Assembly (NCBI GenBank): GCA_964016885.1
Contig: OZ024743.1
Coordinates: forward strand, 265,050,001-265,114,000
Length of the DNA stretch: 64,000 bases
Source: Eledone cirrhosa
Lineage: Eukaryota
Direction: 5' to 3'
Below the pieces are notes generated by a model, which saw nothing but the letters and a program-made list of their open reading frames with translations, was not told the origin of the DNA and did not search any database. This document shows, piece after piece, positions 1-64,000 of this stretch. Every line of letters begins with the position of its first letter. Within the stretch, counting starts at the first letter, position 1. A program made the translations under genes and the position numbers.

Positions 1-28
1 TATATATATATATATACATATATATATT

Positions 29-108
<80 letters not shown>
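1..108. repeat. (TA)n microsatellite
   Basis: Seen directly. Confidence 0.98.
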
Positions 109-191
109 CGTTATTCCGGGTTGAATTGGAGGAAACCACAGTAAGTAAGGGACTCAATACATTGCAGAGTATGACAGTTTTAATATAGATG

Positions 192-242
192 AGATTCTAC
201 AGGACTAGAACTGTTTCATTCTTTAGAAATCATCGGGAATCT
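192..242 (-). ncRNA. Type I hammerhead ribozyme (U4C variant) in a PLE pLTR-like fragment
   Basis: Minus strand reads AGAUUC-CCGAUGA-U-UUCU-AA-AGAA-U-GAAA-CAG...CUG-UA-GAAUCU. Stems I, II and III all pair. Confidence 0.7.
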
Positions 243-464
243 GGGTATCAAAAAATAAATATGGTATTTATAGGTCTCTTCAGGTGGTAGGAGAGGGTGG
301 GGAGTGGGATGGGTGTAGGTCATTGGTTGATAGAAAAGGGAATTCATTAAAAGCTAATTCTTCAAAGCTATAGTTTATATTTAGAGTAACAAAGGCAGAA
401 AGAATTCTATAAACAAGTTGAGAATGGGGTGCCACTCCTTATTTTTAAGTTTCTCTTAAGCTAA

Positions 465-646
465 TAATTGTTTCTACTTTAGGCACAAGGTCAGCAATTA
501 CCCAGTGCATTACTGGTACTTTATTTTATCGACCCCGTAAGGATGAAAGGCAAAGTCAACCTCGGCGGGATTTGAACTCAGATCGTAAAGGGACGTAACT
601 ATGGTGGAAAGCATGGCGCCCGACCCTCTACCGATACTGCCAATCA
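465..646 (-). mobile_element. tRNA-derived SINE (family 1)
   Basis: Reverse complement has an A-box-like TGGCAGTATCGG, a B-box GAGTTCAAATCC, the body GCCTTTCATCCTTACGGGGTCGATAAAATAAAGTACCAG and an ATT-type tail. Several other copies occur in the window. Confidence 0.85.
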
Positions 647-868
647 AGCTAATAATGCCTAGATTTCAGGTGTCTATAAGATCATTGGGGGTCTGTCGTG
701 GTTGATGGATTTAAAGAAAAGGGAACTTCTTTAAAAGCTAATTCTATAAGGTTCTACTTTGTGACATAGGCCTAGAGAATTCTATAGACCAGTTCAAAAT
801 ATTGAGTGCATATCATACCATTATCTTCAACTGTTGAAAATTGCAAACTTGACTGTCACCACACATTA

Positions 869-907
869 TGAACCTGAAGATTGCGAAAGCATAAAAGTAC
901 TTGTTCA
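869..907 (+). ncRNA. Minimal type I hammerhead-like motif with no stem II
   Basis: UGAAC-CUGAAGA-UUGC-GAAA-G...C-UU-GUUCA. Stem I is UGAAC/GUUCA; stem III is weak. Resembles the minimal HHRs of PLEs. Confidence 0.5.
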
Positions 908-977
908 ATTAACACTTAACATTTAATATTCTACCATACTATTTCATTCTAATACCATTATACATTTTAAAGGATTG

Positions 978-1786
978 TCAATAAAACGAGTAATCTCTCG
1001 ACTGGAAGGTTCTGAGGATCCAGGAACACATTCTGTAGGCCATGTCAACTTTGCTGCTTATATGCGTGGTCCAGCTTATGTTGCTGTCCACGGTTACTCC
1101 CAAGTCTCTGATGTTGTTAGATGCCACGAGAGTTTCCCCGGAGGGAAGGGAGGACGGGAGTTTCAGAGCATCCTCTTTTTCAAAGTGGATCAGTTCGAAT
1201 TTGTCTTCGTTCAGTAACATGTTGTTCTTTTCCGCCCATTGGGTAACAGCCAGTAGGTCTTACTGAAGGCTTATCCGGTCATCCACGCCATTGATGACCT
1301 TTTGGAGCTTGGAATCATCAGCGAAAATTTTAATGTTGCTGTGTTTGATGATGTCAGTGATGTCATTAATATAGATGATGAAGAGAAGTGGGCCCAACAC
1401 AGTGCCTTGTGGGACACCACTACTGACTTTGGCTGGGCTGGATTTGACTCCCTCAACTACAACATGTTGGATTCTGTTTGACAGGAAGCTCTTGATCCAC
1501 TGCAGCAGCTTTCCAGTGACACCAATATTGGACAGCTTTCTCAGTAGAATGTTATGATCAACCCTGTCAAAGGCCTTGCTGAAATCAAGGTAGATAACAT
1601 CAGTGTTGGAACCCTCTCCCAAGGCTCTCAAAATGTCATCAAAGTGATGCAGTAGCTGCGTCAGGCAATCCCTTCCGTTACGGAATCCATGCTGGTTGGA
1701 GTTCAGCATATTGTTACTCTCAAGGAAGTGGGTCATTCGCGATCTCACCACTCTCTCAAATACCTTAATGATATGAGAGGTGAGTG

Positions 1787-1790
<4 letters not shown>
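978..1790 (-). pseudogene. Non-LTR retrotransposon reverse transcriptase fragment (CR1/L2/Jockey-like)
   Basis: Motifs ISLTSHIIKVFER, QHGFR, YLDFSKAFDRVDH, SGVPQGTVLGPLLF, FADD and RDLGV. ORFs 1260..1865 and 978..1220 are in the same frame, split by one stop. The N-terminal part of the ORF is (TA)n. Confidence 0.92.
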
Positions 1791-1862
<72 letters not shown>

Positions 1863-1919
1863 CATGAGAAGAAAGAAGAATACTGCGTGGTTGCAAATGG
1901 GTTACATATGATACAAATA

Positions 1920-2021
1920 GTCCTTCCTCAGTGATTTTCTAACCATCATTGGTATTTCATCGCATTAAAAATCAAATACCACTGGTTGGTGCGAGCAATA
2001 AATAAAAATAGTTATTGGGAC
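1920..2021 (-). ncRNA. Candidate non-circularly permuted hammerhead ribozyme, mirror of 2201-2302
   Basis: Reverse complement of 2201-2302; the predicted cleavage triplet here is AUU. Confidence 0.6.
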
Positions 2022-2200
2022 CAGTAATTCGCGTAAAGCGAGGGGGACAAGTGAACAACATAGAAGGATAAAAGCAAACCGAAGATAGGAAAAAAAAAAA
2101 AAATATATATATATATTTTTTTTTTTTTTTTTCCTATCTTCGGTTTGCTTTTATCCTTCTATGTTGTTCACTTGTCCCCCTCGCTTTACGTGAATTACTG

Positions 2201-2302
2201 GTCCCAATAACTATTTTTAGTTATTGCTCGCACCAACCAGTGGTATCTGATTTTTAATGCGATGAAATACCAATGATGGTTAGAAAATCACTGAGGAAGG
2301 AC
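2201..2302 (+). ncRNA. Candidate non-circularly permuted hammerhead ribozyme, copy 1
   Basis: GUCC-[CAAUAAC/GUUAUUG hairpin]-C-UCGCA-C-CAACC-AGU-GGUAU-C-UGAUUUU-UAA-UGCGA-U-GAA-AUACC-AAUGAU-GGUU-AG-AAAAUCA-CUGAGGA-A-GGAC. See findings. Confidence 0.7.
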
Positions 2303-2359
2303 TATTTGTATCATATGTAACCCATTTGCAACCACGCAATATTCTTCTTTCTTCTCATG

Positions 2360-4015
<1,656 letters not shown>

Positions 4016-4151
4016 TAAAAGGAATACCAACTTTGTCTGATTTACTCGTTTTATTTACAATCCTTTAAAATGTATAATGGTATTACAATGAAATAGTATG
4101 ATAGAATATTAAATATTAAGTGTTAATTGAACAAATACTTTCATGCTTTCG

Positions 4152-4154
<3 letters not shown>

Positions 4155-4196
<42 letters not shown>

Positions 4197-4245
4197 TATA
4201 TATTTCGCAATATATATACATATATATATATATACATATATATAC

Positions 4246-4330
<85 letters not shown>

Positions 4331-4332
4331 TA
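4155..4332. repeat. (TA)n microsatellite
   Basis: Seen directly. Confidence 0.97.
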
Positions 4333-4406
4333 TAAAAACAAATAACGAAACGAAATTAAATTTCGTTTCGCTTCTAACTCACTTTTGTATGACTGACGCT
4401 TAAACA

Positions 4407-4823
4407 ATTAAGTTAAAGTGTACATCTACATATGTATACGGAAGTATTAGTATGCATATAAATACACACATGTATACATATGTACATGTACTGAGTTTTT
4501 CACTAGACACTTTACAGTGAGTGTCAGCTAGTCTGTATGTAACCACACAGACGGACCGGGTTTTAGAGTCATACGAGTTTTCAAGGAAACACATTTCCTC
4601 TATTCTCCAGAGAGCCAGACAGGAGAATAGAGGAAATGTGTTTCCTTGAAAACTCGTATGACTCTAAAACCCGGTCCGTCTGTGTGGTTACATACAGACT
4701 AGCTGACACTCACTGTAAAGTGTCTAGTGAAAAACTCAGTACATGTACATATGTATACATGTGTGTATTTATATGCATACTAATACTTCCGTATACATAT
4801 GTAGATGTACACTTTAACTTAAT

Positions 4824-4824
<1 letters not shown>
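4407..4824. repeat. Near-perfect palindrome with ~200-bp arms and a ~20-bp spacer
   Basis: ORFs 4400..4594(-) and 4636..(+) give identical translations. Centre is TATTCTCC...GGAGAATA. The adjacent 4345-4400 resembles the family-B terminus. Confidence 0.95.
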
Positions 4825-5064
<240 letters not shown>

Positions 5065-5445
5065 GTGCAGTGTAAGATGAGGAGCAATACTAATGACCAC
5101 AAGTAATACATATTTCAGTACTCAGTTCACTTTGCGTATTCAAATTAAAACAAAATCCTTTTCGTTCGAAATATTAATCATGTCAATTTAATAATATTAT
5201 TTATCATCATTCTTATTCTTGGAGTCTCAGTCATTCATGTTATTTAACTGGAAAGTGTGTTCAAATGAACACAAAGCCGCTACCTGCATCCTCAGATGCG
5301 TCGGATGGTTCTTGCTGTTCCCAGGAAGAATGTCTTTTGACGTGTTCCAAAAAAGGGGGCTTTAACCATCTTTGAAAACTCTTTGAGATAGTACCTTGTG
5401 CTCCTATGACAATCGGGAGGTATTATTATTATTTTTATTATCCAA

Positions 5446-5644
5446 CGGCGGTGGATTGGCAGTATCGGTAGAGGGTCGGACGCCTAGCTTTCCAGCATAG
5501 TTACGTCCCTTTACGATCTGAGTTCAAATCCCGCGGAGGTTGACTTTGCCTTTCATCCTTACGGGGTCGATAAAATAAAGTACCAGTAATGCATTGGGTA
5601 TTTGCTGGCCTTGTGCCTAAAGTAGAAACAATTATTATTATTAT
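5446..5644 (+). mobile_element. tRNA-derived SINE (family 1), full length
   Basis: A box, B box GAGTTCAAATCC, conserved body and (ATT)n tail. Confidence 0.88.
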
Positions 5645-5849
5645 TCATTAACGAATGCATTGACCTATCCACCATGTTAGAGCGAGAACTTTACAAACAT
5701 AACTTATTGCTGTAATAAGCAACTCTTACAACAATTATGCAATATATATATACTACCTTATCGGACAGTCTTAATGTAATTTTTATGTATACTGCGATAT
5801 TTCCTTCATTGTTCGGTTGACATGGATCTCGCCAACATACGCTAGTACC

Positions 5850-6160
5850 ACGTGGGGCGCTTCCACCTCAAACATTGAATACACGTATGACTCGTTGTTA
5901 TAACTTCGACGGCCCAATTAATGTTTAGAGGGATATTTAACATTTTATGGGTATTTCAAGTTTATTAGTTGACGTCTCATAGATGTTGTGCGATATGGTT
6001 TATTGGCGCCAAGTCTGAGAAACGGTTGCCAATTCTAGTATCTGGGAAGTTGTAAGGTCTCTTTATCGGTGAGTGTGAGTGGGGGGGGGGTATATGTCCT
6101 TCCGAGGTTTGATTACCCCGCTAGCACAATTACAAGGTTGGTATAAATCCATGCCTGTGG
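5850..6160 (-). pseudogene. Possible highly degenerate PLE GIY-YIG fragment
   Basis: Minus-strand translations QPCNC and CIQCL resemble the Cys motifs of the PLE endonucleases elsewhere in the window. Many lesions. Confidence 0.25.
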
Positions 6161-8534
6161 TGAGAGATGATATTATTTGATGCTGTTCAAAATAGTAAAA
6201 TATCAGCAACGGCAACAATACTAACAGTAGTGACAACAACAATTAAAACAATACCAAATGAGGGATGATAAATAGCCAATAATACATTTTGACAGGGGAT
6301 CACAGATCATCGTCAACAACGTAATACAGTAGAGTTTGGTATTCAAATTCTAGTCTTAGAACAATCCCCCTACAGAAAATAGGATATTGGATGAATTCGA
6401 GAACAAAATGATTTAGATCATTACAAAATTTCAGATGACATGTGTACCTGAGAAGCCAAAAACCAAGAGCACTGATCTCAGAGAATCGAGTGAAATACGA
6501 GTACAAGGGGAGAGAACCAACAATTTACTCACGGAATTAAGAAAGAACTATAAGAAAATTTCTAACGAAATACTGGAAGTGATTAACAAGAACCCGAATA
6601 GAATAGCGATTGAACTTAGGATTGGGGATAGAATTGATTCCCACTAACCAATAGAACCTAACCTTGAGTCCGACCTCCAGGTTAGACAAACTCTGGTATT
6701 AGTATGAATAGCAAAAACATGTAGGTAATATTTTATCCACCCAGAGAAAGCAGGACAAAAGTATAATTGTTCACCGGAACTAGGGCCCTCATATCCTGTT
6801 TTATCCACCTACAGAATGAAATAAATCTAGCTTCATTCAATTAAACATTGGAAGCTACAACTCATCAATCTCCCCCATACTACTAAATTAGGCCCGCATA
6901 TGGGCTAAGAGACACACTAGTATAACCCGGGGAGGAATTGATATAATTCGAGCTGCTAGGAAGACCCTAATTCGATTTGACGGCTGCCTCAGAATCAGAA
7001 ATAATAGACCGAGCAACTTTGATATCACTATGGGGCTCAGCGATACCGTGAAAATATAGGATCTGGTTATTCTATTTATTCTATTTATCCTGAAATGAGA
7101 TTTCCAAATTATGCATGGGAATATACCGCGATGATACCCTCTTCGTTCTCACAAATCATAGCGCTAACATGAGAGAAAGGAAGGAAAAACATATATATAT
7201 TTAAAAACATAAAACTTTGGATAGAAATAGACACCAACAGGAAAATAGTAATTTTGTGATACATTTAATTCAATACCATCACCTAAAAGTAGGGATTCAT
7301 TTAAGTCAAAGAGATATCGTGACCAAATCGCGTAAACCAGAACTTCAATACATAATTAGGAAACTAAAATCGTAGCGCGAACCGTGAGGAATAGCAAAAC
7401 CAATCGTCCGAACCCAATAGCCCTGTATACAAGGCGCATGATGGAAAGATCAATGGGGTATTTCACTGTATGGACAAGAGTATGTACTCTAAATACCCTA
7501 CCCATCCACACGACGAACATAAGCAGATGGTGTAGTAATTGCCATATTATGAGGCAAAAAGGGGTTCTGGTGACATTAAATAGAACTTTGTCTAAACACG
7601 CAAATAGGGATAGATACAAGAAATTATTGTCGTATAATCATACATATTCGGTGGGACCTTTCCAAATTATTTTTATAGATTTGGATAGATGTTTCTCTAA
7701 AATACATAAGTACTACACATATCTAATAGGCACACAATTAAGTTCATTTATTCCACTACGCGCAACATAACCCAAAACATAGTTTATATTAATTAAGATA
7801 AGTTACGCAACCACCGAAATGGTTGCTTGGAAGTGACGCTTACTATGCCCAACAGAGGTAATTATAGGAATCGAGCCTCGACATAAAAACCGAGGCAATT
7901 AGGACAACGAAAGCGTGAGACTGGGATTGAACAATCTAACCTCACCGGTATACAACTCTCCACATATACACCAATGAAGAGCAGTAACTATAGATACCCA
8001 GTTTTTGCCCATTTAGTAACGAATGCCTGCAGACAAATTGGATCTAACAATGTAGAGTCACCACCCACAATATTGCTTATAGGCATGTCGGAGTAACGTT
8101 GACCAGTTTTAAGGACCAACGGTACAATCAACACCAACACTTTAAAAGTACGGCAAAGCGAAAACGCAAAATCTTGAAGCACAAGTTAGATAAAACTCAA
8201 TATTCGTTAGAATGGTCTAAAATGCTTGAGGATCCTCCTGACCGTAGTGAGTCCTGTACTTGCTGTCTTTGTTTGGGTGAACCTCTGGAGATTCGTAAAG
8301 ATGGACCGCAGGTAAATAACAGAGGGTGGACTTCTTCGTTACTTCTGGTACTTTCCTCATGTTATGTGCAAGATAATCACATTTAAACTAGTAATAATAA
8401 ATAGTTAAGAAAATCTATCACAAAATAGTGCGAGGAGTAATATCCGTGCATATCTTGATATCTTATGATGTCATATGAAGCCCTAGAAATTGACACACTA
8501 AAAGTAGCATTAATATTTACCCTACACACATAGA

Positions 8535-8657
<123 letters not shown>

Positions 8658-8785
8658 AATGACGGACACTGATTTTAAATGCTGAATAATACTATGCTTA
8701 ACACTAACACACCCTATATTAAACTAGATATCAAACTAACTATAATATAACACACATTGCCACACATAACCTGGCATTAATAATT

Positions 8786-8975
8786 ATTGGCAGTATCGGT
8801 AGAGGGTCGGACGGCATGCTTTGCAGCAAAGAGTTACGCCCTTTTTGGTCTGAGTTCAAATCCCGCTGAGGTTAACTTTGCCTTTCATCCTTACGGGGTC
8901 GATAAAATAAAGTATTAGTAATACACTGGGATAATTGCTGACCTTGTGCCAAACATAGAAACAATTAATAATTAT
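8786..8975 (+). mobile_element. tRNA-derived SINE (family 1)
   Basis: Same A/B boxes and body as 5446-5644. Confidence 0.85.
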
Positions 8976-9467
8976 CATACAAATCTAGGTCACATAGATA
9001 CGAATGACAAAGTACCATACTCTTAAATACTGAATCATACTAAACTTAGCATTTATGCACCGTAGATTACACTTGACATTCTTTAATTTTTCTCAATCTT
9101 TACTTGAAATTCCTGCTTGTATATATTCATATTTTCTATACTCTAATCTTATATGTATGCCATCTATTTTATTTATTCGCTCTGATGTGTATTTTTTCTT
9201 TACATTCTTATTATCATTCCCTTCATATCCATTCATTTATATCCATTATCATGGTTTTATTCCTCAATAATGGCATTTAGTAACAAGGCTTGATCTAAAA
9301 TACGATCTAATAAGTATTTTATTTTCTTGATTTCCATGCTTATCCATCCTGTCTCTATTGGTATTGTTCTAGTTGCTGTTATGACTACTGATACTATTGT
9401 TGCTGTTATCATGCTGATAGTGTACTATTTTGAACAGCATCATCTCCTATGATACCGTTCCATCAAA

Positions 9468-9510
9468 TCTTCTTCTTCTTCTTCTTCTTCTTCTTCTTCT
9501 TCTTCTTCTT

Positions 9511-9540
<30 letters not shown>
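9468..9540. repeat. (TTC)n microsatellite
   Basis: Seen directly. Confidence 0.98.
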
Positions 9541-9541
<1 letters not shown>

Positions 9542-9552
9542 ATTAATATCAT

Positions 9553-9730
9553 TGGATTGGCAGTATCGGTCAGACATCATGCTTTGCAGCATAGGGTTTT
9601 GTACTTTACGTTCTAACTTTAACTTTGCCTTTCATCCTTACGAGGTCGATAAAATAAAGCCCCACCCAGTAATGCACTGGTATAATTGCTGGCCTTGTGC
9701 CAAAAGTAGAAACAATTATCATTATTATTA
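9553..9730 (+). mobile_element. tRNA-derived SINE (family 1) with internal deletions
   Basis: TGGCAGTATCGG head, conserved body and tail are present; the B box is damaged. Confidence 0.8.
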
Positions 9731-12700
9731 GTGTGTATGAGTACTTTTGATATGTGCGTGGAAAGGATGTTTGTAGGCTGGAAATTTTCGATAAGAAAAT
9801 GTGTCTATGTGCAGAGCGAGCTTAACGATGGACAGATACTTTTCACACAGACATCTCGGAAACCATGGTGTTGGAGCCGATCTCGCATTACGTGCTTCCA
9901 AAACGATCTTCCCAGATTCACAAAATAGCATTTTATTTTTATATAGTATCATCTGTATTTTTAGTATCAAAGTAACAAGATGAATAACAAATAGTTGCTG
10001 CTTAGTTTGGAATAAATTTTAACATCGCTGTTTTTGTTTTTCCGATATTAAGATCATGACAAATAAACTAAGAATTGTTAATATGCTTTGTGATGTTAAA
10101 TATGTCAAATGCAAATGACGTTTCATTCACAAGGAAGATTAAATACAAAGCTGAAGAATTATGGTATTTTTCAATTAATATATTTGGCACCTATTTGTTT
10201 ACATCTCCAAGCCTCCCTGACAGCTATCAATTATCCAAAGTAAACAATTAATCTTCAAGGTTAATTTGAATAGCTCAAAACCGGCTAAGATTTAATGAAA
10301 TCTTGATCCACACATAAAGTCTAATCATTAAAAGGAAATAGGTCACCTTAACTACATGAATGTCTGCCAAGAAATTTCATGCGAATCAATTAAGGAACAT
10401 GTCAACAATATCTTTAGAAATAAATATTTCTGGATTGTGTCACCAAATTATTTAAAGTAGAAGTTAGATTCCAAATCTTCAATCGGTTGATAAAGTTCCA
10501 GTAAATTATAATTAGGATCACTGACAAAGTTAAAATGATGTTGGCATTTCATTCGGTTGTGAATGTCACTTCATGGCCGTCAAATCGGACAAAAAATACT
10601 TAATTATCAAGAGAACAGTTTACTTGAAGAAAGACTGTTCGAATGGAGGAATATAGATCAGCAGCACACACATCAAAAACATTATTTTATTCAGGTTGTT
10701 CTAAAGTCAAATTTGTCTTTACATAAACATGAAGTAACATGAAACAACCGATTTGTTTTTTGTCTCTTTAGCGTTTACTCCGTGGAGAAAAGGTAGTATG
10801 CATGATCCAATCAAGATCGTTTTAGACTGGTTTTAGCCACTCATTATCCGTCTTTATACTGAATATTTAACTTGCTCTGCGCACGAATAACATCAATCTT
10901 AGGTTATTCTGGGTTAAATCTGGTACAAATCTCTGACGTTTTTCGACCAGCTTTCAAATTCAACATTCGATTGCAGTAATGTCAACGACGACTCTTCATT
11001 GACCAATAATTTTGTGATTAGGAATATTCCTTTTCGAAAAGAGGGAAATATCAAGATTAACAAGCCAACTCCATAACAGCAAGTCACAGCTCATAACATC
11101 TCAGTTTAGAAATACATTCAACGATTTATTGGCGTTTTCATATTTAAAAAAAATGTGAATAATTAATTTTTAAATTTTTTTGTTTATTTTTTTAGCCATT
11201 ATTGAAACTATGATGTTAGTTAATAACCTGCCATCGGTAAATATGTTAATTGTTTAATTGCTTGTAGGGAAATTTTCGAATCGGTAAATTACTGACAGTG
11301 AAATTTCCTGTAGCCATAAAAGTATTAACTACGATCGATGAAAATACTACTGCTAGAGAGATGACAAACGAAATAAGAATAAGGAGAATTTTCCTTTTGG
11401 CAATAATTTCCATCTTTTGTGGGAGTTTCGTATTTTATATATTCAACTCGGAACATATTTAATAGGAATAAATCCCAACATTAAGTAATATATTTCAGTT
11501 AAAATATATTTGTTTATTTCTCAAAAGAACAAATACATTCTTTAAAAACTACTTGTAGGTAATTTGGCCATTCAACATACCTTGATAATAATTTTGTCGT
11601 GTTATTTTCTTTCTTGTGACATTTTGTGTGCTGAAACACAAACCACAAGCAACCGAGCTTAAACAGCGATTACTTGTTTATTTAATTTATAGTTTGTAAG
11701 ATATAAATACATCTGTTTCTAAGAGAACACCGGTCGTTTGACAGAGAATGTCTCAACTCTGTGGTTACATAATACTTAGTCAACGTCGATAACTTAGCTG
11801 TATAATGGTTAATTCCCACAAATCAAGGCGTGTTTGAGAGGCTCCTATCGACAGTTTCAGTGCTAAACATAGAAATTTATTGTTTTCCCAATAATTATCA
11901 TGTCGAGATTTGAACTGGTTCGCTGACTTTGATTTTAGTCTCACGTACAATAACTGATTCCAATTATTAAATGTCCTTTGATAGAAAGATTACCATTGTA
12001 TCGCTTCATATATTTAAAGGAGATTTACAACTCAAAACGTTCGGCTCTCTCTATTTTGTAACGAACAAGACAGTTTTATCTTGACTTCAGTATACCACCC
12101 GGAGCTATTCTGTAACAATAGAAATGATTAAAAAAATCTTTAATTATCAAACTGAAAATATACATAAGACACAACGACACAACTACAAATATCCACGTTT
12201 ATATTTCTAAATATATGGTTGTAGTAGTTGTATAGATAATCCACTAGAAAAGAAATTACTAAATCAGACAATGACATATACATTAAAAGGTCATGTACAC
12301 CTGTTCATTCGATTAAATCGCATTTGTTTATATATTTAAATTCTATGTCACTTCATGAAAACAGAAAATCTAGTCACAATTTAACTTATAATATTCATTT
12401 TCTAATTGTTTTAGCCAATATAGCATCACAAGTTTCTCATAATATGGTGTAGAATGGTAGCTAAAAAAAATTACCTAATTCTTGCTATAAACTGAGATAT
12501 GGATGTGCTGCAAATGTACCCTATATATAGTTATTCTAGCTGTTATATATAGCAGCTGAAACTTTGTTTCTCAAACTACAGTCTACATAAAGAAAGAGAT
12601 ATGCCATAAATTTGCTAGGAGTTTATTCTTAACAGTAAATTTGTCACTACAATAAAAGCAATTAGAAGATTATTTATGGGCAAACACATATCCACAGTCT

Positions 12701-12927
12701 GACGCACACGCACACGCACACACGCACACATCAACACCCACCCACACACCCACACACACACACACAAAATACACACACATACACACAGACAAGCGTATAT
12801 ATAATATGAATATATATGATATATATATATATATATATATATATTCTGTAGTTTCTATGTATCTGAGTGTGTGCGATTTATATATATATGTATATACATT
12901 TAAATATATCATATATATTCATATTAT

Positions 12928-12983
<56 letters not shown>

Positions 12984-13297
12984 CACTTGTGTATGTGTTA
13001 CTATCTCAAACGGCAGTTGAATTACGAAGTATTGAGAAAACTTAAATATTTAAATGCATGCATTCATTTTCACATTTTTTCCATCTCTAGAGGTAATTTA
13101 TGATTATAGCTATTTGCATTAGGACGCGCAAACTTCATGTAATATACAAATATGTATGTGTATGTGTGTGCGTGTGCGTGATTTTATGTTGTGATTGTGA
13201 GTTGTGATTGTGAGGTATACTTCCTTAATATATATATATATATTAGGTTAACACTTGATATAGATATATTAGGTTAACGCTTGTGATAGCAGGAAGA

Positions 13298-13340
13298 GGG
13301 TCATAATGTTTCGGACGCTAGTCCTTCATCAGAAGAAAGA
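13298..13340 (-). ncRNA. Hammerhead-like core in a short pLTR-like relic
   Basis: Minus strand CUGAUGA-A-GGAC-UAGC-GUCC-GAAA-CAUUAUG. Stems I and III are not convincing. A related degenerate copy lies at ~43520-43555. Confidence 0.4.
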
Positions 13341-13625
13341 ATGACAAATAAGATAGATTGAGGGGACGGGCGGCTTGGAATTGCAAAAAATGTCTTTAAA
13401 AAAAAAAATATATATATATGGATGCAGTTAAAATATATATATATATATATAAATATGGATGCAGTTGATATATATATATATATATATACATATATGTAAG
13501 AGTTCTATTTAAATTGTAGGGATACAACAAGCAAATATTTTTATAACTGATATAAAGCACTCAACAAATATTTGGAGTAAAAATACGATATTAACATATG
13601 GAAACTATATTTATAAAACCATATT

Positions 13626-13690
13626 TATTTCATTATACATATTTCAAGGACACCAAGTTAAATTATGGTGTGCTTTCATCAGATAAAATA
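13626..13690 (-). ncRNA. Type I hammerhead ribozyme (pLTR family C, element ~13495-13790)
   Basis: UAUUUUAU-CUGAUGA-(stem II with CACCA/UGGUG)-GAAA-UAUGUA-UA-AUGAAAUA. Confidence 0.75.
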
Positions 13691-13787
13691 TAATATATAT
13701 CAGTTTTATAAATAAATATTGATGTATTTATTTCAGAATTAGCCGTCGAAACGGCTTGAGCTCAGCTGTCGGGGTCTTACTGGTTCC

Positions 13788-13880
<93 letters not shown>

Positions 13881-13909
13881 AAAATATATATATATATATT
13901 TATAGTATA

Positions 13910-13986
<77 letters not shown>

Positions 13987-14375
13987 TATCAAGTATGTCC
14001 ATAGAAAGATTTGATAATATATATACACCATTTCATCTCCCAATTAGCATAATCAACCACACAAAAAATCAATTAAACCAGGCTATAAGATTAAAAGGCA
14101 CCTATGAATAAATAATAGATAAATAAACCACAGCCATCTATTCGCGATCAACGGCTATAGAATATTTACACAAATTTCAATAGCACGTGGAAATCTATTA
14201 CAAATACCGTCAACCATAAACAATTAGGTATACAATTAAAGTTAGAAGAAAAAATGCATATACACATACAAGCATTACGTTTCTAGCCTTAGAGTTTCAA
14301 GGAATTTCGGAAATATCCTATCAAAGATAAATTCTCGAGCTTAGAACTCATCAGGAAACAAACTCACTTGGACAA

Positions 14376-14750
<375 letters not shown>

Positions 14751-14899
14751 AAGAAAAAGAGATGAAATCGAAAATGCAACTGGAGTCTTATTTTTTTTTA
14801 AATATATATATTTATTTGGTTCCTTTACCGGTTTCGCAGTTCTGCTTTTCAAAAGGTGAGTTGAGATGGAGGGCCTGTGGTTTTTCTGAAAAACCACAG

Positions 14900-15155
14900 A
14901 CCCTCCGTTGGGGTATTCGTCCTTGATAGAGAAAAGATAGAAAAGGCCGATAAGGTCAGTAACCTCCGCAGAATCGCTAGCTCCTATACTCACGTCGAAT
15001 GGGGTACTATTGGATTTTTTAATCCAAATAGAGTCGTCGAAATTAATCACCGACTCTATTTGGATTAAAAAATCCAATAGTACCCCATTTGACGTGAGTA
15101 TGGGCGCTAGCGATTCTGCGGAGGTTACTGATCTTATCGGCCTTTTCCTTCTTTT
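14900..15155. pseudogene. PLE reverse transcriptase fragment folded back on itself
   Basis: [29 protein letters not shown] on the minus strand (~14940-15025) is repeated on the plus strand (~15060-15146). It matches the FDxxMG motif at ~7018. Confidence 0.75.
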
Positions 15156-16125
15156 CTCGTATATTTGATTGATTATGTTGTGGCGTATACATTTTTTTAT
15201 ATTTTCTGGTACATTTGGTTTGGTTATGTGTATACGGGAGTTTTGCGTCTGCGTGTGTATGCAGGTTCGTACGTATGTAGGGTGTGTGTATATTTGTACT
15301 TCATGTTTGGCTGACTTACGTCTTCGAACATTTGTGTATTTACATGTAGGTATGTGGGTGCGCTTGTTATATACGTATTTATTTATTTATATACGTTTAT
15401 TTAATTATTTATTTGTATACACGCACACACACACACAGATATTTATATGTGCGTAGTTTTGTATACCTATGGCAAGTGTTTTGCGTATGTTTGTGTATGC
15501 ACGTATTTGAATGTGTGTATGCATTTATTTAATTTCTATTACCCCTGTATTGTATTTATTTACTGTATTCTTAACTCTGAATCGGAGATTCATTCGGTTT
15601 CCTAATTAGAATTTAGTCTACGACTTCAGCTATACCATTTACGTGGTTTTGTCTTTGCGTGCAATTGTTCTCCACGCACCACATATGACGTATTATCTTC
15701 GTTTTTTCCATTCATTTCCAGAGAAAGTCTCTATGAACTATCTAAGAGAACATTAGTCTACGACCTCTTTTATACCATAAACGTGGTTCTGTCTTTGCGC
15801 GTAATTGTTTTTCACCGCTCCTATTAATGACGCATTATATTCGTTTTTTCCCGTTCTTTGCCAGGGAACGTTTCCACAAACCAAAGTATCGTCTTCCTGT
15901 CTTACTCCGGTTGCAACGTTTTTTGAAATATCCACTTCTGCGTTTACAGATTGACTTTGTTAGTTTCAGTAGATCCCGTTAAGGGTGAAAGCAGCGATTC
16001 TTTGCTTAAACTTTAATCTGTTATTTTAATAAATATTTGCTCTACGGTTCTTATATATTTGATTTATATTTATCCCTATCGAGCCCTCTTTGGATTTTAG
16101 TCTTCAAATGTATTATTATTATTAC
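15156..16125 (+). mobile_element. PLE family A 3' tail/pLTR
   Basis: Homologous to 42430-43390, which follows a GIY-YIG ORF. Contains an internal ~150-bp duplication (TAGTCTACGAC...) and ends at (TA)n. Confidence 0.85.
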
Positions 16126-16127
16126 TA

Positions 16128-16186
<59 letters not shown>

Positions 16187-16191
<5 letters not shown>

Positions 16192-16606
16192 ATTAAATAA
16201 ATGGAAAACTACATTTATAAAACCATATTTATTTCATTATATATATTTCGGGGATATCATATTAACAATATGCTATGCCTTCATCAGACAAAATACAATA
16301 TACACAGTTTTATAGATAAATATATTCGACATACCGTAATAAACATCAACTTCATTTGAAGAGGTTTATTACGGTATGTCGAATATATTTATCTATAAAA
16401 CTGTTTATATTGTATTTTGTCTGATGAAGGCATTGCATATTGTTAATATGATATCCCCGAAATATATATAATGAAATAAATATGGTTTTATAAATGTAGT
16501 TTTCCATTTATTTAATATTGTAAATATACTCCAAGTATTTGTCGAGTGCTTTTATATCAGTTATAAATATTTACTAGTTGTAACCCAACAATTTTAAATA
16601 TAACTT

Positions 16607-16610
<4 letters not shown>
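16187..16610. mobile_element. pLTR family C fold-back with type I hammerheads on both arms
   Basis: Arms are ~16187-16345 and ~16365-16523. Plus-strand HHR at 16413-16478 reads UAUUUUGU-CUGAUGA...GAAA-UAUAUA-UA-AUGAAAUA; its mirror is at 16230-16295. Confidence 0.85.
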
Positions 16611-16669
<59 letters not shown>

Positions 16670-16671
16670 AT

Positions 16672-17667
16672 ACGATCTATACGTGGATATTTTACGTCTT
16701 GATGTGGGAGCTAAGTATATGTTTTGTTTATACCATTACTTATTTGCATAGGTAAGTATATATTACCCGAAGGTTTTGTGAAGGTACGTATACCTTCTCG
16801 TACGTATATTTGATTGTTTATGTTATGGCGTATAATTTTATATATTCTGGTACATATGGTTTGGCTTTGTGTATACGGGAGTTTTGCGTCTGTGTGAGTA
16901 TGCTGGTTCGTACGAATGTAGGGTGTGTGTATATGTGTACTTCATGTTTTGGTTGACTTACGTCTCCGAACATTCGCGTATTTACATGTAGGTATGTGTG
17001 TGCGCTTGTTATATAAGTATTTATTTATTTATATACGTTATTATAATTATTTGTATACACGCATACACACACACACATATTTATATGTGCGTGGTTTTGT
17101 ATACCTATGGTAAGTGTTTTGCGTATGCTTGTGTATGTACGTATTTGTTTGCGTGTATGTATTTATTTATTTCTATTACTTCCGTATTGTATTTATTTAC
17201 TTTGTTCTTAACTCTGTAGCAGAGATTTATTCGGTCTCCTAGTAAGAATTTTAGTCTACGACTTCTGCTATACCATTTACGTGGTTATGTCTTTGCGTGC
17301 TATTGTTCTCCACGCAGCACATATGACGTATTATCTTCGTTTTTTTTTCGTTCATTGCCAGAGAACGTCTCTATGAACCACCTAAGAGAACATTAGTCTA
17401 CGACCTCTTTTATACCATAAACGTGGTTCTGTCTTTGCGCGTATTTGTTTTTCACAGCTCCTATTAATGACGTATTATATTCGTTTTTTCCCGTTCTTTG
17501 CCAGCGAACGTTACCACGAACCAAAGTATCGTCTTCCTGTCTTCCTCCGGTTCCAACGGTTTTTAAATATCCACTTCTGCGTTTACAGATTGACTTTGTT
17601 AGTTTCAGAAGATCCCGTTAAGGGTGAAAGCAGCGATTCTTTGCTTAAACTTTAATCTGTTATTTTA

Positions 17668-17674
<7 letters not shown>
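16672..17674 (+). mobile_element. PLE family A 3' tail/pLTR
   Basis: Homologous to 42305-43305; bounded by (TA)n on both sides. Confidence 0.88.
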
Positions 17675-17701
<27 letters not shown>

Positions 17702-17706
<5 letters not shown>

Positions 17707-18080
17707 TGGAAAAGAATGAAACGAAATTTCATTTCTCACTCTTAGTACGGCTGATACCTTCATATATGTATACGTACATACATATATGTGTACAGATGTA
17801 CAGTAGTATGTATATATATATACATACATGCACACATATATATATGTGCGTATGGGTACGGAAAGTATATACTTTCAAACGTTCAATCATCTGACAGAAA
17901 GGTATACGATGCTGACGATAGCTAATAAGCTTGAAACTATTACATCGTTTCTGTGTCAGTGTTGAACAAAAAGGGTGACGATGGTTGCCTATCTCTGTAC
18001 GGCGTAATTCAGGCTCTTTGTTTACAAACAAACCGAACTTTATAATAAATGTTCGGTAAACCCATACGTACATACATATA
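17702..18080 (+). mobile_element. pLTR/retrozyme-like family B with an inverted 5' segment and a type I hammerhead
   Basis: HHR at 17906-17948: ACGAUG-CUGACGA-U-AGCU-AAUA-AGCU-U-GAAA-CUAU-UA-CAUCGU, extended by CUGACA/UGUCAG. 17705-17855 is the reverse complement of the family 3' end seen at 37870-38005. Confidence 0.8.
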
Positions 18081-18163
18081 CATACTTATATTTATATATA
18101 TATACATATATTTTAACTGCATCCATATTGATTTATATATACCCACACACATACTCATTTACA

Positions 18164-18294
<131 letters not shown>

Positions 18295-19079
18295 GTATAT
18301 ATACTTATATATACATACATACATATATATATATATATCTTCATATTTTTCTATCATATAACTATAAAACAACTAATAAATATGTGATTTAAATATGTTA
18401 TGTGCCTATGTGTGAAATATAAAGATGGCGGGAAAGAGCGATAGAGAGAAATAGAGAGATTTGTTAAGAAATGATATAAAAGAAAAAATATGGAATTTCA
18501 AAGATGGAATAGGAAATGAATTTATTATTTGACATAGTCAACAAAGAAAAAAGATAAGTTTCTGTGATTGTTATCACATGTCACCATAAATAATTTTAAT
18601 TAGATTTCATTCAAATAGCTTTCACACAATTACGATTCTATTTCGTTGAATTTTTTCTTTCCGTTTATTTTCATTCTTTGTCTTTTCTCATTCATTCATC
18701 TTCCAATTGTTTCGTTTTGATACTAAAGGTTCCAATATTATTAGGAAGGAGGTTTCACCAACTTTGCATGGTAATATTAAACTTCGTATTCAGTGTCTTA
18801 CTCTTCAAAATGAGAAATGGGAGACGTAAAAAAGACTCCGTAATCTATTAAACAAGAGATAAGATTTTAATAAGATCCTTCCTGTCACACTGCCCAATTG
18901 ATATCCGAATAAATATCTCGGTTATCTAAATGATATTTCATTGAGAAATATAATTCATTGAGAAATATAATTTGATTCGTCTTTTTCCGTCTTCTCTCTC
19001 TCTCTCTATCTATCCTTTTCTCACACTTACACACACTTTGTTTGTGTGGGAAAGTGAGAAATAAATAAATGTGAGGATA

Positions 19080-19147
<68 letters not shown>

Positions 19148-19159
19148 ATAATAATACAT

Positions 19160-20510
19160 TTTAGAAGATCCCGTTAAGGGTGAAAGCACCGATTCTTTGC
19201 TTAAACTTTAATCTGTTATTTTAATAAATATATATATATATATATACTAATCATAATAAAATTGAAGAATAAAATCCAAAGAGGGCTCGATAAGGAAAAT
19301 ATATATAAAATATATAAGAACCGTAGAGCAAATATTTATTAAAATAACAGATTAAAGTTTAAGCAAAGAATCGCTGCTTTCACCCTTAACGGGATCTTCT
19401 GAAACTAACAAAGTCAATCTGTAAACGCAGAACTGGATATTTCAAAAAACGTTGCAACCGGAGGAAGACAGGAAGACGATACTTTGGTTCGTGGTAACGT
19501 TCGCTGGCAAAGAACGGGAAAAAACGAATAATACGTCATTAATAGGAGCGGTGAAAAACAATTACGCGCAAAGACAAAACCACGTTTATGGTATAAAAGA
19601 GGTCGTAGACTAATGTTCTCTTGGGTGGTGCATAGAGACGTTCTCTGGCAATGAACGAAAAAACGAAGATAATAAGTCATATGTGGAGCGTGGAGAACAA
19701 AAGCACGCAAAGACAAAACCACGTAAATGGTATAGCAGAAATCGTAGACTAAAATTCTAACTAGGAGACCAAATGAATCTCCGCTTTACGTCTCCGAACA
19801 TTCGTGTATTTATATGTAGGTATACGTGTGCGCTTGTTATATACGTATTTATTTACTTATATACGTTTATATAATTATTTATCTATTTGTACAGAAGCAT
19901 ACACACACACACATATTTATATGTGCTTCGTTTTGTATACCCATGGTAAGGTTTTGCGTATGCTTGTGTATGTACGTATCTGTTTGCGTGTATGTATTTA
20001 TTTTATTTGTTTCTATTACCCCTGTATTGTATTTATTTACTTTGTTCTTAACTCTGTAGCGGAGATTCATTTGGTCTCCTAGTTAGAATTTTAGTCTACG
20101 ATTTCTGCTATACCATTTACGTGGTTTTGTCTTTGCGTGCTATTGTTCTCCACGCTCCACATATGACATATTATCTTCGTTTTTTCGTTCATTGCCAGAG
20201 AACGTCTCTATGCACCACCTAAGAGAACATTAGTCTACGACCTCTTTTATACCATAAACGTGGTTTTGTCTTTGCGCGTAATTGTTTATCACCGCTCCTA
20301 TTAATGACGTATTATTCGTTTTTTCCCGTTCTTTGCCAGCGAACGTTACCACGAACCAAAGTATCGTCTTCCTGTCTTCCTCCGGTTGCAACGTTTTTTG
20401 AAATATCCAGTTCTGCGTTTACAGATTGACTTTGTTAGTTTCAGAAGATCCCGTTAAGGGTGAAAGCAGCGATTCTTTGCTTAAACTTTAATCTGTTATT
20501 TTAATAAATA
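19160..20510. mobile_element. PLE family A cluster: a short fragment plus a fold-back copy
   Basis: 19160-19230 is a plus-strand end fragment, 19250-19783 is minus and 19784-20510 is plus. 19330-19783 is a near-exact reverse complement of 20057-20510. Confidence 0.9.
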
Positions 20511-20528
20511 TATATATATATATATATA

Positions 20529-21040
20529 TTATAAAATAGCAAGAGGCTGGACTGGTGTAATTCCTTAAAGTTTTATTATACTATGAACATTTCAATGACC
20601 GGGTTCAGTATGAATCCGGTGACATCATCAGGTATTCGAAATTTAACAAAGGAGTATAATAGACAAAATCCATGGGGTTGAAAAAACAGAGACAAGAAGG
20701 CGACCAAACATTTACCATGTTCCAGTCCGGTCGGCCGTTGGCCACTTCTTGTCTCTTTGCCTTTTCAGCCCCATGGACTTTGTCTATTATATTCCTTTGT
20801 TAAATTTCGAATACCTGATGATGTCACCGGGTTCATACTGAATCCGGTCATTGAAATGTTCATAGTATAATAAAGCTTTAAGGAATTACACCAGTCCAGC
20901 CTCCTGTTATTTTATAATAATTAACTCCGTACTCGCACCACGAACAACTTAAACGTTGAGTGATCTCTCTAATATCACATCAAGGTTGGATATACGGAAT
21001 AACCAGTTCTATCCAGTGGTGAACCAAAAAACTTAAATGA
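20529..21040. mobile_element. Fold-back pLTR-like element with type I hammerheads
   Basis: Arms are ~20529-20705 and ~20738-20917. HHR at 20811-20868: AUAC-CUGAUGA-(ACCGGGUUCA/UGAAUCCGGU)-GAAA-UGUUCA-UA-GUAU. Mirror at ~20578-20635. Confidence 0.85.
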
Positions 21041-21055
21041 ATATATATACATATA

Positions 21056-21408
21056 ATTGGATATATGAGAGGGATGAAAACAGATATAAGTATACATGTG
21101 TTCCAATTGCAAATGACTAAGTTAGCTCGGTTGAAAATATACTAATTTAAAACAATATGGTTTGCCTGATCGAGCACAGGAATTCTGGCTTTCACTTAAT
21201 AATTCCTGCCAAACAGATTTACGTCTGTCCGGGTATCAAAGGGTATTGCCCGAAATAGGTTTGTTATTTTTATTGATTTATTACGTTAAATCGAGTCAGG
21301 CAAAGCATATTGTTTCAAATTAGTATTTTTCAACCTAGCTAACTTGGTCATTTGCAATTGGAACACATGTATACTTATATCGGTGTTCATCCCTCTCATT
21401 TATCCAAT
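21056..21408. repeat. Diverged inverted repeat with ~118-bp arms and a similar-sized spacer
   Basis: 21056-21173 is the reverse complement of 21291-21408 with several mismatches; lies between TA tracts. Confidence 0.85.
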
Positions 21409-21481
21409 GTATTACTCGGCTCGGAAATATTCCCTTCTTTGAGCTAATTGTAAAAGGCTATTTTGAGTTTCAAACTTAATA

Positions 21482-21569
<88 letters not shown>

Positions 21570-23189
21570 CTAAAAGGAAAAGAAAATGCTGACAAATTGT
21601 TCCCAGTGAAATACAGTTTAATTAGGAATAAGTAAAAATTAGTAATAAGTATTGGTTAGTATTCATTTTTAATTTTAAGTTTTTACCGGTTGAGCATTTC
21701 TAATGTTTTTCAAAAATAATTTCGAGATAGAGAGCCCGTGATGTTTGCTCTAATCTGATTAGTTTTGGAAAATCTACCTGTTTTATGTGAAAAAAGTTTC
21801 GGTTGATTTACTTTAGGGTGTCTAAGGTCCTGGGTACTGAGTTTTAGGGCACGTTGGATTCCATTGTCAATTAGTGATGCAGGGTAGTCCCTGCCTATGA
21901 GTGTGTCCTTTAGTTCTTGTAGCCGTAAGTAACAGGTGTTTTTATTGGAGACTATAGTACAGATTCTATCGGCTAAGTTGTAGGGAATATTAATTTTAAC
22001 GCGTCTATGGTGGCAAGATTTGAAAGGAAGATATTGCTTGGAGTCTGTGGGCTTGTAGTATATGTTTGTTTCTATTTTTTTGTTATAAATCTTAATGAGG
22101 ATGTCGAGGATGGGGAGTTGTTGATGGCTGTATTCCATCGTAAAGTTAATATTCGTATTGAGCCCATTTATAAGGGTATGATATTCTTTAAGTTTTTCGA
22201 TGTTTTCGTGCCAAAGGATGAAGCAGTCATCTAGATATCGCTTCCAGTTCTTTTCTATGTGTAAGTGGAGAGTGTTTCCAAATGTGCTTAGTACTTTAGT
22301 GTAGAGGGTGATTTCCAGGTATCCCATGACTAGGTTGGCATAAGTGGGGGCTGTTTTCGTTCCCATAGCGGTCCCAGATTTCTGCCTGTAGGATTTTTTA
22401 TTGAAAACGAAGTAATTGTTCTCCAAGATAAATTTAGGTCCCTCTATCAGGAATTCTTTTTTGATGCGTTGTGGGAGTTCATTGTGGTAATTATCCAGCC
22501 AGAATTGGATAGCTTCTATTCCTAGGTTGTGGGGGATGTTGGAGCATCGGTTGACTACATCGAACGTCACTAGTAGGGTTTGTTCAGAAATGGGCATATT
22601 AGGGAAGTGATTGAGCATATCTAGGTCGTCCCTTATATAGCTTTTGATGTGTTTGAGAAAAGGCTTGAGAAGGGTATCAATGAAGTTGCTAAGGCGGTGG
22701 GTTTCGCAAGCGGGGCCTGCTATTATAGGTCTTAATTTGAGATCATTGGGTGAGGGGACATTGATGACTATGTCTGTGGCTTCCTTGCATGCCTTACTTA
22801 TTAATTCGCTTTTATGTACTTTAGGGATACCGTAGAAAAGGCTGGATTTACTTGTGAAGTCTGTGATGAAGCTGAATTTCTTGTTAGTGAGTCCTTCTTT
22901 GTATTGGTTGATCAGTGTTTTTAGGTTTCTCATAATTTTCTGTTGATTGTAGTATTCAGCCTTTTCGTAGTATGTTTCGTTTTCCAAAGTGGAGAGCTCT
23001 AAGTTGATATAGAACTTCTGTCTCATTAGGACTACTGTACTCCCTTTACCAGCCTCTTTAATTGTAATGGTTCTGTCGGTTTTTAATCTATTTAATTCTT
23101 CCCATTCTTTCTTGTTGAGGTTTGGCTTTTGTTTTTGTCTGTGCAAGTGTTGGTAAAGGAAGTTTGTGATGTGTTCACAGAATTCACAG

Positions 23190-23195
<6 letters not shown>
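21570..23195 (-). mobile_element. Penelope-like element RT fragment (open frame ~21710-23190), 5'-truncated, no endonuclease
   Basis: Motifs FYGIPKVHK, LRPII, TFDV, QKSGTAMG...APTYANL, KRYLDDCF and YYKPT are typical of PLE RT. The first ~70 aa of the listed ORF are microsatellite. Flanked by (TA)n. Confidence 0.93.
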
Positions 23196-23276
<81 letters not shown>

Positions 23277-24087
23277 TTATATATACATATATATATATGT
23301 ATGTATATGTGTGTGTGTGTTTGTATGTGTATGTGTGTGCGTGCGTGTGCGTGTGCATTGTCTGTGTGTATTTGCCTGTGTGTGTTTATAAACAGAAACA
23401 CTTTCAATATTTAAGGCCAAGAGAGAGATCCATAGTTGGTGAAGGATTAGAGACTATATATTCGTTTGTAAACACCTTTTTATGGCAAGTTATTTCTCTT
23501 CTTCGTTGTAACCAGCTGGTGGTATGACAGACCCTTTCAATTTATGCATTTTGTAATTCAATCTCATTTCCTCACACATTACTCGCAGGAATTCGTGGGT
23601 CACCATATTTTATATCCTCACAATTGCCGGACGAAACGTCAGGTCCATGGCTTATGAAGATTCTTTATTTAATGAACAGTTTTGTTATATAAAAACACAT
23701 TTATGTTAATTCTTCGTCAGATCATATAGATGTTCGAAACTGAACGAACCTGGTCTATAAGTTTATGTGCCATGACTCGAACACGATCCATCCATAATAT
23801 AACAAGTACTAGAAATTTACGGGAATATAAAATGAGACATGATAGAGTGGGACAATACTTACACTGAGTAATGAAGTAACAGGAGGCGAGAACGTAACAA
23901 TTCTCTGCCATTTCTCTGTAAATACAGACAAAACAATCAAGGCCAACTAACCTGATTTAATTGTGAAAGAGAAACTTGTGAATGAGAAAACATGTATTTT
24001 AATTCACATGAGTTTAATTAAACATCTGATTACATCAGATCTTTTTGATACATGATATATAATGCAGCTGGAACTAATGCGTATCAT

Positions 24088-24195
24088 TCTTCTTCTTCTT
24101 CTTCTTCTTCTTCTTCTTCTTCTTCTTCTTCTTCTTCTTCTTCTTCTTCTTCTTCTTCTTCTTCTTCTTCTTCTTCTTCTTCTTCTTCTTCTTCT
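24088..24195. repeat. (TTC)n microsatellite
   Basis: Seen directly. Confidence 0.98.
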
Positions 24196-24529
24196 ATCAA
24201 TATTATTTTGTTGGACTCTCAGTTATTGATATCATTACAATTTCAGGTTTACTTTTAATGTGTGTGTATTTATTTATTTATTTCATGTCAACACAACTGC
24301 GAATTTTCGGCAGACACTATGTTCGCTAAGCAGAGTAAGTTATTCAAATACAAACAAAAAAATTAAAATAGGTTTTGCACACACTTACATTGAAAACAGA
24401 AATGACTTCAACACTTCGGATATATATAAACACTTCGGATATATATATAAAGAAATACCATGCAGAGGAATGGATGGGGTGAATGTGACTATATACATCT
24501 GTTTCAAATTAGAAAACTCTAAAATTTAA

Positions 24530-25744
24530 AGTCTGTCCGATACCTGGAGTTTCATTAAGCCAGTGTTTACCACAGTTTCCTTGGCGTTGAGCTTCAGAGT
24601 GTACAAAATCCTCCCAATCTCCGCTATGTGGAGGACTGGGCGTGCCGTGGCTGATGATGCGCAAATATGCACTTAGGTTATATCATTTCGAGGTTTACCT
24701 CGACGGGGAACAGGTGTCGTGGCCGTTTGGTAAGTATATATTTCCACAGCTCGTCTCCTTGACAGATCTATAGTCATGGGTCAAGCGAAGACCGTGAGGG
24801 AGAATTTGGAAATTGAAATGTCTTCAAGTGCCCACAGCCCTCAGCCATTGGGGAGTAGGTTCGGTAGAATCTCCACTTTGTTCTTCTACAGAAGTTTAGT
24901 GGCAGGTAAAAACGATGAAGTTCTCGGGGAGATTCTATGCGTCGTTTAAAATCAAATAATTATTCTTTTTCCGAATACTTTCTATCAAGGGTACATAGAT
25001 AACTTCCAGTATTCCCTGGCCCAGCAGTGCTATGAGGGAGCATTGCCAGTTCGAGCTAAACTCTAGATATACATACATGTCATCAGCTGGGCCTGTCTGA
25101 GATGTGCGCAGGGTCTCGAAACCGGCCTGCAAGCACACGTCGAGTATCCGAGTATTGCTGATTAGAGATTCAAGATGAACACCTGCTGCCACACGTATAA
25201 TGAATGAGGCTATCATTGTGAAAATTGCCCCACCGTCTTCATTTAGAATGGCAGCGCGGGGCAGCTTTATCTGCCTTGTGGCCATGGCGAAAAGGTCGTG
25301 TGAAGGACACATTTGAAAGCGTTGAAACATGGACCTTCCACTATGGCTAAGCCCTGATTGACTTTATCATGTTTCACCGGAAGAGGAAAATCAAAGTAGA
25401 GAGAGAAGTGCCTTCCATCTAACTTATTGAAAGGTGGGAGAGAGTGACAAGCATGAATGTATGGCTCTGCTCTGTGTGTGCGACTGTAGAAAGAGGAGAA
25501 CTTGAGGGATGGACATGTCTTAGCAGTTAGAATGACCGTGGCCTTTTGTCAGCTTTCTCAAAGTGTGTCCCCCAGATGCCTCCCATTCTATTGGGGAATT
25601 TATTTTGTTTGAATGTTTATACATACTCTTTTTGTTATCTTGATATTGTTAAAGTATTTTTACCTCCCCAAACCCACTCTTTACCCTCCTGTGCCGTTGT
25701 GACCATAATGTTTTATTAATGCGTATCATGTGTGGCTAATAAAG
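24530..25744 (+). mobile_element. Degenerate L1/Tx1-like LINE 3' fragment
   Basis: GC-richer block with VRYL near 24531 and RCAQGLETGLQAHVEYP near 25100 (eroded C-terminal CCHC motif). Ends with AATAAAG. Confidence 0.5.
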
Positions 25745-26068
25745 TCACCATGCTTTGCAGCATTAAGTTACGCCGCTTTACGTTCCGAGTTCAAATCCCA
25801 CCGTGTTTTGCTTAGGCTTTCATCCTTACGGGATTGATAAAATACAGTACCAATAACACAGTGGGGTCAATTTAATCGACTTTCTCCTCCCCTTCGAATT
25901 GTTGGCCTTGTGCCCAAAATAGAAACAGTTATTATTATTATTATTATTATTATCAAATCCTTCCGGGGTTAACTGCCTTTTATCCTTACGAGGTCGATTA
26001 AATAAAGCACCAGTAATGCACTCTGGTTTTGTGCAAAATGTAGAAACAACTATTATTATCATCATCAT
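25745..26068 (+). mobile_element. Two partial SINE family 1 copies in tandem
   Basis: B box GAGTTCAAATCC at ~25787; body and ATT tail occur twice. Confidence 0.75.
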
Positions 26069-26952
26069 CGTTGTGTGCCGCTGGGTAGAATATTTAGAGT
26101 ACTGGATAAAAATCTGCAATATATAATTTTAAGTTCATATACTCTCGGTATCCAATTAATCCAGGAATAAACCCAAATATCCCGAATATCTGGACTCGAG
26201 ACTATGTTAAGCTTAGTATTGTTATATCTGTTACCATAAATATCTCAACTTTTCATCGTTATTTTATAATACATAGATTTTAACTTACATAAAGTAAACA
26301 ATGTTTTCAACTATTTGAATAGTGGAAGCGTTTACGCCACGATGTCCTTAGCCGAGATATCTAAAAGAAATTTTAAAAAATAAAGAAATGTATGTGAAAC
26401 CTAAGCAGTTACACCACATAGATATATATTAAAAGATAAACAAAACAAATATCGAACCAATTCAATGTTATCTCTGCTTAACATGTTAGACTCTCGTGAG
26501 AGATAACATTTCGCCATTTAATTACTATATATTATTCAGTCACAAATCATTGGAAACGAGCCCTATGAAAAGATATGTAATCTTCTTAACGTGTTTATCA
26601 TAAAAGTGGGAATAAGATATTTATCACTAGGGATTTTTTTATTTGTTTCAAGATATCCACAGAGATTCCAAACAAGATTTTACAGATTGAAGATAAAAGT
26701 GCTTGCAAAGGGAATACGCTGAAAAACAGAAGATGTTTCTTTAAAAAGAAAGCTTCTAATTAACAAATTTATATTGTAATATAAATCTACATGCATGACC
26801 ATACACACAAATGCATACACATTAAGACACACATAAACGCAGATACCTACACACATACACACATGCACACACATACACACACATACTCATGCACACAGAC
26901 ACACACAGGCACACATACACACACAGACACATGCACACAGAAACACAAATAC

Positions 26953-27030
<78 letters not shown>

Positions 27031-27154
27031 GTAGGAGGTGAGTTTTATTGTAGTACAATAAAGCAATGCAGATATCGGATAAGAAGCACTCTACAATTTG
27101 TAGGACGGGAGTATACATAATATAAGATCAAAAGATGGTTAAAGGAGTTCCATG

Positions 27155-27225
27155 TATTTTATTATGCGCATTTCAAAAACAAACATCATCATGCAATAAT
27201 ATTTGTGTTTTCATCAGATAAAACA
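27155..27225 (-). ncRNA. Type I hammerhead ribozyme (mirror of 30862-30932)
   Basis: Reverse complement of the plus-strand copy. Confidence 0.85.
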
Positions 27226-28251
27226 GGAGAACATGATATGAAGGCTAAAAAACACTTGTGGATAGTGCAGTTTTAAATCAACATATGAAAAGTGGTTTTA
27301 GATTGATGTGTGATATTGGGAAAAATATTTTATTTAGAGAGAGGGTGGGGTGGAAAGGATGAAAAAGGGGAGGAGATGAGAGGGAGAGATGGGTGATAGA
27401 GAGAAAGAGATAGTTTTTATAACTGTGAGGAGATATATTGTTTTACATAGAGAGGTTGAAAACCGTTGGAAGATAATGTATAAATTAAAAAAAATTGAAA
27501 ATTAACGAAAGGAGGATATGTGCGAGGAAAAAGTATTTTATTTAGGGAGGGGGGTGGAAAGGATGAAAAAAAGGGGGAGGAGATGAGAGTGAAGGTGGAG
27601 AGAGAGAGATGGGTGATAGAGAGAAAGAGATATTTTTTATAACAGAGAGAAAGATATATTGTTTACATAGAGAGGTTGAGAACCGTTGGAAGATAATGTA
27701 TAAATTAAAGGAATTTGAAAATTAACGAAGGGAATTTATGTATGAAGATAGAGAGAAGAAATAATAATTGTGGATGAATATTCTAACGTCAAAAAAAGGG
27801 TATGTTGATAAGTATTGTGGCAGTTTCAAAATTAACGAAGAGAAAAATTATTAAGGTTTGTGTGTAGAAGGATTTGAGAAAAATAATGTGAAGTTAAAGT
27901 TTGTATATTGGAGGAATTGATAATATATGCGAATAAAGAGTTAATATGTATTAAGAATGAGTTCGTTGATGGGGAGAAAAAAATAATAAATTAAGGATGA
28001 AATTGAGATTAAAAAGATTTATGATAGAGAGAAAAAAATAATGATTGCGGATGAATATTCTAACGTCAAAAAAAAGATGTATATGTTATGAAGGATTTTA
28101 CAAGGTGAAGATAGAATGAGGGTAATGAGTAAACAAGTATTATAGAGTGTATAATGCCCTTTAAAGTATGGTAGGAAGATGGGTATATTTTAAAGAGGTG
28201 TATGTGTATGTGCCTCTGAGAAAAGATTCTAAATTGATAAAGAATTGAATA

Positions 28252-29055
28252 TTAACTGTATACTTTGTGAAAAGTTCTATGGAATTTATGCAGGCAGATA
28301 GAAAACAAATCTGTACGTCTATTTATTATAGAATCTAGGTTAGAGATAAAGGTACATTTTTCATTTAGGCAGAGATTACAGATTTTAGATAGAGAGCTGT
28401 TCAAGTATGAGGATGCAGAAGAAACCTTCTTCCAAAAGATGGTATATTTAATGTTTTTGTCTTTTAAGGACCATATGAGTTCTGAGAGAGCAGTGTTGGT
28501 TCTTTTAAGTTTGTATTTGAAAGATGAATGATGATTATAGAGACGAGCTTTAAAAGAGGTGGAAGTGGAGCCAAAATAGGTGAAGGAATTGGTGCTAGTT
28601 ATAATTTTACATTCATAAATTAAGTTTTTATCGAGACAATGGTTGTTGAGAGGACATTTATTTTTAATGCGGCAGTTGCAATTAGAGAGATTATTAATGA
28701 GTGACCTAGTGTTATCTATAGAAGGAATTGGATTGGAGAAGTTGTTTGCGATAGGAATAATAGGAATAATAGTTTCTTGATTTAGAGTTGGATTATGAAC
28801 ATTTAGCGAAGTTGTGTTTGACGTTGTATTAGGGTTTACAGAAGTTAGCCTAGGGTTTACAATGACGTCGGGAGTACTATTACTGTTATTATGAAATTCA
28901 ATGTTGGAAGGAAGAGATTTAGTATTTAGTATTTTATTGTTGTGTTTAGAGATGATGTTGGAAATATTGGAGGATGTGGAATAAGAAAATTTGATGGTGT
29001 GTTTGTTAAATATTTTACTATAGATATGTGAGGGAGGGAAGCATTTATTTATCAC
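28252..29055 (-). pseudogene. PLE linker + GIY-YIG endonuclease, 5'-truncated
   Basis: CNCR...CPL...CL, LIYEC...YFGST...FKARLYNH, LSELIWSLKD and CNLCLNEK. Confidence 0.88.
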
Positions 29056-29831
29056 ATATCTATAGTAAAATATTTAACAAACACACCATCAAATTTTCTT
29101 ATTCCACATCCTCCAATATTTCCAACATCATATCTAAACACAACAATAAAATACTAAATACTAAATCTCTTCCTTCCAACATTGAATTTCATAATAACAG
29201 TAATAGTACTCCCGACGTCATTGTAAACCCTAGGCTAACTTCTGTAAACCCAAATACAACGTCAAACACAACTTCGCTAAATGTTCATAATCCAACTCTA
29301 AATCAAGAAACTATTGTTCCTATTATTCCTATCGCAAACAACTTCTCCAATCCAATTCCTTCTATAGATAACACTAGGTCACTCATTAATAATCTCTCTA
29401 ATTGCAACTGCCGCATTAAAAATAAATGTCCTCTCAACAACCATTGTCTCGATAAAAACTTAATTTATGAATGTAAAATTATAACTAGCACCAATTCCTT
29501 CACCTATTTTGGCTCCACTTCCACCTCTTTTAAAGCTCGTCTCTATAATCATCATTCATCTTTCAAATACAAACTTAAAAGAACCAACACTGCTCTCTCA
29601 GAACTCATATGGTCCTTAAAAGACAAAAACATTAAATATACCATCTTTTGGAAGAAGGTTTCTTCTGCATCCTCATACTTGAACAGCTCTCTATCTAAAA
29701 TCTGTAATCTCTGCCTAAATGAAAAATTTACCATTATCTCTAACCTAGATTCTATAATAAATAGACGTACAGATTTGTTTTCTATCTGCCTGCATAAATT
29801 CCATAGAACTTTTCACAAAGTATACAGTTAA
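29052..29831 (+). pseudogene. PLE linker + GIY-YIG endonuclease, inverted duplicate
   Basis: Near-identical protein to 28252..29055, with a few substitutions (IIP/IVP, CTF/FTI). Confidence 0.88.
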
Positions 29832-30861
29832 TATTCAATTCTTTATCAATTTAGAATCTTTTCTCAAAGGCACATACACATACACCTCTTTAAAATATAC
29901 CCATCTTCCTACCATACTTTAAAGGGCATTATACACTCTATAATACTTCTTTACTCATTACCCTCATTCTATCTTCACCTTGTAAAATCCTTCATAACAT
30001 ATACATCTTTTTTTTGACGTTAGAATATTCATCCGCAATCATTATTTTTTTCTCTCTATCATAAATCTTTTTAATCTCAATTTCATCCTTAATTTATTAT
30101 TTTTTTCTCCCCATCAACGAACTCATTCTTAATACATATTAACTCTTTATTCGCATATATTATCAATTCCTCCAATATACAAACTTTAACTTCACATTAT
30201 TTTTCTCAAATCCTTCTACACACAAACCTTAATAATTTTTCTCTTCGTTAATTTTGAAACTGCCACAATACTTATTAACATACCCTTTTTTTGACGTTAG
30301 AATATTCATCCACAATTATTATTTCTTCTCTCTATCTTCATACATAAATTCCCTTCGTTAATTTTCAAATTCCTTTAATTTATACATTATCTTCCAACGG
30401 TTCTCAACCTCTCTATGTAAACAATATATATTTCTCTCTGTTATAAAAAATATCTCTTTCTCTCTATCACCCATCTCTCTCTCTCCACCTTCACTCTCAT
30501 CTCCTCCCCCTTTTTTTCATCCTTTCCACCCCCCCCCCTCCCTAAATAAAATACTTTTTCCCCGCACATATCCTCCTTTCGTTAATTTTCAATTTTTTTT
30601 AATTTATACATTATCTTCCAACGGTTTTCAACCTCTCTATGTAAAACAATATATCTCCTCTCAGTTATAAAAACTATCTCTTTCTCTCTATCACCCATCT
30701 CTCCCTCTCATCTCCTCCCCTTTTTCATCCTTTCCACCCCACCCCCTCTCTAAATAAAATATTTTTCCCAATATCACACATCAATCTAAAACCACTTTTC
30801 ATATGTTGATTTAAAACTGCACTATCCACAAGTGTTTTTTAGCCTTCATATCATGTTCTCC

Positions 30862-30932
30862 TGTTTTATCTGATGAAAACACAAATATTATTGCATGATG
30901 ATGTTTGTTTTTGAAATGCGCATAATAAAATA
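30862..30932 (+). ncRNA. Type I hammerhead ribozyme
   Basis: UGUUUUAU-CUGAUGA-(long stem II)-GAAA-UGCGCA-UA-AUAAAAUA, with palindromic stem III AUGCGCAU. Confidence 0.85.
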
Positions 30933-31096
30933 CATGGAACTCCTTTAACCAGCTTTTGATCTTATATTATATATATATATATATATATAAGTTAGGGTAA
31001 AACAAAAAATGCTTTTGTTGATTATCGAACGTTACATATGTTTCACAAATGATTGCCTCGTTGTACTTATCGATGCAATAGACATATTGTATATAG

Positions 31097-31163
<67 letters not shown>

Positions 31164-32622
31164 GTTTGTGGCTGTGTGTGTCTATGTGTGTGAGTATGTG
31201 CTTAATTACACATAGGCACATATGAATGCATATAGGCTGTACTAAGGTATTACCGAGGCATGAGATCATTAAGCTTTCAACTAAATCTTTTACTGATGTA
31301 GATTTGTGATATTTCCTGTGCAAACGTAGTTGGCTCACGACATTTACCTTAAATTACTAGCAAATGAATTTACTTAGTTTGAAAGTTGCAGATCTCCTGG
31401 AGTCATTAAGATAATGCATTACCAACTATCTGAAACTGGCCAGTTTCAATCTAGCCAACTGTGCTGCACTGCCTTTATGTCAAACACATTGACAACTTGA
31501 TTGGCCAGCCAAAATAAGAAGGATATATACAGTCGCTCACGCCGGGTCGGTAGTATAATACTTTCTATGAAGGAGTAAATTTATCATTAATGACACCATA
31601 TTCTGGCATGTATTATCTTAGAGTGATATATTTATGGTACATGCTGATGATTTCCTTGTCTCTACTAAAGGAATTATTCCACGTTAACATTAATTGTTTA
31701 ACTTTACTTTTTTTCTAAAATTCAAAGTAGATGATAAATTTGACGACATTACCTATGACGGTAGTGCATGATAATTAAACAAAAATTGACAGAAATGTTA
31801 TTTGACAGAATGCATTACGACGTTTATTCTATCCCTTTCTATTCTCAGTTGAAATCAAACCGAGTTTGATGTCTGCTTTTCATATTTCAGAGATAGGTAA
31901 ATATAGCGGTATAAGACAGTGGATTAGGGAAGTCGTTGGAGAGTCGGCCAATATTTGTTTCGAATTTTTGCAATCGTTTAAGTTCAAATATGTTCATGTC
32001 TTACTTGTGTATTGAACTTAATCACCCAGTTTAACATCACTACACGAACCCTGAATGCCGTTCTAGAAATCTCTAGAAATATCTACTACAAATATCAGAG
32101 CTATGTCTTCAATTTGTAGATAAATTATCCTCCCTTCCCCCCCCCCCCGCTTCTTTAATTTAAGAAGCATGGGTTAAGAACAGATGCGTTATACTACTTT
32201 GTGATTAAACTATAAAAAATACGCACTTACGTAAGCTTAGATACAATCTATTCGTTTCAATATTTTGCATTATATTGTAACAAAAAATTTAAAAAAAAAC
32301 GTGAATTGTTCAATATTTATGTTTAAAGCGGGACGTGTCTTTATTTTAGACAAATTATAAATATGAATATAAATAGATGTTAACTAATTGTGTAGTGCAA
32401 TGAAGGAATTAACCGGCTGTGAGATATTTTTCCCTCTCTAGTGAAAATTTGCAATTCATTTTGCTTCATTTATGAGAAATTAATATGCGAACCATCAATT
32501 AGAGTTCATTAAAGTGAAATAGGCAAATTTATTAATCTTAGTTTAATTTACTGCCTGTATGGCTTTAGTCAATTTATTTTGTAATATATTTTTCTCATAT
32601 ATACACACACACATGCATATTA

Positions 32623-32705
<83 letters not shown>

Positions 32706-32834
32706 TATATATATATATTTCGTTTTTATATATATATATATATATATATAAAACCAAACTTATTTAATAATATATTTAAACAAAATAGCTCCTTGTAGCC
32801 TTTCAAAAATGGATGAAAATAAAACAGGCACCAG

Positions 32835-33020
32835 ACATCACATTCTCATGTAGGGAATAGTCGGTTATATCAAACGAAGTATGTAACACTGAGTTTTTTT
32901 TTTTTCTCGAGTCACAAAGATGAAATGCAGATTTAAAACAGCGTTTGAATTCAGAACGTAAATAATTTCATAAAGGCAAAATATATTTCCGATGCTCTAG
33001 CGATTCAGCCAATTCACCTT
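32835..33020 (-). mobile_element. Degenerate SINE family 1 relative
   Basis: GATGAAATGCAGA...TTTGAATTCAGAACGTAAA...CGATTCAGCCAATTCACC matches the reverse complement of the SINE head and body. Confidence 0.5.
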
Positions 33021-33195
33021 AACAATAACATCAAAAACAAAAGCAACAAAAAGAACACCGCCACCACCACCGCCAACAACAACAACTACAGCAACAACAA
33101 CAGCAGCAGCAGTAGCTACAGTAGTAATAGTAGTGGTAGTAATAGTAGTAGTAGTAGTATAAGTAGTAGTAGTAACAGCAGCAGCAACAGCAGGA
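33020..33195. repeat. Compound trinucleotide repeat (CAA/CAC/CAG/TAG)
   Basis: Seen directly. Confidence 0.9.
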
Positions 33196-34840
33196 GCATG
33201 ACTTGTGATTTACACTGTTCTTTACCAACAAATCTCTGAAATAGGATCATTATATAGCTAGCTAAAACACCAGGGCTGTGTAGATGTACAACTTATTTGT
33301 TGACAAAAACAAAAGACAGAGAATAGCATAAAAACTAATGACCAATTACTTGCTTTCAGCCTCCTAGTAACTCCTGATATCCCTATAGAATAATATGGAA
33401 TGAAGCGCCTTCCCAAGTGAGCAAACAGATAGTTACCACGCCTGTGACAAGGCACGCAATGTGTGTGTGGTAGTAAATACGAAGACGATTTGAGAGTTTG
33501 CTACTATTTGTGCCTTAAATTTATGAGATAATATCCTTTGGACCTAATTCTAGGTGTGACTACCAATATGAATGTTTACCTAATACTATTCCTTATCAAT
33601 CTTGACCACATAAATCAAGTGTATTAACTGGTGTATGTTTCCAGGAAGAGTGACCAGCCAGGCCAACTTATCTCTTGATAACCCGATTTGCAAGAGCGTC
33701 GATTTGCATAATTAAGTAGTGCCCTTCTTAACTACTCTATTCCATCAATGTGGTGCCTACCACCACCATCGTCATAGTATTCATATTTTGTGTATGCCGT
33801 TTAACACCTATGCCAAAATATGCTGTTTGTGAGCCAATTTAAACGGAATTCAGTTTTCAAAACCCAGTGAAAAAGGCATATGAAAAGTACAAAAAACTGT
33901 CAAAAATGTATCAAATATAGCAAAGCGTGCTAAACGTACATCAGAGTAAACAAGATTTAAGAGTCGAGTGTTTAATTAGAAACAGTTCTAATATGCAGCA
34001 ACTTAATCTGACCAGCAAACATACTCCACTGTGCATGTAAGTGATACAATCTCTGAAAATGGAATTGAAAGCGGCTGTACTTAGAAGAGCGTGTGATCTT
34101 CAGTTCAGCCAAAATATTTGGATTGCTCTAAAATGAACAGATCCTCACCGAAGTACGGACATATTATCTTACCTCTCTGCAATTATTCGCATAAAGTGGA
34201 GCTTATCTTCTATAGACATTCCAGGAATCGAACTGATCATACAATCGACGACAATCTTGTTGTGAGATTCTTGGCCAAAGTATGCAACTCTGCAACTGAA
34301 TTGCTTTCAGCGAAGTTATATGTACATGAATGAAACCAATTCATTTCATTCATCCCGTTAATATCGGTGGATACTATACAATTAAAATATTCCGTATCTT
34401 TTTAAAATCCCAGTTATGACAATAACAATAAAACAATACCCTCCACTATAAGTAGGCACGATTAAAGTTGACATTTGACTTATCAATAAAAATTATAAAT
34501 GCGTTGATGTTGACTCTTCATCCACCACTTCTCGATAGTGGATGTTAACAGGACATTCTGCTCAGCAAGCTGAATGTCCTGTTACATCTAGGAGTGAATT
34601 TGGATTTTTAGTATGATATTAGTATGTGAAATGACTTACTGATGTTGAGTTTACAGCTACCTGTTTATTGTGTGTATATTTTGACAATTCTACGTTCAGC
34701 GAGTCAGATTTAAAAAAATGTTTTTTTTATGATAATCAAAAATATAATTATTTTAAAGAAATGGCACAGATAGTCAACCGGGATGAGTATTGATAGGTTA
34801 AGAGATGTGTGGGAGTTCGTATGCAAAAAAAAAGAAGTAA

Positions 34841-36311
34841 TCTATATATATAAAACTGAGGATGTCTGTCTGTGTGTGTGTGTGTGTTTGAATCCCTAAA
34901 ACTAGAGAACAAACCAACCGACTGTTTTCAAACTTTACACATGTTATACTTATGTTTCAGGGAGTGTTCTAAGCAAAACAAATTTTAAATTTCCAATGCC
35001 CTAGGCGATTTAGCGATCTCTCTCTATAATTCTTAGTCTTTCTCTTTTTAGATAGATACATACATATAACGTCGCGCCCTTATAATATCTGTCTGTATGT
35101 CTGGTTGTCTGCATTACGTCACTTGCCACAATTCCCTCTTCGACCGGAACGCGCCCTTATAATATCTGTCTGTATCGCACTCGGCGCGTCAATGTATGCT
35201 GTTAAACGGACCACGAACGCATTCTGATTCATTCTAACGGATACCAGTGGAAGCAACCGTAACACCCTCCAAGTATCAGAGAACACAGTCAAAATCACTA
35301 TTAAGGGCTACAAGTGAGTGCTCGCATGGCCCTTTTTAGGGCCACCACTTGAAATTGTCAGTGAACGGCTTACACGGCCCTTTTAAGGGCCCTTGAAATA
35401 GCTGATGGCGACCCTTTCGTTTAGAGCTGCCAGTGAACACGCACACGCCTCGGGGCCCATTTTATTGCACCATTCCTCTTTAAATTTGTTAAATTATACG
35501 CACAGTTTGGTAAACGTTTGTCCAGTTGCGTTTACCTACTAAGTTGCGGTGGACTTCTTCGAGAAGGCTCCACATGCTGTCCGATTGCACGTCATGCCTT
35601 GCTCAAGCATTGCAGACTTCCCTCTCATATAAGTGGTGACATCTGTCCTGCTGACTCATGCCACTTTATTAAAGTACAAAAGCACCAAGCCGATTTTCTC
35701 CACGTGGAAGGAGAAGCATACATAATACTAAATGCATCAGTGTATTCGGTTTATTTTCTTTACATATTGTCAGGCATGCAGTTTTTCCACGATTAGGTCT
35801 GTTGGCGGCCCGCGTTATGCTTCAGGGAGTGTTATGCACATAAAAAATCAACTGCGTTTTTTTCAGCTTTTAAGGGATATTTTGAGGCGTTATGTCAGAT
35901 CGATTTCCTTGAAATTGTAACTATGTATTAGTCTGTCTCTTCTTCATACCGTGAGCAAAGAAAATCCAACCTTTTTATGGCCTAGGGCCCGCAATAGGTG
36001 AAAGTTTTCATTTTTTTCAGCTTTTTATGGCTATTTTAGGCGTTACGTCTAGCCTATTTTCCCGAAATTTCAAGGCATATTATGCATATATAAAAAAATT
36101 CATTTTCTTGATGCCCTAGGGCCGGCGTAAGGTGAAAACCTGCATTTTTCCTGCTTCATCGAGGAAAATCTTAAAGATTATCCAGCCATCAGAGTATTCG
36201 GTTTATTTTCTTTACATATTGTCGAGGCATGCAGTTTTTACACGATTAGGTCTGTTGGCGGCCCGCGTTCCAAAATAACTTATCCCGTGCAACGCCGGGT
36301 ACCACTGCTTG
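34841..36311 (+). mobile_element. Non-autonomous Helitron
   Basis: 5' end A^TCTATATATATAAAACTG. 3' hairpin CCCGTGCAACGCCGGG followed by ACTGCTTG^T (CTAG mutated). No TSD. Internal duplication ~35735-35815 / 36187-36268. Termini match the 774-bp element. Confidence 0.82.
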
Positions 36312-36637
36312 TTAATAAATATTTTTTAGCACCAGAAAGTAAATTTTAGCGAGCTTTAAGAAACGCGGGGGTTAATTTCAACGGAAGGGGAAATAATCAT
36401 TAAAAAAAAAAATTATCTATTTAAGTGAAGGACATTCTGAAGCTTCCTCTGGTGGTTAGAAACAAGTAAGGATAATTTTCTGTCTGTTACATATCGCCAG
36501 CCTGTTTATGTGATAAACTGTCGATGTATACCGTGGATAGATGAATCATCTGTCTATTAACATAATATTCAAATCGATGTACCTCACAGGATAGCACTAT
36601 GCGGGATTCATTGTATTTCTAAAAGGATTTTCTGTAA

Positions 36638-36912
<275 letters not shown>

Positions 36913-37454
36913 ATCACTGATGAAGGACTAATTTTATTCATATGTACCCCATTGCAACAAGGCAGCACGCCATTTTTCATATATTTATATTTCCCCTCCG
37001 CTGTGAACTGTCTGTTCCTTTCTTACTGCTTCCCCTTTCTCTGTATCTCTCACCTTCTTTTTACCCCCTCTACCAGTCACTCTCTCTCAGCTGGCCTCTC
37101 CCTCACACTTTCACTCACTCACTCTCTGGTACTGCCTCTCTCTCACTTCCTCCCCTTCTGACCTGTGTGAAATCCTTTTCTCGCTCACATCTCACCCAGG
37201 TCGGATGGTCTGTATCTCTCGTCTATGATTTCACCGAACTTAAGTTCACAGATATCACGGACTTGTTTCTCCTCTTCCTCTCTTTCCGTTGCATTACCAT
37301 CTCTGTTTGTTCACATGTCGCGCTCGCTACACCCTATTTTACGTGTCCCAACAACTTTCTTTAGTTATTGCTCGCACCAACCAGAGGTATATGATGTTTA
37401 ATGCGAAGAAATACCAATGACGGTTTGAAGATCACTGATGAAGGTCTAATTTTA

Positions 37455-37463
<9 letters not shown>
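36913..37463 (+). mobile_element. Terminally redundant 518-bp unit carrying the permuted hammerhead
   Basis: ATCACTGATGAAGG(A/T)CTAATTTTATTCATA occurs at both ends, with CTGATGA at 36917 and 37435. (TA)n on both sides. Confidence 0.8.
37345..37446 (+). ncRNA. Candidate non-circularly permuted hammerhead ribozyme, copy 2
   Basis: Same 102-nt layout. K-turn strands AACC-A-GA-GGUAU and AUACC-AAU-GA-C-GGUU. Core AUA...GAAA...CUGAUGA. A few helix mismatches. Confidence 0.7.
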
Positions 37464-37504
<41 letters not shown>

Positions 37505-37506
<2 letters not shown>

Positions 37507-37797
37507 TATGTATACGTTTTCGGTACGCCCGGCCGACTAACTCACTCGATATGCAAATTAGGCTCCTCAGCCGTTAATATGCATGAGGAAAATATATACT
37601 TTCAAACGTTCAATCATCTGACAGAAAGGTATACGATGCTGACGATAGCTAATAAGCTTGATACTAGTACATGATTCCTGTGTCAGTGTTGAGCAAAAGG
37701 GCGACGATGGTTGCCGAGCACTGTACGGCGGAATTCGGGCTGTTTGTTTACAAACAAACCGATCATTATAATAAATGTTCGGTAAACCCATACGTAG

Positions 37798-37885
<88 letters not shown>

Positions 37886-38001
37886 ATATATATACATACT
37901 ACTGTACGTCTGTACACATATATGCATGTACGTATACATACTTATATTTAGGTATCAGCCGTACTAAGAGTGAGAAACGAAATTTCGTTTCATTCTTTTC
38001 C

Positions 38002-38005
<4 letters not shown>
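37505..38005 (+). mobile_element. Family B element with a mutated type I hammerhead
   Basis: 37633-37675 reads ACGAUG-CUGACGA...GAUA-CUAG-UA-CAU. Homologous to 17860-18070. Confidence 0.75.
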
Positions 38006-38044
<39 letters not shown>

Positions 38045-38709
38045 GTGTTTAGAGCCCAAAGCAAGGGAATTAAAACTATTTTGAGCTACGTTATTTCTGA
38101 TCTAGCAAAAGATAACAGCAACAAACATTGCGATAAATCACACAACCGAACGTCTTTATAAATGGAGATCTAAATACACTTTAGAAATTAACTAAACAAT
38201 CAAAAGAAATAAAGATGGGTGCAACACATTTGATCGTAATGTCAGCTTGATCTAGTGGCATGCAGACGGCCAAAAGCAATACAAAATACGCACAAATTGT
38301 CTGCAATGGTTCTGTTTTTTTTACTAATACATAATTGAATAACTATTATAGAATCATTAGCAATAAATACAACTGATTTAATACATAGTTAAGGCACATC
38401 GCTGTATTGCTATCAGTCAGATAAACTACTGTTTTTAAAGCAGATGCCAAGCATTAACATATGCAGGAAATAAATTAATATAGTAAAAAACATCCAGGCG
38501 GTTTTATTGTTGTTATTAACGTCAGCGTAATGGCAGTCTTCTTTTTTATTGTTGTTTTCTTTGAAAATTCAACAGAATTTAAATTAATGAGCTACATTCT
38601 TCAAACATTTATTGTTATATTTTTTGTAGTCTTATATATTCAATATCAATTAATAATACAACATAAATATACTAACAGAGCTAATCGTGTTATTACAACC
38701 ATCTCTCTG

Positions 38710-38741
<32 letters not shown>

Positions 38742-39329
38742 CCACTATATGTTTGTGTGTGTGTATATATAGAGAGAGGGGGAGATAGGAGGGAGACATA
38801 TAGGGCAGAGGAAGAGAAAGAGAGAGAGAGAGCGTGTGTGTCTGTGTGTGTGTATGTGACGTATAGAGTCTGCGGTGTTGAGATGAAGAGACGACCAATC
38901 AGTGGAGTATTCTATGCATGGGAAAAGCGGAACAACCCAACCTGTAATCCAAGCAGCTTCGGTTTCGAATATATGTATATATGTATATTTGTATGTATGT
39001 GTGTATCCATGTATGTATAGATGGATAGATGTATGAGTGAATATATATAAAGGTAGATAGCTAGAGGGATAGAGAGAGATGGAGAGAGAGAAAGACAGAG
39101 AGAGAAAGAGTGAGAGCTGGAGAGAGCGAGGGAGAGAGACATAGAGATAGATAGATGTGGAAGTAGTGGCAGTGCAAACGAATAAAATTGCACCCTTTGC
39201 TGTCAGAAAAATAAACTGTTAACTGAAACAAAACATTTATATAATAGCTTCACAACAAAACAATTCAGGTGTTTTTATTTCAAATCTCATCTAATCAATC
39301 ATTCCATTCTTAGATTTTCTTGTTTTAAT

Positions 39330-39356
39330 CACACACACACACACATACACAACACG

Positions 39357-39417
<61 letters not shown>

Positions 39418-39422
39418 ACACA

Positions 39423-39469
<47 letters not shown>

Positions 39470-39602
39470 GTATACATATAAACATATATATATATATATA
39501 TATATACATATAAACATATATATATATATATATATACATATAAACATATATATATATATATATATACATATAAATATATATATATATATACATATAAATA
39601 TA

Positions 39603-39636
<34 letters not shown>

Positions 39637-39637
39637 C

Positions 39638-39713
<76 letters not shown>

Positions 39714-39739
39714 ATATATATACATATATATATATACTT

Positions 39740-39811
<72 letters not shown>
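39330..39811. repeat. (CA)n-(TA)n compound microsatellite
   Basis: Seen directly. Confidence 0.97.
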
Positions 39812-39813
<2 letters not shown>

Positions 39814-40690
39814 GAATTGGTGCTGAAAACTTCATGGTTTGGGCGTAAAAGAAAATAAAGGATGATCAGTTATTCAACATATTCCCCTCTTGGATTCACC
39901 CACTTATTGCAGCGGTCCTCCCGTTTTTCTAAATCATGTAAAAATAACTCGGAAGTTTGTGCCATCAACAAGGCCTCTGTAGCAGCCATCACTTTGAATT
40001 GAAGTGGTGCCACGCCATTGATTGCTGATTGGTCTGGGGATCATAGTGATGAAGCCAACTTTCATACATTCTGACTAAACAAGCCATAAAATCAGTTTAT
40101 CCAGCTGTAAACCGGTTCAAAATCGCCTGTAATGTCATCACTCTGATGCGCTTCTGATCTGCGTTCAGACATTTCGGCATCTATTTTGCAGAAAGTTTCT
40201 CATGTTCAAAGCCTTTCAGAAGAAGTAGCCAACTCTTCTACAGGAAATCCCCAGTGTCTCAGCTAAGACTTTAGCCGAAATCCAACGGTGCAACAGTGTC
40301 GGCTTTGTCCACTCTGGTCAGGGAAGCTAGCCTTCATGACCGGGGTTCATATGTGTCCTCGAATTGACCAGTCCTAAAACTTTACAACCAGATTTTTACT
40401 GTGGCGTAAGATGGGCAGAGAGCCGTCAAGATTTCCGTAATCTCAGCATTGATTCCACCGCTCCTTTGAGTTGCAAGAGGAGGAACTTCATGCCCGCCCA
40501 TACTTCAATTTTAGCAAAACCGACTGTTTGAGCTGCCATCATACCTTAAAAGTACAAAAGAGAGAAAGATATATTGTATACCATCATGATATCTACTTCA
40601 AAATAGTTGCCCTACATCCTCTCTAACGGTAAAAGCTCTACCCTTTCCCGATCGCCTTAAAGACAGGAACTTTTCACCACACTCTGATAT
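39811..40690 (-). mobile_element. Degenerate, internally deleted Tc1/mariner DNA transposon
   Basis: Imperfect TIRs: TACGAATTGGTGCTGAAAACTTCATGG against the reverse complement of CAGGAACTTTTCACCACACTCTGATA. Minus-strand EDRCNKWVNPRGEYVE* resembles a mariner transposase C-terminus. TA flanks. Confidence 0.7.
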
Positions 40691-40770
40691 GTATATATAT
40701 ATATATATATATATTTCGTTTCTGAATTTGTTTAGCAAGATTCTTTATCTGAAAACGTGTGTTGAAACCG

Positions 40771-40852
40771 ATATTGTTATGCTTTGGGAGGGTCAGTTGC
40801 CAATGCGTGTGTTTCTTATTGGCAGCATGACCCTCCCAAAGTATAACAATAT
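40771..40852. repeat. Short hairpin with ~34-bp arms
   Basis: ATATTGTTATGCTTTGGGAGGGTCAGTTGCCAAT pairs with ATTGGCAGCATGACCCTCCCAAAGTATAACAATAT. Confidence 0.85.
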
Positions 40853-40865
40853 ATATATATATATA

Positions 40866-41215
40866 AACGGAAAAAATGAAACAAAATTTCATTTCCCACT
40901 CTTAGTACGGCTTTTACGTAAATATAAGTATGTACACGTACATACATATATGTATACAGACGTACAGTAGTATGTATATATATATATACATACATGCACA
41001 CATATATACATGTACGTATGGATTCATACGAGCAACGATTGTAGCTGGACACTACGGCTTAATACGGGATGTTTGTTTACAAACACACCGAGCATTATAA
41101 TAAATGTTCGGTGAATCTATACGTACATATACATATGTGTGCATGTATCTATATATATATATACATACTACTGTACGTGTGTATACATATATGTATGTAC
41201 GTGTACATACTTATA
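40866..41215. mobile_element. Family B fold-back fragment
   Basis: Inverted terminus GGAAAAAATGAAACAAAATTTC... followed by forward family-B sequence. Confidence 0.7.
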
Positions 41216-41352
41216 TATATATATATATATTAAAATAAGAGATTAAAGTTTAAGCAACGAATCCCTGCTTTCTTACTACATATATAGAGCGTGAAATTAA
41301 TAAACATTTGTTGTACTACCTCTCTGTTTTGTCCCTGTTCAAATGTTTCCAT

Positions 41353-41387
<35 letters not shown>

Positions 41388-41413
41388 TTATTTTATTAAG
41401 AGTAAATAATGGG

Positions 41414-41463
41414 TCTTGTTACTCTGGAGTTTCGCCTATTTATCGTAGGATCATTAGACAAGA
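41414..41463 (-). ncRNA. Type I hammerhead, G5A mutated (family E)
   Basis: UCUUGU-CUAAUGA-U-CCUA...UAGG-C-GAAA-CUCCAGAG-UA-ACAAGA. A homologue at ~44546-44590(+) has intact CUGAUGA but GAAU. Confidence 0.65.
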
Positions 41464-41619
41464 GCTACCTTTTCAATAGCAGTCACAGTAAAAAGAAGAT
41501 GGGGGAGGGATAATTAAGATTGTGTGGTGAAAAGGAAAAAAGACGATAATGTGTGATAATGCACATAGCTAGTACTTACATATATGTACAGAAATATATA
41601 TGTAAACACACAAACACAC

Positions 41620-41655
<36 letters not shown>

Positions 41656-41781
41656 TAAAATAACAGAATAAAGTTTAAGCAAAGAATCGCTGCTTTCACC
41701 CTTAACGGGATCTTCTGAAACTAACAAAGTCAAGCTGTAAACGCAGAACTGGATATTTCAAAAAACGTTGCAACCGGAGGA

Positions 41782-42334
41782 ACTTGCACATAACATCACA
41801 GCTTCAAATTTAGCTAAAATACCTAGCCGTAGGAACACGTGCAACCCTGTAGTTAGTACTAACTGTAATTGTAGGAATCGGGCTGATTGTCCCCTATCCG
41901 GGAAATGCCTCTCTAGTAACATTGTCTACAAATGTAAGGTTGTAACACCCACGTCCCGTAGGGCCTACATAGGGTTAACCGCCAATAGTTTCAAGCAGCG
42001 TCTTTACATGCATACCCATTCTTTTCGTTACCCTCTAAGAAGGAATATGACGTCACTTTCAGCTTATATCTGGAGTCTAAAAGACAACCACACCCAATAT
42101 AAGTTACACTGGGAGATCCTAGCTAGGGCTAGATCGTATTACGGAAATAAAAGACCATGTGACCTCTGCGCCGCTGAGGCCCTGGAAATACTCTACGCCA
42201 CAGACCACATCTTAACAAAAAATCTGAGGCAATTTCGGCTTGTAAACATAAATTGCACAAAACTTTCCTGTATTACAGCCCTACGTTATACCCTAACGGA
42301 TAGCACGATCTATACGTGGATATTTACGTCTTGA
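41782..42334 (+). pseudogene. PLE GIY-YIG endonuclease fragment
   Basis: CNCRNRADCPLSGKCL, IVYKC...YIGLTANSFKQRLYMH, LSAYIWSLKD and CDLCAAE. Confidence 0.9.
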
Positions 42335-43213
42335 TGTGGGAGCTAAGTATATGTTTTGTTTATTCTTTTACTTATTTGCATAGGTAAGTATATATTACCC
42401 GTATGTTTTGTGAAGGTATGTATACCTTCTCGGACGTATATTTGACTGTCTTGGCGTATAATTTTTACATATTCTGGTATTTAGGGCTTGGTTATGTGTA
42501 TTTGGGAGTTTTGCGTCTGCGTGAGTATGCAGGTTCGTACGTATGGTGGGTGTGGGTATATGTGTACTTCTTGTTTTAGTTGACTTACGTCTCCGAACCT
42601 TCTTGTATTTATTTGTAGGTATGTGTGTGCGCTTGTTATATACGTATTTATTTACTTATATACGTTTATATAATTATTTATTTATTTGTACACAAGCATA
42701 CACACATACACATATTTATATGTGCGTGGTTTTGTATACCTATGGTAAGGTTTTGCGCATGCTTGTGTATGTACGTATCTGTTTGCGTGTATGTATTTAT
42801 TTGTTCCTATTACTTCTGTATTGTATTTATTTACTTTGTTATTAACTCTGTAGCGGAGATTCATTCGGTCTCCTAGTTAGAATTTTAGTCTACGACTTCT
42901 GCTATACCATTTACGTGGTTTTGTCTTTGCACGCTATTGTTCTCCACGTTCCACATATGACTTATTATCTTCGTTTTTTCGTTCATTGCCAGAGAACGTC
43001 TCTATGCACCACTTAGAGAACATTAGTCTACGACCTCTTTTATACCATAAACGTGGTTCTGTCCTTGCACGTTTTTGTTTTTCACCGCTCCTATTAATGA
43101 CGTATTATTCGTTTTTTCCCGTTCTTTGCCAGCGAACGTCACCATGAACCAAAGTATCGTCTTCCTGTCTTCCTCCGGTTGCAACGTTTTTTGAAATATC
43201 CAGTTCTGCGTTT

Positions 43214-43289
43214 ACAGATTGACTTTGTTAGTTTCAGAAGATCCCGTTAAGGGTGAAAGCAGCGATTCTTTGCTTAAACTTTAATCTGT
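43214..43289 (+). ncRNA. Variant type I hammerhead-like motif of family A (CAGAAGA core)
   Basis: AGUUU-CAGAAGA-U-CCC-GUUAA-GGG-U-GAAA-GCA...UGC-UU-AAACU, extended by ACAGAUU/AAUCUGU. Confidence 0.55.
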
Positions 43290-43386
43290 TATTTTAATAA
43301 ATATTTGCTCTTCGGTTCTTATATATTTGATATATATTTTCCTTATCGAGCCCTCTCTGGATTTTAGTCTTCAATTTTATTATTAT

Positions 43387-43425
<39 letters not shown>

Positions 43426-44871
43426 CGACTGAATACGCACGTGTGTTTTTGTCTCCCCAATTATTTTTACTCATTTTCCCCGCCTTTTACCTTCTATGTA
43501 TCTTCTATTTCTAACTCTATCATCTGATGTGAACTAGGGTCCGAAACATTAAAACTCTCTTTCTGTCCTGTTTGTTTTGTTATTTTGGTTATTTTTGTTT
43601 ATATTTTATATACATATATACAGACACATGGATATAAATGCCCACGTACACATACAATCATACATAAATATATACACATAAGATACGAGCAAATATATAA
43701 ATAAATGCCTGGCTACACACAGCAATACATATATACATACAGATATGAATATGAATATAGAAGCTCCAATGCGATGTGGCTGCAGGGTTATTGTGGCGGG
43801 GGGATAGTGGTGGCGGTGGTGTGTTTGTTGATGTAATGGGAATGTGTAAATAATATAAGGCTATGTAGTTAAAAAATTAAAGAATTACGTATGATGAAGA
43901 TTATGGGAATATAAAATTATAGAAGACATGATGGTTGAATGAGTGAGTAGTGGCAGGGTGGTATTTATGTTAAGTAAATATGTGAATATATAAGATATAT
44001 GAATAAAACAAACTACAATGAAGATTATGGAAATATAAATATTATGGAACTACTGGTGATGATGATAGTGGTGGTGGCGAGGAAATTGTTTTTATATTCG
44101 CGCGTATATATATATATATATATATATACATATACACATATATATATATATGTGTGTGTGTGAGTGTGTGTGTGTGTCGACTTCAATCGGATATATACAT
44201 AGTTATAAAACTTATAGACATTATACAACTATATGCATGTATGTATGTATAGTTATCTACATGTGTAATAGTATACATTATGTATATTCAATCTACCACT
44301 AAAACCTGCCAATCCCACAAACCTTTTAACTATCCCCACCCAATACACCCACCTTCACATTTATCACATGCCCCTCACTGACCAGTTAAAATATATGTCG
44401 ATGCCCTTTATTAGACATTGGCGTCTTCTTTTTCACACAGTTTTATGCCACCACCCCCTATCTTAATTAACCCTCATCAATTAAAGCCCCGTCCCCCACT
44501 TCGTGTCTTCCTTTGTGTATACTGTGTCTGCCATTGAAACGTTAGTTCTTGTCTGATGACCCTACAGGCGAATCTCTAGAGTATCATGACACAATACTTG
44601 GCCTCAATAAAATGAATATCAAATCTCTAATTCGGTAATGAGTACCCTTTTCCCTCAGGCGTTAACCACATACGGATATATATGTTGTGTTATGGGCAGT
44701 AGTTAGATGGTTAACTTCCTTCTCTTTTGCGCCTGCGCAAAGCTGTGTAGGGAAATTAGGGCTCACAAGGGAACGGACGAATGCTACAAAAGCACCATCA
44801 TTCATCTTTTTCCGTTCCATTGTCGTTTTAGATTTGATTGCCTCGGGAACGTAACCTTATTATGTAATGAA

Positions 44872-44946
44872 GCTGTCTGATGAAATCATGGCACTGATTG
44901 CACAGAATCGCGTGGCCACTGTTGTTATGGAAATATGTATAACAGC
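44872..44946 (+). ncRNA. Type I hammerhead ribozyme
   Basis: GCUGU-CUGAUGA-(long, irregular stem II)-GAAA-UAUGUA-UA-ACAGC. Confidence 0.65.
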
Positions 44947-44973
44947 CTTCTAATAAAGGACTTTAACATGTGC

Positions 44974-45039
<66 letters not shown>

Positions 45040-45636
45040 GTATATATATAGATATTTATTTATCTATTCATATACATACACACAAACAAACACACACGCA
45101 CACACGTGCACACACACACACACACACAGATACTCACACACACACACACGCACACATATATATATATATATATGAATATTTGAGTGTGTTTGATCGTTTG
45201 TTTGTGCGTGTGTATTTCGCAATTCAATATAGTTAGTTTCGGTTTTCCCCTCGGGCTGTGTAATAATTGACAAAAAACTTACTCTGAATAATAATAATTT
45301 CTTTATTGGCCACGAAATAATAATGACATTAACATAAACAAATACATATATATATTAAAATGACTTTTAGAACATCCACAAAATGCATGGAATGCACACT
45401 TGGATTAACAAGATACGCCCACATCTTCCCGAAACCCGTTTGTAAATTACCTTATAAGATAAATGTGTTTGTATGTTGTGTTTCATTTATTCAATATTTT
45501 CATATTTTGTTTAAATAATATAGTTCAGAACTGCAATTTGTGAATATAGTTATATTTCCTCACAAACACACACGCACATATAGAGATATACACACTGAAG
45601 CACAAACACACAAGCGCGCATGCACATGCATGTGCC

Positions 45637-45967
<331 letters not shown>

Positions 45968-46102
45968 CGATATATATGTGAATATAGACATAGAATATTC
46001 GAAAATATTCTGTATGTTTATAATAAACATTTTGAAGACCTAATCGCTATAGAATAGAATACGTCACGTATTACAATTAGATTCTCGATAAAAGCAAGGG
46101 AA

Positions 46103-46145
46103 GTAATCTACGCGTTTCATTCTTATTAGAAATCTTCAGGACTAC
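46103..46145 (-). ncRNA. Type I hammerhead, first of 18 minus-strand array copies
   Basis: GUAGUC-CUGAAGA-U-UUCU-AAUA-AGAA-U-GAAA-CGCG-UA-GAUUAC. Further copies start at 47187 + 310n up to 49357 and at 50441 + 310n up to 52921. Confidence 0.9.
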
Positions 46146-46168
46146 ATATCCAGTGCTTTTATCGAGAA

Positions 46169-46942
46169 CTAGCAGTAAAGCCCGGCCTTGCTCGGGGTCG
46201 CTCAGTAGCTGTGTTAAAGTTACAATGTTAAGTTTCTTTTTTGGCTTAAAAACTGTAGTGTCTACTGTGCAGACTTGCATGTGGTGTTTTTGATTAATAT
46301 TCCCTCAACCAACAATATGCCTTATGAAGTTAAGAAAACATAACGATAACCCGAATGTTATAACAAAAGAGGATGCTGGGGATAAAAACTGCACTGGTTA
46401 TTTATTAACAAAGATCGAAAATGTAAACACTGCAACGCAGAGAAAAACATTAGCGTAACCAAATTATCAGTTATGTCTGTCTGCACGCCTATATCACCTC
46501 TCTGCACGACTGTCTGTCTGCACGCCTGAAATATTTGCTTGTTTTACGTAGTCTTTAAATAGACTTGTTTTCAAGTAAAAATATTGTTTTAAAATGCTTT
46601 TAAATGGAAATGAAGCAAAACGGAAGCTTAGTGTTCGAATGTTCGTGTATTGTGTTAATGTCATTTTAAACGCTGAGAAAGCCAGCGTAATTTTTTACGT
46701 AAGACGCTCAATGTAAACAGAACAAAGGGAAATAACTGATAACTTACGCTCAAAAATCGATACATTATATTCGATTTCGTCACATAGGGTGGGTCAATTT
46801 GAAATATTTTTTTTCCGATGTCTTCGCTAGGGCTCAATGTACAAGTATAGCAATTTCGGTGCAATTCCGTGAGAGATTCTAGGAGGAGATGTGTGCCAAA
46901 AATCGTTCGACAGACAGACAACCACAGTTTTATATATATAGA
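46169..46942 (-). mobile_element. 774-bp non-autonomous Helitron inserted in an array monomer
   Basis: Minus strand 5' TCTATATATATAAAACTG ... CCCGAGCAAGGCCGGG-CTTTACTG-CTAG 3'. Empty monomers show an A^T target and no TSD. Confidence 0.93.
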
Positions 46943-49422
46943 TGACACAGCTAGAGACTTATAGAATACTTAGATGTGTACAGGAACTGGTTTGAAAGAG
47001 CGGTTGCCGGTCCGGCAGAAATTAGAAATTGGAATAAATGCTCTGAAATAGCTATATATATGTGAATATAGACATAGAATATTCGAAAATATTCTGTATG
47101 TTTATAATAAACATTTTGAAGACCTAATCGCTATAGAATAGAATACGTCACGTATTACAATTAGATTCTCGATAAAAGCAAGGGAAGTAATCTACGCGTT
47201 TCATTCTTATTAGAAATCTTCAGGACTACATATCCAGTGCTTTTATCTAGAATGACACAGCTAGAGACTTATAGGATACTTAGATGTGTACAGGAACTGG
47301 TTTGAAAGAGCGGTTGCCGGTCCGGCAGAAATTAGAAATTGGAATAAATGCTCTGAAATAGCGATATATTTGTGAATATAGACATAGAATATTCGAAAAT
47401 ATTCTGTATGTTTATAATAAACATTTTGAAGACCTAATCGCTATAGAATAGAATACGTCACGTATTACAATTAGATTCTCGATAAAAGCAAGGGAAGTAA
47501 TCTACGCGTTTCATTCTTATTAGAAATCTTCAGGACTACATATCCAGTGCTTTTATCGAGAATGACACAGCTAGAGACTTATAGAATACTTAGATGTGTA
47601 CAGGAACTGGTTTGAAAGAGCGGTTGCCGGTCCGGCAGAAATTAGAAATTGGAATAAATGCTCTGAAATAGCGATATATATGTGAATATAGACATAGAAT
47701 ATTCGAAAATATTCTGTATGTTTATAATAAACATTTTGAAGACCTAATCGCTATAGAATAGAATACGTCACGTATTACAATTAGATTCTCGATAAAAGCA
47801 AGGGAAGTAATCTACGCGTTTCATTCTTATTAGAAATCTTCAGGACTACATATCCAGTGCTTTTATCGAGAATGACACAGCTAGAGACTTATAGAATACT
47901 TAGATGTGTACAGGAACTGGTTTGAAAGAGCGGTTGCCGGTCCGGCAGAAATTAGAAATTGGAATAAATGCTCTGAAATAGCGATATATATGTGAATATA
48001 GACATAGAATATTCGAAAATATTCTGTATGTTTATAATAAACATTTTGAAGACCTAATCGCTATAGAATAGAATACGTCACGTATTACAATTAGATTCTC
48101 GATAAAAGCAAGGGAAGTAATCTACGCGTTTCATTCTTATTAGAAATCTTCAGGACTACATATCCAGTGCTTTTATCGAGAATGACACAGCTAGAGACTT
48201 ATAGAATATTTAGATGTGTACAGGAACTGGTTTGAAAGAGCGGTTGCCGGTCCGGCAGAAATTAGAAATTGGAATAAATGCTCTGAAATAGCGATATATA
48301 TGTGAATATAGACATAGAATATTCGAAAATATTCTGTATGTTTATAATAAACATTTTGAAGACCTAATCGCTATAGAATAGAATACGTCACGTATTACAA
48401 TTAGATTCTCGATAAAAGCAAGGGAAGTAATCTACGCGTTTCATTCTTATTAGAAATCTTCAGGACTACATATCCAGTGCTTTTATCGAGAATGACACAG
48501 CTAGAGACTTATAGAATACTTAGATGTGTACAGGAACTGGTTTGAAAGAGCGGTTGCCGGTCCGGCAGAAATTAGAAATTGGAATAAATGCTCTGAAATA
48601 GCGATATATATGTGAATATAGACATAGAATATTCGAAAATATTCTGTATGTTTATAATAAACATTTTGAAGACCTAATCGCTATAGAATAGAATACGTCA
48701 CGTATTACAATTAGATTCTCGATAAAAGCAAGGGAAGTAATCTACGCGTTTCATTCTTATTAGAAATCTTCAGGACTACATATCCAGTGCTTTTATCGAG
48801 AATGACACAGCTAGAGACTTATAGAATATTTAGATGTGTACAGGAACTGGTTTGAAAGAGCGGTTGCCGGTCCGGCAGAAATTAGAAATTGGAATAAATG
48901 CTCTGAAATAGCGATATATATGTGAATATAGACATAGAATATTCGAAAATATTCTGTATGTTTATAATAAACATTTTGAAGACCTAATCGCTATAGAATA
49001 GAATACGTCACGTATTACAATTAGATTCTCGATAAAAGCAAGGGAAGTAATCTACGCGTTTCATTCTTATTAGAAATCTTCAGGACTACATATCCAGTGC
49101 TTTTATCGAGAATGACACAGCTAGAGACTTATAGAATACTTAGATGTGTACAGGAACTGGTTTGAAAGAGCGGTTGCCGGTCCGGCAGAAATTAGAAATT
49201 GGAATAAATGCTCTGAAATAGCGATATATATGTGAATATAGACATAGAATATTCGAAAATATTCTGTATGTTTATAATAAACATTTCGAAGACCTAATCG
49301 CTATAGAATAGAATACGTCACGTATTACAATTAGATTCTCGATAAAAGCAAGGGAAGTAATCTACGCGTTTCATTCTTATTAGAAATCTTCAGGACTACA
49401 TATCCAGTGCTTTTATCGAGAA

Positions 49423-50196
49423 CTAGCAGTAAAGCCCGGCCTTGCTCGGGGTCGCTCAGTAGCTGTGTTAAAGTTACAATGTTAAGTTTCTTTTTTGGCT
49501 TAAAAACTGTAGTGTCTACTGTGCAGACTTGCATGTGGTGTTTTTGATTAATATTCCCTCAACCAACAATATGCCTTATGAAGTTAAGAAAACATAACGA
49601 TAACCCGAATGTTATAACAAAAGAGGATGCTGGGGATAAAAACTGCACTGGTTATTTATTAACAAAGATCGAAAATGTAAACACTGCAACGCAGAGAAAA
49701 ACATTAGCGTAACCAAATTATCAGTTATGTCTGTCTGCACGCCTATATCACCTCTCTGCACGACTGTCTGTCTGCACGCCTGAAATATTTGCTTGTTTTA
49801 CGTAGTCTTTAAATAGACTTGTTTTCAAGTAAAAATATTGTTTTAAAATGCTTTTAAATGGAAATGAAGCAAAACGGAAGCTTAGTGTTCGAATGTTCGT
49901 GTATTGTGTTAATGTCATTTTAAACGCTGAGAAAGCCAGCGTAATTTTTTACGTAAGACGCTCAATGTAAACAGAACAAAGGGAAATAACTGATAACTTA
50001 CGCTCAAAAATCGATACATTATATTCGATTTCGTCACATAGGGTGGGTCAATTTGAAATATTTTTTTTCCGATGTCTTCGCTAGGGCTCAATGTACAAGT
50101 ATAGCAATTTCGGTGCAATTCCGTGAGAGATTCTAGGAGGAGATGTGTGCCAAAAATCGTTCGACAGACAGACAACCACAGTTTTATATATATAGA
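49423..50196 (-). mobile_element. Second copy of the 774-bp Helitron at the same monomer position
   Basis: Appears identical to 46169-46942. The offset is 3254 = 8x310 + 774. Confidence 0.93.
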
Positions 50197-53130
50197 TGAC
50201 ACAGCTAGAGACTTATAGAATACTTAGATGTGTACAGGAACTGGTTTGAAAGAGCGGTTGCCGGTCCGGCAGAAATTAGAAATTGGAATAAATGCTCTGA
50301 AATAGCTATATATATGTGAATATAGACATAGAATATTCGAAAATATTCTGTATGTTTATAATAAACATTTTGAAGACCTAATCGCTATAGAATAGAATAC
50401 GTCACGTATTACAATTAGATTCTCGATAAAAGCAAGGGAAGTAATCTACGCGTTTCATTCTTATTAGAAATCTTCAGGACTACATATCCAGTGCTTTTAT
50501 CGAGAATGACACAGCTAGAGACTTATAGAATACTTAGATGTGTACAGGAACTGGTTTGAAAGAGCGGTTGCCGGTCCGGCAGAAATTAGAAATTGGAATA
50601 AATGCTCTGAAATAGCGATATATTTGTGAATATAGACATAGAATATTCGAAAATATTCTGTATGTTTATAATAAACATTTTGAAGACCTAATCGCTATAG
50701 AATAGAATACGTCACGTATTACAATTAGATTCTCGATAAAAGCAAGGGAAGTAATCTACGCGTTTCATTCTTATTAGAAATCTTCAGGACTACATATCCA
50801 GTGCTTTTATCGAGAATGACACAGCTAGAGACTTATAGAATACTTAGATGTGTACAGGAACTGGTTTGAAAGAGCGGTTGCCGGTCCGGCAGAAATTAGA
50901 AATTGGAATAAATGCTCTGAAATAGCGATATATATGTGAATATAGACATAGAATATTCGAAAATATTCTGTATGTTTATAATAAACATTTTGAAGACCTA
51001 ATCGCTATAGAATAGAATACGTCACGTATTACAATTAGATTCTCGATAAAAGCAAGGGAAGTAATCTACGCGTTTCATTCTTATTAGAAATCTTCAGGAC
51101 TACATATCCAGTGCTTTTATCGAGAATGACACAGCTAGAGACTTATAGAATATTTAGATGTGTACAGGAACTGGTTTGAAAGAGCGGTTGCCGGTCCGGC
51201 AGAAATTAGAAATTGGAATAAATGCTCTGAAATAGCGATATATATGTGAATATAGACATAGAATATTCGAAAATATTCTGTATGTTTATAATAAACATTT
51301 TGAAGACCTAATCGCTATAGAATAGAATACGTCACGTATTACAATTAGATTCTCGATAAAAGCAAGGGAAGTAATCTACGCGTTTCATTCTTATTAGAAA
51401 TCTTCAGGACTACATATCCAGTGCTTTTATCGAGAATGACACAGCTAGAGACTTATAGAATACTTAGATGTGTACAGGAACTGGTTTGAAAGAGCGGTTG
51501 CCGGTCCGGCAGAAATTAGAAATTGGAATAAATGCTCTGAAATAGCGATATATATGTGAATATAGACATAGAATATTCGAAAATATTCTGTATGTTTATA
51601 ATAAACATTTTGAAGACCTAATCGCTATAGAATAGAATACGTCACGTATTACAATTAGATTCTCGATAAAAGCAAGGGAAGTAATCTACGCGTTTCATTC
51701 TTATTAGAAATCTTCAGGACTACATATCCAGTGCTTTTATCGAGAATGACACAGCTAGAGACTTATAGAATATTTAGATGTGTACAGGAACTGGTTTGAA
51801 AGAGCGGTTGCCGGTCCGGCAGAAATTAGAAATTGGAATAAATGCTCTGAAATAGCGATATATATGTGAATATAGACATAGAATATTCGAAAATATTCTG
51901 TATGTTTATAATAAACATTTTGAAGACCTAATCGCTATAGAATAGAATACGTCACGTATTACAATTAGATTCTCGATAAAAGCAAGGGAAGTAATCTACG
52001 CGCTTCATTCTTATTAGAAATCTTCAGGACTACATATCCAGTGCTTTTATCGAGAATGACACAGCTAGAGACTTATAGAATACTTAGATGTGTACAGGAA
52101 CTGGTTTGAAAGAGCGGTTGCCGGTCCGGCAGAAATTAGAAATTGGAATAAATGCTCTGAAATAGCGATATATATGTGAATATAGACATAGAATATTCGA
52201 AAATATTCTGTATGTTTATAATAAACATTTCGAAGACCTAATCGCTATAGAATAGAATACGTCACGTATTACAATTAGATTCTCGATAAAAGCAAGGGAA
52301 GTAATCTACGCGTTTCATTCTTATTAGAAATCTTCAGGACTACATATCCAGTGCTTTTATCGAGAATGACACAGCTAGAGACTTATAGAATACTTAGATG
52401 TGTACAGGAACTGGTTTGAAAGAGCGGTTGCCGGTCCGGCAGAAATTAGAAATTGGAATAAATGCTCTGAAATAGCGATATATATGTGAATATAGACATA
52501 GAATATTCGAAAATATTCTGTATGTTTATAATAAACATTTTGAAGACCTAATCGCTATAGAATAGAATACGTCACGTATTACAATTAGATTCTCGATAAA
52601 AGCAAGGGAAGTAATCTACGCGTTTCATTCTTATTAGAAATCTTCAGGACTACATATCCAGTGCTTTTATCGAGAATGACACAGCTAGAGACTTATAGAA
52701 TATTTAGATGTGTACAGGAACTGGTTTGAAAGAGCGGTTGCCGGTCCGGCAGAAATTAGAAATTGGAATAAATGCTCTGAAATAGCGATATATATGTGAA
52801 TATAGACATAGAATATTCGAAAATATTCTGTATGTTTATAATAAACATTTTGAAGACCTAATCGCTATAGAATAGAATACGTCACGTATTACAATTAGAT
52901 TCTCGATAAAAGCAAGGGAAGTAATCTACGCGTTTCATTCTTATTAGAAATCTTCAGGACTACATATCCAGTGCTTTTATCGAGAATGACACAGCTAGAG
53001 ACTTATAGAATACTTAGATGTGTACAGGAACTGGTTTGAAAGAGCGGTTGCCTTTCAAACCAGTTCCTGTACACATCTAAGTATTCTATAAGTCTCTAGC
53101 TGTGTCATTCTCGATAAAAGCACTGGATAT

Positions 53131-53173
53131 GTAGTCCTGAAGATTTCTAATAAGAATGAAACGCGTAGATTAC
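53131..53173 (+). ncRNA. Type I hammerhead in the inverted end of the array (second copy at 53441-53483)
   Basis: GTAGTC CTGAAGA TTTCTAATAAGAAT GAAA CGCG TA GATTAC, enclosed by the 16-bp stem ATTCTCGATAAAAGCA/TGCTTTTATCGAGAAT. Confidence 0.9.
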
Positions 53174-53604
53174 TTCCCTTGCTTTTATCGAGAATCTAAT
53201 TGTAATACGTGACGTATTCTATTCTATAGCGATTAGGTCTTCGAAATGTTTATTATAAACATACAGAATATTTTCGAATATTCTATGTCTATATTCACAT
53301 ATATATCGCTATTTCAGAGCATTTATTCCAATTTCTAATTTCTGCCGGACCGGCAACCGCTCTTTCAAACCAGTTCCTGTACACATCTAAATATTCTATA
53401 AGTCTCTAGCTGTGTCATTCTCGATAAACGCACTGGATATGTAGTCCTGAAGATTTCTAATAAGAATGAAACGCGTAGATTATTTCCCTTGCTTTTATCG
53501 AGAATCTAATTGTAATACGTGACGTATTCTATTCTATAGCGATTAGGTCTTCAAAATGTTTATTATAAACATACAGAATATTTTCGAATATTCTATGTCT
53601 ATAT

Positions 53605-53607
53605 TTG

Positions 53608-53648
<41 letters not shown>

Positions 53649-53655
53649 GTATATG

Positions 53656-53707
<52 letters not shown>

Positions 53708-53713
53708 TGTATG

Positions 53714-53748
<35 letters not shown>

Positions 53749-53842
53749 GTATATATATATATATATGTATATATATGTATATGTATATGTATATATATGT
53801 ATATATATGTATATGTATATATGTATATGTATGTATATGTAT

Positions 53843-53906
<64 letters not shown>

Positions 53907-53943
53907 GTATATATATATATATGTATATGTATATATATATATG

Positions 53944-53992
<49 letters not shown>

Positions 53993-54045
53993 GTATATAT
54001 ATATGTATATATATATATATATGTATATGTATAAATATATATATG

Positions 54046-54111
<66 letters not shown>

Positions 54112-54178
54112 TATATATATACATACGCGCATCATATATATATATATATATATATACAGATATATATATACATACGCG

Positions 54179-54216
<38 letters not shown>
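53605..54216. repeat. (TA)n/(TATG) microsatellite
   Basis: Seen directly. Confidence 0.97.
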
Positions 54217-54219
<3 letters not shown>

Positions 54220-54329
54220 CTATTGGAGCAACGGATATGAACTTCCCGATATGAACTTCTCTTTGTTTATTTTTATATATGAATATCTCATTCTGTTATC
54301 TCATTCTGTTATTTTGCCCGAGAAAATAT

Positions 54330-54780
54330 CTATGTGTGTCATCAAATGATGTACACATGTGGGTATTTTTTCAAATTCCAATTGAGTTCTAGCACGTGGC
54401 TTGAATTCCTTTTAGAATCCATTGTCCTGCGCATGTATTGTTTTTTGGCGGTAATTCTCCTTCCTCTTTTTTTGAGACAGTATGAGAATTTCTTTAGAAC
54501 TGCTGGGCTAGCCACCTAACAGCTACCCCAAGCACTGTTGGTGATTATCGCTAAATAATGATGTTGATTTGACTATCAATATTAATGTTATTGGGCACCC
54601 ACTGAATAATTATAAGAGCCCACTTGAATAAGTATCTGTTGATCTTATACAAGCTTCTACATAAATTGGTATTATTTCACCTAACTTGTAGGAATCTTAT
54701 AATGAAACGAGACCTCCGTCTGGGAAGGGATATATTTGATATATCTCATATGAAATAATACACCCATTTCCCCACACAAT
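54330..54780 (-). pseudogene. Possible very degenerate PLE linker/endonuclease relic
   Basis: Minus-strand LYKINRYLFK and ELNWNLK loosely echo KIFNKHTIK and ELIWSLK of the other PLE ORFs. Confidence 0.25.
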
Positions 54781-54894
54781 ACAATTAGTTAGCACCCCGA
54801 ACGTTAAATTAGGTATATACTCACTTATTTCCTAATGTTTGTTGAGTGAGTTGGGATTTGGCCGGAGTATTGCTATTAGCTTCCTCCGATAATG

Positions 54895-55016
<122 letters not shown>

Positions 55017-55148
55017 GGAACACTATCCTAAGTATTGAGTACTCTGGTGCGTTATGATCCATCTGGTTCCTTACCACAATTCCTTCGTTTTATATATATA
55101 TATATATATATGTCAATATTTATTTATTTATAAAACAAAAGTGTATTG

Positions 55149-55214
55149 TATTATATCTGATGAAAGCGCACCATAATTTGCCTTGGTGGCCCTTGAAATA
55201 TGTATAATAAAATA
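55149..55214 (+). ncRNA. Type I hammerhead (family C)
   Basis: UAUUAUAU-CUGAUGA-(CACCA/UGGUG)-GAAA-UAUGUA-UA-AUAAAAUA. Homologous to 13626-13690. Confidence 0.7.
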
Positions 55215-55261
55215 AATATGGTTTTATAAATATAGTTTCCATTTGTGTGTGTGTATATATA

Positions 55262-55390
55262 TAGTGGTAAGGGTGTTGGACTTACGATCGTAATGTCGTG
55301 GGTTCGATTTCTTGATTGCGTGTTGTGTTCTTGAGCAAAACATTTCATTTTACGTAGCCCCACTATACTCAGCTGGAACTGAGTACCAAT
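55262..55390 (+). mobile_element. tRNA-derived SINE fragment (family 2)
   Basis: TAGTGGTAAG A-box end, B box GGTTCGATT, and body GTTGTGTTCTTGAGCAAAACA. Confidence 0.6.
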
Positions 55391-55758
55391 TTCCATATCT
55401 CTCCATATACAGAAATATGTGTATATATGAGTATGGAGAGATATGCATGTGTGTATATATAGATTTTACGTTAGTATTGAGTGTATGTGTGAGTGTGCGC
55501 CTGTGTGTGCAAATATGTGAGCAAAAGACCACACGTTTTATGTGTCTGTTCGTATTTCCACGTAACGCAAATACACTTATGTGAGAAAGTTTACGTACTA
55601 TTACGTATAAGCGCGTGGTTGAGTGTGTCTACGTTTATGTTCTCGATATGTATCTATATATTTTTTCCCTTCTTTTTGCCCGTTTTTACAGCGTTACTTT
55701 CATATTTCCTAAATTTTGTTTTCAAATCCATATTTAATAAAAACACCATGTTATTTAA

Positions 55759-55818
55759 TCATTCTGACGACTGAAGACAGATATAAATATCTGCCTTCAA
55801 GAAACCACTGGTAAATGA
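55759..55818 (+). ncRNA. Type I hammerhead ribozyme
   Basis: UCAUU-CUGACGA-C-(UGAAG.CAGAUAU/AUAUCUG.CUUCA)-A-GAAA-CCACUGG-UA-AAUGA. Confidence 0.8.
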
Positions 55819-56361
55819 AATAATTATCTTATGTTGTTTATTACATAACTATATATATATATATATACACACACAAATATTTGTGTATCTATCGTCGTTG
55901 GTTATCTTATTGTCACCCTTTATAACTGTTGTGTTTACTCTGGACCTAATATTTTGAACTTTCGATCCATTGAGTGCTTTGTGACTGCCTCAAAAAAAAA
56001 TCGAATAGTGCTTGCTGTACAACAGAAAATAATGGATTTGCAGCTATTATATATATATATAAGTATGTTACGTGTGCTCCGGTTGTTGGAAATACCGTAG
56101 AGCTTCCTCTTATTGCATTGAGTAATTTTCTTTTAATGTAATTCTGAATGTCTGAATAGGCTACTACTTGGAACTACAAGTGTATTGGAGCAACGTAGAA
56201 TAAACAATATCAAGGATACAGGGAACATGCTGATCGAATCAAACTCTCTCTCTCTCTCTCTCTCTCCCTTTCTTTCTCTCTTCCATCTCACCCCCCCTCT
56301 CCCCATGCCCTTCTCTTTCTCCCCCCTCTCTCTCTCTGCAGATATTAATATATATTCATAT

Positions 56362-56520
56362 CGGCGCCGAATTGACAGAGACGTTAGAATATCGGATAGA
56401 ATGTTTTATGTCATTCTTTCGCGCACTTTACTCTCTGAGTTCAAATCCCGCCGAAATTAACTTCGCCTTTCATCCATTCCATGTCGATTAAAACAGTACC
56501 AGTCTAGTACTGTGGTGGAT
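56362..56520 (+). mobile_element. Diverged SINE family 1 relative
   Basis: GAGTTCAAATCCCGCCG...GCCTTTCATCC...GTCGAT...GTACCAG. Confidence 0.7.
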
Positions 56521-56682
56521 TCTTCCTCTATATCTCTTTCTCATTTACATCTCTCTTACTTTCTATCTTGTTCTGGAAGAAATCTGCTATACTCAGGCAT
56601 TGTGCTCCGCCAGGTTTAAAATGTCCAACAAACGCTGTATATCAATACGGCGCCGCTACCACTCTATCGGGAGTTACTGGAT

Positions 56683-56810
<128 letters not shown>

Positions 56811-57368
56811 GAATGTGTGTGTGATATATGACGTATATTATGTACATATACAAGCCTAAATACATTTGTATATGTATATACAATGTATATATAAATAGTT
56901 ATATGAATGTTTGTGTGTCTCTAGGTCTCCGTCCCTTACTTTTAATAATTGACTTTTCGTGCGAAACCTCATCTTAACGAAGTTCCTATTCACAGAAAAA
57001 TAGAATCAATAACTGAGCGGAAAATATGTAGGAAATATATAAATATAAAAATATTGTTCATATCAATAGCTGTACGATTGTTTTTTAATTTTTCAATCTT
57101 ATTATACTTTTATTTCATCATTTTCTTTCGTTTTGTAGTGAGTTTGGGGAGTGTGTGTGTGTTTTTTTTTTCATCTTTTTTATGTCCTGCCGAAGTCAAA
57201 TTGAATTTTGTGTTTCATCACAATTTCACGCTACTTTGAAGAATATAGAAGGAAAAACTGTTTTAGTTACGACAGAAAATAAAGTGCTATATCATCAAAT
57301 ATTTATTTGTATATATATATTTACACACACACATATATAAATATATATGTAAATATATACATACATAC

Positions 57369-57421
<53 letters not shown>

Positions 57422-57713
57422 TATATACATACACACACATATATATGTATATGTAATATTAAAGCAAAAAGTTATGTTACTGCATTCTTAACCTCATTTT
57501 TATCCTTCGGTTTTTCTCGATTATTTCAGTTGTCATATATTCCAATTATCTTTGGCGCCTTGTATCTAAATATACCTTTCTTTAGTAACATAGACTGCTT
57601 GTCATGCTCATGCACACACACACAAAAATACACAAAACACACTCACGCGCGCGTGCACGCACACAAATACAAACATATATATATGTTACTCTGGCGTCCC
57701 CCTTTATTTACGT

Positions 57714-57815
57714 GTCCCAACGACTTTTTTTAGCCGTTGTTCGCACCAACCCGAGGCATATGGCCCTTAAAGCGATGAAATGCCCAGGACGGTTGGAGGG
57801 TCACTGATGAAGGAC
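57714..57815 (+). ncRNA. Candidate non-circularly permuted hammerhead ribozyme, copy 3 (most GC-rich)
   Basis: GUCC-[CAACGAC/GCCGUUG]-U-UCGCA-C-CAACC-C-GA-GGCAU-A-UGGCCCU-UAA-AGCGA-U-GAA-AUGCC-CAG-GA-C-GGUUG-G-AGGGUCA-CUGAUGA-A-GGAC. Confidence 0.75.
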
Positions 57816-57870
57816 TCACTTTTTCATATGTATCCCATTTGCAACGCCGCAGCTCCATTATTATCATATT

Positions 57871-57921
<51 letters not shown>

Positions 57922-59489
57922 TTTCATATATATATAAGCTGAAGTCTTTTTATCATTATTATATGTTTCACACTACCGATTATACAAACGACTGGAAAAG
58001 GATAACAGCGCGAGAGTATTATAAACAAACACATTCGCCAACACATCGCAATATGAATAATCATCGAAATTTGAATAGATGTTAAAAGACTATTAAAAAT
58101 TCGCCATGCATTCCTCTATCCTATCATTATGCATATGACGCGTGATATTCATCTATTAAAACTTAGAACGACATGATATTCTTATGGTACCTGTATATGT
58201 GCAGTATACTCAGACATGAAAGATGTCTATTGTCAATATAGTTACATTGTTCATAAATAAGAAAACAGTATACTTTTTCTATTTTAACACTCTTTCAGTG
58301 TTTGTTTTTCTATTTTAACAACCTTTCAGTGTTTGACAAATCTACTCTGTTGGTGGGGGATAACCGACGTTCACTATTTGGTAATTGAGATTTACTTATG
58401 AATACAGATGACATTGTCCGCAAGAATTCCACTTGTTCAAATACGTAAGATGTGGTAACATAGTATTCTATGTTACTCAGTGATGTCATACTTTTCCATG
58501 TTTTCCATAACAGACGAATTTGAATTTTTTAAATATTTTCATTATGGAAACTTCAGATATAGGATAGCAAGATATAGGATAGCGAGGTAGTGAAGCGTCT
58601 TACTAAATGACTGAATCTAAAGATTCGTTACAATAATTTATTTCTAAAGAGTTTAATTAGACATTACACATAATTTTGTTGAAATATTATTTGCAAGCGA
58701 AGCTTAAGCTAGATAAACTAATGCGGTAGAAGAATGTATATGGTTGAGAGCGCAGATGTTATTGCAATTAAATAGATCAGAAAAGTTGTGCGTGTTCATG
58801 CTGGGAAGGCACTATGGTTTATACTGGTTATAGAAGCGGCAAAATCTATGGTGCAACTGTAATCCACTTTAACTGTATATCTATTAATTATCTTATTGTA
58901 TTTATGCCCATCGGGGAAATTCGTATTCACAAACATAGGGAAATCCGGACAACAATGGAACGAAACTTTAAACTATAGGAAGTATCATAATATACAATAT
59001 TTCGATTAGTATTTTTGCATATTTTAGTATATAAACGTTAAGTATGCCTAATGTATTGAACCATTAAAGCCATTTTTGAAGGCATTATTGAAATAATGAG
59101 CCACACGTGAAAGGTAAGTTGGATAAACATTTTCTTCAAGCATTTCAACCATGTCACATCACATCCCGCATTACATCCCACGTCACATTGTTAACTACCA
59201 TGCGATCGTGAACATTTGTCTCTGTAACAATTCTGAAAGCATACATTTACTTACAATTCTCTATGTATCACTACATGTGCACTTGCCATTTCGTTCTTTG
59301 CAATCTTCTTTACTGTATTTGTATGCATATATAAGTACACACGGACACATATTCACGAACGTACACACACACACACATATATATATATATACATATGTAT
59401 ATATATATATATATATATGTATGTATATATATATATATATATACACGTCTGCTATTATTTATGTAAATATGTATTCATATATGAATATA

Positions 59490-60238
59490 TCTATTGCCAA
59501 TTAAAATAACCAGTTCACTCCATATGGAAATGGACATCTCCAACGAATGTTCATCACGCAAAATTCTCTATACTTCCTAGTCTATTTCCATGCCAGAACG
59601 AGTTGAGTGGCTGCCGCTGATGAAAAATTAGAAAATCTTGAAACAGCGCTGTTTGATGTTCTCAAAATTTACTGGTAATCCTGTGATCAGATGCAAATAG
59701 AGAAAACTACTTTTTTTTACGTTACGAGAGAATATGTTTCATTGATAGCAACACTACTCATAAAATTATTGATTATAAATATATAACATGTGTTTTCGTA
59801 TACACCACTATTATGCTTAAACGCTGCCAATTAAATATAACCAGCCAATATTAAGCTATATGCAAATGAGCATTTTTCACTGATGTTTTTCATTCGTTAT
59901 ATGCAAATCATTATCTCCAGTAAATGTTCATCACACAAAATTCTATGCATGCCCTAGATTATTCCTAAGTCAGCACGAGTTGAGTTAGTGTCACTGATGA
60001 AAGATAAACAAAACTTGAAAAAACCCTGTCTCACATTCTCAAAACGTACTGGCAAATCTGTGATATAGTCACAGAAGAAAATAGAGAAAAGGTATTGTTT
60101 TCGCTACGAAATAATATTCGCCTTTGATACCGAGGTTACCATCATGTTTATTGAATACGAATGTATAATATATGTTTATATTGATTTCAATATACGCCGT
60201 TATTATGCTTAAACGCCGTATCAGTGTTACTGCCAATT

Positions 60239-60240
<2 letters not shown>
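59490..60240 (+). repeat. Old tandem dimer (~375-bp period) with degenerate hammerheads
   Basis: AATGTTCATCAC.CAAAATTCT at ~59546 and ~59922. CTGATGA...GAAA at ~59617 (stem III ACAGCGCTGT) and ~59994. Confidence 0.65.
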
Positions 60241-60318
<78 letters not shown>

Positions 60319-60347
60319 ATGTGTGTGTGTGTGTGTGTGTGTTTAAG

Positions 60348-60401
<54 letters not shown>

Positions 60402-60402
<1 letters not shown>

Positions 60403-62108
60403 GACCACTGTAGCCTACTTGAATTATTCCCCTATTATAAAATCAACAAAGGTTACGGCCTACTACCAATGCCTTCCAACCACATCTTCCTATACATAAA
60501 CATAGCAGAAGGAAGAAGAGTGCACCTGAGCATAAAGCGTAAGGGACACGTAACGGGGAACGGCGAATTAACATCCATAAGAACGGTCACCCTGATAGCA
60601 CTACACGTAGCAAACGTACTAAGACACGTAATCGCCACCGTAACGTCCTATGGTTCCATCCCACCTACTCTCGGAGTGTGGCCTCCGACATACCGGATAT
60701 TCTTCGAAGTCTTAGAGAAGAACTTGCCACCCATCCAGAGGTATAGGAAAATCCTTAATAGGAACAATATAAAAATATCCTTCTCTACTACTCCTAACCT
60801 AGCAGACATCATAGGAACAATCACAGTAAGATCACCAAGACACAGCACCTTAACACAGACGCACCTACACCTGACAACAACTATATCGGCCTTAACGACT
60901 CCCTAGCAGCATACAATATTGCTGGCAACAGCCTCTACAGACGCAACCAACACAAGCGCGACTTGACTGGGGAATATGCAAGTGACCCGCACGGGTCACC
61001 CGGCAGCAACGGAAGACTCTGCTGCGTGCAGATTAATAATGGTACACCCCACGCAAAGTGGGTTATAATGGTCCTAATTACAGATGTGGGAGCGTAGGTA
61101 ACAACGTAGATAGCAATAATAATAGCCTTACTGTGGGAGCTAGAAGGGACCGCGACCGAAATTGCAACTCCCGCGACAGGGGACGCTGCCTCCTTAGCGG
61201 AAACTGCTTGACTGATAGAATTATATATAGGTGCACCGTAACTAGCCATAATAGCGTTAAACATTATATAGGGGCTACCTCTGGCCCTTTTAAAATAAGA
61301 TTTCAAACACATCTCCACTCTTTCACAAATAAGAAATTAAGACACTCCACATCGCTCGCGAACTACATCACAGCATTAAAAGACTTAAACATCAGCTTCT
61401 CCACACACTAGGAAATCTTCGGCAGGGCTGCACCGTACAAATTCAAGAGGAAGTGCGAGCTTTGCCTCATGGAGCTCTACTACATCATAACGGCACCCTA
61501 CGAGCTCATCAACAGAAGAGCTGAAACGACGATAAGCTGTACACACCGCTTAAAAATATCCTACTTCAGATGGAATAAGAACGAAAGGTACCGTAAACCG
61601 GGTCTCCCTGCACCAAGCTTTAACACCCCGGCGGGCAGGCGCTGCTAAAAACATCCGGAAGCTAACCATGCATCCAAGACCCGGCATGAATCGACCCAAG
61701 CGGGCAGGCGCAGCAAACAAACGTCTCGAAACAAACGTTGCATACCTCACCCTGTGCGTATCGGCAATGGTAAGGTAGTAACCACTTGCTTCTATCGGAT
61801 AAAAAATTTGTTCGGAAAAGACTGCCCTAACACCGGCCAGAGTTATCTCCCTTGACCTACTGCAAAATCAAAACATGTTTTTTTACGAAGAATGAACTCT
61901 CACGTGAACTTATCTCTAAAAACCAATTCCGGGTCATGTAAGGAACGCTTTTTAGTTATTATGCCCTTGAGAAGCCCATTCGGGCGAAACGTACGTAGGT
62001 GCTATTTTAAATAAACATGTTTTAACGGTCTGTACTCCTGTATTTTACTTCTCCACGTGCTTACGCTCTGCAAATTCTCCATATTAACACTTCCAATATT
62101 TAACATTG
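60402..62108 (+). mobile_element. Degenerate 5'-truncated PLE (linker + GIY-YIG + pLTR)
   Basis: YRKILNRNNIKISFSTTPNL; RIIYRC...HYIGATSGPFKIRFQTH; then CELCLME after a stop. Eroded HHR at 61961-62002 (GCCC-AUUC-GGGC-GAAA-CGUACG-UA). TA flanks. Confidence 0.85.
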
Positions 62109-62118
62109 ATATATGTAT

Positions 62119-62149
<31 letters not shown>

Positions 62150-63576
62150 GATACCGCGGATAGAATGATAATCATTTTCCGAATCTATGCACGAGACTCA
62201 CGTTACAATGACGACTTTTAAGGCGTACATTTTATTAGCAGTAATCAAAAATATACCAGGTCTTACATGTACATTGCAGATTTCTTTGCTAAAATATTGA
62301 ATAACCAAACTATTGCATATTTGTGCAATAAATTGTCACGCAGTACGAAATAGGCTGTTCCATTTCTAAGGAACATAAATAAATGCAGTGCACAACAATT
62401 TATTGCTCTTAGCAAGTTATATAACTGCACAGAATATATATATATACATATACTTTGCTTTTGTATTTGTTTTGGAAATACAAAATGAAAACTTGTGTTA
62501 AAACACCATATTATTGTACTTTGGGAGAGTCATGCTGCCAATAAAAACACGTGCACCTGTTTGTTTTCTCAACAATATGTATATATGTATAATTTTTAAT
62601 TATTAATTAATATTATGGTTCATAGACTTATGTAACATATATTGCGATACCTGCTACTGAAACTGCAGCAATCACCAACGCTGGTTCTCTTTGTCTTCGC
62701 ACACTCTACTGATGGGATTCAAATAGTTTCGACAAGGTGACGAAATACTTAAGGGAAGCAAATCCTCTTTACGACGCCGTAAATCACTGCCTAACCAATC
62801 AAACAAAATTATAAAACTTAATCAACCACATATCAACACTTGACAGCAGTGGACAGGATTTGACAAACATCTAGAAGAAAACGACATCTTTTTTCACATC
62901 AAACTCATCGTAACGTGACTAAAATCGGAGAATGTATAATAACGCCAAGATACTTACACCGGGAAACGGCAAGAATAAAACACCAAAGCAATTCCCAAAT
63001 GCTGAGCTCTACCAGAAAATGTGAATGGTGAGAGTATTGAGGACAAGATTGCAGGCATACTACTCTACGGTTTCTTGAATCCAGATGAAACATTTGCTGC
63101 TTTAGAATATTGTTACGATAGAGAGAAAATGCACACAATGTTTCGTGAAAAAATCCTGCTTCAATATTCGCCCACTTATAGTAAAATTAACGCAAGCAGC
63201 CGAGGATGTTTTGCCACCCTCCATATTCCCTAGACATCTCTGAGAGATGATCTCTCCTAACCATAGCAGCAATAGAAGAAGCCATTACACATTTTATCGA
63301 CACCAGGGATTCTGAATTATATAGGAAGCGTAAAAATACGCATGCTTAACCGGAAAGCTTTTCCTTGGATGCTAAATCAAATGGCCATATCGATTCTTAA
63401 ATCTGAATTAAATCCACCGCTAGCCTAAAATATTAAAACAATTCGATTATTAAACTTATTTTCATCACATTTCTTTGCTGAAATATTTGTTGATTTGGAA
63501 TTCATTTAACATGAATCACTCTGGTTCTCTTTTCAATGGAAATTTTCTAAAATGTAATTAAATTGCATTACTAGTA

Positions 63577-63766
63577 CTGGTGAATTGGCAGTATCGGTAG
63601 AGGGTCAGACACCATGCATTCTAGCATAGTTATGTCCCTTTATGATCTGAGTTCAAATCCCGCCGAGGTTAACTTTGCCTTTCATCCTTACGGGGTCGAT
63701 AAAATAAAGTACCAGTAATCTACTGGATAATTGCTGGCCTTGTGTCAAAAAGTAGAAACAATTACT
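63577..63766 (+). mobile_element. tRNA-derived SINE (family 1)
   Basis: A/B boxes, body and tail present. Confidence 0.88.
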
Positions 63767-63903
63767 AGTTCTCCATTACTCTTAGGTGATTCTTAAGACA
63801 TTACATTTAATAAAATATTTATATATACGTTCAATGTGTTGTGCTGTGTCGATCACTAGAATATTTCCTAATGTAAGCCCTTTGTCGTCTATAAAGAAAA
63901 CAT

Positions 63904-64000
63904 TGGTGAATTGGCAGTATCTGTAGAGGGTCGGACGCCAGGCTTTCTAGCATAGCTACGTCCCTTTACAGTCTGAGTTCAAATCCCGCCGAGGTTAACC
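63904..64000 (+). mobile_element. tRNA-derived SINE (family 1), cut by the window end
   Basis: Head and B box present. Confidence 0.85.

Follow-up and report, generated by a model that had tools for sequence, protein, structure and literature searches.

Kink-turn modules in the window

The window, as we call the whole 64-kb stretch of Eledone cirrhosa DNA that was analysed, holds four full copies of one repeat (1903-2058 on the reverse strand, 2164-2319, 37300-37460, and 57707-57833) and a partial copy at 36913. Read 5' to 3', copy 2 presents a cleavage block (GGUAU-A with the helix I 3' strand), then GAAA with the helix III 5' strand, and then the helix I 5' strand with CUGAUGA (Table 1). 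This S-G-C block order is that of the type-SGC hammerheads described by Eckert et al. 2023 (PMC10085705), and with the order of cleavage block, GAAA, and CUGAnGA come an intact core with A15.1-U16.1 and H17 and covarying stems I and III. The window's family also carries the features by which a standard kink-turn (K-turn) is recognized, namely a 3-nt bulge 3' of a canonical helix, G1b·A1n and A2b·G2n pairs, and a paired non-canonical arm.

A prior sequence-only reading had proposed this K-turn pairing for copies 2 and 3, and both are found letter for letter in the window sequence. Its stem and arm pairing is real, but the arm is 6 bp long rather than 4-5, with a conserved C-G closing it. The GA-to-GU change that it had seen on one strand of copy 1 is likewise present; it lies on the non-bulged strand and is private to copy 1 and its inverted twin, their subfamily having GA. 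Copy 2 is decayed, with private changes in the arm, helix I, and closing helix, and the subfamily of copy 3 is very young (40 of 40 hits 100% identical among the matches listed).

At gathering thresholds, Rfam gave no match anywhere in the window, and single-strand folding energy is unremarkable (z from -1.2 to +0.1), which is no surprise in a pseudoknot with sheared pairs. The score of the three window copies is 14-16 of 16 stem pairs; under the same scoring, a viral-contig control with 79 stretches matching a loose pattern had none of 80 matches reaching 13 of 16. The combined hammerhead and K-turn pattern in the window is not a chance occurrence.

Table 1. Coordinates of the K-turn modules and associated features, in window positions
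Feature	Position	Strand	Basis or remark
K-turn module, copy 2	37377..37427	+	sequence, covariation, and copy tabulation
Copy 2 K-turn, 5' side	CCAACC 37377-82; 3n A 37383; GA 37384-85; GGUAU 37386-90	+	sequence
Copy 2 K-turn, 3' side	AUACC 37411-15; bulge AAU 37416-18; GA 37419-20; 3b C 37421; GGUUUG 37422-27	+	sequence
Copy 2 non-canonical arm	37377-82 with 37422-27	+	6 bp
Copy 2 3n/3b	37383/37421	+	C·A
Copy 2 tandem G·A pairs	37384-85 with 37419-20	+	
Copy 2 canonical helix (hammerhead helix III)	37386-90 with 37411-15	+	
Predicted cleavage site, copy 2	37391..37392	+	after A17 of GGUAUA; hammerhead-core analogy and junction footprint
Helix I, copy 2	37392..37434; 37392-98 with 37428-34	+	pseudoknot versus helix III; one mismatch in copy 2
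Core blocks in permuted order, copy 2	GAAA 37408-11, then CUGAUGA 37435-41	+	23 nt apart
Outer scaffold, copy 2	37345..37446	+	by eye; equivalent helices with other letters in distant families; without statistical count
Outer scaffold helices	GUCC 37345-48 with GG(A)C 37443-46; hairpin 37349-70; UCGC 37372-75 with GCGA 37403-06	+	
Outer scaffold junctions	four-way at stem II base; three-way at helix I far end		read by eye
Whole insertion of copy 2	36913..37459	+	5'-truncated partial tandem, 518-bp unit, non-coding, between (TA)n tracts
K-turn module, copy 3	57746..57796	+	bulge CAG; 3b·3n C·C
K-turn module, copy 1	2233..2283	+	private A1n-to-U change
Inverted twin of copy 1	1903..2058	-	same private A1n-to-U change

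The window is rich in related material. Conventional minimal Penelope-type hammerhead motifs lie at 13332(-), 13682(-), 16287(-)/16421(+), 20631(-)/20815(+), 27217(-)/30870(+), and 55157(+), and the one at 13332(-) has the stem II letters A-GGAC/GUCC of the permuted family, a hint of shared origin. Both strands of 46139-53447 carry tandem units of ~310 bp, the array being inverted near 53.0 kb, and each unit carries a retrozyme-like minimal hammerhead-like motif, CUGAAGA...GAAACGCG. Frames at 21710-23410(-), 28252-29831(-), 41741-42334(+), and 61040-61411(+) have motifs that suggest a Penelope-like reverse transcriptase or GIY-YIG-like identity. Upstream of the repeat, the search for a coding partner with a reverse transcriptase frame was negative among the matches listed for loci L001-L190 and in 64 upstream stretches of distant families. 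Elsewhere in the genome, one locus (L137; G000:C1:43917000-43925000) strings together nine or more nearly identical copy-3 units, each ~740 bp long.

Conservation of the K-turn across the genome

To place the window copies in the 3.0-Gb genome, we used patterns blind to the K-turn, in which the core and just three or four bases next to it were specified. The pattern GAAA-N20-TCACTGATGAA had 8,981 matches against 5 for its control, and two further K-turn-blind patterns had 2,019 (control 58) and 2,088 (control 89), with little overlap among the three; the count of one further pattern was uninformative (857 versus 835 in the control), and just its listed sequences were used. Conservation was tabulated for loci L091-L220, taken from the first listed matches of the K-turn-blind patterns and comprising 141 distinct copies; 25 of these, most of them truncated or rearranged, were excluded, which left 116 intact in register. 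G2n is present in 115 of the 116 intact copies, A1n in 112, G1b in 113, A2b in 115, and all four in 107, while bulge positions L1 and L3, together with 3b and 3n, differ between subfamilies, so that the earlier observation of a variable bulge beside constant GA/GA pairs holds on this larger sample. Within the contigs of run X1, variants at a frequency of at least 5% occur at L1-L3, 3b, and 3n, and none at the four G/A bases.

Because the copies are related, comparison between families is the stronger test of conservation. Two old families (L264-288 and L289-313), whose helix III, helix I, and arm sequences are all different, keep the GA/GA motif, with A1n in 25/25 and 24/25, A2b in 25/25 each, G1b in 23/25 each, and G2n in 17/25 each. 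Among 16 hand-picked family representatives, neither G1b nor A2b varies more than the catalytic core bases do. Pairing in this alignment reaches 94.7% over the arm, helix III, and helix I, and 16 of 18 pairs have changed on both sides: helix III is 96% paired, the 6-bp arm is 98% paired with double-sided changes at five of its six pairs, and all seven pairs of helix I show such changes. The covariation score is 0.81 against 0.28 for shuffled alignments (0 of 500 shuffles reach it) and at most 0.23 for slid controls, with the proviso that relatedness inflates counts of this kind.

It is highly unlikely that GA/GA is simply inherited repeat sequence without a structural role, an explanation that these data largely refute. 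Though the copies share ancestry, their folding energy is ordinary, and the originally flagged copy 2 is in decay, the four bases are retained between families even where every flanking stem has undergone compensated change, and the changes that do occur at the G/A bases obey the known tolerance of K-turns, with 2n going first, as in Kt-23. The K-turn identity assigned by the sequence-only reading therefore holds both within the window's family and across families with different stems. Judged by base identity and covariation, the motif is a real, conserved K-turn sequence set in a new architecture of a known ribozyme type.

As portrayed in the available parts of PMC5061560 and PMC4382518, standard K-turns of the Kt-7/SAM-I riboswitch type share with this motif the 3-nt bulge, the G·A and A·G pairs, C:G at -1, and a non-Watson-Crick 3b·3n, and they too are used to set up tertiary closure. 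The present motif differs in that its canonical helix is a ribozyme core helix, its 3b·3n position spans seven non-Watson-Crick states, and its 4b:4n pair is mostly G:C, which is slightly unfavourable and lowers folding somewhat.

The predicted ring and its plain-bulge relatives

A continuous stem II between blocks G and C is absent: at most one pair forms, A-U, or G-C in one family, or A·A in the subfamily of copy 2, and a four-way junction follows. The 3' strand of the arm enters helix I with a 0-nt linker, and the remaining strands meet a third short helix (UCGC/GCGA) that continues stem II. A single three-way junction thus receives the ends of the arm, helix I, and stem II, and together with the core and the K-turn it outlines a ring. 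In the mechanism that we propose, helix III, the 9-step K-turn arm, and helix I would form this closed ring, with the kink held by Mg2+ and by the ring itself. A stick model with 2.8 Å per pair and an I-III angle of 115-155 degrees, an assumed rather than measured value, closed the ring in 75-90% of draws when the kink was set to 40-60 degrees; from 80 degrees upward, no more than 1% of draws closed. The earlier suggestion that the kink turns helix III back toward helix I is thus supported by the absence of a linker and, within the limits of a rough geometric model, by closure of the ring.

At the base of stem II, the L207, L206, and L217 families and the Naiad_Obim end show A-U, G-C, A·A, or no pairing, and the partner of C11.1 comes from an upstream strand, which splits the core at a junction assumed to be unbreakable.

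According to the available parts of PMC10085705, the type-SGC ribozyme HRIMA-1 and its variants share the S-G-C order, the full core, pseudoknotted stems I and III, and a short link from stem I toward stem II. In the present RNA, by contrast, the chain returns through a K-turn arm, stem II gives way to a four-way junction, and the surrounding element is an animal retroelement. In the crystal structure the far end of stem III lies distant from those of stems I and II, and how this is accommodated was left open by Eckert et al. (PMC10085705, in part); the stick model, though rough, offers an answer.

Some relatives have an altered K-turn or none. One family (L206, L229, and L232) has U at 2n with A1n kept. 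The distant CATC clade, with 376 matches against 3 in its control, mostly lacks the G·A/A·G pairing, so that conservation of GA/GA across genomic copies, proposed by the sequence-only reading as a check, holds in the window's family and fails in this clade: the first 100 of the 376 matches, read by eye, have UA at 2n,1n in 45, UC in 48, GA in 1, and other combinations in 6. With UC, both G·A pairs become Watson-Crick and a plain 3-nt bulge remains; the SAM-I K-turn is disabled by this same A1n-to-C change. A·U at 2b·2n with A1n kept, found in two distant families here, is also the state of Kt-23 as described in part in PMC2790904, a K-turn with further non-canonical pairs of its own, so that the likeness lies in 2b·2n and A1n. 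Other published Naiad ends, among the supplementary sequences at hand, by eye have, in the position of the K-turn, a bulge that is plain and 3 nt long, large, or just 1 nt long. Given these altered and plain-bulge clades and the Naiad ends, the K-turn is the commonest solution and not the sole one.

In the plain-bulge clade the linker is one base longer and helix I is shorter, yet at ordinary bulge angles the stick model still leaves the ring open; by the same model, monomers of the Naiad ends with plain, large, or 1-nt bulges should not close either. The model may be overly rigid, or these forms work in some other way, perhaps by fraying or as swapped dimers. A shifted K-turn register for this clade was rejected since it breaks helix III or the arm. 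Separately, a sub-lineage (L226, L227, L233, and L236) carries 6 inserted nt across from the bulge, which could fold into a loop resembling a reversed K-turn.

The existence of plain-bulge and near-straight relatives, the occurrence of the units in tandem, and the reported cleavage of minimal Penelope hammerheads as dimers (PMC5785218) would all suit a strand-swapped dimer between tandem units, in which the K-turn is an optional bend that does not enable the fold. We nevertheless consider such a dimer quite unlikely, given that the most numerous and the youngest families all keep the K-turn and that GAAA and CUGA are 23 nt apart in all families found (partly by design of the patterns) and in two octopus Naiads.

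Protein dependence, cleavage, and the host element

The sequence-only reading had gone on to suggest that cleavage could depend on the K-turn-binding proteins L7Ae/15.5K, and on this point the data lean the other way, as the local sequence fits the rules of protein-free folding (PMC4382518, in part; PMC5689011). By the table of PMC4382518, as far as it was available, 83 of the 116 copies have a 3b·3n combination that folds well in Mg2+ (U·G 33, C·U 31, A·G 15, and C·C 4), 16 are middle folders (U·U), and 17 are poor ones (A·A 15 and G·A 2); the C·A of copy 2 is a good folder. Watson-Crick 3b·3n, the signature of the protein-dependent U4 K-turn, occurs in none of the 116, against 34 expected from the margins, an absence that is weak at the level of lineages (7 states, P ~0.07; copies related). 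C at -1b (114/116) and G at -1n (111/116) make up the C:G pair, which determines protein-free folding most strongly and which box C/D has inverted (PMC5689011). The pairs typical of U4 (Watson-Crick 3b·3n) and of box C/D (G:C at -1b·-1n) turned up neither in the window's family nor in the distant families. U:A at -1, a predicted weak folder, is present together with U·U at 3b·3n in two distant families and in the octopus Naiads. Tertiary context alone rescues weak K-turns in SAM-I, and in our model the K-turn would sit in a closed tertiary ring.

L7Ae reads G1b and G2n, and L7Ae-family binding is expected for most consensus K-turns; by analogy, binding of 15.5K in vivo is plausible, and 15.5K/Snu13 may bind many copies and could modulate them, though it would likely not be required. 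A stricter version, in which efficient cutting occurs just when 15.5K/Snu13 or another L7Ae-family protein binds and cleavage is so tied to a host factor, gains from the retention of G1b and G2n in the large families, from the box C/D-like AUGAUG/CUGA of the copy-1 subfamily, from the predicted weak folding of the families with U·U and U:A at -1, the octopus Naiad ends among them, and from the thought that a protein could matter at physiological Mg2+. Set against this are the lack of any lineage with the U4 or box C/D pairs, the change of G2n to U in two clades, and the loss of both G·A pairs in another, a related clade having amplified with either state, as well as the protein-free cleavage of published SGC ribozymes (PMC10085705, in part). 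We therefore regard such a switch as unlikely, a protein requirement for the K-turn of the window's family as unlikely too, and a retrotransposon ribozyme switched by 15.5K/Snu13, with lineages tuning their dependence via 3b·3n and -1b·-1n, as a doubtful proposition; if true, it would be the first natural protein-gated hammerhead and would explain how Naiads time RNA processing. A box C/D snoRNA reading was rejected, as the likeness is confined to one subfamily and the -1 pair is wrong.

We propose instead that the K-turn is probably a protein-independent hinge on the type-SGC helix III of a non-coding Penelope-like repeat, letting one RNA form the predicted self-cutting fold. Junctions in the genome bear on the cutting itself. 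Genome-wide, 22 head-to-head inversion junctions were classed by eye. In 15 of them the longer arm stops at the predicted cut (0 to +3 nt, within microhomology); of the remainder, four end one base short and three are shorter, and none runs further upstream, though up to 11 more bases would have been visible. This stop is an indirect sign, read from sequence, that cleavage may take place. In a local sample, about 7 of 19 truncation events fall at the predicted cut, three of them against (TA)n, with microhomology as a confounder. Six loci share one junction at which the upstream copy ends exactly at the predicted cut, which is probably a single ancestral event.

The repeat has the traits of Naiad Penelope-like elements (Craig et al. 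2021, PMC8557442, in part), with partial tandems, inverted 5'-truncated copies, and (TA)n targets, inverted fragments being frequent, but differs from them in that the window's element is non-coding. In our proposal, a Naiad-type partner would retrotranspose the repeat by way of the RNA ends that the cut leaves. Read by eye from the available portion of the PMC8557442 supplement, the 3' ends of Naiad_Obim and Naiad_Ovul repeat this fold with every stem changed in sequence: the bulge is 3 nt long, GA/GA and U·U are present, and GAAA and CUGAUGA stand 23 nt apart. In the available text of that study, Naiads are reported without canonical hammerheads, some being flagged as having half a core. Several further Naiad 3' ends (parts 13-16 of the supplement) read by eye as type-CSG permuted hammerheads. 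Naiads can carry SECIS elements, and a SECIS reading of our motif was rejected by eye, as the spacing does not fit and the GA pairs abut the hammerhead core. Animal non-LTR retrozymes are likewise non-coding tandem hammerhead repeats tied to Penelope-like elements, but they carry conventional type I hammerheads, unlike the type-SGC of the window (bioRxiv 10.64898/2026.07.22.740005 and PMC7229834, both in part).

Our literature search, the coverage of which lay largely outside subscription journals, had no natural hammerhead with a K-turn among the titles listed. The terms 'kink' and 'k-turn' have no match in Perreault 2011 or in the available text and supplement text of PMC10085705, the alignment figures of which may contain an unnamed G·A motif, and these terms and 'SGC' have none in the available text of bioRxiv 10.64898/2026.07.22.740005.

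The arrangement places a K-turn inside a natural small ribozyme. For non-circularly permuted hammerheads, whose geometric problem had stayed open, the hinge would offer a concrete solution. An L7Ae-bindable hinge beside a ribozyme core could serve as a ready scaffold for protein-responsive switches, and the genome holds a natural allelic series (GA, UA, and UC at 2n,1n; seven 3b·3n states) with which the folding rules of K-turns could be tested with cleavage as readout. For the elements themselves, the permuted fold would help explain why Naiads have been scored as without hammerheads.
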